Positions 1 to 64,000 of a stretch of 64,000 bases of DNA are shown here, one piece after another (position 1 is the stretch's first letter; the number at the start of each line of letters is the position of its first letter). Under the pieces are notes generated by a model. It was not told where the DNA came from. It saw only the letters and a program-made list of their open reading frames with translations, and ran no database searches. Where the stretch lies: the IMG/VR virus record IMGVR_UViG_3300031718_000001, positions 64,001 to 128,000 of that record. One strand, given 5' to 3'. This stretch comes from a virus. The position numbers were made by a program, and so were the translations under genes.

Positions 1-19
1 GCCGGTGGAGGCCTGAGTC

Positions 20-430
20 ATGACGATGATGGACCAGAACCGGGTCGCCTCGGTAATGAACAACATCCTTGAGGGCGGGTCGTTTTCTGCTTGGCCGACC
101 GCACTGCACCTGCGGCTGCTGACCGCGATCGGCAGCAACACCTCCAACGGCACCGAGGCCACCTCCGGCAACTGCCCCGGCTACGCCGCCGGCGGCAACG
201 CCATCACCTTCGGCGCTAACTCCTCCGGAACCTCGGCCAGCTCCAGCGCGCCCTCCTGGACCGCCACCGGATCCTGGGCCACGATCACGGCGATCGAGAT
301 CTGGGACACCGCGGGCACGCCGCTGCGCTGGTTCGAGGGGGCGCTGACCGCCTCGATCACCGGAGTGGCCAACGGCGACACCGTGCAGTTCGCCACCGGG
401 GCGGTCACGCTCAACGCCTCTACCTGGTAA
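20..430 (+). CDS. Virion structural protein (small fibre/minor tail type)
   Basis: GGAGG RBS; WATITAIEIWD...GDTVQFATGAVTL resembles a common small phage virion protein family. Confidence 0.55.
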   Translation: MTMMDQNRVASVMNNILEGGSFSAWPTALHLRLLTAIGSNTSNGTEATSGNCPGYAAGGNAITFGANSSGTSASSSAPSWTATGSWATITAIEIWDTAGTPLRWFEGALTASITGVANGDTVQFATGAVTLNASTW

Positions 431-446
431 CGAGAGGAGCGCTCCT

Positions 447-794
447 ATGGCGACCACCCCGCCTGCCCAGGCAGATATCGATGCCTGGTTCCAGGCAGCC
501 GTCATCAACGGTGCCGTGAATCAGGTCTCTGAGAGCGCCGGCAGCCTGGCGTCGTTCTGGGTGGCTGCCTATACCCAGGACAACGGAGACGCAGAGTACG
601 TCACCATTAACGACCCGACGCAGGACCCGGATTCGGCCACGACGTGCATCGGATTGGTCCAGCAGTACGGTGCGATCACCGTCAAGGCGTATGCCTTCAC
701 GGTCTCGGTCACCGCCCCGGCCGCGGCGGATGCGGCGCTGGCAGACGCAGTACAGGCAGCACTGAACGATTCTGCCAACTGGGTCACGGAGTAG
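447..794 (+). CDS. Hypothetical protein
   Basis: GAGGAG RBS, operonic spacing, GC3-rich codons. Confidence 0.6.
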   Translation: MATTPPAQADIDAWFQAAVINGAVNQVSESAGSLASFWVAAYTQDNGDAEYVTINDPTQDPDSATTCIGLVQQYGAITVKAYAFTVSVTAPAAADAALADAVQAALNDSANWVTE

Positions 795-829
795 CCCCGG
801 GCTGCACCAGCCTGCTGCGGAGGTGAGCG

Positions 830-1672
830 ATGTCCATCCTGACCGAGCTGTGGGCCAATCCCGAGTCGTCTACGACGGTAGCGGCGGCACAGACTGCCGT
901 AGCCCAGGGCACCAGCCAGAACTGGACTATGGGCGGCGGGTACGCCGGCTTTCCTTCGGCCAGCTCCAGCGCTAACCCGCCTACCCAGTTCCACGTCATC
1001 GACCCCGCCGCACCGACCGAGATTATCGCGGTAACCAACGTGTCAGGCACCACCTGGACTGTCACCCGCGGAGCCGAATCCACCACCCCGGTCGCGCATG
1101 CGGCCGGGTTCTCCGTCCAGCAGGTAGTGACTGCCGGCGGCCTCAAGCAGCTTGTCCAGGGGCCGCCGTCCGGCGATGGGCTGGCACTCGGGACCGCTCA
1201 GGCGAACAGCTCGATCCTGTCCGTCGTCAACGCGACGACTACCCTGACGCTGGCGCAGATGACGGTTCCTGCTAACGAGGCCACCGTCAGCTCGATTTAC
1301 GAGATCGAGTGCTGGGGCCTGTTCACCACCGGGTCGAGCAACACCGTTCTCACCTGGACGCTGAGCTGGGGCGGCGTCACGCTGACGACCAATGCCTACA
1401 CGATGCCGGCCAGCGTGACCAACGGGCGGTGGCGGTTCAAGGGGTCCATCCAGGTATTCCCCGGCCCGCTGGCCGGAGTGAACGCGCGGCTGGAGATCGC
1501 GCCGTCCAGCTCGGTGGGCACTGCCGTCGCGGTCTACCTGCTCGGGAACAACTCGGATACCGGCCTTTCCATCACGACCAGCTCGTCGGAGGTATTCGAG
1601 CTGACGGCGGTCTGGACGACCGGGACGAACAGCCTCTACGTAACCGGCGGTAAGGCCTGGAAGGCGGCGTAG
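830..1672 (+). CDS. Virion structural/fibre-like protein
   Basis: GGAGG RBS; EIIAVTNVSGTTWTVTRGAEST motif typical of phage minor tail proteins; Thr/Ser-rich. Confidence 0.55.
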   Translation: MSILTELWANPESSTTVAAAQTAVAQGTSQNWTMGGGYAGFPSASSSANPPTQFHVIDPAAPTEIIAVTNVSGTTWTVTRGAESTTPVAHAAGFSVQQVVTAGGLKQLVQGPPSGDGLALGTAQANSSILSVVNATTTLTLAQMTVPANEATVSSIYEIECWGLFTTGSSNTVLTWTLSWGGVTLTTNAYTMPASVTNGRWRFKGSIQVFPGPLAGVNARLEIAPSSSVGTAVAVYLLGNNSDTGLSITTSSSEVFELTAVWTTGTNSLYVTGGKAWKAA

Positions 1673-1673
1673 G

Positions 1674-3581
1674 TTGCTCACCTCCGCCATACCCGGCTAC
1701 GCCGAGCCGGGTGCGTTCGGCCCAGGACTGCTCGCCTTCGTCCCGGGCGCAGCCACCCTGTCGGGATCAGGGTCGCTCAGCGGTGCCTGGTACTTCGGCG
1801 GGGCAGCGTCGCTGTCCGGGTCGGGCACGCTCACCGCCCCGCCCAGGATCATCATCCCGGGCGTAGCAGTCCTGTCGGGGTCCGGAACGCTCACAGCCGC
1901 GGGCGACCTGGAGGGCGCAGCCAGCCTGTCCGGATCGGGTTTGATGTCCGGAACCGGCCAGAAGGAGGTGCCGGGGGGCGCCGCGCTGTCGGGCTCGGGC
2001 ACCCTCGGCGCGACCGGTGCCTTTGCCGGATCGGCGTTGCTGTCGGGCTCCGGCTCGATGACGGCGGCCGGCCAGAAGACGGTCCCGGGTGCTGCCGGGC
2101 TGAGCGGTGCCGGCTCGATGACGGCCGCAGGCTCCTTTGCCGGCGCAGCCAGCCTGTCCGGATCAGGGTCGCTCGCGGCCACCGGGCAGAAGAAGGTACC
2201 TGGCGCGGCTGCCCTGTCGGGGTCCGGCACGCTGGCGGGGAGTGCGGTCTTCACCGGGTCTGCTGCGCTTGATGGCACAGGCTCCCTGGGCGGCACTGGC
2301 ACGACCGGGATACCTGGCGCGGCAGCGCTGTCGGGCACTGGCACGCTCACCGGAGCGGGCCAGCTTGCCGGAGCGGCTGCGCTGAGCGGCACTGGCACGC
2401 TGAGCGCAGCCGGGCAGAAGGCCGTACCCGGAGCAGCCGGCCTCAGCGGTACTGGCACGCTCGGAGCTGCCGGCTCGTTCGCTGGCGCAGCCAGCCTGTC
2501 CGGTACTGGCACGCTGGCTGGCACGGGCCAGAAGTCCGTGCCAGGAGCTGGCGCGCTCAGTGGCACGGGCACGCTCGGGGCGGCCTGGGAGTTCGAGGGC
2601 GCGGCCTCGCTCAGCGGCTCCGGCTCGGTATCTGCGGCTGGGCAGAAGGCCGTGCCAGGCTCGGCCGGGCTGTCTGGCACGGGCACGCTGACGGCCGCGG
2701 GCCAGAAGCTGGTGCCGGGCGCGGCGGCACTGTCCGGGTCGGGCACCCTGACCGCTGGCGTGAACGCGGCCACCCCCGGCGCAGCCGCGCTGTCCGGGTC
2801 CGGGTCGATGCTGGCTGCCGGCGGCGTCATCATCCCCGCCAGCGCCGCCCTGGCGGGCTCTGGCAGCCTCAGCGCGGCCGGGTACCGGACTGTCCAGGGC
2901 ACGGCCGCCCTGGCTGCTGCGGCCGTGCTGACGGCCGCTGCGGCACGTACCGCGGAAGCCGCTGCCACCCTGGCGGGTAGCGGCTACCTCACCGGTTCGG
3001 GTACCGAGGACCTGCCGGGGGCCGCGAGCCTGGTGGGTAACGGCAGCCTGGGAGCTGCCGGCCAGAAGTCCGCGCCCGCTTCGGCTGCCCTGGCCGGCAC
3101 CGGGTCGATGGCGGCCGGAGGGCACCGGACAGTTCCCGCCCAGGCGGGATTCCAGGCCACTGCGACACTGACGGCCGCCGGAACACCAGTGCGCACGGCG
3201 TCGGCCGCGCTGTCCGCCATGCCCAGGATGACCGGGACGGGATCGATCGCCGCCCGGTCGGACATGGCCGCGAGCCCCCGGCTGACTGCCTCCGGGCAGG
3301 TCCTGAAGGTGGCCCAGGCCACCCTGGCGACGGTAGCCGGGCTGACGGCTACCGCATCAGGCGGCCCGGACGTGGCATCGCTGTGGGCCGTATATGCCCA
3401 GGCTGCGGCACGGGCCGCGAGTGCCTGGGAGGCCTGGAGCGAGATGAAGCTGGCAGGCGGCACAACCGGATCGGCGGGCCAGCTCTACGGGACCGCCTAC
3501 GAGGCGCAGATGGCAGCAGACCAGGCCTATGCTGCGTACGTGACTGCCCAGGGTCAGCAGACGGCGGGGGCCAGAGGCTGA
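1674..3581 (+). CDS. Ala/Gly-rich repeat protein, probable virion fibre
   Basis: More than 20 imperfect copies of GAA(A/S)LSG(S/T)G(S/T)L(T/A)A at ~18-21 aa period. Confidence 0.6.
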   Translation: MLTSAIPGYAEPGAFGPGLLAFVPGAATLSGSGSLSGAWYFGGAASLSGSGTLTAPPRIIIPGVAVLSGSGTLTAAGDLEGAASLSGSGLMSGTGQKEVPGGAALSGSGTLGATGAFAGSALLSGSGSMTAAGQKTVPGAAGLSGAGSMTAAGSFAGAASLSGSGSLAATGQKKVPGAAALSGSGTLAGSAVFTGSAALDGTGSLGGTGTTGIPGAAALSGTGTLTGAGQLAGAAALSGTGTLSAAGQKAVPGAAGLSGTGTLGAAGSFAGAASLSGTGTLAGTGQKSVPGAGALSGTGTLGAAWEFEGAASLSGSGSVSAAGQKAVPGSAGLSGTGTLTAAGQKLVPGAAALSGSGTLTAGVNAATPGAAALSGSGSMLAAGGVIIPASAALAGSGSLSAAGYRTVQGTAALAAAAVLTAAAARTAEAAATLAGSGYLTGSGTEDLPGAASLVGNGSLGAAGQKSAPASAALAGTGSMAAGGHRTVPAQAGFQATATLTAAGTPVRTASAALSAMPRMTGTGSIAARSDMAASPRLTASGQVLKVAQATLATVAGLTATASGGPDVASLWAVYAQAAARAASAWEAWSEMKLAGGTTGSAGQLYGTAYEAQMAADQAYAAYVTAQGQQTAGARG

Positions 3582-3587
3582 ACATGG

Positions 3588-3622
3588 AAGAACCCCGGTC
3601 CCCTCTAAACCGGGGTTCTTTG
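3588..3622. terminator. Hairpin terminator between convergent genes
   Basis: AAGAACCCCGGT / ACCGGGGTTCTT inverted repeat. Confidence 0.65.
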
Positions 3623-3636
3623 ACTAGCTAACGGGC

Positions 3637-3843
3637 CTATTCAACCTCCAGGACTACGAGCCGGCCCCTGGGCATCATCTGCGCGAAATACTGGGGCCAC
3701 GTGCTCATCGTCGGGTCCTGCCAGACCACCTTCCCATCGTGCTTGACGGCGATGCCGCCCGAGTCGGGGTCGTGCAGGACAAAGGTGATGGTTACCGGCT
3801 GGCTGCCTTCTTCTGGCGGTCTCGTGCTCTGGCTGCCTGCCAT
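3637..3843 (-). CDS. Hypothetical protein
   Basis: GGAGG RBS, follows 3856-4404 on the same strand. Confidence 0.55.
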   Translation of the reverse strand: MAGSQSTRPPEEGSQPVTITFVLHDPDSGGIAVKHDGKVVWQDPTMSTWPQYFAQMMPRGRLVVLEVE

Positions 3844-3855
3844 TTCCCTCCCTAG

Positions 3856-4404
3856 CTACCCTTCGGCGCCGGACCTCCCGGCGCGTTCCACATCGGCCCG
3901 GTGCCATTCCTCCAGGCACTGGCGCGAGCAGAACAGGTAGGTCTCTTCCTGGCCATCTTCTCTTTCGACATCAATCGCCCACGGATGGTCACCGAGAATC
4001 TCGTAGCAGGAGATGCCCTTGCAGATGTGCACGGGGCGGGCTTCGCGCGGTCCCCGGCGCAGCAGCTCGGCGCGCTCTTCCTCCTCGACAAGCTGCGCCC
4101 AGGTCTTGCCGTCGGCGGAGAACGGGTCCATCCGCTGGACTGGCGGGGCCTGGGTGACCCGCGGGGTTGCCGGGGCCGGCAGTTGCGGCCGAGCCCGTGG
4201 CGGCTCGATCTCGCGGATGACCATCCTGGTGTGGTGACCGAGCCCGCGGATGAACGCGAACAGGATGGCCGTCATGGCGATGATGGCGGCGAAGATTCCG
4301 ATCACCACGATCAGCACATGACCGTGGACCATGCGCAGAAGGCCCTCGGCCGCCATGTAGACGACGAGGGCCACGATTCCTGCGACGGTGAGCCAGAGCC
4401 TCAC
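3856..4404 (-). CDS. Membrane protein with C-terminal Cys cluster
   Basis: Two N-terminal hydrophobic segments; CKGISC...FCSRQC (YHS/TRASH-like). Confidence 0.6.
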   Translation of the reverse strand: MRLWLTVAGIVALVVYMAAEGLLRMVHGHVLIVVIGIFAAIIAMTAILFAFIRGLGHHTRMVIREIEPPRARPQLPAPATPRVTQAPPVQRMDPFSADGKTWAQLVEEEERAELLRRGPREARPVHICKGISCYEILGDHPWAIDVEREDGQEETYLFCSRQCLEEWHRADVERAGRSGAEG

Positions 4405-4457
4405 GATTTGTCCCTTAATGCCGGGTTTCCGGCTGTCCGTTCCTTGCTCCTCTCCTT

Positions 4458-4486
4458 AAGTTAGCAAGAAAGCCTGTAACGAGCAA
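4458..4486 (-). promoter_or_regulatory. sigA-like promoter containing the TAGCAAGAAA motif
   Basis: Minus strand TTGCTC-17 nt-TAACTT; near copy at 10453-10481. Confidence 0.55.
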
Positions 4487-4510
4487 GTCTCCGCTGCCAT
4501 TCCGGCTGAG

Positions 4511-4520
4511 CCCCGGAAGG
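4511..4520 (+). promoter_or_regulatory. CCCCGGAAGG candidate late-promoter element (first of 13)
   Basis: Same motif at 11208, 15022, 32904, 33280, 39202, 42484, 43694, 46279, 48134, 52243, 59880, 62727, each just before a structural gene start. Confidence 0.6.
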
Positions 4521-4536
4521 ATGGAGGAGGCGGTCA

Positions 4537-9201
<4,665 letters not shown>

Positions 9202-9208
9202 GAGGCCC

Positions 9209-9457
9209 ATGTTCCCCTACCGCATCGACATGGCGACGCAGGAGGAGATCGACGGCGACCCGTTCGGCGGCGCCGGGGTGTTCCTCTCGCTGCCGGGCGC
9301 CAGCGGCGAGGACATCCTGGCGGCGCTGGAACGCGCGTTCGGCCGGGTAATCCCGGCCGTGGCCTGGGCTGAGCACGGCGCCTGGGCAGACTCGGGTACC
9401 GCCGGGCTGGGCAAGGACGAGCTGCTCGCCGCCTGGCACGCCCTGGTCGCCCCGTGA
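9209..9457 (+). CDS. Hypothetical protein
   Basis: AGGAGG RBS, coupled to neighbours. Confidence 0.55.
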   Translation: MFPYRIDMATQEEIDGDPFGGAGVFLSLPGASGEDILAALERAFGRVIPAVAWAEHGAWADSGTAGLGKDELLAAWHALVAP

Positions 9458-10020
9458 GCAGCACCGATGTCTTCATCGCCGCAGTCGGCGCCGTAGGCGG
9501 CCTCGGCGGCTCCTACGCCGCGATCATGTCGTACCTGAGCACCCGCGGCGACCGCCGGACGATGATGCGCAAGGAGGCCGTCGATAACGCGATCTCTGTT
9601 CAGCTAAAGCCGGTTACGGACCTCACCACTAAGCTGAGCGGGGATATCGGCACGCTGTCCCTGGACAGCCGGCGCATCAGCAGCGTCGTGGACAGGAACT
9701 CTACGGCCGTCACCGGCCTGGGGGACAGGATCACCGTCCTCGAAACGAAAATGGATGTCTTCTGGCGCAATGTCGGAGTGGAGTTGGCTCGCGTGCTGCA
9801 CAGCCCGAACCCGGCCAGGGCGCACGTTGATGCCCTGCTGGAAGCCCTGACGGAGGGGCGCCTGACGCCCGTCGAGCGCGAGGAGCTGAAGGGGCTGCTT
9901 CAGTACATCCGGGACTACCACTCAGGCGACAAGAGCGATTTCCCGATCTACGCCGGGGATCAGGTAGCTGCCGCCATCCTGCTGCAAACGATGCTCTTCG
10001 TCGGAGCCGGGAAGACATAG
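9454..10020 (+). CDS. Membrane-anchored coiled-coil protein
   Basis: N-terminal hydrophobic helix; GTGA overlap with upstream gene. Confidence 0.6.
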   Translation: MSSTDVFIAAVGAVGGLGGSYAAIMSYLSTRGDRRTMMRKEAVDNAISVQLKPVTDLTTKLSGDIGTLSLDSRRISSVVDRNSTAVTGLGDRITVLETKMDVFWRNVGVELARVLHSPNPARAHVDALLEALTEGRLTPVEREELKGLLQYIRDYHSGDKSDFPIYAGDQVAAAILLQTMLFVGAGKT

Positions 10021-10041
10021 AAAGTCACTTAAGGGGGACTG

Positions 10042-10434
10042 ATGGATCACGGAACGGAGCAGGACGAGTCCGTCCTCGCCAGGACCGCCACTGCGCAGGT
10101 GGCCACGCTGAGGAAGGCGGTCAACCGCTACCGGATATTTGTCATCTTTCTCGGCGTGGTCTGTGCCGCCCTGCTCGCCGGCGGCCTCCTGCTCTGGAAG
10201 ACGTACGACAGTACCCAGTCCGTGGTGGAACGGCAGAGCCAGCAGGACTATGCCAGTTGCGTAGCCGGCAACACCTACCGCTCTGGTAGCGAGCAGATCT
10301 GGGATCATTTCTTCAGCCTGCTCGTGACGAAGAGCACCCCGAAGTCGGCTGTCGCAGAGGTGCACGGGTTCCTGTCCTACATCGCCAAGGTCGAGGCGCT
10401 GCGCGACTGCAAGCCGCTGCTCAACGGGAGCTGA
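10042..10434 (+). CDS. Single-pass membrane protein
   Basis: IFVIFLGVVCAALLAGGLLLW segment. Confidence 0.55.
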   Translation: MDHGTEQDESVLARTATAQVATLRKAVNRYRIFVIFLGVVCAALLAGGLLLWKTYDSTQSVVERQSQQDYASCVAGNTYRSGSEQIWDHFFSLLVTKSTPKSAVAEVHGFLSYIAKVEALRDCKPLLNGS

Positions 10435-10452
10435 CTGGCCCTCTGGTCTGTA

Positions 10453-10481
10453 TTGCTCAATACAGGGTTTCTTGCTATTGT
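10453..10481 (+). promoter_or_regulatory. sigA-like promoter containing the reversed TAGCAAGAAA motif
   Basis: TTGCTC-17 nt-TATTGT upstream of 10532. Confidence 0.55.
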
Positions 10482-10531
10482 TAGGCACGTAACCACGAGT
10501 AGCGAGCACAGCAGAGACGAGGAAGTTCCCG

Positions 10532-11170
10532 ATGATCAACGAGATCCAGGACCAGATGGCGGAAATCCGCCGGCTAGCCGGCATCAAGCGCCACAGCCTC
10601 CAGCGGGACATGGTAGACGGATCCCACACCCTGAGCAGCGCCCAGATGCGCATGGTGCTCGCTCACCTGAGCAAGTGCCCGGACCTCCCGATGGCCCCCA
10701 AGCCCGCAGTGCCGGCCGCCCAGCCCCCGGGTAGCGCCTACATCTCCGGCCCGGCCGGGTCCGGCGAGGCCCGTATCCGGCAGGGGCCGGCTGCCCGCAC
10801 CACCCTGCCGACCCTGGCCGACCTCAAGGACGTTCCGGCCGGCTACTTCGCCACCGACTCGCGTACCGGCAACAACGACCTCGACTTCTGGCGGGTGGAT
10901 AAGCCGGCGAAGGGCAAGTGGGCCGGCTACTCGTTCGCCGTCCGGATCCTCGGCGGCGGCGACGGCAGCTCGATGCGCACCATCAAGCTGGACAACATCC
11001 AGATGCGGCTCGCCCTGGTGGCCATCCGCGCGGCCGGGTTCGAGGAGGCAGGCGACGCGTTCGCCGACGCCATCCGCCGCTGCAAGAAGTGCGGCCTGGT
11101 CCTTACCGATGAGCTGTCGCGCGAGCGTCGCATGGGCATGAGCTGCTGGAAGAAGTACGGCCAGAACTGA
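10532..11170 (+). CDS. DUF6011-like Zn-ribbon protein
   Basis: C-terminal CKKCGLVLTDELS..RMGMSCW. Confidence 0.6.
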   Translation: MINEIQDQMAEIRRLAGIKRHSLQRDMVDGSHTLSSAQMRMVLAHLSKCPDLPMAPKPAVPAAQPPGSAYISGPAGSGEARIRQGPAARTTLPTLADLKDVPAGYFATDSRTGNNDLDFWRVDKPAKGKWAGYSFAVRILGGGDGSSMRTIKLDNIQMRLALVAIRAAGFEEAGDAFADAIRRCKKCGLVLTDELSRERRMGMSCWKKYGQN

Positions 11171-11188
11171 GCAACTAACCCCGAGGTG

Positions 11189-11244
11189 ATGCCCACCTCC
11201 CGGTCGCCCCCAGAAGGAAAGAAGGGCGACCGGGAGGTGGGCAT
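11189..11244 (+). promoter_or_regulatory. Perfect 21-bp hairpin hiding the protease-gene RBS, late motif at its loop
   Basis: ATGCCCACCTCCCGGTCGCCC (11189-11209) / GGGCGACCGGGAGGTGGGCAT (11224-11244); TTG start at 11245. Confidence 0.7.
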
Positions 11245-14200
11245 TTGCGTAAGTACGCAAGCCTGGAAGTGCTGGAGTCCTGGCGGGTTCCGCAGCAGGC
11301 AGGTCCCGCTGGCCTGCGGAAGGCGGCCCACCGGGTCGCGTTCGACTACACGCCGCGGGCCGGGTATCTCTACGTCCGGTCGAGGATGATCTCCTCCCGG
11401 ACCAACGACAACCATGACACCTTCCCCGCAGGCGAGATCGAAAAGGGATACCGGACGTTCCTGGGCAAGCCGGTATTCATCAACCACCACAACGCAAATC
11501 ACCGGCGCGCTCGCGGGGTGGTCGTCGCTGTCGCCCTGCACCGTGACCGCAACCCGGACAAGAGCCCCGACACCTGGGTCGAGGGGCTGATGGAGATCGA
11601 CGCCCAGCGCTTCCCGAAACTGGCCCAGGCAATCCTGGCGGGCAAGGTCAACCGCACCAGCATGGGCGTCGATGTCGAGTGGTCGCGCTGCTCAGCATGC
11701 GGGAACAAGGCCACCTCCCCGGCTGAGTACTGCCACCACCTGCCAGCACTCAAGGGCAAGAAGATCCGCAAGACCAACCCGGCTACCGGCAAGGTCGAGG
11801 AGCGGCTGATCCACGAGATCTGCGCCGGGTTGTCGTTCTTCGAGAACTCGCTGCTGGTCGAGGAGCCGGCTGACCCATCGGCTTATGTCCTTGATGCACC
11901 TGATGCACGTGGTCTACGAGGTATGTCAGGGTTCGACGTGACTCCACGTACGGCCAGCGCGGATCGAGGCGATGGCCTGGTCACTCACTCCGTACCGGCG
12001 GCCAATGTCCCCCAGGGTGAGCTGCCCTCTTCGTGTGCTTCCCTTCCCAACCGCCACCTGGGGAAGCAGTTCACGCTTGATAACCCGAACGTCTGCTTCG
12101 GTAAGCGTGGCGAACGGGTTCCTGGAGCCCGGCAGGCTGCGCCCCTTGGCCACCATGTCGGCGGAGTTGAAGGCGTTGGTGCCCAGGAGCCAGTGCAGGG
12201 GGTTCATGCACGGTTTCCAGTCGCAGGCGTGGCAGACCACCTGGCCCGGCGGAATGGGACCGCGCACCAGTCTCCATCCGTACCGGTGAGCACGGACACT
12301 CGACCGCTTCGAGTCCGACAGCGAGAAGCGCGGGTATCCGCTGTCAAAGAATCCTCCCGTCCACGGGTTGCAGAATCCCGGTCCAGCCGTGAAGTCGATC
12401 GAGGCGAAGTACCGCTCGATCTCCGGGGCCGTCCTTATGAAGCGTCCGTCCAGTTCGGACCTGCTGACCATGGTGTTAATACTACCGCCTACTTCCTGGG
12501 CCGGCCCGATGCCCGCGGCCTGGACAAGACGGCCGCGGCCAAGCGCGAAGGCGGCGACCACCCGTTCTTCAAGGAACACCCGGTAAGCGCTGCCAATATC
12601 GTTGCCGCTTACCACGACACCACCGACGACGAGAAGTCCCTCGGCGACCGGTGGTATGCCGATGCCCACCACGTCGCAAAGGGGATCGCCGGAGGAGATG
12701 CAGCCAAGGGAGCCGGGCTGCTGTCCGCCTACTCACCGCAGACGGCATGGCCGGTCAACATGTTCAACGCCAGCCGGGCGGCTCAGGGCGATCCGCCTGG
12801 ACCCGGCAGCGGCGCCATGGGCACGCAGCAGAAGTCGGCGATGCACATCCTCGGCGGCGAGCATCACTCGCAGGTGCTGAAGGCCCCGAAGACAGCCGCC
12901 TTCGCTCACCTGATCGAGCACGGCGGAGATACGGCGGCCGACGAGAAGAACGGCACGCACAAGGTCGTTGTTGACCGGCACGCGCTGTCGGTCGCCGTCG
13001 GCCGCCGCCTGGGCAAGGAGGAAGGCAGCAAGGCTCCGCTCGGCCAGACCCAGCACTACGAGCACGTCGCCCAGGCCTACCGCGATGCAGCAAGCCTCCT
13101 GTCCGATGCCACCGGGCGGAAGATCAGCCCGCACCAGGTTCAGGCCGCTACCTGGCTGCGCCAGATCCGCAAGAACCATGAAGAGGACAACTCCGGCAAG
13201 GGCGGCGGAGGCCTCGGAGCCGGCCGCGGCCGGGTGCAGATGCAGAACAACTCCAAGACCAGGTGGGAGCAGCATCACAAGCAGCACCATCCCGGCGGTA
13301 TCGCCGAGGAGAACATGCACTATCACGGCAGGCGGGTGCTGGCCTACGGCGAGACCCGGGTGCCGCCGCAGGTGGACACACTGCGAATGGAGGAGTGCCC
13401 GGTCTGCGGCGAGCACGACGTGTGGTCCGGCGAACGCTGCCCCGTGTGCGGATTCATCGTCCCGCCCAGCCTGTTCCGCGATCCCGACGTGACCAAGGCC
13501 CAGCAGGTCCGCCAGGAGCTGGACCAGGAGGGCGAGGTCGTCACCCAGCCGGGCGCTCCCGGTGACCCGGCCACGCAGCAGATCGGCTCCGGCGAGGATG
13601 CCGACAACCAGCTCATGAACCCGGACCAGGTAGCCCCCGACGGGACGCCAGGCGTCCAGGGCGAGGGCGGCCCGGTGCCCGCGGCTGACACAGACGGGCT
13701 GCCGCCGCTAGCCCAGCAGGGCGAGCCAGGTGACACGGGCGAAGAGGCTCAGGACGAGCAGGCCGAGGAGGACGAGGAGGCTGACGCCGAAGAGGAGGCC
13801 GAGGGCCAGGAGCTGGAAAACCAGGGCGAGGAAGCCCAGCCCGGCGTGCAGCCGGACCTCATGTGCTCCGCGTGCGGGGCCGCTTTCGCGACCGATATGG
13901 CCGCCCAGCCGGGTACGCCGTGCCCGGCCTGCCGCCAGGGGTCGCTGCAACCTGCGGGTGGACCCCCAGAAGGTACAGAAGACCCCGACGCCGAGGACGA
14001 AGAGGACGAGGACGAAGAGATGGCAGGAAGCAAGACGGGCGCCGCGCTCGCTCGCGCTCAGTCGCACCGTATCGCCGTCCTGACCGCCGAGAACGAGGTC
14101 CTGACGGAGCAGCTCCGCTTCCTCGCCTCGGCCGCGGGCGTAGACCGGCACCTGGACGCGATCCGCTCGCAGGTGCTCCGCAGGCACGCGGATGTGCTCA

Positions 14201-14985
14201 ACCCGGCCAGCCCCGTGCCGGACCCGCCCGAGGCCCCGGCAACCGAGAGCACCGAGCAGGCGCTCCAGCCGCTGGCCCAGGATGACCCGTCGCGGCCGGG
14301 TGCCACGCCGGGCGCCAACGCCGGGGTCGCAGCCGAGCAGATGACTACGGCGATCACGCCGGGAGTCGAGATGCAGACTCCGCCGGCCACCAACCTGATC
14401 GACGTGACGGCACCGGTCACCGGCACCAACCCGAGCCAGGACGGCGGCGTGCCGATCCAGCAGCGGCGGATCGAGACCGATGTGAGGGTCGATCCTGATC
14501 CGCTGAAGGCTCACGGGCCTGGCATCGGCGGCCTGGGCGACAACGGCGCCGCCTTCCCCTGGATGCTGGAGGCCCAGCAGCCGCAGGGCCAGCAGCGCCA
14601 GGGGGTTCAGACCGGCCAGGGGATGCGCGCTGCTGCGCTCAATGGCGGCAGTCACCTCGCTCCGCCGGATGAGGCAGCCACCGCCAACCGGACGTTCGCC
14701 TCGATCCGGCTGGCCAGGCTGCGGATCGCCACCGGCTCGGTGCAGGGCGATGAGCTGATGGTCGCCGAGCGGATCGAGAAGGACGCCTCGCTGCCGACGG
14801 CGCTGATCGAGCACGAGATCGCGGTGCTGTCCCGGATGCCGCAGCAGCCGGCCTACCCGCAGCAGCGGCAGATGCAGCGCGCCGGGGCTGCCAGGCAGGC
14901 ACCGTCGCTCGCCTCGGTCGGCGCCTCGATGGGATACGCGCCAGCGGCCATGGACGACATGGACGGCGCGGACCTCTTCCTCTGA
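11245..14985 (+). CDS. Capsid maturation protease polyprotein (protease + insertion + glycosylase-like domain + scaffold-like C-terminus)
   Basis: KPVFINH, TSMG and FFENSLLVEEPADP motifs of prohead serine proteases; two genes upstream of MCP; acidic and Zn-ribbon C-terminal half. Confidence 0.7.
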   Translation: MRKYASLEVLESWRVPQQAGPAGLRKAAHRVAFDYTPRAGYLYVRSRMISSRTNDNHDTFPAGEIEKGYRTFLGKPVFINHHNANHRRARGVVVAVALHRDRNPDKSPDTWVEGLMEIDAQRFPKLAQAILAGKVNRTSMGVDVEWSRCSACGNKATSPAEYCHHLPALKGKKIRKTNPATGKVEERLIHEICAGLSFFENSLLVEEPADPSAYVLDAPDARGLRGMSGFDVTPRTASADRGDGLVTHSVPAANVPQGELPSSCASLPNRHLGKQFTLDNPNVCFGKRGERVPGARQAAPLGHHVGGVEGVGAQEPVQGVHARFPVAGVADHLARRNGTAHQSPSVPVSTDTRPLRVRQREARVSAVKESSRPRVAESRSSREVDRGEVPLDLRGRPYEASVQFGPADHGVNTTAYFLGRPDARGLDKTAAAKREGGDHPFFKEHPVSAANIVAAYHDTTDDEKSLGDRWYADAHHVAKGIAGGDAAKGAGLLSAYSPQTAWPVNMFNASRAAQGDPPGPGSGAMGTQQKSAMHILGGEHHSQVLKAPKTAAFAHLIEHGGDTAADEKNGTHKVVVDRHALSVAVGRRLGKEEGSKAPLGQTQHYEHVAQAYRDAASLLSDATGRKISPHQVQAATWLRQIRKNHEEDNSGKGGGGLGAGRGRVQMQNNSKTRWEQHHKQHHPGGIAEENMHYHGRRVLAYGETRVPPQVDTLRMEECPVCGEHDVWSGERCPVCGFIVPPSLFRDPDVTKAQQVRQELDQEGEVVTQPGAPGDPATQQIGSGEDADNQLMNPDQVAPDGTPGVQGEGGPVPAADTDGLPPLAQQGEPGDTGEEAQDEQAEEDEEADAEEEAEGQELENQGEEAQPGVQPDLMCSACGAAFATDMAAQPGTPCPACRQGSLQPAGGPPEGTEDPDAEDEEDEDEEMAGSKTGAALARAQSHRIAVLTAENEVLTEQLRFLASAAGVDRHLDAIRSQVLRRHADVLNPASPVPDPPEAPATESTEQALQPLAQDDPSRPGATPGANAGVAAEQMTTAITPGVEMQTPPATNLIDVTAPVTGTNPSQDGGVPIQQRRIETDVRVDPDPLKAHGPGIGGLGDNGAAFPWMLEAQQPQGQQRQGVQTGQGMRAAALNGGSHLAPPDEAATANRTFASIRLARLRIATGSVQGDELMVAERIEKDASLPTALIEHEIAVLSRMPQQPAYPQQRQMQRAGAARQAPSLASVGASMGYAPAAMDDMDGADLFL
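11878..12483. mobile_element. 606-bp in-frame HNH insertion with a recoded duplicate of its target
   Basis: SAYVLDAPDARGL at the left edge duplicates TAYFLGRPDARGL just past the right edge; atypical + strand codon usage inside. Confidence 0.75.
11926..12471 (-). CDS. HNH homing endonuclease, antisense inside the protease gene
   Basis: CNPWTG..SGYPRF..RAHRYGW..VCHACDWKPCMNPLH..GTNAFN plus C-terminal HTH (IGRRYGVSDQAIASIRAGRTW); ATG at 12471. Confidence 0.85.
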   Translation of the reverse strand: MVSRSELDGRFIRTAPEIERYFASIDFTAGPGFCNPWTGGFFDSGYPRFSLSDSKRSSVRAHRYGWRLVRGPIPPGQVVCHACDWKPCMNPLHWLLGTNAFNSADMVAKGRSLPGSRNPFATLTEADVRVIKRELLPQVAVGKGSTRRGQLTLGDIGRRYGVSDQAIASIRAGRTWSHVEP

Positions 14986-15082
14986 TGACCTACGCCGACG
15001 TGATGCCTTTCCCGCCTCCGGCCCCGGAAGGAATAGCAGGAGGCCGGCAGGCCCCGGTCCTTGAAGAGATGAGGAAGACGCC

Positions 15083-15685
15083 GTGATCCGCACGTACCTG
15101 TCGAACGACTACGTGAAGCGCACGATCCGGCCGCTGTTCGCGTGGACGCAGGCGACGCCAAAGCCATGCTTCCTGGACCCGGCCTGGACCCGTGCTATCC
15201 CGATCTGGCCCGGCTTCGGATTCGTCCGTACCGGAGGCGACCTGGTTGCGCCGGCTGGCGCTACCAGCTCCCAGATGGGCGGCAAGACGATGAACGCCGC
15301 CACGACCCAGACCCCGGTCTACGGGCTCGGGGCGCTGTACGTCGGCGGCGACGGGATCGACGAGCTGCTGTACGCCGGCATCAATGCCTTCGCAGTCTGG
15401 GTGCTAGGACCAGATGCGGAGTTCGAGATCCTGGCTCCCGCGTTCGACGCCACGCAGACCTGGACGGACCCCTCGGACGGCTCCGGCGCCGCCCTGGTGG
15501 GCATCTCCCTGGCCGGCAGCAACCAGGGCATGCTCATCCCCTGGGCCTCCACAGGCAACGTGAGCGCGCCGGTCGCCCGGCTGCTCAAGGTCAACTCCTC
15601 CACCAAGCTCACCATCGGGGGCCTGACTGCGTTCAGCGCTGCCGAACTCGCCCTGGCCACGTCGAGCGTCACCGGCCGGGACTAA
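15083..15685 (+). CDS. Probable capsid decoration/cement protein
   Basis: Between protease and MCP; 200 aa; late motif upstream. Confidence 0.6.
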   Translation: MIRTYLSNDYVKRTIRPLFAWTQATPKPCFLDPAWTRAIPIWPGFGFVRTGGDLVAPAGATSSQMGGKTMNAATTQTPVYGLGALYVGGDGIDELLYAGINAFAVWVLGPDAEFEILAPAFDATQTWTDPSDGSGAALVGISLAGSNQGMLIPWASTGNVSAPVARLLKVNSSTKLTIGGLTAFSAAELALATSSVTGRD

Positions 15686-15722
15686 GACCCCACCACGCGG
15701 GAACGCAGGAAAGGACCCCCAG

Positions 15723-16751
15723 ATGACAGAGCTGGCCACTGTTTCGGCTGGCGGGCAGCTAGCGCTGGCTCCGCAGGGCGGCGGCCTGCGACCGCGTGTT
15801 GCCTCCCGGAAGAGCGACGACTACGTAGCCCAGATCGAGGCACGCCGCGCCCGAACCGGCGGCCAGAGCCTGACTCGCGAGGCCAAGGTCCGCAAGATGG
15901 CCTTGATCTTGTCGGACGAGATGCACGGCTTCCGCAGGCTGGGAGTCGGCATGGTCGGCCCCATCCAGCTCAAGCTGCGCTACCAGGGCATCGTGCGCAA
16001 TGTCCTGGTCGAGGACCCGGTGACCCCGGGTACCCCGGTCGAGTACGACGTGTGGGATGACCTCGGCCAGGCCTACATCCTGTCCGGAACCGAGGGCGAA
16101 GTCCGGGTCACCCCGTTCGAGGGTAAGCGAATCCCTGTCCGGTTCTTCCGCATCGCCTCGCGCCCGGCCCTCCGCAAGGAGGACCTGTTCTACCTGCGGA
16201 TCAACGCGGTCGAGCAGGCTCAGGACGAGACCAAGCAGGCGATCCTCAAGCAGGAGGACGCCCGGCTGCTCGTCCTGCTCCAAGCCGCGATCACGGACTA
16301 CGCCACCCGGCCCGACCATGTGGTCACCCCGAACCACAACATCACCGAGGCCAGCGGCTACCTGACCCCGGGCTCGATGTACTCGGCCGTGGCCATGACC
16401 GACCTGCACGAGCTGCCCAGCGCGCGGATCCTGATCAACCCGTTTGACTACCGGGACATGTTCCGCTGGGATATCAACCAGACCGGCTGGGCTTTCAAGG
16501 ACAGGGTGGTCGCCGGCGAGACGATCACCAGCTTCGGCGAGTTCCAGATTCAGCGTTCGATCATCGTGCCCCAGGCCAAGATCTTCCTGGCCCCAGAGCC
16601 GAATTTCCTCGGTGTCTTCCCGATTCTTTACTCGCTCGATGTCGAGGAGAATCACAACGTCGAGGCATTCTGGAAGGGATGGGTGTTTGATGAGATGGTT
16701 GCCATGAGCATCCTGAACCCCCGCGGGCTCGCCAGCATCACCAAGTCGTAA
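15723..16751 (+). CDS. Major capsid protein (Bxz1-like)
   Basis: GPIQLKLRYQGIVRNVL..VTPFEGKRI..KEDLFYLR..QED recalled as close to Bxz1-type MCP; size and synteny fit. Confidence 0.85.
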   Translation: MTELATVSAGGQLALAPQGGGLRPRVASRKSDDYVAQIEARRARTGGQSLTREAKVRKMALILSDEMHGFRRLGVGMVGPIQLKLRYQGIVRNVLVEDPVTPGTPVEYDVWDDLGQAYILSGTEGEVRVTPFEGKRIPVRFFRIASRPALRKEDLFYLRINAVEQAQDETKQAILKQEDARLLVLLQAAITDYATRPDHVVTPNHNITEASGYLTPGSMYSAVAMTDLHELPSARILINPFDYRDMFRWDINQTGWAFKDRVVAGETITSFGEFQIQRSIIVPQAKIFLAPEPNFLGVFPILYSLDVEENHNVEAFWKGWVFDEMVAMSILNPRGLASITKS

Positions 16752-16762
16752 CAGGAGCAGTC

Positions 16763-17140
16763 ATGAACGACAAGCACAGCGGGCACCGTCACGGGGAGGG
16801 CGGGGACCTGAGCGGGCTGCGCCAGGAGGCCGCCAAGGAGCTGGGGCAGGAAGAGGCCGAGCGCCGCGCCGATGAGTCGGCGCAGCGGGCCAAGGACGCT
16901 ACTGCCGCCCGCACGGCGTTCGAGGTCCAGCAGAAGGACCGGGCCAGGACCGAGGCCCAGCAGGACCTGGAGCGGCAGACTACCGACGAGAACGACCGGG
17001 AGCGCTACGCCGAACTCCAGCGGATCGAGGCCGAGGCCATCGAGCAGGCTGACGAGGACGCTCGGGCGGCCGGGCGCAAGACATCGACCGAGGCCGAGGC
17101 CGAGGCCGAAGAGCCTGACCAGGAGACGCCCGAGGACTAG
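16763..17140 (+). CDS. Charged coiled-coil hypothetical protein
   Basis: AGGAG RBS; E/A/R-rich. Confidence 0.55.
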   Translation: MNDKHSGHRHGEGGDLSGLRQEAAKELGQEEAERRADESAQRAKDATAARTAFEVQQKDRARTEAQQDLERQTTDENDRERYAELQRIEAEAIEQADEDARAAGRKTSTEAEAEAEEPDQETPED

Positions 17141-17299
17141 GCTCGCCTGGGACATCAACCACACCTGAATTCCCTTCCCGCAAGGGAGTGCCGCATAGCG
17201 GCCGCATCTCCTCGGTTCCTTAGCCGGTCCCGGGAGAACCAGGAGCCCCGTGCGGGGCTCCTGGCCATTTCCGGCTTGCTCCTGTTACCGTCCCTGGTC

Positions 17300-17764
17300 A
17301 TGGCAGAGAGAGAAGACCGGGCCAGCCGGACCATCCAGGCGGTAGCCGACAGCCAGCAGTCCGGGCGCCGGGGTGCCCTGGCCCGGCTCCAGGCCCTGGA
17401 GGCGGTGCTCAACGAGGAGTTCACCGGCCAGGCACTGAACGAGGTCCTGCGGGTAAACGTCCTCGCCGTCTGCGGGACCATGATCCAGCCGCCCGCCGGG
17501 TACCGGTGGCAGGTCGAGCAGTACGACAGCCGCCTCTACCCGTACCTGGAACGCCTCACCGGCCTGCCGGAGGGATACCGTTTCGCGGCCCGGGTCACGA
17601 TCGGCTTCGACGGGGGCAATCACCCGCTGCGCGCCGACCTGTGGGGGTGCACCAGGTGCTCGTCCATCATCTTCCCTGACGGCCGCGAGGGCCATGACCG
17701 GTTTCATGCCGGGATCGACGGCCTGCTCGACGGAGCCAACCAGGTAGCCGTTACCGGCTCATAA
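17300..17764 (+). CDS. Hypothetical protein
   Basis: GC3-biased ORF; CTRC..H..FH motif; start uncertain. Confidence 0.5.
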   Translation: MAEREDRASRTIQAVADSQQSGRRGALARLQALEAVLNEEFTGQALNEVLRVNVLAVCGTMIQPPAGYRWQVEQYDSRLYPYLERLTGLPEGYRFAARVTIGFDGGNHPLRADLWGCTRCSSIIFPDGREGHDRFHAGIDGLLDGANQVAVTGS

Positions 17765-17798
17765 CGGGCCATTCGGGCCTTCTGATACTTTTCTTGCT

Positions 17799-18218
17799 AT
17801 GCCGAACAACGGGATCCTCGACCTGCTCGACCATAAGGCGCTGGAGTACCTGTACGGGCTCGACGATGACGTGGTGTCCTGCCTGGGCGATCACCACGAC
17901 TGGGAGAAGCTCAACCCGCGGAAGGGCATACCCGCCGTCGCCAACCACGACGGCAGCTACCAGCTCATCTCCACCTGCGGTGACTGCGGCCGGATCCGGT
18001 TCAAGACCACCCTGGTCGGCGGGGCATGGGATATGACCGCGAAGTGGGAGTACCGCGACGGCCCGAGGCCGCCAAAGGGCCTGGGCCTGACCAGGACCGC
18101 CTACGCCGCCGAGAACGGGCGGCGGATCAGCGAGGCACTCCGGGCTCAGGCGAGGGCGAAGAAGGCCGCCAGGCGTCGTCCCCCGAAAGGAAAAGCCCTG
18201 GCTGATAGCCAGAGCTAG
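17799..18218 (+). CDS. Hypothetical Zn-binding protein, probably leaderless
   Basis: CLGDHH..CGDCG; ATG 7 nt after TACTTT. Confidence 0.55.
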   Translation: MPNNGILDLLDHKALEYLYGLDDDVVSCLGDHHDWEKLNPRKGIPAVANHDGSYQLISTCGDCGRIRFKTTLVGGAWDMTAKWEYRDGPRPPKGLGLTRTAYAAENGRRISEALRAQARAKKAARRRPPKGKALADSQS

Positions 18219-18344
18219 TTCCTGTCTCCGGGAGACGTGCCCGGCCGGAGGGCTGTCTCGGTAGACCGGGCACCCTCATAATGACAGACTGTCGATCAGA
18301 TGTGAACTGATCGTAGGCGATTACCCGATGGTAAGTTTATTGCT

Positions 18345-18518
18345 ATGCCACTATCGCCGCAGCAGGCAGCGGACCTCTACCGCTCCGGGCGCTCAGCCTG
18401 CGTCATCGCCGCCGAGCACAAGCTCACCCGCTCAGGCACCGAGGACAAGATCCGCCGCGGGGGCCTGCGCGGGCTTGTCTGGTGCGCTCTTCACCGCACA
18501 TACGAAGAGCTGCATTGA
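18345..18518 (+). CDS. Small HTH-like protein (57 aa, not in ORF track)
   Basis: MPLSPQQAADLYRSGRSACVIAAEHKLTRSGTEDKIRRGG; ATG 7 nt after TAAGTT; overlaps next start. Confidence 0.5.
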   Translation: MPLSPQQAADLYRSGRSACVIAAEHKLTRSGTEDKIRRGGLRGLVWCALHRTYEELH

Positions 18519-18679
18519 GCGAGATCGACTGGCAGTCGATGTTCGCCAAGTACGCCGATATCGTCGAGGACGCCGAGGGCGTCACCTTCCTCCAGCAGGA
18601 CCCCATCCGGCCGGACTCGCCAGGTTGGTCGCCCGGAGAGTGGGCGGCAATCAGCGCGCTGTACCCGCCTAGTGAATAG
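18515..18679 (+). CDS. Small hypothetical protein
   Basis: TTGA overlap with upstream stop; GC3 bias. Confidence 0.4.
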   Translation: MSEIDWQSMFAKYADIVEDAEGVTFLQQDPIRPDSPGWSPGEWAAISALYPPSE

Positions 18680-18914
18680 CCCGCAGCGCTGGGAATACAA
18701 GATCGAGCCGATCTTCAACCCGATCCGGGCCGAAGCCGTGCTGAACAGCTTCGCTGATCAGGGCTGGCGCCTGGCGGCCGTCTTGTGGCCCGGCCAGGAG
18801 CACCAGTTCGTTGACCCGGCGAACCACAGGTCCGTGGCAAAGGGGCCGTGGTTCATACTGGAGCGGGAATACAACGCAGAGGAGGAGGTGAGCCATGGAG
18901 ATCCTGGCGACTAA
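18672..18914 (+). CDS. DUF4177-like small protein
   Basis: RWEYKI..EAVLNSFADQGWRLAAV..FILERE. Confidence 0.6.
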   Translation: MNSPQRWEYKIEPIFNPIRAEAVLNSFADQGWRLAAVLWPGQEHQFVDPANHRSVAKGPWFILEREYNAEEEVSHGDPGD

Positions 18915-19128
18915 GGACCTGGAGCGGCGGCTGAACCGGCTGTCTATTTCTGACCGGTTCCGGCTGCTGAACTGGCTTGCCCGCCGGCATCCGGAGATCG
19001 TGAAGACCGGCCTGGCCAGCCTCGGGACCAGGGAGGACGTGCACATCCTCGCCTGGCACATCAACGACCCGGCCGAGACCACGGAAGGTTCAGCAGGAGA
19101 ACCTGATCCTCCTGCTGCCATGGGATAG
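18895..19128 (+). CDS. Hypothetical protein
   Basis: GGAGGTG RBS. Confidence 0.55.
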   Translation: MEILATKDLERRLNRLSISDRFRLLNWLARRHPEIVKTGLASLGTREDVHILAWHINDPAETTEGSAGEPDPPAAMG

Positions 19129-19159
19129 AGAGCCCGTCCGGAATGGACGGGCTCTCTTC
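19127..19159 (+). terminator. Hairpin terminator
   Basis: AGAGAGCCCGTCC / GGACGGGCTCTCT right after a stop codon. Confidence 0.65.
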
Positions 19160-19244
19160 GTATACCGACATTACTGTCTGGTAGCCGGACAAAAGTGACA
19201 AGCGAGTCAGGCGGAAACCAACCCGGCACAGTAAGGTTGCCCGG

Positions 19245-19472
19245 GTGGATCAGGCAATGGAGATCATCCAGGATGAGCCGCTGATGGCGAAGCTTGCCGC
19301 GGTGCTCAGGGAAGTGTCCGATCAGGTCCGCACCGAGACCGGGTACGTCCCGGCCTTCATCAAGGTGGGGGTCCAGATGCCGGATGACAGCGTATTCGAG
19401 GCTAGGGTCGAGATCTGTCCCGACGGCTGCGGCCAGGTAATGGTGACGCCAGCAGTCCTCGGACGATTATGA
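19245..19472 (+). CDS. Hypothetical protein
   Basis: Plausible composition and codon bias. Confidence 0.45.
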   Translation: MDQAMEIIQDEPLMAKLAAVLREVSDQVRTETGYVPAFIKVGVQMPDDSVFEARVEICPDGCGQVMVTPAVLGRL

Positions 19473-19479
19473 TCTCTGC

Positions 19480-19746
19480 GTGACTCAGGAAACAGCAGAG
19501 AAAAGCCCAGCCGACATAATAATCGACGCGCTCCGTCTCACCCGGGAGCGCGTGGTAGCCGATACGCTCACGGCCAAGCAGCAGAGCCGCGGCGCCCTCG
19601 ACGATGCCATCCGGCACATGCTCGTCTACAAGGACACCGGACGGGCCGGTCCTGATCCGTCGGTGCTGGCCGAGCTGCTCGGCGATCCCGATGACAGCGA
19701 GATCCGCCACGCCCTGGGAGAGTACGCCGCCGCAGTCGAGAGTTAA
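19480..19746 (+). CDS. Hypothetical protein
   Basis: Plausible composition and codon bias. Confidence 0.45.
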   Translation: MTQETAEKSPADIIIDALRLTRERVVADTLTAKQQSRGALDDAIRHMLVYKDTGRAGPDPSVLAELLGDPDDSEIRHALGEYAAAVES

Positions 19747-19748
19747 AC

Positions 19749-20079
19749 CCGCAGGAGTACCTTCCTCCCGGCCGCAAGCGCGGGGGCTGACTCCGGCGCT
19801 GGCGCGGGGTGCCACCGGCACTGCCGACTGGCCGGCCGCTAGATCGGGTGCTACTGCCCGGGGCACCCCGCTGCAAGCGTGCTACCCGCCTGGCCGCAGA
19901 ATGCAACCGCCCCGGCCCGTGAGCCGAGGCGGTTGGGATGGTGGACGGGGTTCGGGGATACCCGCACGCTCCGGCCCAAGTTCCCGTATCAGAGGTTGCG
20001 GAGCGACCGTGCGATGGCGCTACCCGTGGCCAGCCCCAGGGCGGCCCCTGGTTGTTGCCTGTGCTTGGCCCTCCTGCGG
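19749..20079. ncRNA. Candidate ~330-nt structured RNA
   Basis: Closing helix CCGCAGGAG/CTCCTGCGG with several internal helices; no credible ORF. Confidence 0.3.
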
Positions 20080-20264
20080 TGGGCCACAGTTAGCCGCCCG
20101 ACCGGTCGAGAATCCTGCACAGCCGCTGATCTCGCACGTGCCTTAGAGTCCCCGAGGGCGAGGTCTCTTCAGCCACCACCACAGCAGGTGCCCCTGCTGC
20201 TTGCTCAGAAACGTAGCGTGCGCTCCCGGGCTGGCGCAACTTCATTCCCGGTAGGCTGCCCGTC

Positions 20265-20873
20265 ATGACCACAGACCAGGCGGCCAGCCCGGCCCCCACC
20301 GCATACCCCCAGGCTCACTGGAAGATCGAGCGCGGCGATGGCGACCAGCTCTACCTGAGTATCTCGGTCAGCCCGGTCTACGCAGGCATCACTGATGAGC
20401 CGGCCAGCCCGTCCGTCGGCGAGATCTGGATCAGCTCGCGCGGCCGGATGGTCTGGAACGGCGAGGCGTGGTTCCTGGCCGAGGCTCCTCCGCTGCGCCT
20501 GCCGATGCAGGAAGAGGAGCTGTACGCCCTGGTGCACGGTGCCGACCGGGTGCAGGCCTGGGCGGCGGCAACGGCCGAGGGCACGTTCACCCAGACGCTG
20601 GCCACGGCCGAGCAGGTGCGCACCCACCTCGAAGTCCGCGGCTATGTCGTTATCTCGCGTGACCTGGAGACGCACACCAAGATGGTCAGGGACACGCCCT
20701 GGGCCAACTGGGTCGAGGAAGTCCCCGCCCCGCCCGGCAACAGCGGCATCGCCTGGTTCGTGGACGTGTTCGCGGCCGACGATCCGCAGTTCGGCCAGCT
20801 CTGCCTGGTTCACGGCGTGCAGCGCGTGCCCAGCTCCTACGCCGGCCCGGAGGACCCCGGTGGCGGAGCCTGA
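20265..20873 (+). CDS. Hypothetical protein
   Basis: GC3-biased 202-aa ORF. Confidence 0.55.
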   Translation: MTTDQAASPAPTAYPQAHWKIERGDGDQLYLSISVSPVYAGITDEPASPSVGEIWISSRGRMVWNGEAWFLAEAPPLRLPMQEEELYALVHGADRVQAWAAATAEGTFTQTLATAEQVRTHLEVRGYVVISRDLETHTKMVRDTPWANWVEEVPAPPGNSGIAWFVDVFAADDPQFGQLCLVHGVQRVPSSYAGPEDPGGGA

Positions 20874-21105
20874 GACCACCCGGTTCGCGTTCCGGCTGGA
20901 GAGCGCCGACTTCAGCGAGGTGCTCCGGATCGAGAACCCGCACCACATGGTCGGCCTGGAGATCCCGGTCAACTGGGGCAGCAGGACCGCCACCGGCCGG
21001 ATCGTCCAGGTGGACGGAGACGAGGACGGGATCACGGTCACGATGGAGATCGACCAGCCGCTCGACGTTCCCGGGCCGTGGCCGTACGGTTGCGGGATAG
21101 CGTAG
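20860..21105 (+). CDS. Hypothetical protein
   Basis: GGAGG RBS before GTG 20860; only the 3' part of track ORF 20395-21105 looks coding. Confidence 0.5.
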   Translation: MAEPETTRFAFRLESADFSEVLRIENPHHMVGLEIPVNWGSRTATGRIVQVDGDEDGITVTMEIDQPLDVPGPWPYGCGIA

Positions 21106-21111
21106 CTGCCC

Positions 21112-21558
21112 ATGGTGCCGCGTCCACCTGGCTCCCGGCCTGGCTGGCCCCAGGCGAGCCCGCTTCAGCGCCGGGGGATCAGCCGCACCTGGTACGCCCC
21201 CACTGTCCAGGACCTCATCCGGCTCCTGCGGTATCGAGCCCAGGCCGGGGAGATCTACGCGATCATCGGGGACAACGACCGGGCCGACATCATGGTGCGC
21301 TCCATGGACGCCAGGCCCGACCGGTGGCTCCGGGCCTATACCTACCCGAAGGTCGGGCTGCACGCCGTGGCCGAGTCCGGGCTTATCGCCATGGAGGAGG
21401 TGATGTCCGTTCCCGGCTTCGACCCGGACACCCTCCAGCAGACGGCGGCCGACCGCAACCGGTTCGGGCCGTCACCTGAGTTCTGGCGGATCACGGTGCC
21501 CGACGATGGCTTGCCGGTTGGCTATCCACGTAAGCGCCCGTACCGCGGCCAGCGTTAA
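21112..21558 (+). CDS. Hypothetical protein
   Basis: GC3-biased ORF. Confidence 0.5.
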   Translation: MVPRPPGSRPGWPQASPLQRRGISRTWYAPTVQDLIRLLRYRAQAGEIYAIIGDNDRADIMVRSMDARPDRWLRAYTYPKVGLHAVAESGLIAMEEVMSVPGFDPDTLQQTAADRNRFGPSPEFWRITVPDDGLPVGYPRKRPYRGQR

Positions 21559-21559
21559 G

Positions 21560-22200
21560 TTACTGGCCGGTAACAAGGCAGCCACAACAACAAGTGCACA
21601 ATAGAAGGTCAAAAACAATAATAGAAAAAGATTTTTTGGACTTTATGTATTTATGAGTTGTTGTAGTTGTGCTCTGGCGGGCCTATACGCGGCTGACCTG
21701 GGACAGTGCACTTGCACTCCGGCCCAGTGCACATGGAGTGCACATGGAGTGCAGAACTGAGGTGCCTAAAATCCTTTCTTACCAGCCAGCAGTGCAATAG
21801 TGCACATCCGGAGGCCGTTTTACGCGCACGCGATCAGTTGGCCCAAAGCTGTAATCAGATGAGCACGCTCTGTTCCTCCCTACGCGGGCGGTCCACAGCC
21901 GTGGATAACCAGTGGACAGCCGACGGCCCGCCCGGCCAGAATTTTTCTCGCGGATAACCCGGGTTTTATGTGCACTTGTGCACTATCGGCTGGTCAGATG
22001 CTATTATTCGAGCGACAGTTCTGCACTTGGATCTGCACTGTGCGCACTGGCGGGTCCAACATGTGCACTGGGCTCGGTGCCGGTATCCTTGGGCGGTCCC
22101 CGCCAATCCTTCCGTTCAGGTTGGTGCGCCTGCATGTTCGTTTGCAAGTTCGTTGGGGTTGCGGTTATTGCTACCGTTTGGTACGAATTGCCATCTATAG
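21560..22200. other. Putative replication origin
   Basis: AT-rich tract ~21575-21670; 8 GTGCAC palindromes; DnaA-box-like TTATCCACG (minus, 21900-21908); non-coding. Confidence 0.5.
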
Positions 22201-22230
22201 GGGGGCCGGCTCGGCTTGGAGGGTTCTTCG

Positions 22231-22617
22231 ATGCTGTATGACCCCGCTCGCGCTGCCCGCGTCTGCTACGCGGCGATCAGGCAGCTCCGGGAGGAGCAGG
22301 GGTTCGACAAGGGGCCGGTCTGGCGCCTGCTGGTCGTGGCCGAGCAGGACTGGCTGTGCGAGGCCTGCAACCTCGCCGCCAACGGCTGGATGTCGTACGA
22401 GATCTTCGCCGAGTGGCGCCGCGTCCGCGAGCTGGATGGCTGGCGCCTCGGGCAGGAGATCGACCACGCCAAGAAGACGCATCCTGAGCTGGTGGACTGG
22501 AAGACGCTGCCGGAGGACGTGCAGCAGCGGTACTTCCTGCTCCAGATGATGACCTCTGCGCTGCACCTGGTCGTTCCGCCCGCATTGACCGGTTCGTCAC
22601 CTGTCGCCGCAGTGTGA
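22231..22617 (+). CDS. RyR-domain protein
   Basis: EW...DGWRLG..DHAKKTHPELVDWKTLPE matches the RyR repeat consensus. Confidence 0.75.
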   Translation: MLYDPARAARVCYAAIRQLREEQGFDKGPVWRLLVVAEQDWLCEACNLAANGWMSYEIFAEWRRVRELDGWRLGQEIDHAKKTHPELVDWKTLPEDVQQRYFLLQMMTSALHLVVPPALTGSSPVAAV

Positions 22618-22748
22618 CGTTTTGGCCTACCTGGGCGCTGTGACGTTCTGGTAGGCCCGTATCCGGTACTAGCTGCTGTATCTTTTCTGGGCATACCGTT
22701 GCCCATTGGTGACAATTGTCCCAATGTCCCCAGGAAAGGTGCAGTTTA

Positions 22749-22970
22749 ATGCAAGTACCTCTTCCGACACTGCCCGCCGAGACTGAGCCGCTGCTCACTC
22801 CGGCGGAGGTGGCGGCGCTCTTCCGGGTTGACCCCAAGACCGTGACAAGGTGGGCGCGATCAGGGAAGGTCCCCTCGATCCGCACGGCTGGCGGCCACCG
22901 GAGATACCGGGAGAGCACGATCAGGGCGATGCTCAACGCGCCCGAGCCAGAGTCCGGCCAGGAAAGCTGA
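22749..22970 (+). CDS. bldC: BldC-family transcriptional regulator
   Basis: EPLLTPAEVAALFRVDPKTVTRWARSGK..SIRTAGGHRRYRE nearly matches actinobacterial BldC; GAAAGG RBS. Confidence 0.9.
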   Translation: MQVPLPTLPAETEPLLTPAEVAALFRVDPKTVTRWARSGKVPSIRTAGGHRRYRESTIRAMLNAPEPESGQES

Positions 22971-23299
22971 ATCTCCTGGCCAGAGGGGGGTGACGGCGGC
23001 CAGCTTTCCCGCTTGCGGGCCGCCGTACCCGTTCGGGGAGAAGTTAGCAAGAAAAGTTGTAATAAAACCATTGCCGGCCCGCCAGGGGACTGCTACCTTG
23101 GAAGACATGACGACCCGATTCAGCGCATCAGCGGACTACCAGCCGAGGAGCTGGCAGCCGATGGTGCATGCGACCACCTGCTCGCTGCCCGAGGCCGGGA
23201 AGCGCCGGAGGCTGCCTGGGTAAGGACCCCACAGGACCTGATCCAGGAGCCGCCAGCGGAGACCCGCAGGCGGCTCTTTCGTTTCCCACAACTGCACAT

Positions 23300-23376
23300 A
23301 GGGGCGTAGCTCAGTTTGGTAGAGCCCCGGTCTCCAAAACCGGGTGTCCGCGCGGGTTCGAGCCCTGCCGCCCCTG
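23300..23376 (+). tRNA. tRNA-Trp(CCA)
   Basis: Cloverleaf; loop CTCCAAA. Confidence 0.85.
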
Positions 23377-23608
23377 CGACCGCCGGCCGAGCGAGAGCGA
23401 CGCGGGCGCATGTCAACTGGATCTTGTCAACTCAACAGCGGAACACAGCGGCGGGCGCCATCCCGCCGCGCGACGTGGCGGAAGATACCCGAGCTACACC
23501 GGGGGTTAAGGGAGTACCCGGCGCCACGTCTGTTTGACTCGGGGCGGCCTGGACGGAAGCTGATAAGGCATGCCGGGCAACCGGACGCCAGGCCGCCCTG
23601 TCAAGACT

Positions 23609-23647
23609 TTTTGCGCAGGATGCAAGAGGTTTGCATCCTGCGCAAAA
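23609..23647. repeat. Perfect 17-bp inverted repeat
   Basis: TTTTGCGCAGGATGCAA-gaggt-TTGCATCCTGCGCAAAA. Confidence 0.8.
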
Positions 23648-23717
23648 TGACCGGGGCCGTCGATTATGTCCCGGGTATGCAGGCAGTAAAAGAAGCGGAT
23701 ACAACAACTGCCTGCTC

Positions 23718-23791
23718 GGGGCCTTAGCTCAGTCGGTACGAGCGCTTGCGTGGCACGCAAGAGGTCACGGGTTCGAGGCCCGTAGGCTCCA
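23718..23791 (+). tRNA. tRNA-Ala(GGC)
   Basis: Cloverleaf; G3:U70; loop GTGGCAC. Confidence 0.85.
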
Positions 23792-23931
23792 CAGGGCATC
23801 CGTCCGGCCGGGCGGTGCCTGAATATGGGCAGGATGGGCCGCGTTCAGGCGGCCTGGCGGAAACGGCAGCAGGGCGTGCTGGACAACGCACTGCTCCGGA
23901 CATCCTGGGGCCGGAGGGTACCTGGCACAGC

Positions 23932-24004
23932 GGGGCTATGGCGCAGTTGGTAGCGCGCTTCCTTCGCAACGAAGAGGCCGCCGGTTCGATCCCGGCTAGC
24001 TCCA
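23932..24004 (+). tRNA. tRNA-Ala(CGC)
   Basis: Cloverleaf; G3:U70; loop TTCGCAA. Confidence 0.85.
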
Positions 24005-24134
24005 CGTGGTGAGCCGTGGCACGGCATCCGACGGGGTTGATCGCCCCGCGCAGGCTGATCACCTGCGTCAGCAAGGTAACCGGCATATCCGGGCGCGAAT
24101 CCCAGCGCCCCGGCCGGAGCAACTCACCACTCCA

Positions 24135-24208
24135 CGGGACGTAGCGCAGTCTGGCAGCGCGCCTGCCTTGGGCGCAGGAGGTCGCCGGTTCGGATCCGGC
24201 CGTCCCGA
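24135..24208 (+). tRNA. tRNA-Pro(UGG)
   Basis: Cloverleaf; loop CTTGGGC. Confidence 0.85.
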
Positions 24209-24268
24209 CAGCGCCCCGGGGTACGGTGATTACTTGTGCGTCCGCCAGGCGATCACGGAGTGTTCGGG

Positions 24269-25564
24269 ATGTCATCAGTTCTCAGGTCAGTCACGGGCTG
24301 GAAGGATCTCTGCCACCCGGGTAAGCGCCGTCTACAGCCCCAGGACCGGTCAATGGCCGGGCCGCTGGTGGCCGCGCCCTTCGAGCTTTCGGAGTTCCCT
24401 CCGGTCCCTGAATCGAGCCAGCTTCCCCCGCTCAACCCGGACCTGATCACCGGCTCCCTGGGCAGCATGACTGCCGGCCCTCAGACGTGCGCCGGAGACT
24501 TCTACGGCTACCTGTTCGCCGCCCAGCCGGGCCTGCGGGGGATGTTCCCGCCGCAGATGTCCGTGCAGAACGAGCGGCTGTTCGGCGCGCTCGTACGGAT
24601 TGTGAGCCTGCTAGATAAGCCGTACCTGCTGGCGGGCTACCTCGCCCAGCTCGGCGCCGACCACCGGAAATACGGCGTCTCCCCCGAGCACTACATGCCG
24701 GTGGGCGACGCGCTCATCCGGGCGCTGCGCCGCCACTGCAAGACATGGGACGAGTCCACCGAGCGCGCCTGGATGACGGCCTACTCCATGGCCGCGGACA
24801 TGATGATCACCGGGGCCGAGGCCCAGACCGGGCCGGCCGCCTGGCGCTGCCAGGTCGTCAAGCACGAGCGCCGCACCCACGACCTGGCCGTCGTCACGGT
24901 ACGGCCTGATCAGCCGCTGCCCTACGAGGCCGGCCAGTACGTGACGGTGCAGACCCCGCGCTGGCCCCAGGTCTGGCGGCACTTCTCGGTCGCCAACGCC
25001 CCGGCCGCTGACGGGCTGATCGACCTGCACATCCGGGCCGTGCCGGCCGGGTGGGTGAGCAATACCCTGGTCTCGCTGACCTCGCCGGGCGACGAGATCC
25101 TGCTCGGCCCGGCTGCCGGGGAGATGACGGCAGGCCACGCGAACGGCAGCGACCTGGTGTGCGTCGCGGGCGGCACGGGCCTGGCCCCGCTCCGGGCGAT
25201 TGTCGAAGATGTGCTGCGCAGCGATGAGGAGAACGTCGCGGCGGGCACGGGCGTGCGGCGCAACATCAGCCTGTTCCACGGCGCTCGCGATCCCCTCGGC
25301 TTCTACGACATGCCTCACCTTCGCGAGCTGTCCTCGTTCTACCCGTGGTTCCAGGTGGTGCCGGTTATCTCCGGCGATCACGATTTCGGCGGTCTCCGGG
25401 GCAATGTGGCTGAAATAGCCGTAAAGCATGGCGATTGGAGCGAACGGCATGCATTCATCTCGGGGCCGGAGGGAATGGTCCGGGATGCCGTTCTCGGCTT
25501 CCAGGCGGCTGAGGTGCCTGATGCACAGGTGCATTACGACGGCATCGAGGTGGGAGATGCATGA
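24269..25564 (+). CDS. hmp: Flavohaemoglobin-like protein (globin + FAD/NAD(P)H reductase)
   Basis: Globin FYGYLF (TyrB10), QNERL (GlnE7), DHRKYGV (HisF8); GQYV..RHFSVAN; VAGGTGLAPL; FISGPEGMV. Start 24269 or 24353. Confidence 0.85.
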   Translation: MSSVLRSVTGWKDLCHPGKRRLQPQDRSMAGPLVAAPFELSEFPPVPESSQLPPLNPDLITGSLGSMTAGPQTCAGDFYGYLFAAQPGLRGMFPPQMSVQNERLFGALVRIVSLLDKPYLLAGYLAQLGADHRKYGVSPEHYMPVGDALIRALRRHCKTWDESTERAWMTAYSMAADMMITGAEAQTGPAAWRCQVVKHERRTHDLAVVTVRPDQPLPYEAGQYVTVQTPRWPQVWRHFSVANAPAADGLIDLHIRAVPAGWVSNTLVSLTSPGDEILLGPAAGEMTAGHANGSDLVCVAGGTGLAPLRAIVEDVLRSDEENVAAGTGVRRNISLFHGARDPLGFYDMPHLRELSSFYPWFQVVPVISGDHDFGGLRGNVAEIAVKHGDWSERHAFISGPEGMVRDAVLGFQAAEVPDAQVHYDGIEVGDA

Positions 25565-26691
25565 CTCTGCGCGTGTTTCCCAGGCGCGTCCCGCAGGCTG
25601 GCGCGGCCGTGCTGGCCGAGGCCGAGATGTTCCTGGCTGAGTTCTACGCCGCCTGTCCTGCACCCGGTGAGGCATCCGCGCGGATGGCCCAGGTCCGCGA
25701 GTCCGTGCTCGCCACCGGCACCTACGAGCACACGCCGGAGGAGCTGGAGTACGCCGCCAGGATCGCCTGGCGGAACGCGGCCAGGTGCTCGGGGCGGGAC
25801 AAGTGGCGGACCCTGCGAGTGCGCGACTGCCGGACGGTATCGGACCCCAAGCAGGTCGCCGACGAGACCGTCGCCCACCTGCGCACTGCCACCAGCCACG
25901 GCCGGGTGCGATCCTGGATCACGGTGTTCGCCCCGGACAGGCCCGGTAATCCCGGCCCGCGGATCATCAACGGGCAGGCCGTCCGGTACGCCGGCTACCG
26001 CCAGCCGGACGGCGTGACCGGGGATCCGGTCAACGTGGCCCTGACCGACCTGGCGGTCAGTCTCGGCTGGCGGGGCCGCGGCGGGCGGTTCGACGTGCTG
26101 CCCCTCATAACTATGGACGGCAGCGGGGAGCTGTGCTGGTCGGACGTGCCGCCCGATGCGGTGCTGGAGGTCCCGATCAGCCACCCGGACTTCCGGTGGT
26201 TCAGCAAGCTCGGGCTGCGCTGGTACGCCATTCCGGTGATCACCGACATGTACCTGGAAGCCGGCGGCATACGCTATCCGTGCGCGCCGTTCAACGGCTG
26301 GTACCAGGCGAGCACAGAGGTCGGAGTCCGGAACCTCGGCGACGAGACCCGCTACAACGTCCTCCCCGATGTGGCCAGGGGCATGAAGCTGGACATGTCA
26401 TCGCCGAGCACGTTCTGGATGGACCGGGCCGCGGTCGAGCTGGCCGTGGCCGTCCATCACAGCTACCGCCGGGCCGGCGTAGTGGTCACCGACCACCAGG
26501 CCGAGACACGCAGGTTCGCCCACTGGGCTGCCCGGGAGGGCGAGGCCGGGCGCGAGGTGCCGGCGGACTGGGCGTGGATCGTCCCGCCAGTCAGCGGCAG
26601 CACGACCCCCGTGTTCCACCAGGAGTATCAGGCCGCGGTGCTGAAGCCCGGCTACTTCAGGCACGAGGATGGCCCGCTGATCAGCGGGTGA
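25561..26691 (+). CDS. nos: Nitric oxide synthase oxygenase
   Basis: AWRNAARCSGR (haem Cys), RYAGY, FDVLPL, LRWYAIP, PFNGWY..TEVG (substrate Glu), DH, ADWAWIVPP..TPVFH; ATGA overlap with hmp. Confidence 0.93.
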   Translation: MTLRVFPRRVPQAGAAVLAEAEMFLAEFYAACPAPGEASARMAQVRESVLATGTYEHTPEELEYAARIAWRNAARCSGRDKWRTLRVRDCRTVSDPKQVADETVAHLRTATSHGRVRSWITVFAPDRPGNPGPRIINGQAVRYAGYRQPDGVTGDPVNVALTDLAVSLGWRGRGGRFDVLPLITMDGSGELCWSDVPPDAVLEVPISHPDFRWFSKLGLRWYAIPVITDMYLEAGGIRYPCAPFNGWYQASTEVGVRNLGDETRYNVLPDVARGMKLDMSSPSTFWMDRAAVELAVAVHHSYRRAGVVVTDHQAETRRFAHWAAREGEAGREVPADWAWIVPPVSGSTTPVFHQEYQAAVLKPGYFRHEDGPLISG

Positions 26692-26765
26692 CGGGACATG
26701 GCGCAGTCCGGCAGCGCGCGTGCTCGGGGAGCACGAGGTCGTCAGTTCAAATCTGGCTGTCCCGA
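26692..26765 (+). tRNA. tRNA-Pro(GGG)
   Basis: Cloverleaf starting right after the nos stop; loop TCGGGGA (C33). Confidence 0.8.
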
Positions 26766-27110
26766 CGGAGCCGGATGTACACCGGCTTGCTGGAGCCCGG
26801 CCTTGCTAACCGGGTGCGGTGCTGAGTGTTAGCAGCACGGTGATCCGGCTGGGCGGCAGCGCCGTCCGATGGTGATCCAGGGACGATGCGAGGTCGTCGG
26901 CACCACTGACTGAGGTTCGGTACACGGCTGCGGGTAGAGGGCAGAAGGCGCTGCCACCCCTCGCAAGGGGGAGACTCCCGTTCGATTCGAGGATCGCCGC
27001 AGACGCAGTGGCCGCGTTTCCCTAGCAAGCGGAGGCGAAAACCGCAGGACGGCAGAAGCTTGCAGGTGGCCAGGGTGGTATAGCCGCGCGGCACTACCCT
27101 GGCGCCGATT

Positions 27111-27184
27111 CGGGCTGTAGCGCAGCTTGGCAGCGCGCCGCGTTCGGGACGCGGAGGCCGCCGGTTCAACTCCGGCCAGCCCGA
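27111..27184 (+). tRNA. tRNA-Pro(CGG)
   Basis: Cloverleaf; loop TTCGGGA. Confidence 0.88.
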
Positions 27185-27223
27185 CCTAAGATCTGAGACA
27201 GACTGCTGGCGGAGGGAAGCGCG

Positions 27224-27430
27224 ATGTGGCTGTTCGAGGCCCTGACGGTCCTGGTGGCGGGCGGGGCAGTGAGCCTGTACCTGCTCCTGCTGTTCTGGGG
27301 CGTTGTCATTTTCGGCATGCGGGCGCGCGAGATTCCTGCCCTGGCCTGGAGCATGGTCGCCGGCTGGGAGCAGCAGAACCGGCTCAAGGCCATCCTGGCA
27401 GCCAGGAAAGGTACGAACGCGGTCAGGTAG
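27224..27430 (+). CDS. Small membrane protein
   Basis: GGAGGG RBS; hydrophobic N-half; stop falls inside tRNA-Phe. Confidence 0.5.
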   Translation: MWLFEALTVLVAGGAVSLYLLLLFWGVVIFGMRAREIPALAWSMVAGWEQQNRLKAILAARKGTNAVR

Positions 27431-27494
27431 CTCAGTCGGTACGAGCGCCTGCCTGAAAAGCAGGAGGTCGCCGGTTCGATGCCGGCCCTGACCA
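27421..27494 (+). tRNA. tRNA-Phe(GAA)
   Basis: Cloverleaf; loop CTGAAAA. Confidence 0.88.
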
Positions 27495-27499
27495 CGAGA

Positions 27500-27825
27500 T
27501 CGGCGATCGACGGTCTTTGGCCCCCGCGGTAAGCGCATCGGGGGGTAGAGCGGCGGCAGGTTTGCGGCCGGGTGATGAGCCTGGCCTGACCCTTCGATGG
27601 GAGCGCTGCGCGATGGGGCTTCATGAGGCCCCGTAAGTCAGGTAGCGAAGCGGTGTGACTCCGTACTGGGCGCGGCCGAGGCGTGCACGCTGAATCCGTG
27701 AGGGTCCGACTCCCGGCGAATGGCCAGCTACCTGGCGTAGGTCCCTGGGGAAGGTAACGACGCCCCTGTGAGCCGGGCCGCAAGCCCGGCAACAGCAGGC
27801 TCCGGCTCGACCAAGCCAGGGACCG
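27500..27825 (+). ncRNA. Candidate multi-helix ncRNA of unknown class
   Basis: Helices 27637-27646/27727-27736 and 27740-27748/27816-27824 plus local hairpins; no credible ORF. Confidence 0.4.
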
Positions 27826-27829
27826 CCCT

Positions 27830-27900
27830 GCGGGCGTGGCTCAATGGCAGAGCACCAGCCTTCCAAGCTGGCCACGCGGGTCCGATTCCCGTCGCCCGCT
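27830..27900 (+). tRNA. tRNA-Gly(UCC)
   Basis: Cloverleaf; loop CTTCCAA; T-loop TCCGATT. Confidence 0.85.
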
Positions 27901-27914
27901 CGTATAGTCGGAGC

Positions 27915-28109
27915 ATGATGCTCCGCCAGGTAAGGCTCCGGTCAGGCAGCACCGAGCTGACCTGCTGGATGGAATCCCGGGTCAGGATGGGAGATGTCAT
28001 CACGCTGAAGAACAGCGATTCCCCGGGGGTTCTCTGGTCCGTCGAATGGGCCGGCAGCCAGCTTCGCGAGCCCCTGTCGATCAACAGGGGCTGGAGCAAT
28101 AACATCTAG
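27915..28109 (+). CDS. Small hypothetical protein
   Basis: ATG 6 nt after TATAGT; plausible composition. Confidence 0.45.
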   Translation: MMLRQVRLRSGSTELTCWMESRVRMGDVITLKNSDSPGVLWSVEWAGSQLREPLSINRGWSNNI

Positions 28110-28150
28110 CACGCGCGCCGCTAGCTCAGAGCAGTGGTATCCTTAAACAC

Positions 28151-28585
28151 GTGCCAAGAGACCGTGAGCTGTACAACGCTTACATGGCGTCGTACATGAA
28201 GAGCTGGTACGACCGCAGGCATGCCGAGGCTGTGGCGGCTCTGGGCGGGCACTGTGCACATCCTGGTTGTTATGAGGTCGATGACCTTCAGTTTGACCAC
28301 ATCGACCCGCAAACAAAGACCATGACGATCGCTAGGATGTGGACTGCCTCAGAGGAGCGGTTCCAGACAGAACTGAAGAAGTGCCAACTCCTTTGCTGGC
28401 CGCATCACCTGGAGAAGACGCTCGCAGAGAAGAACCAGCGCTCTGCGCGCGGAACGCACGGTACGGTGACCGCTTACCGCTACTGCGGACCTCCAAAGTG
28501 TGAGGCGTGCAGGGCCGCCAAGCGTTCCGCGCCCAGCTACAAGGCACGCGCCGCTAACTCAACTGGTAGAGAGCCGCACTCTTAA
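28151..28585 (+). CDS. HNH endonuclease overlapping tRNA-Lys
   Basis: CAHPGC..LQFDHIDP..ELKKCQLLCWPHH..KT; lower GC. Confidence 0.85.
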   Translation: MPRDRELYNAYMASYMKSWYDRRHAEAVAALGGHCAHPGCYEVDDLQFDHIDPQTKTMTIARMWTASEERFQTELKKCQLLCWPHHLEKTLAEKNQRSARGTHGTVTAYRYCGPPKCEACRAAKRSAPSYKARAANSTGREPHS

Positions 28586-28620
28586 TGCGGAAGTTCGGGG
28601 TTCAAGTCCCTGGCGGCGCA
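28548..28620 (+). tRNA. tRNA-Lys(CUU)
   Basis: Cloverleaf; loop CTCTTAA; A10:A25 mismatch; its 5' end is duplicated at 28115-28128. Confidence 0.78.
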
Positions 28621-28629
28621 CGCAAGTCG

Positions 28630-28657
28630 TTGTCATTAGCAGGAAAAGCTGTATTAT
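28630..28657 (+). promoter_or_regulatory. sigA-like promoter containing TAGCAGGAAAAG
   Basis: TTGTCA-16 nt-TATTAT. Confidence 0.55.
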
Positions 28658-28663
28658 GGAGTC

Positions 28664-28768
28664 ATCCCGGTTCCGCAGGGACAGAACGAAAGCTAGCGCC
28701 TCGCTCCCGGCAAGAGCGTTATAGGGCCTCCGCTTGCGGAGGTGGCGTTTCCCCTGCGGTGCCAGGAT
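28664..28768 (+). ncRNA. Candidate ~105-nt structured RNA
   Basis: Starts 6 nt after the -10; ATCCCGG..CCGCAGGG pairs with CCCTGCGG..CCAGGAT; two inner hairpins. Confidence 0.4.
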
Positions 28769-28775
28769 CTCCGGC

Positions 28776-28857
28776 GGGCGAGTGGCGGAATGCAGACGCG
28801 CCGGCCTCAAAAGCCGGTGTCCGCGAGGACGTGAGGGCGCGAATCCCTCCTTGCCCA
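28776..28857 (+). tRNA. tRNA-Leu(CAA)
   Basis: Long variable arm; loop CTCAAAA; T-loop CGCGAAT. Confidence 0.8.
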
Positions 28858-29022
28858 CAAGCGCCGACGGCGAGCGCCGAGCAGACCAGGACGGGCAGCC
28901 CCCGTCCCAGGTGCCGGCGCGGGGCGCGGTATCAAGTACCGGATCGTCCGTCCGGGTGGCGCCCGGAGGAGGAGGGGACTACGCAGACCCGACCTGTCCT
29001 GAGTGGATCGGGCCGCGTGCCA

Positions 29023-29094
29023 TGGGGTATTGGGTAATTGGCAGCCCGCAAGGTTCTGGACCTTGTCGTCCTGGTCCGAGTCCAGGTACCCCAG
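29023..29094 (+). tRNA. tRNA-Gln(CUG)
   Basis: U1:A72; loop TTCTGGA. Confidence 0.85.
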
Positions 29095-29168
29095 CATGGC
29101 CGCGCTCTGCTTGCGGCCGAGGTCCCAGCCTCGGTTCTGGGCACAGGCGGAGACGGCCGCAGTACCAG

Positions 29169-29242
29169 GCCCCGATAGCTCAGTCGGCCAGAGCGTCCCA
29201 CTCGTAATGGGAAGGTCGCCGGTTCGATGCCGGCCCGGGGCT
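29169..29242 (+). tRNA. tRNA-Thr(CGU)
   Basis: Cloverleaf; loop CTCGTAA. Confidence 0.85.
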
Positions 29243-29375
29243 CGTGTGGACAGCTCGTATCGAGGAGTGCCCGGTCTGCCATAAGGGCGTGGCCGTACGG
29301 CCGCTGACCGGCCGGCTCTGGCGGCACGGCCAGGAGACATGCTGCCCTGGCAGCGATAAGACAGCAGGAGAACTG

Positions 29376-29460
29376 GTCCGAATGGCGGAAATGGCAGACG
29401 CGCCAGCTTGAGGTGCTGGTGCCCGCGCAGGGCGTCCGGGTCCGAATCCCGGTTCGGACA
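29376..29460 (+). tRNA. tRNA-Leu(GAG)
   Basis: Long variable arm; loop TTGAGGT. Confidence 0.85.
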
Positions 29461-29557
29461 CGGTGAGGAGATCCAGGACTGGCGCTCCTGGCCGGTCCCC
29501 GGGGCCGGTAGCTCAAGATGCCGGCCGCCCGGGTGGCCAGAGCGCCTCACATGACTT

Positions 29558-29630
29558 GCCGGTCTAGCTCAGTTGGCAGAGCGCCCGTCTTGTAAACGGG
29601 AGGTGATCGGTTCGAGGCCGTTGACCGGCT
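29558..29630 (+). tRNA. tRNA-Thr(UGU)
   Basis: Cloverleaf; loop CTTGTAA. Confidence 0.85.
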
Positions 29631-29719
29631 CTCGTTCCGGGGTGGGTTGACGGTATCCCGGCCGGGTTTTGGCCCCGGCGCACGCTGGTCCGACTCCAGC
29701 TCCCGGAGCACAGTGACTT

Positions 29720-29793
29720 GCCTCCATAGCTCAGTTGGAACGAGCGCGCCCCCGGTACGGGCGAGGTCACCGGTTCGGCTCCGGTTGGAGGCT
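29720..29793 (+). tRNA. tRNA-Thr(GGU)
   Basis: Cloverleaf; loop CCGGTAC (C33). Confidence 0.8.
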
Positions 29794-29806
29794 CGCAGTA
29801 AAGCAC

Positions 29807-29879
29807 GCGGACGTAGCTCAGTTGGTAGAGCGCTACCTTGCCAAGGTAGGGGTCGCGGGTCCGAAGCCCGTCGTCCGCT
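29807..29879 (+). tRNA. tRNA-Gly(GCC)
   Basis: Cloverleaf; loop TTGCCAA. Confidence 0.87.
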
Positions 29880-29961
29880 CTGAGATCACGACCCGAGATA
29901 ACTGGTGCCGGGACGGAACTCCATGCCAATACCTAATCCGTTTAGCGGCGTGATCTCTTGA

Positions 29962-30047
29962 GTCCGGGTGGTGGAATAGGCAGACACGCACGGTTCAGGC
30001 CCGTGTGTCCCTCGCGGGACATGAGAGTTCAACTCTCTCCTCGGACA
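29962..30047 (+). tRNA. tRNA-Leu(CAG)
   Basis: Long variable arm; loop TTCAGGC. Confidence 0.87.
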
Positions 30048-30051
30048 CGTT

Positions 30052-30138
30052 GGAGCGGTCGCCTAGTCAGGCCTAGGGCGCGTAACTGCTAATTACGTAG
30101 GGGTAACACCCTCGCGGGTCCGAATCCCGCCCGCTCCG
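30052..30138 (+). tRNA. tRNA-Ser(GCU)
   Basis: Long variable arm; loop CTGCTAA. Confidence 0.85.
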
Positions 30139-30142
30139 CTCT

Positions 30143-30229
30143 GGGAGGTTCGCCTAGTGGCCTATGGCGCCCGGCCGGAAACCGGGTTGGGAGTAACGCC
30201 CCTCGCGGGTCCGAATCCCGCACCTTCCG
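30143..30229 (+). tRNA. tRNA-Ser(GGA)
   Basis: Long variable arm; loop CCGGAAA (C33). Confidence 0.82.
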
Positions 30230-30230
30230 C

Positions 30231-30425
30231 TCAGATCTCGATCCGGATCATCTGCTCCGGCAGCGGCCGGTGCACCACGGCGTCGATCTCGGCCGCGAAC
30301 TCATCCGGCAGTCCATCCACCCGGTACAGCGAGCGTTTCATGAACATGGCCACGTAGTTGGCTGCTTCCTCGGGCCGGGCCAGGCCGCGCATCCTGACCG
30401 TCACCGTCACCTCGGGATCGTCCAT
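30231..30425 (-). CDS. Small hypothetical protein
   Basis: Fills the gap between two tRNA-Ser genes; plausible composition. Confidence 0.45.
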   Translation of the reverse strand: MDDPEVTVTVRMRGLARPEEAANYVAMFMKRSLYRVDGLPDEFAAEIDAVVHRPLPEQMIRIEI

Positions 30426-30453
30426 GCGGCCAACGTACCGAGAGTCTCCGCCT

Positions 30454-30540
30454 GGTGAGGTCGCCTAGTGGCCTAGGGCAGCCGCCCCGAAAGCGGCCAG
30501 GGTGAAATACCCCTCGTGGGTCCGAATCCCACCCTCACCG
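30454..30540 (+). tRNA. tRNA-Ser(CGA)
   Basis: Long variable arm; loop CCCGAAA (C33). Confidence 0.82.
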
Positions 30541-30549
30541 CTCTGGCAA

Positions 30550-30632
30550 GGCAGGATCGCCTAGCGGCCTAGGGCGCTCGTCCTGAAAACGAGTAGGGGC
30601 AACCCTCGTGGGTCCGAATCCCACTCCTGCCG
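30550..30632 (+). tRNA. tRNA-Ser(UGA)
   Basis: Long variable arm; loop CCTGAAA (C33). Confidence 0.82.
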
Positions 30633-30634
30633 CC

Positions 30635-30796
30635 TTAACGGCGCAGCGTGATCGGGTTCCACCCGCCGGTTGCCAGGTGCAGCGCCAGGAAGAACAGGCC
30701 GACGGCGACGACGCCGAGGGCGGAAATGCCCGATACGCCAGCAAAAGCAATGAACGCGGCTATTGCGAACGCGATGGCAGCAAAGATAGCAAGCAT
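30635..30796 (-). CDS. Small two-helix membrane protein
   Basis: MLAIFAAIAFAIAAFIAF..VVAVGLFFLALHL. Confidence 0.55.
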   Translation of the reverse strand: MLAIFAAIAFAIAAFIAFAGVSGISALGVVAVGLFFLALHLATGGWNPITLRR

Positions 30797-30833
30797 GCCA
30801 GGGAGACTGCCCTGGCGATAGTGGTTCAAACGG

Positions 30834-30908
30834 GGGCCTGTAGCTCAGCTCGGTCAGAGCGCTTGCCTGATAAGCAAGAGGTCGCTGGTTCAATTCCAAC
30901 CAGGCCCA
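30834..30908 (+). tRNA. tRNA-Ile(GAU)
   Basis: Cloverleaf; loop CTGATAA. Confidence 0.88.
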
Positions 30909-30909
30909 C

Positions 30910-30983
30910 GGCGGTGTAGCTCAGTTTGGTAGAGCGCCGGACTCATAATCCGATGGTCGCCGGTCCAATTCCGGCCACCGCTA
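30910..30983 (+). tRNA. tRNA-Met(CAU), elongator type
   Basis: GGCGGTG acceptor; loop CTCATAA. Confidence 0.82.
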
Positions 30984-31047
30984 CTCAGTTGCCGCTCAGT
31001 GAGGAGTTAACCGATGGTCAACCTGAAACAGGCCCCGCTTAATGCGC

Positions 31048-31119
31048 GGGCCGCTAGCTCAATGGCAGAGCAGCCGACTTTTAATCGGCAGCGTCGGAGT
31101 TCGACCCTCCGGCGGCCCA
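31048..31119 (+). tRNA. tRNA-Lys(UUU)
   Basis: Cloverleaf; loop CTTTTAA. Confidence 0.87.
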
Positions 31120-31124
31120 CCCCC

Positions 31125-31197
31125 GCTCCGTTAGCTCAGTGGACAGAGCGACTGCCTTCTAAGCAGCAGGTCACGGGTCCGAATCCCCTACGGAGCA
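31125..31197 (+). tRNA. tRNA-Arg(UCU)
   Basis: Cloverleaf with two stem mismatches; loop CTTCTAA. Confidence 0.8.
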
Positions 31198-31288
31198 CAT
31201 GAACGGCCGCGCTTAAAGACGGCCCCGGGCATCTCGCGGCGCGCAGCGAGATCTCTCTCCGGCGGTCGGTCAAGCCGCGCGGATCAGC

Positions 31289-31363
31289 GGTCCTGTCGTC
31301 TAGTCAGGCTCAGGACGCCTGCCTCTCAAGCAGGTAACACCGGTTCAAAGCCGGTCAGGACCA
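31289..31363 (+). tRNA. tRNA-Glu(CUC)
   Basis: Cloverleaf; loop CTCTCAA. Confidence 0.87.
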
Positions 31364-31506
31364 CTAACCGGCCGGGCACTACGGGCACGGCCGCCTAGAA
31401 CCCCTGGACGCTGGCGGACCAGCATGGGGCGCTCAGGCCGTGGTGAACAAAGTCCGTGGCAAACCCAGCCAGCGAGTCCTCTGCCCGCCTGGCCGGTTCT
31501 TTTCAG

Positions 31507-31579
31507 GCCCCCATCGACCAGTGGCCAAGGTCACCGGCCCTTCAAGCCGAGGACGCGGGTCCGAATCCCGCTGGGGGAG
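31507..31579 (+). tRNA. tRNA-Glu(UUC)
   Basis: Cloverleaf; loop CCTTCAA (C33); G1:A72 mismatch. Confidence 0.75.
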
Positions 31580-31607
31580 CGAGGCCAGGTAGCTTATCCT
31601 GGCAGGA

Positions 31608-31683
31608 CGCGGGGTGGAGCAGCTCGGTTGTGCTCGCTGGACTCATAATCCAGAGGTCGCCAGTTCAAATCTGGCCCCCGCTA
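31608..31683 (+). tRNA. tRNA-fMet-like (CAU)
   Basis: CGCGGGG acceptor with C1:U72 mismatch; A11:U24; loop CTCATAA. Confidence 0.82.
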
Positions 31684-31687
31684 CCGA

Positions 31688-31760
31688 TCCGGCGTAGCTC
31701 AGTTGGCAGAGCGCCTCTCTGTTAAAGAGGATGCCACTGGTTCGAGACCAGTCGCCGGAG
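31688..31760 (+). tRNA. tRNA-Asn(GUU)
   Basis: Cloverleaf; loop CTGTTAA. Confidence 0.87.
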
Positions 31761-31770
31761 CGTTTCCCGA

Positions 31771-31845
31771 GGTGGCGTAACTCAGCCAGGCCAGAGTGCC
31801 AGCCCGTCAAGCTGGAAGCCGCGGGTCCGAATCCCGTCGTCACCG
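31771..31845 (+). tRNA. tRNA-Asp(GUC)
   Basis: Cloverleaf; loop CCGTCAA (C33). Confidence 0.82.
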
Positions 31846-31993
31846 CGATCAGCGAGAGTCACCGGCAGAAAGACAAGCTGCGCTGCTGTCCGGCAGCGCA
31901 CTGCTCTCGCTGGCATACGTGCGGGCCTGCCCGCGCCGACACCGCCTGGGGCAGGCCAGGATGGGAAGCGCCCGCCGGGGTGCAGCAGGCAGA

Positions 31994-32065
31994 GGCTGTT
32001 TAGCTCAGCGGGAGAGCGCTGCCCCGACAAGGCAGAGGTCCTGGGTTCAGCTCCCAGAGCAGCCA
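31994..32065 (+). tRNA. tRNA-Val(GAC)
   Basis: Cloverleaf; loop CCGACAA (C33). Confidence 0.82.
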
Positions 32066-32066
32066 C

Positions 32067-32201
32067 TTACTTGTCGAGGCCGGCGCCCTGCCGCATCTTC
32101 CGGTGCTCGCTGTCCGCGAGATGACGGATCGCCCGGCCGCCTCCCAGGCGGTACCCGACAGCGAGGCCGATGACGATTCCGACAATCAACATAGCAATCA
32201 T
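32067..32201 (-). CDS. Small membrane protein (44 aa, not in ORF track)
   Basis: MIAMLIVGIVIGLAVGYRLGG..; fills the gap between tRNAs. Confidence 0.4.
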   Translation of the reverse strand: MIAMLIVGIVIGLAVGYRLGGGRAIRHLADSEHRKMRQGAGLDK

Positions 32202-32241
32202 GCTTGTATTGTCTCAGAACGGACAGACAGGCAGCAATCAT

Positions 32242-32314
<73 letters not shown>

Positions 32315-32341
32315 CGAGCCCTGGCGAAAGGCCGGGGACAT

Positions 32342-32417
32342 GGTGGCTGTAGCTCAGTCAGGTTAGAGCGCTAGGTTGTGGTCCTAGATGTCGCGAGTTC
32401 AAATCTCGTCAGCCACC
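32342..32417 (+). tRNA. tRNA-His(GUG)
   Basis: G-1:C73; loop TTGTGGT. Confidence 0.9.
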
Positions 32418-32421
32418 CCCA

Positions 32422-32495
32422 GGGCGATTAGCTCAGCATGGGAGAGCGCTCCGTTCACACCGGAGAGGTCACCGGTTCAAACCCGTTATCGCCCA
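32422..32495 (+). tRNA. tRNA-Val(CAC)
   Basis: Cloverleaf; loop TTCACAC. Confidence 0.85.
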
Positions 32496-32499
32496 CCCT

Positions 32500-32584
32500 G
32501 GCGGAAGTGAGCGGCAGCACGCTCAGCGGTCTGTAAAACCGTGGCCTCCGGGCAGATCTGGGCCGGCACCAGATTCCGCCACCA
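32500..32584 (+). tRNA. Atypical tRNA-Tyr(GUA)
   Basis: GGCGGAA/TTCCGCC-A-CCA; loop CTGTAAA; variable arm; non-canonical D and T loops. Confidence 0.7.
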
Positions 32585-32585
32585 T

Positions 32586-32658
32586 GCGCTCGTAGCTCAG
32601 TGGACAGAGCGGCGGCCTCCGGAGCCGCAGGTCGGGGGTCCGATTCCCTTCGAGCGCG
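32586..32658 (+). tRNA. tRNA-Arg(CCG)
   Basis: Cloverleaf; loop CTCCGGA. Confidence 0.86.
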
Positions 32659-32722
32659 CTGGCCGGCAGGTGAGCAGGCTGACACCGCCTTCGGGCTCAG
32701 CCCCCTGCCGGCCTCCAGTCCT

Positions 32723-32797
32723 GGCGGGTTGGCCGAGTGGATCAGGCATGCGCCTGCAAAGCGCAGTACACGGGTCCGATTCCCGTACCCGCCTCCA
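32723..32797 (+). tRNA. tRNA-Cys(GCA)
   Basis: U73 plus CCA; loop CTGCAAA. Confidence 0.87.
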
Positions 32798-32798
32798 G

Positions 32799-32872
32799 GA
32801 CCCTGTAGCTCAGCCGGATAGAGCACCTGCCCCCTAAGCAGGGCGTCGCGCGTTCGAGTCGCGCCAGGGCCG
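32799..32872 (+). tRNA. tRNA-Arg(CCU)
   Basis: Cloverleaf; loop CCCCTAA (C33). Confidence 0.8.
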
Positions 32873-32926
32873 CTATGTGTTCCCGCTGTTGAGACGCTCC
32901 TCGCCCCGGAAGGTATAGGAGGAGAC

Positions 32927-33262
32927 GTGACCACACCCCAGATCCCGCCGGACACCGCCGCCGCCGGCCAGACCGGCCATATCGAGGCGCATAACCAGAT
33001 CTCCGAAGTGCTCACAGCCATGGCCGCCCAGCTCGGCGCAATCCCGCCGATATCCTGGGGGAGGGTCACACTGGTCAGCGGATCCGTTAGCGTCACGCTG
33101 CCCGCGGTGGATGCCGAGTCGGTAGTCCTGGTCAGCCGGATGACGCCATCGGGCACCATCGGGCACCTGTCGGTTCCGTCGGTCACGCCAGGCACGGGCT
33201 TCACGATCACGTCCTCCTCGGCGAGCGATAACTCGCTCGTCGGCTACGCGGTGCTCGGCTAG
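32927..33262 (+). CDS. Small virion protein (putative)
   Basis: Late motif and GGAGG RBS; beta-rich Ser/Thr composition. Confidence 0.55.
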   Translation: MTTPQIPPDTAAAGQTGHIEAHNQISEVLTAMAAQLGAIPPISWGRVTLVSGSVSVTLPAVDAESVVLVSRMTPSGTIGHLSVPSVTPGTGFTITSSSASDNSLVGYAVLG

Positions 33263-33304
33263 CAAGACCGCCCAGGCAAGCCCAGAAGGATCAGGAGGAC
33301 CCAA

Positions 33305-33847
33305 GTGACCATGACGGATGTGGGCTCGCTGCCCAGCATGCTCGACACGTCCACGGTGATGTGCCAGAACCAGATGACCGGCCCGACGGTGATCGCGGCT
33401 GACGCCAAGCGCAACTACGAGATCATCTTCCAGGGCAAGGGCCATCCGGACGGCGAGGACGTGCAGGCAATCCCGGAGTACCTGCTGCGGACCCCGCAGT
33501 TCCAGAAGGCGCTGCGCCAGGGCATCTTCAAGGTGATCGAAGGCGATGACCACCCGATCGTCGTCGCGGCCATGCGGCGCCAGACCGACGCCTTCCAGAA
33601 GCGCATGGCGGCCGACAACCTGGCTGCCCGCGAGGTGCTCGACGAGGCGGCCGACAACGACATCGTGATCGTTACCTGCATCGGCCCCGGGTCGCGCGAG
33701 GGCGCTGTCTGCGGCGAGCAGGTTCCCGTCAAGGACAAGGACCAGGCCGGCCGGCCGCCGCTGTGCGACCGGCACCAGCACCTGTCCGACTTCTGCTTCA
33801 AGCGCGGCAGCAACCCCTGGGTGCTGGATGCGGAGGGCCTGCTCTGA
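33305..33847 (+). CDS. Hypothetical morphogenesis-region protein
   Basis: Late motif and AGGAGG RBS; C-terminal Cys/His cluster. Confidence 0.6.
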   Translation: MTMTDVGSLPSMLDTSTVMCQNQMTGPTVIAADAKRNYEIIFQGKGHPDGEDVQAIPEYLLRTPQFQKALRQGIFKVIEGDDHPIVVAAMRRQTDAFQKRMAADNLAAREVLDEAADNDIVIVTCIGPGSREGAVCGEQVPVKDKDQAGRPPLCDRHQHLSDFCFKRGSNPWVLDAEGLL

Positions 33848-33848
33848 C

Positions 33849-34271
33849 ATGACCCGCAACGCCCCCGACCCGGCCGCGATGACGGGCACCTACGACACGA
33901 CGGAGACCGCCGGCCCCGACGCCCCGCACACGGAGCTGCGCGGCGTTACGGCGGCCTTCGACCGTGCCCGTGCGACCGACCTGGCGTGGGCGCTGCGCGC
34001 CATGGACCCCGAGGACGAGCAGGTCAGCCCGAACGTGGTGCAGACCTCGCCCGGCCTCACCGTCAACCGCGGGGATCCGGACGAGGACAAGCGCCGCGTA
34101 TCGGCCGCCGCCCAGCGCGCCAGGGAGCACCTGGAGCAGGCCGGGCTGGAGGTCGATCCGGTGAGCGGCGCCGTCCGGACCCGCGACCACAGCGCTCCCT
34201 GGATGAACCAGGCGAGCAGCCTCGGGCCGATGGTGACCGTGGACGATACGAGCGACCGGAGCGCAGGATGA
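33849..34271 (+). CDS. Hypothetical protein
   Basis: Coupled to both neighbours. Confidence 0.55.
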   Translation: MTRNAPDPAAMTGTYDTTETAGPDAPHTELRGVTAAFDRARATDLAWALRAMDPEDEQVSPNVVQTSPGLTVNRGDPDEDKRRVSAAAQRAREHLEQAGLEVDPVSGAVRTRDHSAPWMNQASSLGPMVTVDDTSDRSAG

Positions 34272-36622
34272 CCACCCCCAATTTCCTCGGCGTTGCCGAC
34301 CCGTACGGCGTCCCGGTCGAGCCGGTCACCGAGCAGGCAGACACGATCACGCTGAACCACGCGACGCCCGCAGCGCTCAGCAGGGCGGGCATCGTCTCCT
34401 ACCCCAGCCTGGAGACAGCCCAGGCCTCGCCGACCGCCGACGTGATCACCGTCTACGACGTGACCACATCGAAGGCGCTGATCCTGAACACCGACTACAC
34501 GCTGACCGCTTCGGGCACCAGGCCGGAGACGATCACCTACTCGGTCACCAGGATCAGCGCCTCGGCGAACTCGGCCGACGGCGACACCGCGCGGGTCACT
34601 TACCGCTACGGCACCCAGCAGGACGAGAACTACCTGCTCGGCGAGTTCCAGGGCGAGCCCGGTGCCGCGCCCGCCGGGACAGCGTTCGAGGCATCCAGCG
34701 ACCCGACCACCGGCTCGACCGTGGCCGGCATCGGCGAGCAGGGAGCAGGCGGGTCGCTGACTGACCCGGCAATGGGCAGCCAGTCCAGCTCCGAGACCGG
34801 CGCCCCCGGGTCGGAGTACGCGGTCAACGAGGTCGAGCCCGGCGCGCTCGGCTACCCGCTGGGGTCGCCCGACACGAACCCCGTCTACGGCGGCGACACA
34901 CCGGAGAGCTACTCGCCGGTCAGCACCGCATACTCGGCGACCCTGGACACCACTGCGGCCGGAGGCTCCGACCTGGTGCCCTCGATGTACTCCAGCCCGC
35001 CCGGGTACCGGGCGCCGTCCTCCGGCGTGGCCGCTTCCACGAAAGACACCACGCTCACGGACATCCTGGGGAACGCGATTAACGCGAACCCGGTGCTGAC
35101 GGACTCGTCCTACGCCGCGATGAACGTGGACACCAGCTACGTCGGCGCCCCGGCCGAGCCCACCTCGCTGGACACCCAGGCCGATGCGTTCCTGGCGGAC
35201 CAGCCGGGCCAGCCCGACTACCTCAGCCAGCAGGGCATCGTGCCGTCCTCGGTCGTGGTCACGGACACCACGACCAGCACCGTCCTGGTGCTGGGCACGG
35301 ACTACACGCTCACCGTCGCCGGCAATGGCCCGAGCACCGTCGCCTACATAACTCCCGAGACCGGATCCGGCTTCACGGCGGGGAACAACATCTCGGTCGC
35401 CTACTCCTACGGTGACCAGACCTACTGGGACTCCAACCCGCCCGTATCGGTGCCAGGTGCGCCGACGATCACCGGGGTGGAAGCGGTCAACCGCGGTGCC
35501 CAGATCACCTGGGAGGCCCCTGCCGGAACGGTGCCCATCGACTACTACCTGGTCAAGGCCAGCGACCTGGGCACGATGTACGTGCCCGTCACCGGCCAGC
35601 CGGTGGATTACGGCCAGCCGGCTCCGTCCGGCGGCGCGCAGACCGGACAGCCGACCTACCAGGCCGACACGCTCACCCTGGAGGCCGCGGCAATCGCGGC
35701 CCCGGCCGCGCCGGCTCCCACGCAGACGACTACCGGGGGCACCGTCGCAGCGGGAACGTACAAGGCGGCCGTGACCTACGTCAACGCCGACGGCGAGACC
35801 GTGGCGTCGGCCCAGGGCACCGTAGTCACCACCACGGGTGCCTCGACGATCACCGTCCCGTCCCCGGCTGCCTCTGCCGGGGCAACCGGGTGGTACGCGT
35901 ACGTCTCCCAGGCGGGAGGCTCGGTGCTGACCCGCCAGCAGGCCGCGGGCTCGCCGTCGATCATCGGCACCCCCCTGGTGCTGACCGCCCCGCCTACCTC
36001 CTCGGGCGTCACTGCGCCGGCCCTGAACACCACGCTGCCGACGCTCTCGAAGTCCGGCATCCTGACCCCGCCGAACGCGCTGATCGTGCGCGACATCACC
36101 TCCGCCCAGCAGAGCATCCTCACCAGCGGCGAGATCGCCGGAGGCGAGGGCGACCCGCTCCAGGCCGACGGCCAGGTCCTGGAGTACGGCTACGACTACA
36201 CGGTGACCGAGATCGGCACCGGCCCCTGGGTCCAGTACCAGATTGCCCTGGCCGAGGGATCGGTCAACGCCTCCGCCGGGGACCAGATCATCGTCGAGTA
36301 CTGGTGGGGCGCCGACCCATCCTCGGTCAGCGCGGTGTTCACCCAGGGCCTGGTCGAGAACACGCCGGTCATCTACCGGCCGGACGGCACGACCCCGTAC
36401 AGCCAGGGCTACCGGTTCGCCGTGGCCGCAGCTAACCGGATCGGCGTCGGACCCTATTCCGCCTGGTCCGCCTACGTGGTGCCGCTCAACTACAACGAGC
36501 CGCAGCCCGGCAGCGAGGGCTCGATCAACGTCGGCACCGGCTCGCTTGACCCGGCAAACGCGATCAACCCGATCTACCGTCCGGACGGCACGGTAAAGAG
36601 CGGTACCGGCCTGGGAGGCTAA
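34268..36622 (+). CDS. Large virion protein with Ig/FN3-like repeats
   Basis: ATG 34268 overlaps upstream stop; three DYTLT/DYTVT repeats; PGAPT..ITWEAP..YYLV and YRFAVAAANRIGVGPYS FN3 motifs. Confidence 0.65.
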   Translation: MTTPNFLGVADPYGVPVEPVTEQADTITLNHATPAALSRAGIVSYPSLETAQASPTADVITVYDVTTSKALILNTDYTLTASGTRPETITYSVTRISASANSADGDTARVTYRYGTQQDENYLLGEFQGEPGAAPAGTAFEASSDPTTGSTVAGIGEQGAGGSLTDPAMGSQSSSETGAPGSEYAVNEVEPGALGYPLGSPDTNPVYGGDTPESYSPVSTAYSATLDTTAAGGSDLVPSMYSSPPGYRAPSSGVAASTKDTTLTDILGNAINANPVLTDSSYAAMNVDTSYVGAPAEPTSLDTQADAFLADQPGQPDYLSQQGIVPSSVVVTDTTTSTVLVLGTDYTLTVAGNGPSTVAYITPETGSGFTAGNNISVAYSYGDQTYWDSNPPVSVPGAPTITGVEAVNRGAQITWEAPAGTVPIDYYLVKASDLGTMYVPVTGQPVDYGQPAPSGGAQTGQPTYQADTLTLEAAAIAAPAAPAPTQTTTGGTVAAGTYKAAVTYVNADGETVASAQGTVVTTTGASTITVPSPAASAGATGWYAYVSQAGGSVLTRQQAAGSPSIIGTPLVLTAPPTSSGVTAPALNTTLPTLSKSGILTPPNALIVRDITSAQQSILTSGEIAGGEGDPLQADGQVLEYGYDYTVTEIGTGPWVQYQIALAEGSVNASAGDQIIVEYWWGADPSSVSAVFTQGLVENTPVIYRPDGTTPYSQGYRFAVAAANRIGVGPYSAWSAYVVPLNYNEPQPGSEGSINVGTGSLDPANAINPIYRPDGTVKSGTGLGG

Positions 36623-36626
36623 GCCT

Positions 36627-37286
36627 GTGGCGACCTACTCGACGATGCTCGGTCTCAAGCTCAACGGCGAGGCCGACCCGTTCCAGCTCTCGGATTTCGT
36701 CGCGAACTGGGGCGTGCTCGACGCATCGCCGGGCATCTTCGTCTGCACGTCCACCTCCCAGCCGAACTGGGACACCAGCCAGGCCGGCCGCATGATCTTC
36801 ATGACCGACCTCAAGCAGATCGCCTACTGGACCGGTACCGCCTGGGCCGAGCTGCGGGACGCCTCCCCCGTGTTCGCCGGCGGTACCTACATCAACAAGC
36901 TGGTCAACCCGGGTACCTCGCCGACGTTCAGCGTGCTGACCCTGACCACGCCGCGGCCGTGTGCCCTGGCCATCTGGCTGTCCGCCACCTACAACTGGCC
37001 GAACAACCAGACCCAGGACGGCTACCAGGTCATCACGTTCGACGGAGTGGCCGGGTTCATGGGCGGCTTCCGCGAGCAGGTGCGGTTCGCGGGGAACAGC
37101 GGCGATTCCAGCGCCAACACCGGCAACAACATGGTCTCGATGCAGATCATCCCGTCGGTCTCTGCCGGCCAGCACGTAATCGGCGTGCAGCCGCAGATCT
37201 CCAGCTCCTACAAGGTCGCCGTCAACCTGGTGGGCGTGAAGATCCTGGCGATGATGGCCGTCTACGCCTCGGGGAATGCCCTGTGA
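36627..37286 (+). CDS. Minor virion protein (putative)
   Basis: Operonic; GRMIFMTD..YWTGTAW motif seen in fibre proteins. Confidence 0.55.
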   Translation: MATYSTMLGLKLNGEADPFQLSDFVANWGVLDASPGIFVCTSTSQPNWDTSQAGRMIFMTDLKQIAYWTGTAWAELRDASPVFAGGTYINKLVNPGTSPTFSVLTLTTPRPCALAIWLSATYNWPNNQTQDGYQVITFDGVAGFMGGFREQVRFAGNSGDSSANTGNNMVSMQIIPSVSAGQHVIGVQPQISSSYKVAVNLVGVKILAMMAVYASGNAL

Positions 37287-37287
37287 C

Positions 37288-38187
37288 ATGACCATCACCG
37301 ATCCCGGGCTGATCGACTGGCGCGAGCGCCAGTACCTGTCCCAGTTCTCCCGGCCGCCGCTCGGGTTCACGGTGTACATCGGCGGCCAGCCGGCTGACCC
37401 GGACGGGGCGGCGATGACGGCCCGCCTGCTGCGCCAGAATCCAGACGGCACCTCAACCCTGATCAACACCTACTCTGCTGCCCGCGAGCAGCCGGGGGTC
37501 TACGAGGTAACCCCATCCTCGGCCGACACCCAGAACCCTGGCTACGCCGACCTGATCTGGATGTACACCGTCAGCGGCCAGCCGCAGCAGTACGCCTCCT
37601 ACCTGGAGATCGGACCCGCGAACCCGTCCTACGACATGCTGCCGCTGCTGATGCAGGACTTCCTGAATGACCAGGTGTGGGTGCGGTTCGCCGACCTCTT
37701 CGACTCGGCCGGGGGCGGCCCCAATCTCCAGAGCTACTTCCAGGCGCACTGGAGCCGCGGGCGCGTCGCCCAGCTCATGGGCATCGCCCTGAGCAAGATC
37801 AACGCCGCCGCCCAGCCGTGGTCGAACTACACCCTCGACGGCAACGGCGGTCCCCTGTACCAGATCCAGTTCTGGGGCGGCCTGCTGGCCAGCTACACCT
37901 ACATCGAGTGCGTCAAGCAGCTCATCCGCGCCTACACCGAGCAGGCCGCCTTCCAGGGACCGCCGATCGCCCGGCAGGACCGGCGCGACTACACCGACCG
38001 GTGGCGGGCAGCGCTCCAGGACGAGATGGCCGAGCTGAAGTCCATGCTCGACGTGTTCAAGATCCGGCACATCCTGAACGGCTCGCCCCGGGTCCTGGTC
38101 TCCGGAGGCACTTACGGACGTTATGCGCCGACGCGCATCGCTGGCTCGGTCGCAGCGCGCCCCCGGATGTGGGCTCGTTGGTATTAG
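37288..38187 (+). CDS. Head-to-tail adaptor (putative)
   Basis: Position in the neck module; ALSKINAA and RRDYTDRWR motifs. Confidence 0.5.
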   Translation: MTITDPGLIDWRERQYLSQFSRPPLGFTVYIGGQPADPDGAAMTARLLRQNPDGTSTLINTYSAAREQPGVYEVTPSSADTQNPGYADLIWMYTVSGQPQQYASYLEIGPANPSYDMLPLLMQDFLNDQVWVRFADLFDSAGGGPNLQSYFQAHWSRGRVAQLMGIALSKINAAAQPWSNYTLDGNGGPLYQIQFWGGLLASYTYIECVKQLIRAYTEQAAFQGPPIARQDRRDYTDRWRAALQDEMAELKSMLDVFKIRHILNGSPRVLVSGGTYGRYAPTRIAGSVAARPRMWARWY

Positions 38188-38200
38188 GGTACGTAGCGGC

Positions 38201-38401
38201 ATGGACGATCCGCAGGAGAGGCTTACCGGGCTGACCCCCGAGGAGGCCGAGGGACTGCGCGCACTCAGCTCGTTCGTCCGGGCGGTGACGCCGGAGGAAG
38301 CCGAGCGCCGGGCCAGGCCGTACACGATGAGTGAGGGCGGGCACCTCACGCGGGACCAGATAATCCTGACGCTGCTGGAGATCGACGCAGGCTGGGCATA
38401 G
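38201..38401 (+). CDS. Small hypothetical protein
   Basis: Plausible ORF from ATG 38201. Confidence 0.4.
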   Translation: MDDPQERLTGLTPEEAEGLRALSSFVRAVTPEEAERRARPYTMSEGGHLTRDQIILTLLEIDAGWA

Positions 38402-38424
38402 CTGCTGATGTAGCCTTCCTTGCC

Positions 38425-39063
38425 ATGACCGGAATCACCGACATTGCCGGCGTCTACTGCCCGATGGGCTGCGGCCGGACGCTTCACCTGATGCCCAGCG
38501 GAATGATCCAGTGCCTGGAGAAGGACTGCCCGAATCCGGGGGCAGCGCAGACGATCCTGTCCAATCCTGAGACCACCGACATCGTGGTGTTCGGAACGGA
38601 CAGCTACACCGTGCTGCACCCGCTCAAGGAAAGGCTCGGCGACCTTTTCTCGTGCGAGGTTCACGCGGCATGCGGCCGGCTCCCGGGGCCGCCAGGCGGA
38701 GAGCCCGGCCGGTACCGCGCCACCTATACGGGCGATGAGCTGTCCCTGGCGCCGATCGACGAGGACCCGCTGGCACTCACGCTCAACCCGGCCCGGCTGA
38801 GTGCCGTCCTGACCCTGATCGACGGCACGGCCGTGGAGATCCCCGAGATCCCGCCTGCCCGGCCGGTGCCCGGCGGCCCGGTCAAGGTGGACATCCCGTA
38901 CCCCGCCAGTGCCAGGATCGCCACGGTGACCAGGGCCGTCATCATCAACAGGGACCTGGGCATCAGTTTCCCGCAGGATGTCTGGCCGCAGATGACCCTC
39001 CGGCCCGGCGACATGCTGACCCTGACCTTCGCGCTGGGCATGGACGCGGCCTCGGCCACGTAA
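38425..39063 (+). CDS. Hypothetical protein with N-terminal Zn ribbon
   Basis: YCPMGCGRTL..IQCLEKDCPNP. Confidence 0.6.
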   Translation: MTGITDIAGVYCPMGCGRTLHLMPSGMIQCLEKDCPNPGAAQTILSNPETTDIVVFGTDSYTVLHPLKERLGDLFSCEVHAACGRLPGPPGGEPGRYRATYTGDELSLAPIDEDPLALTLNPARLSAVLTLIDGTAVEIPEIPPARPVPGGPVKVDIPYPASARIATVTRAVIINRDLGISFPQDVWPQMTLRPGDMLTLTFALGMDAASAT

Positions 39064-39162
39064 AGCCCGCGCTCTCCGCGCCCAGGTGCGCTACAGTGGC
39101 CACACAACGTCATAGCCTAGCTTCGCGGCCCCCCCCAGGGCCGCGGCGCTGAAGCCCCACAG

Positions 39163-39200
39163 GACCCCGCCTCTCCCCCCGATGGCGGGGTCTTTCTTTT
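39163..39200 (+). terminator. Intrinsic terminator
   Basis: GACCCCGCC/GGCGGGGTC followed by TTTCTTTT; late motif follows directly. Confidence 0.7.
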
Positions 39201-39232
39201 CCCCCGGAAGGTGCGAGACCGGAAGGGGAACC

Positions 39233-39613
39233 ATGGCGGAGATCACGATGCCGGGGGCGACAGAGGCCCCGACCTCGAAGCTCGACCGCTCGCTGGGCTA
39301 CATCCCGCGGGCGCTGGCCAGTCACTCGCACGTCATCCTGCTGCTGCTGCTGGGCCTTTACCTGATCGTGCTGCCGCTGTTCAGCGTCCACGTCTCCGCT
39401 GGCGCCGAGCTGATCGGCGGCAACTACTGCAACGTCACATCAGACATCGGCGCGTGCATCGCCGCCGGCGGGACGCTCACCATCCTGCACCGCACCCGCA
39501 GGCAGCACCGGGTCCAGGAGGCAACCCACCGGATCATCGCCGACCTGTACTTCCATCACGTCGGCGAGCGCCACGAGGCGGCCATCCCGGAGATCGTCAC
39601 CCCGCAGGAGTAG
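39233..39613 (+). CDS. Membrane protein
   Basis: VILLLLLGLYLIVLPLF; AAGGGG RBS. Confidence 0.55.
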   Translation: MAEITMPGATEAPTSKLDRSLGYIPRALASHSHVILLLLLGLYLIVLPLFSVHVSAGAELIGGNYCNVTSDIGACIAAGGTLTILHRTRRQHRVQEATHRIIADLYFHHVGERHEAAIPEIVTPQE

Positions 39614-39616
39614 CCC

Positions 39617-41638
39617 GTGGCCACCCAGAACGCCGCGGCTGCCTTCAGCGCGAACGCCAGGCTCACCGCGTCGGGCGGCTTCATCCAGAAGGGTGCAGCC
39701 GTCCTGTCCGCCGCGGCCGTGCTCGGCGTGTCCGGAACCGGCACCGCGCTGGCAGCAGCTCCCCGGCTGACCGTCTCCGGCCGGGTCATCAAGAACGCAC
39801 AGGCCACGTTCTCGGCTGCGGCCGTGCTCGGGGCCAGGGCCTACGTGCCGACGCTCTCCGCGAGGGCCGTGCTGACGGCCGCCCCGCTGGTCACCCACCT
39901 GGCGGCAGCTCACCTGGCAGCGGCGTCCGCCCTGACGGCCGCCTGGTCGTCGTCGTCGGCCCACCTGCATGCCGCGCCTGTGCTGCTCGTCCCCGGCCGC
40001 GCCGGCGCCGTCGTCATGACGGCAGGCACCCAGCTCACCGCGACGGCCCAGCGGTTCATGCCGGGGGCCGCCAGCCTGTCCGCGAACGCCGTGCTGGGGG
40101 CCTCGGGCAGGGTCACCGAGCAGGCCAGGGCCGCGCTGTCGGCCGCCACGGCCCTGGCCGCACAGCCGCTGGTCACTCAGCACCCGGCTGCCCGCCTGTC
40201 CGCTTCCGCGTCGCTGACGGCGTACTTCTCGTCCGCTTCCGCGGCGCTGCACGCGGTCCCGGTACTCAGTGCCCCCGCGTCGGCCATCAGGGCCGCCCAG
40301 GCGCACTTCTCCGCCTCGGCCCACCTCTCTGCCCCCGCCGTGGTCACCGAGCGCGCTACGGCCGTCCTGGGCGCGCACAGCACCCTCTCGGCGTCAGCCC
40401 GCCTGACCCAGCACGCCCAGGCCGCCCTGCACGCCCAGCCAGCCCTCACTGCCAACGCGCACCATACCGTCGCAGCCGCTGCTGCACTCAGCGCCGCTGC
40501 TGTGCTGCGCGGTACTGCCACGCGCTCCGCAGCAGCTCATGCCGCCCTGTCCGCCTCCGCTGCCTGCGTTGCAGCGGCTGCAACACTGCCCGGGGTCCAC
40601 CTGCACGCGGCCCCTGTCCTGCTGGCAGCGGGAAAGATCAGCCGGGCCGGCCATGCCGCGCTGGCCGCCCAGCCCGCCCTGACGGCGACCGCCCACGGCA
40701 CCACGCACCCGCACGCCACCCTGGCCGCCGGCCCGGTGCTCTCGGCCGTCCCGCTGGACATCATCGTCAGCCAGGCCTCGATGTCAGCCGCAGCCAGCCT
40801 CGCCGCGGTTGCGGAGACCAGGTTCAGACCTCCGGTCCCGCAACTGCCGGACGGCCCCCAGCCCACCTGGCAGCGCGATGTCCAGCATTACGCGGTCGTC
40901 CAGGAACGCCAGCGCCACGCCCAGGCGCTGTGGCAGTACGGTGAGCTGGTCATCTTCGCCCTGCTGTGGCGGCCGGAGGACATCGGCGCCGGGTTCGCGC
41001 AGCGCTGCACCCGCTGCTACACCCCGTCGGCGGTGATCCCGCAGAACCCGCCGCTGCGGGACTCCAGCCCGGCCGCCGAAGCCCAGATCAGCGCCGCCTA
41101 CGGCCAGGGCAACCAGTACAGGTGCACCCTGTGCTACGGCACCCAGATCATCTGCGCACGCCCGGCAGCGGTGCCCGGTGTCCGCGCCCTGCTGGTCCGC
41201 CCGGCGATCCTCACCGACACCGACCAGAACCAGCAGCGCAGCGCCAAGGGCGTGGTCAACCCCGGCTCGGTCGGCATCCAGGCCACGCCGGACTTCCGGG
41301 CGCACACCATGGATTACATGTTCCGCGGCGACGGCCGCCGGTATCAGCTCGCCGTACCCGGCCGCGTGACCCTGCGCACCGGCTTCGCCAGCCCGTGGCA
41401 GCAGGCCGAAGGTGTCGCCTACAACCTGCTGAACGCCAGCCTGGAAGATCCCCGGGCATCGGTGGCCTACGTCATCCCGCCCGCGCGCCAGGAGCTGGAG
41501 CAGGCACTCGGAACCTACACCAGGATCCCTGCTGACTACGCCTGGATCGAGCAGGTCAACGGGCCGCTGATCCCCGAGGAGGCGCCGCCTCCGGCCGCCT
41601 CGGGCAGCTACCAGGCCCCGGTCACCCTGGGCTCGTAG
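39617..41638 (+). CDS. Ala-rich repeat domain fused to a putative head-closure (neck) domain
   Basis: ~400 aa of A-x-LSA-x-A-x-L repeats, then RCTRCY..RCTLCYGT domain. Confidence 0.55.
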   Translation: MATQNAAAAFSANARLTASGGFIQKGAAVLSAAAVLGVSGTGTALAAAPRLTVSGRVIKNAQATFSAAAVLGARAYVPTLSARAVLTAAPLVTHLAAAHLAAASALTAAWSSSSAHLHAAPVLLVPGRAGAVVMTAGTQLTATAQRFMPGAASLSANAVLGASGRVTEQARAALSAATALAAQPLVTQHPAARLSASASLTAYFSSASAALHAVPVLSAPASAIRAAQAHFSASAHLSAPAVVTERATAVLGAHSTLSASARLTQHAQAALHAQPALTANAHHTVAAAAALSAAAVLRGTATRSAAAHAALSASAACVAAAATLPGVHLHAAPVLLAAGKISRAGHAALAAQPALTATAHGTTHPHATLAAGPVLSAVPLDIIVSQASMSAAASLAAVAETRFRPPVPQLPDGPQPTWQRDVQHYAVVQERQRHAQALWQYGELVIFALLWRPEDIGAGFAQRCTRCYTPSAVIPQNPPLRDSSPAAEAQISAAYGQGNQYRCTLCYGTQIICARPAAVPGVRALLVRPAILTDTDQNQQRSAKGVVNPGSVGIQATPDFRAHTMDYMFRGDGRRYQLAVPGRVTLRTGFASPWQQAEGVAYNLLNASLEDPRASVAYVIPPARQELEQALGTYTRIPADYAWIEQVNGPLIPEEAPPPAASGSYQAPVTLGS

Positions 41639-42339
41639 TGCCTGGCCTGCTCCAGACCCAGGAGATGGTGATCGCCGCCCATCCCGACCGGCTGATCATG
41701 ATGGTCGGCGGCCTGCGCGGCCCGCGCGCCCGCAACATGGCCAACACCGCGCTGCGGGAGGCCCGCCGGGTCATGCCCAGCCTCACCGGCCGGTCGGCGT
41801 CCCGCCTGTTCCCGATATACGGCTCGGGCTACTTCGGCATCGGCTGGCTCGACAACTACGTGTGGTTCCAGGAGCAGGGAATCCGCCCGTTCACCATGTT
41901 CAGCCTGGCCGGCAAGACCATCCCGATGTGGGTGGACGACCCGACCGGAACCGAGCGGCAGAAGAACCCCAAGGCCCAGGTGCGCACCACCATGTCGGGC
42001 AAGACCCAGGTGCTCATCTTCCGCCGTGCGGCCATGCCCGGTGAGCGCCGGAGCCGGCGCCGCAAGATCGCCGACGGAACCTGGCAGGAGTACTCGGTAC
42101 CCGCCAGCTACCCGGGTGCCCCCGGCCGGATCAGCAAGCGCGAGGCCGCCCAGCCGTACACCACTCCCGGCCGGACCCCGGGTGCCATCGCCCGCGGCAA
42201 CATCGGCGTCCGCTGGCGCCACCCTGGCCTTGCCCCCCGGCTGTTCCTGAACCATGCGATGACCCTGGCGGCCGAGCAGGGAGGTGTCATCCCGACCAGG
42301 ATCTACGCGGCTGACCGCGGCTGGCGGGCCAGGTTCTGA
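41638..42339 (+). CDS. Basic neck/tail-completion protein (putative)
   Basis: Arg-rich; WFQEQGIRPFTM and WRHPGLAPRLFL motifs; synteny. Confidence 0.5.
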   Translation: MPGLLQTQEMVIAAHPDRLIMMVGGLRGPRARNMANTALREARRVMPSLTGRSASRLFPIYGSGYFGIGWLDNYVWFQEQGIRPFTMFSLAGKTIPMWVDDPTGTERQKNPKAQVRTTMSGKTQVLIFRRAAMPGERRSRRRKIADGTWQEYSVPASYPGAPGRISKREAAQPYTTPGRTPGAIARGNIGVRWRHPGLAPRLFLNHAMTLAAEQGGVIPTRIYAADRGWRARF

Positions 42340-42347
42340 AGACAGAA

Positions 42348-42378
42348 ATGCCCTCCCCCTGCTCGGAGGGGAGGGCAT
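42348..42378. terminator. Hairpin, possible terminator
   Basis: ATGCCCTCCCC / GGGGAGGGCAT between convergent genes. Confidence 0.5.
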
Positions 42379-42503
42379 CGGGCCGAGGGGCTTAACCCCC
42401 GGCGGGGTACCCCAGAGAATAGCCGTGCCCCGGGCGGCTTTGCAGTGCAGAGGCGGACCCGGGGCGTACATCGGCAGTGTACGCCCGGAAGGTATGTGAG
42501 CGG

Positions 42504-43010
42504 CTACCTCCGGACAAAGTTGAGCTTGGCTGCGCTTCCTCGTGCCTCTACAGCCGCATCATCACGCGCTCGCGCAGCAGCTTCTTCGGTGTCAAAGCTG
42601 CCGAGGTACTTGGTCTTCGGGCCAACGTGTATCGAGGCGCACCAGCTACTTGATCGAGCATGCCAGTATACGCCGATGTACTTGGAAGTAGATTTCGACT
42701 GTTTTCGACGATTGAAGTCGTTCCTTGGTCCAGACCCATCGCGCAGATTGAAACGTTGGTTGTCGAGGCCGTCGTGATTTTGATGATCAACCCTGGCAAG
42801 GTCAGGCCGGATGACCCGATGCATCAGGACAGTCGTCTTCTTTCCGTCCAGCCTGACGGTGGCGATTGCGTAGGGACCGTTGGTACGCAGTCCCGGCCGG
42901 GGGTTCTCCCAGATGTACCAGCGGTACTGCATGACCAGTTGGTAGTCCTCGTCGCTGATAAGCGCTACGCGCCCGGCTGCCTTCTTTCCATGCAAGGCGA
43001 TCGTCTTAAT
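42504..43010 (-). CDS. HNH-AP2 homing endonuclease
   Basis: ALISDED..MHRVI..VDHQNHDGLDNQRFNLR; SKYIGVYW..YLGSFDTEEAAARARD (AP2). GAGGAG RBS fits an ATT start at 43010; TTG 42995 is the alternative. Confidence 0.88.
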   Translation of the reverse strand: MKTIALHGKKAAGRVALISDEDYQLVMQYRWYIWENPRPGLRTNGPYAIATVRLDGKKTTVLMHRVIRPDLARVDHQNHDGLDNQRFNLRDGSGPRNDFNRRKQSKSTSKYIGVYWHARSSSWCASIHVGPKTKYLGSFDTEEAAARARDDAAVEARGSAAKLNFVRR

Positions 43011-43051
43011 GATGGCTCCTCGACTGTCTTTAAAACCATTAACCGAAGGAT

Positions 43052-43684
43052 ATGCTGTTGAGCGGGTACTTGAGGACGATCAAGACGACTGCGGTGCAGG
43101 CCATCCAGCAGTCCTTCCAGGTCAAGTACCCGGAGCCGGACGCGGAGGGGGGCACCAGGAACCCCTTCGTCTCGATCGAGTACCCGGTCGAGGAGGCCCA
43201 GTACCCGGCCATCTGGGTGGACTACGAGGGCGCTGAGCTGCGCACTGTCGGCATCGCCTACACCGAGATGGACGCCCAGGGCAACGTCTACGCCCGCTGG
43301 CGGTTCGCCGGCCACATCGTGTTCACCGTGGTGGCGCTGTCCAGCAACGAGCGCGACATGATCTATGACCAGATGGTCGCGCTGACCGCATTCGCTGCCC
43401 AGTCCGACTTCCCCAGCACGTTCCGCCAGGTGGTCGAGGAGGCGCCGCTGGTCGCCGCGGTATGGTCCTTCGACACGGTGGAGGACCGCCAGCCCGCCGC
43501 CGCCCCGGGCACGCCGTGGGGCACCATGGACCTGATCTACGAGCGGGGGTTCGCGCTCCAGGTGATCGGCGAGTTCGTGTCCGACCCGAACTCCTACGAC
43601 CTGGTGAACCTGGCCGAGATCCAGGTGGTCGCGACTGAGCAGGGCTACCCCGACAACCAGTCCGTCATCAACATCACCTCCTAG
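43052..43684 (+). CDS. Tail terminator/completion protein (putative)
   Basis: Directly upstream of sheath; EYP...YPAIWVD motif. Confidence 0.55.
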   Translation: MLLSGYLRTIKTTAVQAIQQSFQVKYPEPDAEGGTRNPFVSIEYPVEEAQYPAIWVDYEGAELRTVGIAYTEMDAQGNVYARWRFAGHIVFTVVALSSNERDMIYDQMVALTAFAAQSDFPSTFRQVVEEAPLVAAVWSFDTVEDRQPAAAPGTPWGTMDLIYERGFALQVIGEFVSDPNSYDLVNLAEIQVVATEQGYPDNQSVINITS

Positions 43685-43724
43685 CCGTCCCGGCCCCGGA
43701 AGGGACGAGCATGAGGAGGGCTGC

Positions 43725-45698
43725 GTGACCATTCCGAGCTTCACGACCTACCAGCCGCCTGGCACATACGTGCAGGATGTCAGCACGGCGATCGTGGTGC
43801 CGACGCTTGTCCCGTCGCAGGTGCTGACCCTGGTAGGCCCGGCGCTGGGCTACCGCACCGCCGTCCAGTCGCTGCTGATCTCCGCCGGCACCCCGGTCGT
43901 GCTGACCTACATGGGCGTGTACACCACGGCCCAGCCGGGGCCGCCGCCGGTCTCGGCGCCGGTCGTGACGACGCTCACCGGCACCGTGCTGACCCCGGGT
44001 GTCGATTATGACCTGAGCACCGTGGCCGATCCGTCCGGCAACCCGGGGCTCGCCGTGACCTCGATCACCCGGGTGAACACGAGCACGAACGTGTCCGACG
44101 GCCAGCAGGTCTCGGTCACCTACAACTACGCGGACGCCACGTACTTCCAGCCGCAGGTGTTCACCGATCCGCAGAGCGTTATCAACGCCTACGGCCAGCC
44201 GTTCCTGACCACCGTCCCGCCGGGCGCGAACGCCTCGCAGGTCGCCAACCCGCTGTCGGCGGCGGCTCAGGTGGCTTTCGCCAACGGGGCCACCACGCTG
44301 CTGTGCGTCGCGCTCAACCCGGCCAGCGGCAACCTGGAGGAGCAGTTCGAGGCCGCCTATTCCGCGGTCGCTACCCAGTCGGCGGCCACCATCGTCGTGC
44401 CGGTGTTCACCGATGACCTCAGCGTCAACTCGGGCACGGTCTCCGAGCTGTGCCAGACCCTGGCCCAGACTATGGACTCGGCGATGTGGAGCGCCTACAA
44501 CGACGGCTTCCCGCGCCAGGGGTTCTTCGGCTTCCCGCGGAACTACAGCGAGGCCGACGAGCCCATCCCGACCTTCGCCGGGAACCTGGCCAGCCGCCGG
44601 ACCATCCTGGCCTACCCCGAGATCGTCATGCTGTACAACAACTCGACGGGCCAGGCCTTCCAGGCGTCGGGCTGCTATCTCGCGGTCGCGCTCGGGGCGA
44701 TCCTGTCCAGCCTGCCGATCGACACCGGCCTGACCAACCAGACGATCAAGGGATTCTCGGGCCTGACCCAGACCGAGCGCGCCAGCATGACCAACGCGTT
44801 CATGAACACGCTGGCCGCCTCGGGCGTGTCGGTGTGCTTCATCAATTACGCGGGCGCGCTCGTCTGCCGCCAGGGACTGACCACCGACATGTCGGCCCTG
44901 AACTACCAGGAGATCTCGATGGTCCGCCAGTCGGACTCGCTCCTGGTGGCGGTCCAGCAGGGCCTCCAGGGCAGCGGCCTGATCGGGCAGCCGATCACGA
45001 ACAACACGATCACGGCCGTCCAGGAGGCGCTGCTCGGGGTGCTGGAGGCCGCAGTCACCAACAGCGTGATCCAGTCCTACACCAACGTGTCGGTCACCCA
45101 GCAGACGTACCCCGGCGGCAGCCCGACAGTGATCACGGTCACCTTCAACTACCTGCCGGCCCTGCCGCTCAACTACATCACCGTCCAGATGTCGATTGAC
45201 CTCTCGACCGGCCTGGTTGCCACCCAGAGCAACCAGAACGCCTCATCGACCGGCTCCAGCTCGTTAACCCAGGAGGTGAGGAGTAGTGGCGACCACCCAG
45301 GCACGGGTCGTAGGTTCCGGCTACACCGTCCTGTCCTACAATTCCCAGCCCATCGCGTACTGCGAGGGCTGGGAAGACTCAGGGCAGAGGGCTTTCTCGG
45401 ACGTAGGCCAGCCCTATCAGTTCATTCAGCCCATCGGGGCCGAGCACCCGGTCGAGATCGCCACCTCACGCGTGATCTCCGGCGGCACGATCATGATCAC
45501 GATCCGCGAGCTGTGGTCCCAGCCGGTCTGGTGGCAGCTCGCGGGCCTGGCCGGCACGTGGAACATGGTCGATATCTTCAACGCCCTGGCCGCCAACCCG
45601 AATTACGTCACTGCCAGCATGGTGATCAAGCCGCCGGGCACCGAGAACTCGCCCGGGAGCTGGCGCGGCAAGGTCTACCAGAACGTCACGGTAGTTGA
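43725..45698 (+). CDS. Tail sheath protein; sheath-like sequence ends near 45263 but the ORF reads on
   Basis: YQPPGTYVQD N-terminus; CRQGLTT..QEISMVR and YLPALPLNYITV C-terminal sheath motifs. Confidence 0.85.
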   Translation: MTIPSFTTYQPPGTYVQDVSTAIVVPTLVPSQVLTLVGPALGYRTAVQSLLISAGTPVVLTYMGVYTTAQPGPPPVSAPVVTTLTGTVLTPGVDYDLSTVADPSGNPGLAVTSITRVNTSTNVSDGQQVSVTYNYADATYFQPQVFTDPQSVINAYGQPFLTTVPPGANASQVANPLSAAAQVAFANGATTLLCVALNPASGNLEEQFEAAYSAVATQSAATIVVPVFTDDLSVNSGTVSELCQTLAQTMDSAMWSAYNDGFPRQGFFGFPRNYSEADEPIPTFAGNLASRRTILAYPEIVMLYNNSTGQAFQASGCYLAVALGAILSSLPIDTGLTNQTIKGFSGLTQTERASMTNAFMNTLAASGVSVCFINYAGALVCRQGLTTDMSALNYQEISMVRQSDSLLVAVQQGLQGSGLIGQPITNNTITAVQEALLGVLEAAVTNSVIQSYTNVSVTQQTYPGGSPTVITVTFNYLPALPLNYITVQMSIDLSTGLVATQSNQNASSTGSSSLTQEVRSSGDHPGTGRRFRLHRPVLQFPAHRVLRGLGRLRAEGFLGRRPALSVHSAHRGRAPGRDRHLTRDLRRHDHDHDPRAVVPAGLVAARGPGRHVEHGRYLQRPGRQPELRHCQHGDQAAGHRELARELARQGLPERHGS

Positions 45699-45816
45699 CA
45701 TCAACGACGGGGAAACCGTGACTGTCGGGGCGCTCGCAGTCACCAAGGGCATCACTGTCGCCTACACGCACTACCTGCCCCTCAACTCCAACCAGTACGC
45801 CAACGCGAGCGGCTGA
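45286..45816 (+). CDS. Tail tube protein
   Basis: Follows sheath; QPIGAEHPVEI..GGTIMITIRELW; strong RBS. Confidence 0.75.
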   Translation: MATTQARVVGSGYTVLSYNSQPIAYCEGWEDSGQRAFSDVGQPYQFIQPIGAEHPVEIATSRVISGGTIMITIRELWSQPVWWQLAGLAGTWNMVDIFNALAANPNYVTASMVIKPPGTENSPGSWRGKVYQNVTVVDINDGETVTVGALAVTKGITVAYTHYLPLNSNQYANASG

Positions 45817-45917
45817 CCCGGATCGGCGCCCTTTACCGCAAGCGCCAGGAAAAGTAAGTTCCGTCACCTTGCGTGTTATTGTTCCTTTTGGTCCGGCTAA
45901 GGGGCGTGAGGTGAGCG

Positions 45918-46265
45918 ATGGCAGTAGTGACGAGGCCGTACAAGGTAGATGACCTGGAAGTGCAGTCGGATCCGGCTGGTGAGGTCATCGCAGAGGCGAC
46001 CATCCGGTTCGCCGTGAATGGCGCGGAATACGAGATCGACCTGAGCGACCAGAATGCCCGGACGTTCCTGGGGATTCTCAGGCCATATCAGGAGGCGGGG
46101 CGGCGCATTAAAGGCGCTGGCAAGGCACGGCCGGCGGCAGACAGGGAACAGACCGCCCGCATCCGCGAGTGGGCGAAGAGCCAGCCGGATATCACGCTGA
46201 GTGACTTCGGCCGGCTGCCCGGCTGGGTCATCGTCAGGTACAACGAGGCCAATCCCGCAGCGTGA
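45918..46265 (+). CDS. lsr2: Lsr2 nucleoid-associated protein
   Basis: DDL..TIRFAVNGAEYEIDLSDQNA..IREWAK..GRLP..Y. Confidence 0.88.
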   Translation: MAVVTRPYKVDDLEVQSDPAGEVIAEATIRFAVNGAEYEIDLSDQNARTFLGILRPYQEAGRRIKGAGKARPAADREQTARIREWAKSQPDITLSDFGRLPGWVIVRYNEANPAA

Positions 46266-46298
46266 CCCGCGGGCTCCGCCCGGAAGATATGGAACCCC

Positions 46299-46634
46299 AT
46301 GTCGATCCGGGAGGAGCCCGTCTTGACCACCCCAGTGCCCGCAGCGGTCACCGTCACTACCGATAAGGCCAACTACAACCCTGGTGACCCGATCCAGGTC
46401 ACCGTCGAGTACACAGACCCGGCCAACCCCGGCACCGTGCTGACCGTCACTGCGTCGGTTACCACGCCCAGCGGCGCGGTCACCGGCACTACCCAGGTCA
46501 CGGTCGGCGCCACCCCGGCGACGCCGTTCCCGGTGACCGTGACCGACTCGCTCGGCGACACCTTCACCCAGCAGTCCAACGACCCGGGCACCGCTGTGTT
46601 CAGCGGAACGGTCGGCACGCCGCCCGCCTCGTGA
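46299..46634 (+). CDS. Ig-like small virion protein
   Basis: VTTDKANYNPGDPIQVTV; late motif upstream. Confidence 0.55.
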   Translation: MSIREEPVLTTPVPAAVTVTTDKANYNPGDPIQVTVEYTDPANPGTVLTVTASVTTPSGAVTGTTQVTVGATPATPFPVTVTDSLGDTFTQQSNDPGTAVFSGTVGTPPAS

Positions 46635-46825
46635 TCCTTCAGATCGACGTGACTGTTACCGGGCCGGACGGGGTGATGACCGGCTCTACGGCGGTAACAG
46701 TCAATGATCCGCCGGCGGCCGTCATCCCGGCCGCCCAGGCCCAGGCCGCTTCCCCGGGCGACCTGGCCACCATGCGCATGCGCCAGCGCGCTCAGGCGCT
46801 GCGAGGGGGGAGGGACAGGGCATGA
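46631..46825 (+). CDS. Small hypothetical protein
   Basis: GTGA/ATGA coupling on both sides. Confidence 0.45.
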   Translation: MILQIDVTVTGPDGVMTGSTAVTVNDPPAAVIPAAQAQAASPGDLATMRMRQRAQALRGGRDRA

Positions 46826-46965
46826 ACATCAACGTCAAGGCCGAGCAGCGGCCCGACGGTCATGTCCGGTGCAAGGTCGAGTGCGACGGCCAGGTGGCCA
46901 CGCTCATCTTCACCGGATCCGAGGTCATGGTCGAGGTGCCCGAGCCTGCCCAGGCGAGCACGTGA
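46822..46965 (+). CDS. Small hypothetical protein (47 aa, not in ORF track)
   Basis: MNINVKAEQRPDGHVRCKVECDG..; GGAGGG RBS; coupled on both sides. Confidence 0.45.
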   Translation: MNINVKAEQRPDGHVRCKVECDGQVATLIFTGSEVMVEVPEPAQAST

Positions 46966-47522
46966 CCGCTCCTGCTGATGTAGCCGTAGCCGGCGAGTTC
47001 CCTGACGAGGCCTCGCCGGCCGGCGGAAGCACCGCCGGGCCGCAGGGCGAGCACGTCACCGAGATCCATGTCGATAAGCCCGAGACCGGCCGGTGGCAGG
47101 AGGACTTCTCCGGCCTGCTGACTCTAGGCTCGCTGCACGCCTGGTTCGAGTGGTGCGGCCACCGGATATCGATCAAGACCCTGACCACCGACGAGGAGCT
47201 GCTCGTCGGCCAGCTCATCCGCGAATTCGAGGGCGGCATGGCCGGAGCCAAGGCCTACGCCACCGCCACCGCGGGCCTGGCCGTCGAGTCGGTCGATCAC
47301 CAGCCGATGCCGGCCCCGCTCGGGGAACATCCAAACCAGACCTACAAGTGGGCGCTGGAGCGCTTCAACTATGCGCGCAGGTGGTTCCCTCCGACCATCG
47401 ACGCGATCCTGGACGCCTACTTCCAGCTTGAGATCCGCCAGCGCGAGGTGATGGCGGAACTGGGAAAAGCATCGGGCCTGGGGGAAGATGCGACCCCTGG
47501 GTTGAGCGCCAGCTCCGCCTAG
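46962..47522 (+). CDS. Tail assembly chaperone, short form
   Basis: GTG 46962; IKTLTTDEEL motif; between tube and tape measure; G GGA AAA slippery site at 47462-47468. Confidence 0.7.
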   Translation: MTAPADVAVAGEFPDEASPAGGSTAGPQGEHVTEIHVDKPETGRWQEDFSGLLTLGSLHAWFEWCGHRISIKTLTTDEELLVGQLIREFEGGMAGAKAYATATAGLAVESVDHQPMPAPLGEHPNQTYKWALERFNYARRWFPPTIDAILDAYFQLEIRQREVMAELGKASGLGEDATPGLSASSA

Positions 47523-47899
47523 CGGAGCGCCGCGGGCTGCTGTCCGGCCGCAGCCTCAGCCGGGTCCAGGAAGCGGCCCTGGACATCCTGTACTTCCTCG
47601 ACGGCCTGGCCGTGAGCCGGGACCGGCGCGACATGGTGCTGGCCTCCGCAGTCGCCTCGGGCGTGATCACTGCGGTTCAGGCGTGGCCGGAGTACTTCGA
47701 TCTGCCCGAGGGAGATACAGGAGCCTTCCCGTCGAAGGACGCCGACATGTCCGGCTTCGAGCTGGAGCGGGCCACGCCGGAGTCCGTCCTGGCCGACATG
47801 GCTGCCCTGGTGCAGGCCAGCCAGCAGATCACCATCCGCGAGGAGGATCCGCCGCCCTTCCCGGTGTTCCCGGCCGAGCCCGACCCGGAGTGGCCGTAA
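47462..47899 (+). CDS. Tail assembly chaperone, -1 frameshift extension
   Basis: -1 frame is open from the slippery site through track ORF 47612-47899. Confidence 0.7.
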   Translation, partial: GKSIGPGGRCDPWVERQLRLAERRGLLSGRSLSRVQEAALDILYFLDGLAVSRDRRDMVLASAVASGVITAVQAWPEYFDLPEGDTGAFPSKDADMSGFELERATPESVLADMAALVQASQQITIREEDPPPFPVFPAEPDPEWP

Positions 47900-47962
47900 A
47901 AATTCCGTAAAGACGTGCTCACGTCCGTGGGGTAAACGGGACTTACTCACATAGGAGGAGAT

Positions 47963-48133
47963 GTGAGCACGAACTGCACGCACGATAAGTGCGAACCCTA
48001 TAACTCCTGCCAGGCCGCCACCGACTACGAGCGCCGCGGTGAGTTCTGGTGGCGCCGGGCACGGAACCGGCCGACGGATGACATGGGCACCGACCCGGTG
48101 GCCTGGCTGAACGGAGACACGCCCGGCAAGTAG
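47963..48133 (+). CDS. Small hypothetical protein (56 aa, not in ORF track)
   Basis: AGGAGGAG RBS; MSTNCTHDKCEPYNSC.. Confidence 0.45.
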   Translation: MSTNCTHDKCEPYNSCQAATDYERRGEFWWRRARNRPTDDMGTDPVAWLNGDTPGK

Positions 48134-48159
48134 CCCCGGAAGGTCTGGGAGGAAATCTC

Positions 48160-50562
48160 ATGACCATTCCGTTCCCGGAGGGGCGTCCGGACACCTCCGT
48201 CGGCAGCGATTCGGGTGCCCAGCTCACCCAGGGCTTCCAGGTCCTCAGCCGCCAGATGCAGACACTGGAGCGCGTCATCTCGACGCAGACGGCGATGATG
48301 GAGCGCACCCTCAACGCCAACCAGCGCTTCCAGATGGCGGGCAACCCGCAGCTCCGCCAGGACGTGATGGCGTCGGTCGCGGCCACGGGCGGCTCGCTGC
48401 ACGGCGCCAGGCTCACCCAGGTGTCGCCGATGGGCGCCATGTCCAGCATGGAGAACCTCCAGGCCTACGGTGCCCAGAAGCTCGGCCAGTGGATCGCCGG
48501 CACGCCGCTGTACGAGATGCCCACCGGTTCCCAGCAGGCAGGCGGTACGGGCGGTACCCCAGCAGGCACGCCGACCTCGACCGGCACCGGCTGGCCAGGC
48601 GGAGGAGCCGGCGGCGGCACTCCCGTCGGCACGCCTACTTCGGCCGGGCGCGCACCCGGGGCGGGGGCGGGCGGGTCGGGCGGCGCAGGAGGAGGCCCGG
48701 TAAGCCCGACGGCACCGATGGGCCAGGGCGGGGGACCGCCAGGCGGGGGCGGCCGTTCCGGCCTGCCCGGGATGATCTGGGGCTCGGGCTCGCGCGGCGG
48801 GTCCTCGACCGGGATGGCGGCGCTCCAGCAGGTCGGCGCCCGGGTGGCCATGTCCGGCGGCACCCTCAGCGGCCTCACCAGCGCGCTGCACTCGATCCCC
48901 GGCGTCGGCCTGATCATGGATGCGGTCAGCGGCGGAGCCAACGCCTACCTCAACCAGCGCGAGGCGGGCCGGGTCTACCAGGAGGTCGAGGGCGGCTCGA
49001 ACCTCTCGGCCCAGACCGAGCGGCTGCACGCCGCCGCCTACCAGGCGAGCATGTACGGCCTGATGCCGTCGGGGGCCGCGGCCCAGTCCTTCGGCGCGGT
49101 CACGGCCATGGGCTACAACCAGGCCGCCGCCAACGAGGGCGGCCAGATGCAGAACCGGCAGTCAGCCCTCAACTTCGTCTACCACAACTACACCGGTACC
49201 GGGATGGACGTGAACCAGTCCCTCCAGGTCCTCCAGTCGGCCAGCTCGGATGCCAACGTCAACCTGAGCCAGCTCAGCTCCACCCTCAACTCGCTGTCGG
49301 CCGCCGCAGGCCAGGCCGGGACCAACGCCGAGACGGCCCGGAACCAGTTCAACAGCTACTTCCAGGCCGCGCTCGGCCAGGGCATGAGCAACGGCGCCAC
49401 CACGGTGGCCGGCGGGATCAGCTCGATGCAGGCGTCGATGGGCAAGGAGTTCTCCGGCGTCAACTTCTCCGGCGAGCTGTCCCAGTCCCGCCAGTACCTG
49501 CTGTCCGGGATGAGCGGCATGAGCCCTGCTCAGCTCCAGTACACCGCGCGCACTAACCCGGGCGCCTACAACCAGCTCCTGGCCGGCCAGAATATGCAGT
49601 TCCTGACCCAGGGCGGCCTGATGACGCCGCAGCTCACGTCCTCGCTCAACAAGGACATCGCTGCCGCCGGAGGCGGCACTGCTCTCATGTCCAACCCGAC
49701 GCTGCGCGACCAGGTTGCCACCCAGTTCCTCAACCAGAACCAGGTCAGCGGCAACATCAACGAGAACCTGTGGGCGCAGGAGATCTCGGCCCTGACCGGC
49801 GTCAACATGAACGCCACCCAGGCATTCCAGTGGATCGTCAGCCAGTCGTCCGGCAACAACGAGGCCTCGCACAATGCCGGGCTGGGTGTCGGGTCCACCC
49901 CCGGCGCGAGCGTCTCCGCCAGCAAGAAGACGCCCAGCGGCACCCCGGTCGGCCAGTACGGCCTGGCCCAGCCCAAGACCAGTGTCGTCAGCCGGATCTC
50001 CTCGCTGTTCGAGCACGGCAATCTCTCCGGCGAGTCGTGGCAGAACGTGCTGAAGGGCGCCAATGCACCGTCCGCGAACGCCTACCTGTCCCAGGAGTCC
50101 AAGAGCGGCCAGCGCAGCCCGGTCCTGGAAGGCCTGATCCAGAACACCTCCAGCAGCGACCAGGTGATGGTCAACACCTCCAGCGGCCAGCGGGTGATGT
50201 CCATGGCCGACGCGATGAAGTACTACCCGAACGAGCTGGCGGGCGGGAACGTCGAGTTCTACGGGTCCAAGGGCCAAGCGCTCGGCAGCACGAGTTCCCT
50301 CACCCACGGCTTGGTCAATGCTGCGGCGAACGTCACGTCCGAGGAGAAGCAGAAGGCAGGAGCCAACCTCGGCGTCACCGCGTCAGCCTGGGAGAAGTCC
50401 CACCCGAACACGACGGCCGCGGCCGGAGGAGGCCAGGCGGTCACGATCAACCTGTCGAGCGAGGCCGCCCAGCTCCTCAAGCTGCTGCCGTCCAACAACG
50501 ACGTGGCCGCGGCCACCTCGACCGTCCCCGCGAACCCGGTGGTGTCTCAGGCGAGCCGCTGA
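48160..50562 (+). CDS. Tape measure protein
   Basis: 800 aa, Ala/Gly/Gln/Ser-rich, follows the chaperone; late motif and RBS. Confidence 0.75.
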   Translation: MTIPFPEGRPDTSVGSDSGAQLTQGFQVLSRQMQTLERVISTQTAMMERTLNANQRFQMAGNPQLRQDVMASVAATGGSLHGARLTQVSPMGAMSSMENLQAYGAQKLGQWIAGTPLYEMPTGSQQAGGTGGTPAGTPTSTGTGWPGGGAGGGTPVGTPTSAGRAPGAGAGGSGGAGGGPVSPTAPMGQGGGPPGGGGRSGLPGMIWGSGSRGGSSTGMAALQQVGARVAMSGGTLSGLTSALHSIPGVGLIMDAVSGGANAYLNQREAGRVYQEVEGGSNLSAQTERLHAAAYQASMYGLMPSGAAAQSFGAVTAMGYNQAAANEGGQMQNRQSALNFVYHNYTGTGMDVNQSLQVLQSASSDANVNLSQLSSTLNSLSAAAGQAGTNAETARNQFNSYFQAALGQGMSNGATTVAGGISSMQASMGKEFSGVNFSGELSQSRQYLLSGMSGMSPAQLQYTARTNPGAYNQLLAGQNMQFLTQGGLMTPQLTSSLNKDIAAAGGGTALMSNPTLRDQVATQFLNQNQVSGNINENLWAQEISALTGVNMNATQAFQWIVSQSSGNNEASHNAGLGVGSTPGASVSASKKTPSGTPVGQYGLAQPKTSVVSRISSLFEHGNLSGESWQNVLKGANAPSANAYLSQESKSGQRSPVLEGLIQNTSSSDQVMVNTSSGQRVMSMADAMKYYPNELAGGNVEFYGSKGQALGSTSSLTHGLVNAAANVTSEEKQKAGANLGVTASAWEKSHPNTTAAAGGGQAVTINLSSEAAQLLKLLPSNNDVAAATSTVPANPVVSQASR

Positions 50563-51059
50563 CCTGAGATCAGGTCCTCGGGCAGGCCGCTGGCCCGGCC
50601 CTCGACCACGATCTGGAACCGGATGCCGTGCGCGAGCATGCGCTTCATGCAGTCCTTCGTGCCGGTGCTCCTGGTGCCGACCTTCAGCGCGGCCAGGCCC
50701 CAGTCGGCCCCCTCCGCGCACATCTCCTCGTTGCGGTACGGCCCGGCCGCAGGGCAGACCGGTATGCCGCGGACCATCTTCCGGTGGCCGGGCTCGCACC
50801 CTGGCCGGCACGGGCCTTCCCAGTCTGCCGGGTGCGGGTCCTGCCGTACCGGCAGGCCGTCGCCTTCCATCTCCAGCGCCCACTCCTGGGCCATCCGGTC
50901 GGCGTTCGTGGACCAGTCGGGGTTCTCGTGCCCGCCGTGCACCACGATCAGCACCACGTCAGCCGGCAGCGAGTCGAAGATGGTGTTCAGCGCGGTGCGC
51001 AGCGACAGCGGATCGCCCCACTCGCGGCTGCCGGTGACGATCAGCCTGAATTCACGCAT
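50547..51059 (-). CDS. SLOG-family (YspA/DUF2493-like) protein
   Basis: LIVTGSREW..VHGG..ADRMA..PADW..AAGPYRNEEM..GT. Confidence 0.8.
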   Translation of the reverse strand: MREFRLIVTGSREWGDPLSLRTALNTIFDSLPADVVLIVVHGGHENPDWSTNADRMAQEWALEMEGDGLPVRQDPHPADWEGPCRPGCEPGHRKMVRGIPVCPAAGPYRNEEMCAEGADWGLAALKVGTRSTGTKDCMKRMLAHGIRFQIVVEGRASGLPEDLISGQRLA

Positions 51060-51348
51060 AAGGCGGCAGCCCGAGCAGCTCCATGATCATCCGGTAGCCG
51101 TATGCCGTGACGGTGTAGCAGCGGCGGCCGTCCTCGGCGCGGCTGGGCTTGACCCACGCCTGGGATTCCATCTTCCACAAGGCCCGCTGTACGCCCGCGT
51201 AGCCCTGCGTGTGTCCTGCCCTGGCGAGCTGGCTGGATGACATCGGCGCTGGCCTGGTCGCGAGCACGAGCATGGCCTTGCGGTGACTGGACGGCAGGAA
51301 CCGGCGGCCGTACAGCCGCCGGACCCGCGCCGAGCGCTTTTCCTTCAC
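51052..51348 (-). CDS. Winged-helix DNA-binding protein
   Basis: PMSSSQLA..VQRALWKMESQAWV..RRCYTVTAYG (PadR-like); GTGA overlap. Confidence 0.6.
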   Translation of the reverse strand: MKEKRSARVRRLYGRRFLPSSHRKAMLVLATRPAPMSSSQLARAGHTQGYAGVQRALWKMESQAWVKPSRAEDGRRCYTVTAYGYRMIMELLGLPPYA

Positions 51349-51773
51349 TCCACTCCGTCCTCGGTGCGGGTGCGCAGGATCACTGGCCGTCCCAGGAACT
51401 CGGGGCTGTGCAGGAAGAACTGGTCGATGCTGTCGAACGAGTTCTCCCACCAGGCCTGCTTGCCGTTCACCTCGATGGCCACGCCGTCGTTCACATTGTC
51501 GTGCACGAGCGTCAGGACCGGCAGCCGGCGCTCAGGAGGCATCAGCCGGGGAACCCGGTGGCCAAGCTCCATCGGCGGGGATGACTCGCTGCCACTCTCG
51601 TCGCGGTGCGGGAACCGCATCAGGCCCGGGTTCAGATCGCGGTCGTACTCGTCCGTGTTGCGGAACGCCGGCCCGGTGATGACGCAGACGCCGCCCATAG
51701 ACCACACGTGGTCGCCCTCGGCGATATCTGACCACTTGACCAGCTCGAACTGCTCAGGAAGGTGTTCGCTCAT
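51345..51773 (-). CDS. Hypothetical protein
   Basis: Coupled within the reverse-strand operon. Confidence 0.55.
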   Translation of the reverse strand: MSEHLPEQFELVKWSDIAEGDHVWSMGGVCVITGPAFRNTDEYDRDLNPGLMRFPHRDESGSESSPPMELGHRVPRLMPPERRLPVLTLVHDNVNDGVAIEVNGKQAWWENSFDSIDQFFLHSPEFLGRPVILRTRTEDGVE

Positions 51774-52186
51774 GGCTCTCTTTTCTCGCCCATCACGCTC
51801 TCGGTGAGGCGGGCGCTTTCCTTGCGGTTGTGGTCACGCCAGGCGATGTGCGCGGCTTCGAGGCCCAGGACCTCGGCGATCCCGACGGCGAGACGCTGCC
51901 GCGGGGTCAGCGTGCGCTTCCACGCCCGGTAGCTCCGGCTCAGTACCCGGATGGCGATGAGCGCGAGCACGATCAGCGGAGCCCCGATCAGCACGGCCGA
52001 GGCCAGGCCCAGCCATAGGCCGGTACCCAGGTCGGCAGCATCGCCGTATGGCGAGTACTGGAACAGGTCGTACAGCGCGAACGGGGCTATGGCCCCGCCT
52101 GCGATCAGCGAGATGCTCCCGGCGAGCAGGCCGGCGCCAAGGCGCGAGGTCTTTACTTCACCGCTGCTGTGTCTTCCGCTCATCAT
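51770..52186 (-). CDS. Membrane protein
   Basis: Two hydrophobic segments; TATACT 6 nt upstream (leaderless). Confidence 0.6.
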   Translation of the reverse strand: MMSGRHSSGEVKTSRLGAGLLAGSISLIAGGAIAPFALYDLFQYSPYGDAADLGTGLWLGLASAVLIGAPLIVLALIAIRVLSRSYRAWKRTLTPRQRLAVGIAEVLGLEAAHIAWRDHNRKESARLTESVMGEKREP

Positions 52187-52192
52187 GCCTCC

Positions 52193-52220
52193 AGTATACA
52201 GCTTTTCTTGCTAATAGCGA
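52193..52220 (-). promoter_or_regulatory. Promoter containing TAGCAAGAAAAG
   Basis: Minus strand TTAGCAAGAAAAGCTG-TATACT. Confidence 0.55.
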
Positions 52221-52279
52221 CCGCACCGCCAGGCAGGCCGCGCCCCAGAAGGATAGAGACGGGCTGCGAGGAGGTGCTG

Positions 52280-52894
52280 GTGGGAACGGCGACGCTGGGC
52301 TACCCGGGCGGCCCGAACATCGCCTTCAGGATCGACCCCGAGATGATCACCTGGAACTGGCAGGTGCTGACCAATGTCACCGAGACGATCGGCGGCCGGG
52401 TCATCCAGGTACTGGGGGCACGCCTGGAGGACCTCACTGTCCAGGGCTCGATGGGCCAGAACCACGCCGATCCGGCCAGCGGGGAGAGCTGGCAGATGGT
52501 CGAGGCCTTCGTCGCCACGATTACCCAGATCATGGAGGCTCAGTCGGCTGATAGCAACCAGCAGGCCCAGATGCACCCTCCGGCGGTCTTCAACTACCCG
52601 CCCAAAGGCTGGCGGTTCAATGTCTACGTCAAGTCGCTCACCGACCCCGACGGCCAGAACTCGGCGATCCTGCGGACGGGCAAGATCAACCAGCGCTACT
52701 CCCTCTCCCTGTTCATCGTCCAGGACGGATCCTCGGCCCTGGTCAAGGCCGGCACCACCAACGGGGTGTTCAGCCAGAAGGCCTACGACGCCGTGTCCGC
52801 GTTCATGGCCCGTATCTCCGACGGCGTGGGCTGGCACTTTACCCAGTACAACGGCCAGGTCACAGGCGTGATCGGCAATCCGGGAGGAAGCTGA
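52280..52894 (+). CDS. Tail tube initiator/baseplate protein (putative)
   Basis: FRIDPEMITW..TETIGGRVIQ; first baseplate-module gene; late motif and RBS. Confidence 0.55.
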   Translation: MGTATLGYPGGPNIAFRIDPEMITWNWQVLTNVTETIGGRVIQVLGARLEDLTVQGSMGQNHADPASGESWQMVEAFVATITQIMEAQSADSNQQAQMHPPAVFNYPPKGWRFNVYVKSLTDPDGQNSAILRTGKINQRYSLSLFIVQDGSSALVKAGTTNGVFSQKAYDAVSAFMARISDGVGWHFTQYNGQVTGVIGNPGGS

Positions 52895-53136
52895 TGGCCG
52901 TTACCGACCGCCCCGCATGGGGAGCTGACGTGCCGATCTCGATGCCGGTGCCGGCCAGCGAGGCGCCCATGGTGGAGATGCACGGCTTCGCCATGACCCA
53001 GTTCCGCCTGGTGCACGACCTGACCTCGGCCGAGTACGAGGCCCTGTCCGTGCCGGTCTACGCCCCGGCGCAGCCCAACGGCAACGTGGTGGCAGGCGAC
53101 GCTGCGATCGATTCCAGGTCAGCGGCCAGTGGCTAG
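52894..53136 (+). CDS. Small baseplate-region protein
   Basis: Coupled; GGAGG RBS. Confidence 0.5.
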   Translation: MAVTDRPAWGADVPISMPVPASEAPMVEMHGFAMTQFRLVHDLTSAEYEALSVPVYAPAQPNGNVVAGDAAIDSRSAASG

Positions 53137-53779
53137 GCAGGGACTGAACTGCACGCTGTCCTACGTCAACGGCGGCACGACCTACACCTACCGGGTGCGC
53201 GCGGGGGACCTGTCCTACGGCGTGCAGATGGTCTCGGCCGAGGACGAGGGCCGGGTCACGCGCGCCTATTACCCGCACAAGAGCGCCAATCAGCAGTTCA
53301 GCGTCCAGGTCCTGCTCAAGGACTGGGACGAGCGCTCCGACTTCATGAACTGGCTGACCAGCTACGCCCAGTGGGCGCTCGACCCGAATGCCGCGCGCAC
53401 CGTGTTCCCGTTCATGACCGTCTCGGTGCCTGTCCGGAACTACCAGCAGACCGGTCTCCCCCTGACCGGGTACGAGTGGGGCGCGCACACCGCGATGATG
53501 TCGTTCTCTCCCACCATCGTGTTCGAGACCGGACTGTCGCCGGGCCAGAACGGGACCGGGATAACGGTCAGCTCGGTGATCAACCAGTGGAGCGCGTTCT
53601 CCGCGGACCCGGCCATCCAGTACTTCTACCCGTTCGGCACCCAGCTCTCGGCCAGCCAGGTACCGGAGGACTACAGCCAGGTCATCCCGGCCGCCTCGAC
53701 GCCGCCTGCCGCTACGAGCACCCCGCCCTACGCCCCGGGCTACAAGCCGCCGCCCAACTACTTCGACGTGACGGGGTGA
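53129..53779 (+). CDS. Baseplate-region protein
   Basis: Operonic, GC3-biased. Confidence 0.55.
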   Translation: MARQGLNCTLSYVNGGTTYTYRVRAGDLSYGVQMVSAEDEGRVTRAYYPHKSANQQFSVQVLLKDWDERSDFMNWLTSYAQWALDPNAARTVFPFMTVSVPVRNYQQTGLPLTGYEWGAHTAMMSFSPTIVFETGLSPGQNGTGITVSSVINQWSAFSADPAIQYFYPFGTQLSASQVPEDYSQVIPAASTPPAATSTPPYAPGYKPPPNYFDVTG

Positions 53780-53783
53780 GCTG

Positions 53784-56372
53784 ATGGCCGTCTTTATGTA
53801 TTCGCCAGGGATAAAGGTCTACATCTCAACCCAGAGCAACGGCATCGTGGACGTGTCCGACGACGTGACCCAGGGCAACATGGTGCGCCGGTCGGATGGG
53901 GTATCGAGCTTCAGCTTCCAGCTCCAGAACCCGTTCCGGAAGTACTCGGGCATCTTCACGCCGAACGACCGGATCATCGTGATGATGAAGCGCATTAGCT
54001 GGCTGCGCGTCTTCACCGGCTACCTGAACGCTGTCCCGCTCGTCACGGCCTGGCCGTCGAGCGTGCAGATCACCGCGAGCTGCTCGCTCAAGCGGCTCCA
54101 GTACTGGTTCTGGGATCCGGGGCTGCCCGCCAGCCAGAACATGGTCGCCCAGGCGATGGCCACGGCCACCACCAACCCCGACGACGGGGGCGTGACCAAC
54201 GCGGTGATGGCGATCCTCCAGAACGTCGTCGGCTGGCCGGCCGCTAACGTGCACATCGCAGGCATCCCGCAGGCCTGGTCCACCTGGGCCTACAAGATCG
54301 CCCAGGCTGTCCAGGCGGAGACGGCCGAGGCCGACGCGCTCGCCCAGCAGTTCTACGCCACCCTCGGTGCCGGGGGAACCGTCGGCGGCACGACCGGCGG
54401 GGGCGTCACCGTGACCAGCGGGGCGCTGAAGGCCGGCACCTACGGCGGCGTCCAGCTCACTTCCAGCCAGTGCAGCTACGCGATCCTCATCTACAACGTC
54501 TGCATGCAAATGGGCGGCACTACCCGGGATGCTGCCGTCGGCATCATGACCGCCTACCAGGAGTCGCGCCTCCAGAACCTCAACTATGGCACCGGCAGCT
54601 CGCTCGGGCTCTTCCAGCAGGAGAACAACGGGGCATGGGGGACCACGGCGCAGCGGCTCAACCCGACGCACGCGGCCCAGGCGTTCTTCCAGGTGCTGCT
54701 GGCAATCAGCAACCGCGACAGCATGACCATGGACCAGGAGGCCCAGGCCGTCCAGCGCAGCGGCTACCCCACTGCCTACGCCCAGTGGCAGACGATGGCC
54801 ACCCAGGTGGTCAACATCATGGCCAACGGCCAGGGCGCCAGCTCGCTGGGCAACGCCGCAGCGTTCAGCGCGCTGATGGCCAACGGCAAGGCCGGCAAGA
54901 CCGACTGCACCCAGCTCCTGGGCACCGCGCTCGGCCTGGTGGAGAGCAACACGAGCATCACCTACCAGGAAGGCGGCGACTCTGCCCCGAACGTCGCCGA
55001 TCCGACGCTGCTCGACTGCTCGTCCTTCGTGCAGTGGTGCATCTACCACACCCTCGGCTCGCTCAACAACTGCCCGCGGACCTCCCAGGACCAGAGCGCC
55101 TGGTGCCAGGCCTCGGGGAAGATCGTCACCGTCGAGGAAGGCCTCAACATCCCGGGCGCCCTGATGTTCATCGGCAGTCCGGGCAGCGCGACCCACGTCG
55201 AGATCTCCTGCGGCACCGGCCAGAACACGGTCGGAGCCCACCACAGTGGCACCTACGCGGGCGTCGTGACGGCCGGCAGTGCTGTCTGGGGCTGCGCGGG
55301 CCTGGTTCCCGGCTTCGACTACTCGGCGTTCAGCGGCAAGGCCCCCGCCTACAAGGCCGTGCCCACCGGCAGCTCGCTGGCTTCGGGCAGCTTCACTGCG
55401 GTGAGCGCCCAGGGACTTCAGACCAGCCCGGCCAGCACTGAGCCCTGGTACAACCCGAACGACCAGTTCGACACGCTCTTCGGGTCCAATCCGTGGTTTC
55501 CGGTCTTCGATACCGAGGCTGCCACTGAGTCCTCGGTGTTCACCGGCCCGCGCGCCCTGCTGAACGACCAGCCGCTGCTGCCGTACCTGAAGAACCTGTT
55601 CGGGTCGGTCATGCGGTCCTACTGCTCAGGCCCCAATGGCGACCTGATCGCCTGGTTCCCCGACTACTACGGGATCTGGGGCACGGCTGCGATCATGCGA
55701 GTCGAGCCGATCGAGTTGCAGGACTTCACCGTCTACTGGGACGACACCAACCTGGTCACCCACCAGTACACCGTGGCCCCGCCCGCCCAGCAGATGGACC
55801 TGGGCAGCGGCCAGAGCCTCGGCATCACCCTCCCGGCCACTGGCCAGACCATCCCGCTCGACGTGATCTACGCGATGACCACCACCGGCATAGCCACCAT
55901 CGACATCCCGGCGATCATGTACGCCCTGTTCGGCCTGGAGCCGACCAAGGCAGCGGCCCAGGCCTTCATCGACTACATCTACAACCGGTTCGGCGCGCGG
56001 CCCGACCTGGAGCAACTCCCGGGCGTGATCGGCCCGCAAGGCGAGTTCTTCTCCGCGCTGTTCCTGTTCATGAGGTCCTGGGCCTACCAGTACAACGCGG
56101 ATATCCCGCTGACCTTCATGCCCGAGCTGTGGCCGGGCATGCTGATCCAGATCCCGGCCTTCAGCTTCCAGGCCTACGTGACCACGGTGACCCACAGCTT
56201 CCAGATGGGGCCGGGCGGGTTCTTCAACACCACCGTGAACATCGCGGCGCCCGCGCGCCTGCCAGGCAGCGGCAACGACTCAGGCGGCCAGCTCATCGGC
56301 CTGCCGGTAGCCGGCGGCCTTACCGCGGGCACCAACCTGCCGATCCCCGGCGCCGGTACCGGGAGCACCTGA
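53784..56372 (+). CDS. Baseplate hub with lysozyme-like and NlpC/P60 domains
   Basis: AYQESRLQNL..SLGLFQQ..WGT..AVQRS; DCSSFVQW..GALMF..HVEI; PELWPGMLIQI..YVTTVTH hub motif. Confidence 0.75.
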   Translation: MAVFMYSPGIKVYISTQSNGIVDVSDDVTQGNMVRRSDGVSSFSFQLQNPFRKYSGIFTPNDRIIVMMKRISWLRVFTGYLNAVPLVTAWPSSVQITASCSLKRLQYWFWDPGLPASQNMVAQAMATATTNPDDGGVTNAVMAILQNVVGWPAANVHIAGIPQAWSTWAYKIAQAVQAETAEADALAQQFYATLGAGGTVGGTTGGGVTVTSGALKAGTYGGVQLTSSQCSYAILIYNVCMQMGGTTRDAAVGIMTAYQESRLQNLNYGTGSSLGLFQQENNGAWGTTAQRLNPTHAAQAFFQVLLAISNRDSMTMDQEAQAVQRSGYPTAYAQWQTMATQVVNIMANGQGASSLGNAAAFSALMANGKAGKTDCTQLLGTALGLVESNTSITYQEGGDSAPNVADPTLLDCSSFVQWCIYHTLGSLNNCPRTSQDQSAWCQASGKIVTVEEGLNIPGALMFIGSPGSATHVEISCGTGQNTVGAHHSGTYAGVVTAGSAVWGCAGLVPGFDYSAFSGKAPAYKAVPTGSSLASGSFTAVSAQGLQTSPASTEPWYNPNDQFDTLFGSNPWFPVFDTEAATESSVFTGPRALLNDQPLLPYLKNLFGSVMRSYCSGPNGDLIAWFPDYYGIWGTAAIMRVEPIELQDFTVYWDDTNLVTHQYTVAPPAQQMDLGSGQSLGITLPATGQTIPLDVIYAMTTTGIATIDIPAIMYALFGLEPTKAAAQAFIDYIYNRFGARPDLEQLPGVIGPQGEFFSALFLFMRSWAYQYNADIPLTFMPELWPGMLIQIPAFSFQAYVTTVTHSFQMGPGGFFNTTVNIAAPARLPGSGNDSGGQLIGLPVAGGLTAGTNLPIPGAGTGST

Positions 56373-59300
56373 TGGCGCCGCCCCGGGCAACCGTCAACGC
56401 GGCCACCCAGTCCGTCGGCTTCACCGCGAAGCTGGTCACGGTCCAGTCCGTCAGCGCCGACGGCACCCAGGCCGTGTGCGTGGACCGGCAGAACACCCAG
56501 ACCACCGTCAGCATGCTGGTGGAGCGCAGCAAGGGGCCGCTCCCGGCCGCGGGCGAGACCTGGCTCCTCGACCAGGCCCTGGGCATGTGGACCTTTGCTG
56601 CCTTCGTGGCGACCTCCTCCGGCCAGTTCGCCGGGGGATCTAGCGGCTCGACGGCCGGGGGGTCGAAGATCACCGTGTCGTCCGAGTCCCCGGTCAACCC
56701 GCAGACGGATGACATCTGGGTCAACGGGTCCTCGGGCAACGCGATCTTCTGGTGGTCCGGCAACGCCTGGGTGGCTACCCAGTTCGGCACCGCGGCGCTC
56801 GCCAACGGCGCGGTCACCGCGGCGAAGATCGCCAGCAGCACCATCACCTCCGCGCAGATCTCTCCCGACGCCGGGATCACGGCCGGGCAGGTCGCCTTCA
56901 CGGTTGGCGAGATCGGCGGCTCGCGGGTATGGACCGAGACATCCCAGCCGCAGGATCCGGGCATCGGCGACCTGTGGATTAACCCGGCCAACGGCAACAT
57001 GGTCTCGACATGGAACGGCCAGCAGTGGACGGCCATCCAGTTCGGTGCGTCAGCGATCCAGCCGGAGAGCCTGACCGCCGCGCAGATCTCGGCAGAGGCA
57101 GGTATCGGACCAGGGCAGGTCAGCTTCACGGCCAGCGACATCGGCGGAGTCACCACGTCGGTTTCGTCAGCCCAGCCGGCCAACCCGAATCTGGGCGACC
57201 TGTGGTTCAACGGCGCGGCCTCCTACGCCCTCTACGAGTGGAACGGCGCGGCCTGGGTGCCCTACCAGTTCGGCACTCAGGCGATTGCGGCCGGGAGCGT
57301 CACGGCTGCGCTCATCGCGGCTAACACGATTACCGCCACCCAGATCGCCTCGGGAACGATCACCTCGGCCCAGATCGCCGCCGGGACGATCACCGCGCAG
57401 AGCCTGGCCGTCGGCGGTGCAGTCAACTTCAACCCGTACTTCGCCGGCGGCTCGGTCACCGGCTGGGCCGGGTACCAGGGCGCGATCACCGCGATACAGC
57501 CCAGCGGCTCGCCGTACCCCTGGGCCGCTCAGCTTGTCCCCAACGGCACCGGGTCGCTGCCTGCGATCCAGGGGTCGCCAGCACCGTTCCCGGTCATCCC
57601 CGGCCAGTACTACCTGGTGTCGGCTGTCGTCAATACCCCCGCGACGGGCGTGCAGCTCGGGTTCACCTGGGAGAACTCATCCCAGGGATTCCTGTCCACC
57701 TCGGCCGCCTCGATCGCCGTGCCGTCCAGCACGTGGGAGGTCATCTCCGCCATCCAGCAGGCACCGGCCGGGGCTGCCTTCGCCTACCCCCTCGTCGCCC
57801 TGCCCGGCACGCCGCCGCCGAGCACCACGCTCGCCGTCGAGGCCTTCCTCGTGCTCACCCCGCTGAACGGCGGGATCATCGAGGCCGGCACGATCACGGC
57901 CGCGCAGATCGCCGCTGGCACCATCATTGCCGGGATCATCAACGGAACCACAGTGACCGGCGCGACCCTCCAGAACAGCGCGACGTTCCCGCGTACCTCG
58001 ATCAATCCGGACGGATCGCTCACCATCACCAACAGCTCTGGCTCTGTCATCTTCAAAATCGGCCCGGACGGCACCATGTACTGGTACAACCCGTCAGGGA
58101 CCGAGTTGCAGATGGAACTCCAGCCCGGCGGTACCACGCTGATCTACCAGTCAGCTACCGGCCCGGTCGAGTTCGACTTCGAGGGCACCGGCACAGGCTC
58201 AACCGACAGCTTCACCCCGCAGAACGCCACCCTGGCCGCATCGAGCGCCTGGAGCTACACCGGCCAGTGGTCCCTGCTGATCACCTCGACGGGCGCCAGC
58301 ACGTACGGAGCGACCTCGCCCGCCTTCGCGGTAGTCGCCGGAACCACCGTAACGGGCAGGCTCACGGTCTACGCCAGCATCCTGCTGAACGCCGTCTCGA
58401 TCGGCGTCACCTTCTGGTCCGGCACCAACGGCACCGGCACCAACCTCGGCACGGTGAACGGAGACCTGGGCACCACGTCGATCGCCGCGACGGCCAACCA
58501 GGTGCTGACGATCACCGGGGCGGCCGTGCCGGCAGGCGCGCAGAGTGCCACGTTCTTTATCGAGGAGTCGTACGCCGACCCGTCCGGTACCCAGATCTGG
58601 ATCGATACCGTGCTCTTCGCCGGCGGCCTGATCTACTCCAGCTCCCCGACAGCAGGAACTGACAGCTTCGGGAACACCGTCGAGCAGGGCACCAACTTCC
58701 GCGGCCTGCCGGGCCTGACCAATGTCTTTGGCGTCGAGGACCCCTATGGCCGCCAGCTCATGAAGGTGGACGCCTCGGGGAACATCTCCGGCCAGCTCGT
58801 CAGCGCGGCTACCGATGTACAGATCGCCGGCAACTCGGTGTCTGCCCTGCTGGCCGACGCCCCCCAGGGCATCATCAACGCCGGGTGGACGCCAGTCGGC
58901 CCGTGGCCTTCTGCCGCGATCGGCTCGACTGAGACGGCGATCCTCGAACTCGACCAGTACCTCCAGGCCGGACGCTCGTACACGCTTCAGGTGCAGCCCT
59001 TCGACATCCAGGGCTCGAACGGCGGCAATTACCGGACCTACATCACCGTGCGCGCGACCTCGAACGGGACTACCCCGACCACCTCATCGCCGGCGCTCGT
59101 CAGCAACACGCCGCTCAACTTCTCCGGCACCACCCAGGGCTCCTGCTGGATGCTGCACCCCGGCTACACCATCGTCATCAACCCGACGGCTACCGGCCTC
59201 TACCGGTTCCTGGTCACCGGGAACACGAGCGGAGGCGGAGGCACGTTCCAGCTTGCCAGCTCGATGGTCGTGACGATCGAGGACAACGGCATCCAGACCA

Positions 59301-59872
59301 ACAACAACACGGCCAACAACGGGATCGCGCTGGGCACTGGCACCAGCGGGGCTGCGGGGGGCGCCCAGAACTGGACCGAGACTTTCACTCCTGCCGCCAC
59401 CTGGTCTTACGGCCCGGGTGGCTCCCTGGTCTCCAGCGATGATGTCCTGTACCAGGGCGACTACGGGGGGAACAGCGGCTACGCCTATCACTCGTGGATC
59501 GAGTGGGGAGTCGGGTCGCTCGGCGACAATCTCAACACCGTCCTCAACTACTCGGTCCAGTCGGTGACCCTCACCCTGACCAACATGTACAGCTACTACG
59601 CCGACGGTACGACCGTCTCGTTCCACAGTGGCACCACCCTGGGCAACCTGACGACCGTCTCGAACGAGTTGCAGAACTGGGCGATGGGCGAGGGGCAGAC
59701 CCTGGCGACCGAACTCATCGGGACGGCGTGGGCTCCCTTCAAGGCAGGCGGCCTGACGTATACCGTCCTGCACCCGCCCAGCAGCAGCCTCGCCCTCAAC
59801 TACGCGGGATACTGGGCCGGCCCCGACATACCCGCTCAGCAGCCCCTCCTCACGGTCAAGTACAACCACTGA
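56372..59872 (+). CDS. Baseplate spike / tail fibre protein
   Basis: ATG 56372; PAAGETWLL N-terminal motif; three P..GDLW..W(N)G..W repeats; ITA.QIA.G repeats; carbohydrate-binding-like segments. Confidence 0.65.
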   Translation: MAPPRATVNAATQSVGFTAKLVTVQSVSADGTQAVCVDRQNTQTTVSMLVERSKGPLPAAGETWLLDQALGMWTFAAFVATSSGQFAGGSSGSTAGGSKITVSSESPVNPQTDDIWVNGSSGNAIFWWSGNAWVATQFGTAALANGAVTAAKIASSTITSAQISPDAGITAGQVAFTVGEIGGSRVWTETSQPQDPGIGDLWINPANGNMVSTWNGQQWTAIQFGASAIQPESLTAAQISAEAGIGPGQVSFTASDIGGVTTSVSSAQPANPNLGDLWFNGAASYALYEWNGAAWVPYQFGTQAIAAGSVTAALIAANTITATQIASGTITSAQIAAGTITAQSLAVGGAVNFNPYFAGGSVTGWAGYQGAITAIQPSGSPYPWAAQLVPNGTGSLPAIQGSPAPFPVIPGQYYLVSAVVNTPATGVQLGFTWENSSQGFLSTSAASIAVPSSTWEVISAIQQAPAGAAFAYPLVALPGTPPPSTTLAVEAFLVLTPLNGGIIEAGTITAAQIAAGTIIAGIINGTTVTGATLQNSATFPRTSINPDGSLTITNSSGSVIFKIGPDGTMYWYNPSGTELQMELQPGGTTLIYQSATGPVEFDFEGTGTGSTDSFTPQNATLAASSAWSYTGQWSLLITSTGASTYGATSPAFAVVAGTTVTGRLTVYASILLNAVSIGVTFWSGTNGTGTNLGTVNGDLGTTSIAATANQVLTITGAAVPAGAQSATFFIEESYADPSGTQIWIDTVLFAGGLIYSSSPTAGTDSFGNTVEQGTNFRGLPGLTNVFGVEDPYGRQLMKVDASGNISGQLVSAATDVQIAGNSVSALLADAPQGIINAGWTPVGPWPSAAIGSTETAILELDQYLQAGRSYTLQVQPFDIQGSNGGNYRTYITVRATSNGTTPTTSSPALVSNTPLNFSGTTQGSCWMLHPGYTIVINPTATGLYRFLVTGNTSGGGGTFQLASSMVVTIEDNGIQTNNNTANNGIALGTGTSGAAGGAQNWTETFTPAATWSYGPGGSLVSSDDVLYQGDYGGNSGYAYHSWIEWGVGSLGDNLNTVLNYSVQSVTLTLTNMYSYYADGTTVSFHSGTTLGNLTTVSNELQNWAMGEGQTLATELIGTAWAPFKAGGLTYTVLHPPSSSLALNYAGYWAGPDIPAQQPLLTVKYNH

Positions 59873-59897
59873 CCGCCGGCCCGGAAGAAATGAGGAG

Positions 59898-60344
59898 GTG
59901 GGCGCCATCAGGGACCTACAGCTCGTCGGCGGCGACCTGTTCGCATCCGGCCGCGGATTCGCCACCGTCACCGGGGTGAACTACGTGCGCCAGCGCGTGG
60001 CCACGGCCCTGTCCGAGCCGTACGGCTCCGACCCGTACAACCCCGCCTGGGGCTCGGCCCTGTCCGGGTACCTGGGCGGCCCGCAGGTCGCCGGGACCTC
60101 CGCGCTGATCACCTCCGAGGTGTCCCGCGTGCTGGCCGGCCTGATCGCCGCGCAGCAGCTCATGATCACCTCCAGCGCCATGCAGGGTACCCGGAGCCAG
60201 CTCGCCGCGGCCGACACGATCGCCTCGGTGGACAGCGTGAATGCCTCGGCCGGGATCAGGCCCGACGCCATCGCCGTGGCGGTCTCCCTCACGACCCAGG
60301 GCGGCCAGCAGTTCCAGGTCGCGCGGATGGTGACCGGCTCATGA
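59898..60344 (+). CDS. Baseplate wedge/sheath initiator (gp25-like)
   Basis: ALSEPYGSDPYNPAWGSAL motif; precedes baseplate J. Confidence 0.7.
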   Translation: MGAIRDLQLVGGDLFASGRGFATVTGVNYVRQRVATALSEPYGSDPYNPAWGSALSGYLGGPQVAGTSALITSEVSRVLAGLIAAQQLMITSSAMQGTRSQLAAADTIASVDSVNASAGIRPDAIAVAVSLTTQGGQQFQVARMVTGS

Positions 60345-62188
60345 CCACGCCCGCCGTCGCGACCATGCAGAGTACCCAGGCCGGCTGGTCCTCCCAGATC
60401 TGCGCCGCGCTGGCCGTCAGCGACCCGGACCTCGACACCTCGGTCGGCTCGGTTACCCGGAAGATCGTCGATGCGGCGGCGGCCTCGCTCGCCGCGGCCA
60501 CGCTCGATACCCAGATGCTGAGCTACCAGTACGACATCAACTCGATGACGGGGGCCGCGCTCGACGCCTTTGTCCAGCAGTTCGGCATGACCCGCTATCC
60601 GGCGCTGCGGGCTACCGGCACGGTGACGTTCACCCGCGGCACGGCTACTGACGTAGTGACGGTACCGGTTGCCGCGCAGGTCGGGTCATCTGACGGCACC
60701 GTGGTGGTGCAGACGCTCACGGCAGGCATCCTGGAGCCCGCCGCGCTCTCGGTCACGGTGCCCGTCCAGGCGGTCGTATCCGGCCCGCAGGGAAACGTCG
60801 CGGCCGGGGCGCTCACCCAGATCATGACCGCGGTCAGCGAGGTCACCTCGTGCACCAACGTGAACGCCCTGACCGGCGGGGCCAACCAGGAGACCGATAC
60901 CCAGCTCATCGCCCGGTGGAAGGCGACCGTCTTCAAGAACATGGCCGGGACCAGCCAGATGTTCCTGGGCATCGCGCTGAACGACCAGGACTGCACCGCG
61001 GCCAACGTGATCGACGGCCAGACCAGGTTCCGCGAGCAGCTCCAGATCAGCAGCAACCAGGCCGTTTCCACCGTCTCTGACGCCCAGTACGTGTACCCGG
61101 CTGGCCAGGTGGTCGGCCAGGACATCGACAACGGCAACATCGCGGCGCCGGGCATCCAGTACACCTGGGACTACTCGGCTATCCCGCCGGTCGTGCAGGT
61201 CATCGACCAGTCCTACTTCCCTCCGGGGCAGCTCATCGACGTGAGCTTCCTGTACATCGACGAGTTCAGCCGCAACTCCCCGGCCGCGGGCATCTACAGC
61301 CGGGTGGACGTGTGGTGCGCCGGCCAGCGGCCGGAGAACGCGGCGGCCACGGTCAAGTACACCAACGCGACCACGTTCCAGGCCTCGTCCTCGTCGAGCT
61401 GGTACACCGGCAACTTCATCCGCCCCGACGGCACCCAGCCGGCCGCGGGCAACATCTTCGTGCCGCTGCCCTTCGGGCCGATCCTCACCGTCGATAGCGT
61501 CGTGGTGCTCAACGGCACCACGTACGGCCTGGCCAGCGAGGCCAACCCGCTGGGGACCTCCGCGAGCGGCGTCGATTACGCCTACCAGATCGTGCACCGT
61601 ACCGGGGCCTACGGATTCAGCCCCTACTCGGACTTCGGTCTGGAGTGGGCCGCCTCGATGCAGCCGGCCACCGGCACCCCGATCACGATCAGCGAGGACT
61701 ACACCTACAACGACGTGCCGAACGCCATCCAGTCCAACCTGGAGAACTGGCGGATGGCCGGCTTCGACGCGCAGGCCCACCAGGGCATCCAGGTGCAGCT
61801 CCAGTTCAGTCTGGCCGTCATCTACGACCCGTCGGTTACCCAGTCGGTCACGCAGGCGGCGATCAGCACCGCGATCCAGTCCTACCTCTCCCAGCTCGGC
61901 TTCAACAGCCGGATCTACCCGTCCAGCGTGCTCCAGGCGGTCGAGAACACTCCAGGTGTCACGGCCTGCCGGTTCCTCACCGCCCTGGACTACCCGGGCT
62001 GGAACCCGGAGGCGCCCGACGACTTCAATGTTGGCATCCAGGCGGTCTACGGCGGCGTCGTGATGACCAGCTACGTGGACTCCAGCGGCAATCCGACCGA
62101 TATCGAGTTCGGTGCAGCGCAGATGCCCGCCTTCGGCGGCACGGTGCTGGTCACGAAGGCGGGCAACACGATGGGCTCGTTCGCCTAG
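60341..62188 (+). CDS. Baseplate J-like protein
   Basis: GAALD..GMTR..ATGTVTF..GPQGNVAAG..TGGANQETD. Confidence 0.85.
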   Translation: MTTPAVATMQSTQAGWSSQICAALAVSDPDLDTSVGSVTRKIVDAAAASLAAATLDTQMLSYQYDINSMTGAALDAFVQQFGMTRYPALRATGTVTFTRGTATDVVTVPVAAQVGSSDGTVVVQTLTAGILEPAALSVTVPVQAVVSGPQGNVAAGALTQIMTAVSEVTSCTNVNALTGGANQETDTQLIARWKATVFKNMAGTSQMFLGIALNDQDCTAANVIDGQTRFREQLQISSNQAVSTVSDAQYVYPAGQVVGQDIDNGNIAAPGIQYTWDYSAIPPVVQVIDQSYFPPGQLIDVSFLYIDEFSRNSPAAGIYSRVDVWCAGQRPENAAATVKYTNATTFQASSSSSWYTGNFIRPDGTQPAAGNIFVPLPFGPILTVDSVVVLNGTTYGLASEANPLGTSASGVDYAYQIVHRTGAYGFSPYSDFGLEWAASMQPATGTPITISEDYTYNDVPNAIQSNLENWRMAGFDAQAHQGIQVQLQFSLAVIYDPSVTQSVTQAAISTAIQSYLSQLGFNSRIYPSSVLQAVENTPGVTACRFLTALDYPGWNPEAPDDFNVGIQAVYGGVVMTSYVDSSGNPTDIEFGAAQMPAFGGTVLVTKAGNTMGSFA

Positions 62189-62649
62189 TCGTTCTCCCAG
62201 ACGCCGGACAGGGCGGCGAAGGCCTCCTCCGGCGTGCCCTGGTGGGCTCCTGCGCCGTCGAACCACCAGCCCATCTCGGCGAACTGCTTCCGGGTGGCCA
62301 TGACGTGATCCCTGGCGGTCGAGCGATTCATTTCCGCCTGATCGGCTATGGCAGCCCAGCTCAGCCCGTACTGATCCCGGGCGGCCAGCAGGAGCATCTC
62401 CATCCGGTTGCGGCATATGCCCGCGACGAAAGCGAACTCGCCGAGCATCGAGCGGGCGTAAGCTGCATCCTCGGCCGGGAACTCCATCGGCCGCGGGTAG
62501 ATCCGCAGGAACGTCTCCAGCCGGTCGCGCATCAGCAGGCCGACGATGTGGCCGTCCGGATCCTCGCCCGCGTCGATGGTGATCACGATCTGGCTGGCCC
62601 GGCGCTCGCCGTTGCCCAGCATGTGCCCGAGCGTGTACTTCACGTCCAT
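62185..62649 (-). CDS. HTH-containing protein
   Basis: GAGGAGG RBS before ATG 62649; AARDQYGLSWAAIADQAEMNRSTARD. Confidence 0.65.
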   Translation of the reverse strand: MDVKYTLGHMLGNGERRASQIVITIDAGEDPDGHIVGLLMRDRLETFLRIYPRPMEFPAEDAAYARSMLGEFAFVAGICRNRMEMLLLAARDQYGLSWAAIADQAEMNRSTARDHVMATRKQFAEMGWWFDGAGAHQGTPEEAFAALSGVWEND

Positions 62650-62661
62650 GTTTCCTCCTCT

Positions 62662-62706
62662 GGTGTACGGTTTCCGTACACCTCCTACTGTACGGTTTCC
62701 GTATAG
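62662..62706. promoter_or_regulatory. Two palindromic operator-like sites
   Basis: TGTACGG-TTT-CCGTACA and TGTACGG-TTT-CCGTATA, 25 bp apart. Confidence 0.65.
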
Positions 62707-62750
62707 CAAAGGGAAGTCCGGGACGGCCCCGGAAGAAATGAGGAGGGAGC

Positions 62751-64000
62751 ATGCCGCAGGTACTCACCGACACGATGAACACGGGCGTGATCAGCAACGG
62801 CGGGACCGACCTGTTCTCGTACCCGAACGTCAGGCCCGCCAGCATCCTGGGACTCCAGACCCCATCGACTCAGCCGCTGCCGCCGGGAACTGACACTGCT
62901 ACTAACCTGCTCAATCCTGACTACCAGGTGGCCGCCCAGCTCAGGAACTTCCCGGGCAACGTCTACAACCTCAATCCCACCAGCCTGCTAGTCCACTTCA
63001 TGACCGCGCTGCTGGGCAACTCCGGCATAGGGCAGCTCCGCAAGCGGCAGATGGTCTCCCGGCTCCAGCAGGCCGTCAGCTCGACCCAGTTCTACGACCT
63101 GGACTCGTTCTACGGCGCCCTGTTCGGCGCGCAGCGCGGCCCTTCCGGCGCCCTGCCGGTCAATCCGAGCACCGGCCTCCCGGTGAGCCCCTACACCGAC
63201 CTGGCGAGCCCGGACGCCTGGGACGAGATACAGGCGATCGACGCCACCTTCCGCGAGCGCATCATCCAGCTCGCCCGCGCGATCACCCTGGGCGCGACCG
63301 TGCCGGGGATGCAGGCCCTGGCCGAGGCGATCACGGGAGTCGAGTGCTCGGTCTACGAGGTCTGGCGCCTGCTCGACCAGGCCGAAGGCCCGGCGCCGGG
63401 GTACCAGACCTGGGAGCAGGTCATGGCCGCTAACCCGTACTGGTCCTCGTTCCCGGCGTCGGAGACGTGGCAGGCCGTCGAGGGGGTGGTGAGCTTCGCC
63501 GGCCTGATGGGCAACGGCACGCCGCAGGAGATCGTGCTCCAGCCGAAGAAGAACTATCCCTCGACACTAGCCGGACAGCAGGAGCAGGGCGCCGACATGT
63601 TCGGCATCCTGTCCGTTGTCGAGGTGCTCCGCCCCGCTGCCTCGCTGATCACGGTAGACACCACGGCACCGCAGATTGCCGTGCCCGCCCAGGTCGCGTC
63701 TGCCTGGGCCGACAGCCAGTACTGGGAGATCGTCCAGCTCGTCACGCCCGCTAACGCCGCGAGCCCGGCCTACCAGGCCATCGCGGGCTCCTACCAGGGC
63801 AGCAACGCCAGCGAGCTGCCGCCAGGCACCTACGTCGCGCCGAGCCCGCCGATGAGCCGCTCGTCCGGCAGCCAGTACAGCTACGCGGGCGACGTGACCA
63901 CGGTCACGGCCGCGGCCACCTCCGGCGGCGACCCGAACAGCGCTGTGGTCAGCGACGGCCAGGACTTCGAGACCGTGGTGTTCCCGGGCGCGAGCACCGT
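62751..64000 (+). CDS. Baseplate wedge/tail protein, truncated by window end
   Basis: ATG 62751 with late motif and RBS; FYDLDSFYGALFG; follows baseplate J; no stop seen. Confidence 0.65.
   Translation, partial: MPQVLTDTMNTGVISNGGTDLFSYPNVRPASILGLQTPSTQPLPPGTDTATNLLNPDYQVAAQLRNFPGNVYNLNPTSLLVHFMTALLGNSGIGQLRKRQMVSRLQQAVSSTQFYDLDSFYGALFGAQRGPSGALPVNPSTGLPVSPYTDLASPDAWDEIQAIDATFRERIIQLARAITLGATVPGMQALAEAITGVECSVYEVWRLLDQAEGPAPGYQTWEQVMAANPYWSSFPASETWQAVEGVVSFAGLMGNGTPQEIVLQPKKNYPSTLAGQQEQGADMFGILSVVEVLRPAASLITVDTTAPQIAVPAQVASAWADSQYWEIVQLVTPANAASPAYQAIAGSYQGSNASELPPGTYVAPSPPMSRSSGSQYSYAGDVTTVTAAATSGGDPNSAVVSDGQDFETVVFPGAST

Follow-up and report, generated by a model that had tools for sequence, protein, structure and literature searches.

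On the usual view, homing endonuclease genes can reside in essential genes only with the help of an intron, an intein or an intergenic site. Free-standing phage HNH genes and other cases of intronless homing include T4 mobE, the seg genes and I-HmuI-like enzymes, as well as gene-splitting insertions and the mobA/gene 60 bypass cassette. Antisense ORFs encoding LAGLIDADG endonucleases within inteins were reportedly noted by Gorbalenya in 1998 and by Gogarten in 2002. Antisense ORFs for VSR-like endonucleases are found inside actinophage inteins (10.1101/2025.01.02.630785). Finally, the ShiLan domain is a hidden, out-of-frame HNH insertion in the DNA methylase genes of cluster F1 mycobacteriophages (Arsenault, Gosselin and Gogarten 2025, PMC11855218), and the paper describing it does not mention antisense cases.

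The locus described here, which adds to the single published ShiLan example, lies in an uncultured 165-kb soil phage whose genome is complete, with terminal repeats. We analyzed a window of 64,000 nucleotides, comprising positions 64,001 to 128,000 of IMGVR_UViG_3300031718_000001, which contains the following features:

11245..14985, plus strand: host gene, predicted to encode a head-maturation protease polyprotein (1246 aa, TTG start, continuous ORF)
11878..12483, no strand assigned: putative mobile insert (606 bp = 202 codons), missing from empty alleles
11878..11916, plus strand: recoded motif copy SAYVLDAPDARGL on the cassette side (protease-proximal motif)
11926..12471, minus strand: predicted HNH homing-endonuclease gene (181 aa plus TGA)
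12479..12484, minus strand: candidate -10 hexamer TAGTAT (TANNNT), with CGG just before it; ends 7 nt before the HNH ATG
12484..12522, plus strand: native motif copy TAYFLGRPDARGL with G/C-ending codons, where uninterrupted host sequence resumes

The present case shares with ShiLan a concealed HNH ORF, a stop-free host frame, no detectable intron or intein, and a disjunct distribution among close relatives. The ShiLan hosts are likewise actinophages, and leaderless translation of the HNH has been proposed there too. The ShiLan HNH lies on the same strand as its host gene, in the third frame, starts with GTG and occupies a non-essential methylase. The present HNH gene instead runs antisense to a head-protease polyprotein gene, its codons aligned with those of the host; it has a -10 box of its own, which is conserved, and the host motif beside it is recoded and, in some lineages, duplicated. 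Antisense-endonuclease inteins resemble our locus in placing the endonuclease opposite a host frame that is left open, but there the splicing domains remove the junk peptide, and the present insert has neither splicing blocks nor room for them. As in free-standing and intronless homing, the nuclease belongs to the HNH_3 type, conserved DNA within an essential gene is the target and the insert is polymorphic for presence and absence; as in intronless homing, too, differences in the carriers' target sequence suggest immunity and co-conversion. Those free-standing genes are intergenic, divide their host gene into a pair of ORFs or depend on translational bypass, whereas our host gene retains one ORF that would be read straight through.

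The host protein matches phrog_18299, annotated “head maturation protease” (E 1.6e-22), and phrog_2774 (E 9e-57), and its residues 25-213 are 45% identical to gp97 (1286 aa) of mycobacteriophage LinStu. It comprises a predicted protease domain (aa ~25-211), DUF7178 (aa 449-639, E 6e-36), Zn-ribbon-like CxxC pairs and an acidic, scaffold-like tail. No protease family was matched in a Pfam search of the protein, and among cultured phages a nucleotide search of the phage collection turned up nothing closer than cluster C-like protease domains with 45% amino acid identity. The AF2 model of the polyprotein was weak, below use for a fold search. In relatives of the host protein, the motif ARG[LM]-x-KAA[SA] is conserved directly after the protease domain, and unrelated modules sit immediately after this motif, marking a tolerant linker. 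The insert occupies this linker just 3' of the protease domain, at the edge of the gene's most conserved DNA.

The original prediction described a 606-bp insert in a continuous 1246-aa ORF with an HNH gene on the minus strand, and postulated an empty allele reading PADP-TAYFLG. Both are confirmed. In a contig of run X5, from a different soil study, position 11876 is joined to 12484 with one G between, giving the empty junction GAC CCG/ACC GCC TAC (slash, insertion point), which reads PADP-TAYFLG. This contig independently verifies the limits of the insert, which therefore measures 606 bp or 202 codons. The insert is also missing from about 18 distinct related alleles, where the sequence runs PADPTAYxLG... 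instead. Each empty allele forms one uninterrupted ORF of 1000-2000 aa, and gene callers applied to public data also report the continuous host ORF. The HNH-bearing allele spans both junctions in runs X2 and X3, from a third study, so the insert is not an assembly chimera.

The HNH and host frames are exactly opposite, codon on codon ((11926-11245) mod 3 = 0). HNH_3 (PF13392) is matched with 25.6 bits in a six-frame search (cut-off 24.8) and with 22.8 bits by the 181-aa protein, which also matches PHROG HNH endonuclease families with E-values of 9e-20 to 1e-9 (two best, 9e-20 and 2.7e-19) and more than 1000 phage records by tblastn. Seven HNH residues (H81, C83, D84, C88, N90, H93 and N102) are invariant across five homologues. 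The AF2 model, built from a 5-sequence alignment, is poor overall (pLDDT 42), but helices at residues 125-171 reach a pLDDT of ~70-79, and the C-terminal part is probably a helical, HTH-like DNA-binding region. Neither the HNH alignment nor the single protein found a usable match in PDB sequence searches. A search of the phage genome for further copies of this HNH found none; only one other HNH gene exists in the genome, a free-standing one, likewise with an open frame opposite to it.

The same layout recurs in eight diverged lineages, consisting of the present phage's own allele (WIN) and seven others (L009, L017, L018, L019, L039, L044 and L045), with HNH identities of 48-78%. Register 0 is shared by all eight, and every host ORF remains open, with lengths of 1083-1767 aa. 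These eight occupied alleles compare with the ~18 distinct empty ones at a single precise site in a conserved target gene, and the empty relatives include 88-94% identical protease alleles. On the protease tree, alleles with the HNH are dispersed (6 changes, of which at least 3 are forced), and the correlation between HNH and protease distances is only weak (Mantel r 0.43, p 0.07). Synonymous divergence is no lower in the HNH (dS 0.7-1.8) than in the protease, and so gives no sign of recent transfer. Long residence with repeated loss would fit the data equally well. The ends of the insert vary among lineages (HGVN/T, HALH/S and HGVYFS).

The lineage alignment also reveals a candidate antisense promoter. 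The actinobacterial -10 motif TANNNT (as defined in PMC3898074) is found at a fixed 7-nt spacing before the HNH ATG in all eight lineages, preceded in each by CGN/SRN or TGN. A scan for sigma-70 consensus promoters and terminators found nothing. The distance of 7 nt between the -10 box and the start codon points to a leaderless antisense mRNA for the HNH gene.

We next consider the two motif copies that flank the HNH gene. The original prediction of a recoded copy holds: SAYVLDAPDARGL and TAYFLGRPDARGL are identical at 23 of 39 nt, and 12 of 14 codons in the first copy (counted from the Pro codon at 11875) end in A or T, versus 6 of 60 in the upstream stretch. In both residues and codon style, the native copy agrees with L003, the nearest empty allele. 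A/T-ending codons lie beside the HNH in every HNH-bearing allele, at 4-12 of the 14 codons, whereas the median for empty alleles is 0-1 (Mann-Whitney p 0.0009). A second copy of the motif downstream of the HNH, retaining at least its D-x-R-G-[LM] part, is present in four of the eight lineages (full in WIN and L045, partial in L009 and L017) and missing from L018, L019, L039 and L044. Sliding identity revealed no co-conversion tract common to the HNH-bearing alleles upstream of the insert, and every carrier is closest to its own empty neighbor up to the junction.

Selection differs between the two overlapping frames. Among lineages, the HNH frame evolves with a dN/dS of 0.20-0.39, indicating purifying selection, whereas the peptide encoded in the host frame shows a dN/dS of 1.0-2.2 and is unconstrained. 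This peptide (aa 211-412) matches no Pfam family at E-values up to 5, neither HINT/intein nor any other. In the AF2 model, residues 192-470 have a pLDDT below 50 and no secondary structure, with the low pLDDT owing in part to a shallow alignment; the peptide is predicted to be disordered.

That both strands are open, as originally remarked, is true of this allele, but in one copy it is weak evidence, close to the base rate. The genome has a GC3 of 0.81, and TTA, CTA and TCA together make up 0.71% of codons. The probability that one copy is open on the opposite strand by chance is 0.19-0.45, and 44% of 202-codon windows in the genome's long genes are open on the opposite frame. Only the joint result from eight lineages is significant. 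The proposed check of whether HNH homologues avoid plus-strand stops found none in 8/8 lineages: among their 129 distinct Leu/Ser codon states, TTA, CTA and TCA occur 0 times versus 4.3-6.7 expected (P 0.001-0.012, depending on the codon-usage reference and with related sequences treated as only partly independent). The open host frame might nonetheless be an accident of GC-rich codon usage, with the downstream domains made from an internal start or the gene defective or dispensable, as the base rate for 202-codon windows and the open frame opposite the free-standing HNH gene would allow. We consider such an accident improbable, given that all eight lineages are open and in frame, their non-HNH flanks included, at that joint P; that empty alleles, too, are long continuous ORFs; that gene callers report a continuous ORF in public data; that the genome is complete, bearing terminal repeats; and that the allele turns up again in another study. 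A further alternative, to which we assign very little probability, is that a self-splicing element removes the insert, be it a group I/II intron or an intein with an antisense endonuclease of the kind known from actinophages; introns also often harbor HNH genes. An Rfam search of 11000-13500 at E-values up to 1 returned no intron family and only a chance sRNA match. Only 60 nt of the insert (48 + 12) lie outside the HNH ORF, too few to accommodate either a ribozyme core or intein splicing blocks, and an open frame, as seen in 8/8 host genes, would not be kept were the RNA spliced. An intron was rejected on these grounds. An intein was rejected because, besides the absence of a Pfam match in aa 211-412, the HNH gene lies opposite 181 of the 202 codons, the insert ends are unconserved and differ between lineages, and the host-frame dN/dS is at least 1.

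The remaining alternatives concern the fate of the peptide and the role of the nuclease. The junk peptide could be translated and then removed by the prohead protease at flanking sites, for example at the duplicated ...PDARG[LM] copies. The host is itself a protease polyprotein, with ARG[LM]-x-KAA[SA] conserved after the protease domain in relatives, and half of the lineages keep at least D-x-R-G-[LM] of a second copy downstream of the HNH; the other half do not, and we view proteolytic removal as unlikely. The original prediction had also seen a cleavage site in RTAS, early in the insert, as a mirror of the native KTAA. We found this unsupported and rejected RTAS as a protease site: P-R-[ST]-A-S necessarily results when the conserved A-G-R-T-W at the HNH C-terminus is read in antisense, so its conservation is uninformative on cleavage. 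A more elaborate scheme, which we think unlikely, is a self-contained “repair kit” in which the recoded codons would preserve both the C-terminal segment of the protease and immunity, the interrupted protease would cut out the peptide between motif copies, and the HNH would be expressed from a leaderless antisense promoter; if true, it would be a proteolytic stand-in for intein splicing. Lastly, the HNH could be a domesticated phage function, such as a packaging-associated nuclease of the head module, rather than a selfish element. The gene is located among head genes, and is intact and under purifying selection in 8/8 lineages. However, it is absent from the ~18 distinct close relatives, including the 88-94% identical protease alleles, and its insertion point in conserved coding DNA is precise. 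As a rule, packaging HNH proteins are encoded by separate same-strand genes adjoining the terminase. Domestication is accordingly the explanation that we find hardly credible.

Overall, we consider it likely that the insert is a mobile HNH homing cassette, lying antisense and codon-opposite in the linker of the head-protease gene, not spliced and read through by the ribosome. Of the non-splicing homing insert first proposed, the core is retained, through the empty allele, the eight open lineages and the lack of a splicing element, while RTAS and single-copy openness fall away as arguments. In our model, a dedicated promoter would drive a leaderless mRNA of the HNH gene, whose product would cut empty alleles near GAC CCG/ACC GCC in the conserved 3' end of the protease-encoding region. 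Repair of the break would copy in the cassette along with the recoded motif codons by co-conversion, and these codons, or the splitting of the site, would protect the carrier from re-cutting. The host mRNA would stay unspliced, with the ribosome reading through the reverse complement of the HNH gene. Most likely, then, the host protein is made with the junk peptide inside, as a disordered passenger of ~200 residues in a linker that appears to tolerate very different inserts in relatives. Only cassettes with a stop-free opposite frame would survive in the host gene, and GC-rich codon usage would ease their supply.

These data suggest that in GC-rich phages, where the reverse complement of a gene seldom holds stops, a nuclease gene can be laid backwards and in frame into a host gene whose protein then carries a disordered passenger. 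The locus makes this idea testable, with a base-exact empty site and eight diverged carriers: the conserved -10 box predicts a transcription start, and the recoded target copy predicts both a recognition site and immunity. For annotation, such antisense genes are invisible to gene callers, which give only the long host ORF.

The host gene encodes an uninterrupted polyprotein whose N-terminal ~210 residues match a PHROG family annotated as head maturation protease (E 1.6e-22) and share 45% identity with the beginning of gp97, a 1286-aa protein of the cluster C mycobacteriophage LinStu. The source, a 165-kb IMG/VR virus genome, is complete and has terminal repeats, a GC content of 68% and a GC3 of 0.81. 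A 181-aa minus-strand HNH protein had been proposed within this continuous 1246-aa ORF, and ORF calls together with matches to HNH_3 and several PHROG HNH-endonuclease families bear this out; hundreds of annotated phage HNH endonucleases share 35-39% identity with this protein. The features of the locus are as follows:

11245..14985, plus strand: host polyprotein ORF, 1246 aa, uninterrupted
residues 449-639 of the host polyprotein: DUF7178
11926..12471, minus strand: HNH gene, encoding the 181-aa protein
12484..12479, minus strand: putative -10 hexamer of the window, its first T opposite base 1 of the native ACC codon

For comparison we took 24 related loci from IMG/VR. Their alleles without the insert ("empty") read uninterrupted as ...EDPADP-TAY[FLV]LGxPDARG[LM]xKAA.... 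We also aligned public soil-metagenome contigs to the locus to check the limits of the insert. A contig from run X5, a different study, is ~91% identical to the flanks and has just one G separating 11876 from 12484 (GAC CCG|ACC GCC TAC TTC). The insert therefore spans 11878-12483 (606 bp, 202 codons), exactly as first delimited, and the predicted empty allele PADP-TAYFLG exists in nature. The occupied allele recurs in runs X2 and X3 of a third study, where it spans both junctions and differs at few positions or none; it is thus genuine rather than mis-assembled. The junction coincides with the 3' edge of the protease gene's most conserved DNA; the most conserved DNA of a gene is the usual kind of homing endonuclease target.

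Seven more lineages carry the same HNH at the same site: L009, L017, L018, L019, L039 (standing for L037-L040), L044 and L045, the last two found by a protein-database search with the host-frame junk peptide as query. Their HNH proteins are 59-78% identical to that of the window, and identities across all eight lineages range from 48 to 78%. In 8/8 lineages the HNH lies antisense in directly opposite register and the host ORF, of 1083-1767 aa, reads through. In a protease-domain tree, carriers are scattered among empty alleles, a pattern that takes six changes to explain; well-supported branches force at least three of these. The correlation of HNH with protease distances is only weak (Mantel r 0.43, p 0.07), with clear mismatches such as L045 and L019, which share 85% identity in the protease and 57% in the HNH. 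Together, these patterns point to repeated gain, loss or exchange of the HNH, as would be expected of a homing element.

The two overlapping frames evolve very differently: dN/dS is 0.20-0.39 in the HNH frame and 1.0-2.2 for the same alignment in the host frame, and differences are most frequent at the third HNH codon position (1236, versus 715 at the first and 612 at the second). These comparisons argue that every lineage has a working HNH gene, and that the host-frame peptide is a passenger whose sole constraint is the absence of stops. The frames are opposed codon on codon, so a host-frame stop can arise only from TTA, CTA or TCA in the HNH gene. For one copy alone, the open host frame is not beyond chance: with the genome's codon usage the probability is 0.19-0.45, 44% of 202-codon windows in long genes have an open opposite frame, and the frame directly opposite a free-standing PF01844 HNH gene of the same genome is likewise open, over 253 codons. 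Across the eight lineages, with synonymous divergences of 0.7-1.8, we found none of these three codons in 129 distinct Leu/Ser codon states, versus 4.3-6.7 expected (P 0.001-0.012, varying with the reference gene set). Together with the non-HNH flanks of the insert, which are in frame too, this shows that the host frame is being kept open. The original observation of two open strands thus holds, and is significant jointly over the eight lineages, but overstated the significance of a single copy.

How does the host gene tolerate this insert? An intron would remove it from the RNA, but the insert is not one: an open in-frame insert would not then persist, no Rfam intron model matches, and the HNH ORF takes up all but 48 + 12 nt of the insert. 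Nor is the insert an intein, which would be removed from the protein: its termini are unconserved between lineages, the host-frame peptide is unconstrained, there is no HINT or intein match, and the splicing blocks have no room. We therefore consider it likely that the host protein is read through and carries the passenger peptide, which matched no family in Pfam or PHROG. An AF2 model gives residues 192-470 a pLDDT below 50 and no secondary structure (protease core, 65-78), although its shallow alignment makes this weak support for a disordered passenger. Proteolytic trimming of the peptide is possible. The specific cleavage site suggested earlier, RTAS mirroring the native KTAA, finds no support: P-R-[ST]-A-S is merely what the conserved C-terminal A-G-R-T-W of the HNH gives when its codons are read in reverse complement.

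When the minus-strand sequences upstream of the HNH were aligned, 8/8 lineages proved to have a TANNNT hexamer that ends exactly 7 nt before its ATG (TAGTAT, TAGAAT, TATGAT, TAGAAT, TAAAGT, TACAGT, TAACAT and TAATAT). Every hexamer is preceded by CGN/SRN or TGN, and the surrounding sequence varies between lineages. In M. tuberculosis, a TANNNT -10 consensus with a preferred upstream triplet has been mapped at 7-12 bp before transcription starts; a -35 element is not observed there, and many mRNAs are leaderless (PMC3898074). The conserved hexamer fits this actinobacterial -10 consensus with its preferred triplet. Given its fixed distance from the ATG, we infer that the HNH has its own promoter and a leaderless mRNA whose first base is the A of the ATG or a direct neighbour of it.

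A recoded motif copy at the start of the insert and a native copy after it had also been described, and both are present. All carriers show an enrichment of A/T-ending codons in the stretch of 14 that follows PAD and adjoins the HNH stop (12, 4, 4, 8, 4 and 9 of 14; median in empty alleles 0-1; Mann-Whitney p 0.0009). The enrichment is local in the four high-GC hosts, with 12/14 there in the window's allele versus 6/60 upstream. In residues and codon style, the window's downstream copy matches the X5 contig and L003, the closest empty allele, so the upstream copy arrived with the cassette. The window and L045 have a full native-style second copy after the HNH, L009 and L017 a decayed one retaining D-x-R-G-[LM], and L018, L019, L039 and L044 none. 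By analogy with free-standing phage homing endonucleases, the recoding may mark the HNH recognition site, and the recoded codons could confer immunity and travel by co-conversion; we looked for a co-conversion tract shared by carriers upstream of the insert and detected none.

The window's recoded copy also contains a tandem 9-nt repeat at 11890-11907, CTTGATGCA CCTGATGCA (LDA PDA), absent from the native copy. One empty allele, L015:6622-6680 (IMGVR_UViG_3300047585_000133), has a cassette-style recoded motif (CCT TCG GCT TTC GTC CTT GGG ACT ...) reading PSAFVLG, its Ser shared with the carriers WIN (the window's allele), L017 and L044. This motif could have been left behind when recombination between two motif copies removed the HNH; alternatively, the allele could be endonuclease-immune.

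Among published systems the ShiLan domain comes closest: an HNH concealed on the same strand, in the third frame, of a non-essential mycobacteriophage methylase, with an open host frame, no intron or intein, and leaderless translation proposed by its authors (PMC11855218). The window's HNH shares the open frame free of intron and intein, but is antisense and lies in an essential-looking head gene. Published antisense endonuclease ORFs occur inside inteins only (10.1101/2025.01.02.630785); the window's HNH is likewise antisense, but has no splicing element. The present locus merges both ideas, adding an essential-looking head gene as host, a putative conserved promoter and what may be a recoded target copy. 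Our searches of the literature turned up no account of precisely this arrangement. The original observation is thus confirmed and its interpretation partly supported, in its core though not in its cleavage-site idea.

The genome's only other HNH gene, outside the window (G000:C1:29292-29933, minus strand; PF01844, E 1.3e-12), is free-standing; the gene beside it, of 549 aa and on the same strand, has a VGNAFPPPVA motif like that of C5-methyltransferases. Upstream of the protease, a 1554-aa plus-strand ORF (4537-9201) that matches nothing in Pfam at E up to 0.01 probably encodes a large virion or cargo protein. Two further ORFs opposite the polyprotein gene (12733-13416, 227 aa, and 13708-15093, 461 aa, both minus strand) are probably GC3-driven artefacts, like many others in the window. 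In relatives L003-L026, a hypervariable segment follows the protease domain directly 3' of ...ARG[LM]xKAA, ~70 nt past the PADP codons. Its modules are unrelated even between close relatives, several have CxxC...H motifs resembling zinc ribbons, and the polyproteins are between 1040 and 2042 aa long; this post-protease linker seems to be an insertion hot spot.

What the first reader, a model, noticed from the sequence alone, without database searches (positions are those of the whole stretch)
24269..26691. Phage-encoded flavohaemoglobin-like reductase plus nitric oxide synthase operon inside a tRNA array
Seen: two intact genes coupled by an ATGA overlap, sitting between tRNA-Pro(UGG) and tRNA-Pro(GGG), the latter starting on the base after the nos stop. 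NOS keeps the haem Cys and substrate Glu, with one extra residue (WYQASTE versus the usual WYMxTE). The partner keeps globin TyrB10/GlnE7/HisF8 and FAD/NAD motifs. Known: most bacterial NOS lack a reductase and borrow one; flavohaemoglobins convert NO to nitrate; the Synechococcus PCC 7335 NOS fuses globin, oxygenase and reductase. Inference: a two-gene viral equivalent in which the flavoprotein feeds electrons to NOS and/or caps NO, letting the phage tune NO-sensitive actinobacterial regulators (WhiB-family Fe-S proteins, DevSR/DosRS), respiration or stress tolerance. I do not know of a described phage NOS module but could not search.
Basis: partly seen in the sequence, partly recalled or inferred. 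Interest (0 to 1): 0.92.

Follow-up and report, generated by a model that had tools for sequence, protein, structure and literature searches.

The report
Phage nitric-oxide synthase with flavohaemoglobin partner
Several unrelated viruses of actinobacteria carry a tightly linked, well-conserved pair of genes for a nitric-oxide-making enzyme and a haem-flavin redox partner; I found no earlier description of such a virus gene, and the pair may reveal how stand-alone bacterial NO synthases get their electrons.

Summary
Confirmed. A complete 165-kb Bxz1-like actinobacterial myovirus carries fhb (likely start 24353) coupled by ATGA to an intact NOS oxygenase, between tRNA-Pro(UGG) and tRNA-Pro(GGG). 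Three independent assemblies repeat the layout; dN/dS is about 0.09 for both genes. It is accessory: 0 of 11 complete capsid relatives have NOS, and five show the empty spacer. The coupled pair recurs in 17 further phage or phage-like loci (three unrelated capsid families, at least four insertion sites) and forms its own clade (about 80 NOS, 68 FHb sequences) with all catalytic NOS residues kept and a shared WYQASTE insertion. Corrections: the partner is not a classic Hmp but a type II-like actinomycete flavohaemoglobin (AspF7, no GluH23), whose characterised Mtb member is a poor NO dioxygenase; and the pairing is host-derived, with both genes closest to uncultured Streptosporangiaceae. The scan noted that host pair before on other DNA (e1-4022959). 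One host lineage now carries the phage-type nos, probably by back-transfer. Best guess (0.4): FHb feeds NAD(P)H electrons to NOS; main rival (0.3): it removes NO. No activity is shown. No paper on phage NOS was found.

The parts
24135..24209 (+). tRNA-Pro(UGG), upstream flank of the inserted module
   Evidence: ARAGORN; same tRNA flanks a short empty spacer in relatives
24210..24352 (+).
24353..25564 (+). fhb: type II-like flavohaemoglobin (globin + FAD + NAD domains), 403 aa; TyrB10, PheCD1, GlnE7, LeuE11, HisF8, TyrG5, TyrH12 kept; AspF7 and AlaH23; phage-specific AsnE8 and ~10-residue insertion in the NAD domain
25561..26691 (+). nos: stand-alone NOS oxygenase domain, 376 aa; Cys76, Trp247, Tyr248, Glu253, Arg257, Trp339, Ile227 gate; clade-specific RCSGRDKW and WYQASTE
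25561..25564 (+). ATGA stop/start overlap (translational coupling)
   Evidence: coupling kept with different junction sequences in all 18 phage loci
26692..26766 (+). tRNA-Pro(GGG), begins on the base after the nos stop
   Evidence: same in L184, L185
23300..32873 (+). Array of 38 tRNA genes that hosts the module
15723..16751 (+). Major capsid protein (phrog_2522; 59% to Gordonia phage RedWattleHog and cluster C mycobacteriophages): fixes the phage context
43725..45698 (+). Tail sheath protein (myovirus context)

Best explanation
A mobile two-gene cargo that lets the infected actinobacterial cell make nitric oxide without relying on a host reductase. SHOWN: both genes are intact, coupled, under purifying selection, travel together between unrelated phages, and derive from a host lineage in which they were already neighbours. 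INFERRED from family knowledge: the NOS dimer binds haem, arginine and a host tetrahydrofolate-type pterin and makes citrulline plus NO. INFERRED (the step I commit to): the type II-like flavohaemoglobin takes electrons from NAD(P)H via FAD, and its globin haem serves as the one-electron shuttle to the NOS haem, the role of FMN in animal NOS and of the Fe-S centre in Sorangium NOS; it may also burn some NO. INFERRED: the mRNA is cut out of the tRNA precursor, so expression rides on the tRNA operon. SPECULATIVE: the benefit is control of the host's redox and respiratory state or of NO-sensing regulators during infection.
For: NOS residues invariant in 80/80 phage-clade sequences: Trp70, Arg75, Cys76, Arg79, Pro225, Met230, Phe244, Trp247, Glu253, Arg257, Asp261, Arg264, Trp337, Trp339; AF2 model pLDDT 90, TM 0.90-0.91, rmsd 1.7-1.8 A to B. 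subtilis NOS. dN/dS 0.09 for both genes against 97%-identical relatives, 0.23-0.45 in more distant pairs. In all 18 phage or phage-like loci the NOS has fhb directly upstream with overlapping, abutting or nearly abutting stop/start codons of differing sequence; about 33 further NOS/FHb hits share contig lengths; the two gene trees co-vary (Mantel rho 0.38, p 0.001; shared descent alone can give this). No flavodoxin, Fer4_13 ferredoxin or P450 found in the four phage records searched. The partner matches M. tuberculosis type II FHb at 13/16 and 12/16 in two diagnostic segments against 5/16 and 6/16 for type I FHP; that class passes NADPH electrons through FAD to haem (PMC8883573) and shows little NO dioxygenase activity (PMC3820574); LysF7, argued there to be needed for NOD, is Asp/Glu in 68/68. 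Clade-wide NOS changes lie just after the haem Cys and 2-3 residues after Trp247, the Trp proposed to bridge FMN and haem (PMC6451115; that these face the reductase side is my inference), and the phage FHb has its own ~10-residue insertion (65/68 vs 0/81). Self-sufficient Sorangium-type NOS fusions use the same FAD/NAD Pfam modules. A Micromonospora plasmid has independently coupled nos and an FHb by a 1-base overlap.
Against: No activity, expression or binding data. Bacterial NOS work with promiscuous host donors (title of Gusarov 2008 cited), so a dedicated one is not required. Characterised NOS take electrons from FMN or Fe-S, not from a globin haem, and flavoHb haem potentials are usually more positive than the NOS haem (own knowledge). 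Related FHbs occur in at least six phage records with no NOS, so FHb has a NOS-independent use. One host lineage pairs the phage-type NOS with a host-type FHb that lacks the phage-specific changes, which argues against strict co-adaptation. The globin keeps TyrB10/GlnE7/LeuE11/TyrG5/TyrH12, more Hmp-like than Mtb FHb. No FHb-NOS fusion protein among the top long hits (weak).
Confidence: 0.4

Rival explanations
1. Split SyNOS logic: NOS runs on host flavodoxin/ferredoxin, and the FHb is an NO dioxygenase that caps NO, so the net reaction is arginine to citrulline plus nitrate/nitrite, protecting Fe-S proteins and respiration.
For: Distal-pocket residues of NO dioxygenases are conserved in 67-68/68. 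SyNOS globin oxidises NO to nitrate (PMC12922734; PMC6104048). S. coelicolor uses a flavohaemoglobin to set NO levels that govern DevSR, antibiotics and differentiation (PMC4766573). NOS never seen without fhb in phages fits a need for detoxification equally well. A separate IMG/VR record pairs an unrelated NOS with a globin that has no reductase domain.
Against: AspF7 for Lys, Ala at H23, no C-terminal ExF; NCBIfam Hmp model scores 93 against cut-off 432. The characterised member of this class is a poor NOD. Making NO only to destroy it costs NADPH with no clear gain for a lytic phage.
Confidence: 0.3
2. The clade's NOS has changed chemistry: the insertion and linked substitutions alter substrate or product (another guanidine or N-hydroxy compound, nitration, or oxidase/peroxidase activity), and the pair is a different redox enzyme system.
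For: Long stem (0.49 changes/site, 100/100); insertion inside the substrate motif in 115 sequences plus fixed changes M->Q249, N->A295 (115/115), H->Q313, H->F322, N->H72; lower pLDDT (83) at residues 241-250.
Against: All arginine-, haem- and pterin-binding residues are retained; the model places the extra residue at the start of the Glu253 helix; no P450 or other tailoring enzyme in the phages searched.
Confidence: 0.15
3. The FHb is the main cargo (antioxidant or disulfide-reducing electron carrier); NOS is kept because it limits FHb toxicity or gives a parallel stress benefit, with no direct contact between the proteins.
For: Stand-alone type II-like fhb genes were captured several times by the same phage groups, often with a DivIVA-domain gene. 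In S. epidermidis NOS-derived nitrite limits Hmp superoxide toxicity (PMC10594633); NOS-derived nitrite stimulates respiration in S. aureus (PMC5539425).
Against: The two cysteines needed for Mtb FHb disulfide reductase activity are absent. The staphylococcal control is transcriptional and would not need translational coupling. NOS is under the same purifying selection as fhb.
Confidence: 0.13
4. Artefact or neutral passenger: chimeric assembly, or a recently picked-up host operon that is decaying.
Against: Same junctions in three independent assemblies; dN/dS 0.09; GC3 like capsid genes; deep phage-only FHb clade; three capsid families.
Confidence: 0.02

Closest known systems
Stand-alone bacterial NOS oxygenases (B. 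subtilis bsNOS, PDB 2an2/4d3k; actinobacterial NOS of Nonomuraea, Actinomadura, Streptomyces)
   Same: Oxygenase-only protein, same fold (TM 0.9), haem Cys, substrate Glu, pterin Arg/Trp, Ile gate; 56-58% identity to named actinobacterial NOS.
   Different: Virus-encoded; one-residue insertion and Met->Gln in the substrate motif; RCSGRDKW instead of RCIGRLYW; always coupled to a flavoprotein in phages.
Type II actinomycete flavohaemoglobins (M. tuberculosis Rv0385, M. smegmatis MSMEG_0719; PMC8883573)
   Same: GxDHRKYGV (AspF7-HisF8), short CD and H-helix linkers, D(x)8GxxP motif, C-terminal Asp in place of Glu394.
   Different: No G(x)7GS D-lactate motif, no Cys289/Cys360, keeps LeuE11 and TyrH12, AsnE8 and an NAD-domain insertion specific to phages; linked to nos.
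Type I flavohaemoglobin / NO dioxygenase (E. coli Hmp 1gvh, R. eutropha FHP 1cqx)
   Same: Domain order and distal pocket TyrB10/GlnE7/LeuE11, HisF8, TyrG5, TyrH12.
   Different: LysF7, GluH23 and terminal ExF missing; NCBIfam equivalog score 93 vs cut-off 432.
SyNOS of Synechococcus PCC 7335 (PMC6104048, PMC12922734)
   Same: Globin, NOS oxygenase and an FNR-like module brought together; possible NO synthesis plus NO removal.
   Different: SyNOS is one chain with flavodoxin and C2 domains and Ca2+ control; here two genes, no flavodoxin, no common origin shown.
Sorangium-type self-sufficient NOS (FAD_binding_6/NAD_binding_1 + BFD-like 2Fe-2S + NOS; hits)
   Same: Same Pfam reductase modules next to a one-electron centre and a NOS oxygenase.
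   Different: Fused, uses Fe-S rather than a globin haem as shuttle; bacterial chromosome.
Chromosomal/plasmid fhb-nos neighbours in Actinomycetota (uncultured Streptosporangiaceae, Kribbella, Nocardioides, Aeromicrobium, Embleya, Micromonospora plasmid NZ_CP107937; scan note e1-4022959)
   Same: Same two gene families adjacent; 15-16 of the 80 best genome loci have an fhb within about 1.3 kb of nos.
   Different: Usually convergent or separated by a DivIVA-domain gene or a spacer; canonical WYMxTE except in the one lineage with the phage-type nos.
Phage auxiliary metabolic genes carried in tRNA arrays
   Same: Host-derived, accessory, patchily distributed cargo in tRNA spacers or at the end of the tail module.
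   Different: No NOS or flavohaemoglobin family in PHROGs or in annotated isolate phages; no paper found.

Membership tests
NOS oxygenase family | Full-length NO_synthase domain and fold | tested here: met
   Pfam 452 bits over 4-359/362; TM 0.90-0.92 to bsNOS/eNOS
NOS oxygenase family | Haem thiolate Cys and haem-stacking Trp/Phe | tested here: met
   Cys76, Trp70, Phe244 in 80/80
NOS oxygenase family | Arginine-binding residues (Gln257, Tyr341, Trp366, Tyr367, Glu371, Asp/Asn376 in iNOS numbering) | tested here: met
   Q139, Y222, W247, Y248, E253, N258 present and conserved
NOS oxygenase family | Canonical spacing WYMxTE | tested here: not met
   One-residue insertion, WYQASTE, in the whole clade; effect on the site not measurable here
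NOS oxygenase family | Pterin/dimer residues (Arg375, Trp455, Trp457, Phe470, His471) | tested here: met
   R257, W337, W339 80/80; aromatic at 352 79/80; H353 77/80
NOS oxygenase family | Arginine-dependent NO and citrulline formation | not testable with these tools
   needs assay
Type I flavohaemoglobin (Hmp, NO dioxygenase) | Globin + FAD + NAD domains with TyrB10, PheCD1, GlnE7, HisF8 | tested here: met
Type I flavohaemoglobin (Hmp, NO dioxygenase) | LysF7, GluH23, C-terminal ExF; NCBIfam PRK13289 cut-off | tested here: not met
   Asp131, Ala183 (by helix count from TyrH12), Asp424; 93 vs 432 bits
Type I flavohaemoglobin (Hmp, NO dioxygenase) | NAD(P)H- and O2-dependent NO to nitrate activity | not testable with these tools
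   needs assay
Type II actinomycete flavohaemoglobin (Rv0385 class) | D(x)8GxxP motif and F-helix motif GxDHRKYGV | tested here: met
   D295..P307 (D in 67/68); 13/16 and 12/16 identities to the Mtb row of Fig. S1 of PMC8883573
Type II actinomycete flavohaemoglobin (Rv0385 class) | D-LDH-type G(x)7GS motif and Cys289/Cys360 (mycobacterial members; the paper says the motif is absent in many actinomycete members) | tested here: not met
   GG instead of GS in 68/68; no Cys at either position
Type II actinomycete flavohaemoglobin (Rv0385 class) | Grouping with Rv0385 in a tree | not tested
   Rv0385 was available only as figure text, so no tree; hence 'type II-like'
Type II actinomycete flavohaemoglobin (Rv0385 class) | Hexacoordinate haem, low NOD activity | not testable with these tools
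   needs spectroscopy
SyNOS-type globin-NOS | Single chain globin-oxygenase-flavodoxin-FNR | tested here: not met
   Two genes; no flavodoxin in the phage; no fusion among long hits
Phage auxiliary metabolic gene | Embedded in a complete virus genome, host-derived, accessory, under purifying selection | tested here: met
Phage auxiliary metabolic gene | Expressed in infection and affects host metabolism or phage fitness | not testable with these tools

The most novel reading that the evidence does not exclude
Actinophages have evolved a dedicated two-component NO synthase in which a type II flavohaemoglobin is the native reductase, with the globin haem as electron shuttle; they use NO to reprogramme or protect the infected cell, have spread the module across unrelated lineages, and have handed the remodelled nos back to a host lineage. 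This would be the first viral NO synthesis, the first dedicated stand-alone partner of a bacterial NOS, and a physiological role for type II flavohaemoglobins.
Probability: 0.3. Interest if true: 0.93.

Novelty: new variant of a known kind. Interest (0 to 1): 0.8.

Why it matters
NO is a signal and a stress agent in actinobacteria, where it controls DevSR, antibiotic production and differentiation (PMC4766573). A virus that makes or tunes it would be a new class of host manipulation; I found no paper, PHROG family or isolate phage with a NOS. The module also makes two open questions testable with two small soluble proteins: which reductase stand-alone bacterial NOS use in vivo, and what type II flavohaemoglobins are for. 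The conflict between the two gene trees points to a phage-remodelled enzyme returning to bacterial chromosomes. The limits: both protein families and their pairing in hosts are not new, the module is rare among close relatives, and no activity is shown.

Tried and rejected
Complex prediction NOS + FHb: 'no answer', score 0.00; not used as evidence either way. Fusion search: no globin-FAD-NAD-NOS fusion among the best 120 long hits; weak. Shared promoter motif upstream of phage fhb genes: none found; no sigma-70 promoter or terminator on the + strand near the module. WhiB as reason for the module: present in G000 and G033 but also in NOS-less G003, so not discriminating. P450-linked nitration (TxtE/RufO style): no P450 in the phage records searched. 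Start at 24269: rejected in favour of 24353. 'Hmp-type' label: rejected by residue tests. Back-transfer of nos to hosts: the gene-tree conflict is shown, but the direction is not: the AU test does not reject phage monophyly (p 0.325). Insertion-type nos pattern was not found in 251 genomes of the donor-like family (sample only, no positive control run). The two Staphylococcus 'phage' NOS hits are unannotated records, one of 1.5 kb, 40-42% identical; I treat them as probable host contamination, not checked. Gupta 2011/2012 papers not held. One search ended in a script error after the values I cite had printed.
Full report
OBSERVATION. The window holds two intact + strand genes, a globin-FAD-NAD protein ending at 25564 and a NOS oxygenase at 25561-26691, overlapping by ATGA. 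They lie between tRNA-Pro(UGG) 24135-24209 and tRNA-Pro(GGG) 26692-26766 in an array of 38 tRNAs. The first gene most likely starts at ATG 24353, not 24269. The genome is a 165,085-bp virus record with terminal repeats, 100% complete, with terminase, portal, major head, sheath and baseplate genes; its capsid is 59% identical to Gordonia phage RedWattleHog and cluster C mycobacteriophages. It also encodes WhiB. An actinobacterial host is inferred; habitat and host are not shown by the tools.

NOT AN ARTEFACT, NOT DECAYING. Three assemblies from other samples (JGI and ENA; one 164.6-kb contig) carry a 97%-identical pair with the same overlap; the two long ones show the same tRNA flanks. Against these, dN/dS is 0.09 for both genes; more distant phage pairs give 0.23-0.45, where GC-rich third positions compress dS. 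GC3 equals that of the capsid genes.

ACCESSORY AND MOBILE. None of 27 capsid relatives, 11 of them complete, has a NOS. Five show the same tRNA order with only about 190-450 bases between Pro(UGG) and Pro(GGG), so the module was inserted there. The same fhb-nos pair occurs in 17 other phage or phage-like loci, two of which are near-copies. All have overlapping, abutting or nearly abutting stop/start codons, with different junction sequences. The carriers include three capsid families, phrog_2522, phrog_29 and phrog_1650; G033 and G034 share only 3 and 5 other genes with this genome. Insertion sites differ: Pro/Pro, Thr(GGU)/Gly(GCC), after Arg(CCU), or after the tail genes with no tRNA nearby. 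About 33 NOS and FHb protein hits share contig lengths; for most of these short contigs viral origin is assumed from the clade, not shown.

ORIGIN. The phage FHbs form one clade (68 sequences, support 1.0), sister to FHbs of uncultured Streptosporangiaceae that lie convergent to a nos gene. The insertion-type NOS clade (100/100, stem 0.49) is sister to the NOS of the same hosts. So both genes most likely came from one host lineage in which they were already neighbours. Linkage is common in Actinomycetota: 15-16 of the 80 best genome loci have an fhb within about 1.3 kb, with fhb-DivIVA-domain-nos in Kribbella, tandem pairs in Embleya and a coupled nos-fhb on a Micromonospora plasmid. The scan had noted a host pair before (e1-4022959); I confirmed the linkage independently and did not test its SARP claim. 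A shallow group of 36 NOS, of which the loci with readable context are chromosomal (next to ProRS, CysRS, transporters), has the phage-type insertion but host-type FHb. The conflict is strong: joining their NOS with the donor-like hosts is rejected (p 1.7e-114), and joining their FHb with the phages is rejected (p 2.6e-5); L087-L092 distance is 1.65 for NOS and 0.53 for FHb, whereas L092-L112 is 0.62 and 0.61. The simplest reading is replacement of the host nos by the phage version, but phage monophyly is not rejected (p 0.325), so direction remains inferred. L087 lies in G036, marked unpublished; the statements that this genome has a single, phage-type NOS and the L087 distances rest on it; L003, L007, L009, L011 and L012 show the same grouping without it.

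THE NOS. Haem, arginine and pterin residues are conserved, the main ones in 80/80 phage-clade sequences; the gate is Ile as in other bacterial NOS (PMC6104048). The model matches bsNOS at TM 0.9, rmsd 1.7-1.8 A. The clade is remodelled: RCSGRDKW for RCIGRLYW, an extra residue and Met->Gln after Trp247-Tyr248, and fixed N->A295, H->Q313, H->F322. The equivalent Trp is proposed to bridge FMN and haem in iNOS (PMC6451115).

THE PARTNER. It keeps TyrB10, PheCD1, GlnE7, LeuE11, HisF8, TyrG5 and TyrH12, but has Asp at F7, Ala at H23 and no terminal ExF, and scores 93 against a cut-off of 432 for the Hmp equivalog. Two diagnostic segments match M. tuberculosis type II FHb at 13/16 and 12/16, type I FHP at 5/16 and 6/16; the D(x)8GxxP motif is present, the D-lactate motif and both catalytic cysteines are not. 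Rv0385 is reported as a poor NO dioxygenase, and LysF7 as needed for that activity (PMC3820574; the latter cites a submitted manuscript). Phage members add AsnE8 (67/68 vs Arg 81/81) and a ~10-residue insertion. Related FHbs without NOS occur in at least six phage records, often with a DivIVA-domain gene, so the dependence is one-way: phage NOS was never seen without FHb, FHb often without NOS.

MECHANISM. Most likely (0.4) the FHb supplies NAD(P)H electrons to the NOS, making a self-sufficient NO source; no flavodoxin, Fer4_13 ferredoxin or P450 was found in the phage records searched, and Sorangium-type NOS fusions use the same FAD/NAD modules. The main rival (0.3) is NO capping with host-supplied electrons, as in SyNOS; the two can coexist. 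Altered chemistry (0.15) and an FHb-centred stress role with NOS as safeguard (0.13; PMC10594633) remain open. With no promoter or terminator match, and the stop codon abutting a tRNA, the mRNA is probably released by tRNA processing (inference). The benefit to the phage is untested: candidates are respiration (PMC5539425), oxidative-stress tolerance, and NO-sensing regulators (PMC4766573).

NOVELTY. No NOS or FHb family in PHROGs, no convincing hit in 50,697 isolate phage records, no paper in three searches (the library lacks most subscription journals). The parts and their pairing in hosts are not new, so I class it as a new variant of a known kind: an apparently undescribed viral cargo with a remodelled enzyme clade. 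Interest 0.8.

Noticed in passing
L293:5941-7793, L294:181-2531, L296:5932-7056, L288:1573-3280, L295:5455-6570: Phages without NOS carry a type II-like fhb, in L288, L293 and L294 followed by a DivIVA-domain gene; in L293 and L296 it sits next to a gene that looks like the ~215-aa neighbour of fhb-nos in L169 (by eye). Kribbella has fhb-DivIVA-nos, and L179 has a DivIVA gene after nos. The three genes may belong to one undescribed pathway.
   Followed up: partly
L268:1161-3227 (G001, 162-kb relative, capsid 97% identical): Separate capture of an fhb (47% identical) with no nos, convergent with a PNPOx-like flavin-binding gene, in the tail region.
   Followed up: partly
L170:8871-11727 (IMG/VR record G032, 134 kb, locus GC 42%): An unrelated canonical NOS followed by a globin with an N-terminal extension and no reductase, near a response regulator; possibly a second viral NOS capture, but no terminase was found, so viral status is unconfirmed.
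   Followed up: partly
L003, L007-L009, L011, L012, L014, L087: Chromosomal copies of the phage-type nos beside a host-type fhb, in both convergent and tandem order; in L008 a tRNA-Thr and a tyrosine integrase lie just upstream.
   Followed up: partly
L313:4881-7303 (Micromonospora zamorensis plasmid NZ_CP107937): nos and fhb coupled in the reverse order by a 1-base overlap, upstream of tryptophan 2,3-dioxygenase and a PLP enzyme.
   Followed up: partly
window 22216-22970: RyR-domain gene and an HTH_17/MerR (BldC-like) gene precede the tRNA array; the same pair is in L182-L185.
   Followed up: partly
genome C1:44055-44210 (outside the window; L173:3950-4210, minus): Phage WhiB-family gene; the translated stretch has three of the four usual cysteines in the standard spacing (C..., CxxC present, the second position not evident).
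   Followed up: partly
window 28151-28585: HNH endonuclease gene inside the tRNA array, overlapping the start of tRNA-Lys(CUU).
   Followed up: no
L017:5991-6386, L180:8569-8964: Phage-like contigs carry a ribosomal protein L7/L12 gene two genes upstream of fhb-nos.
   Followed up: no
L184:7656-13134: After tRNA-Pro(CGG) this assembly runs into recA and dnaE instead of the rest of the tRNA array: a rearrangement or mis-assembly relative to the window and L185.
   Followed up: no
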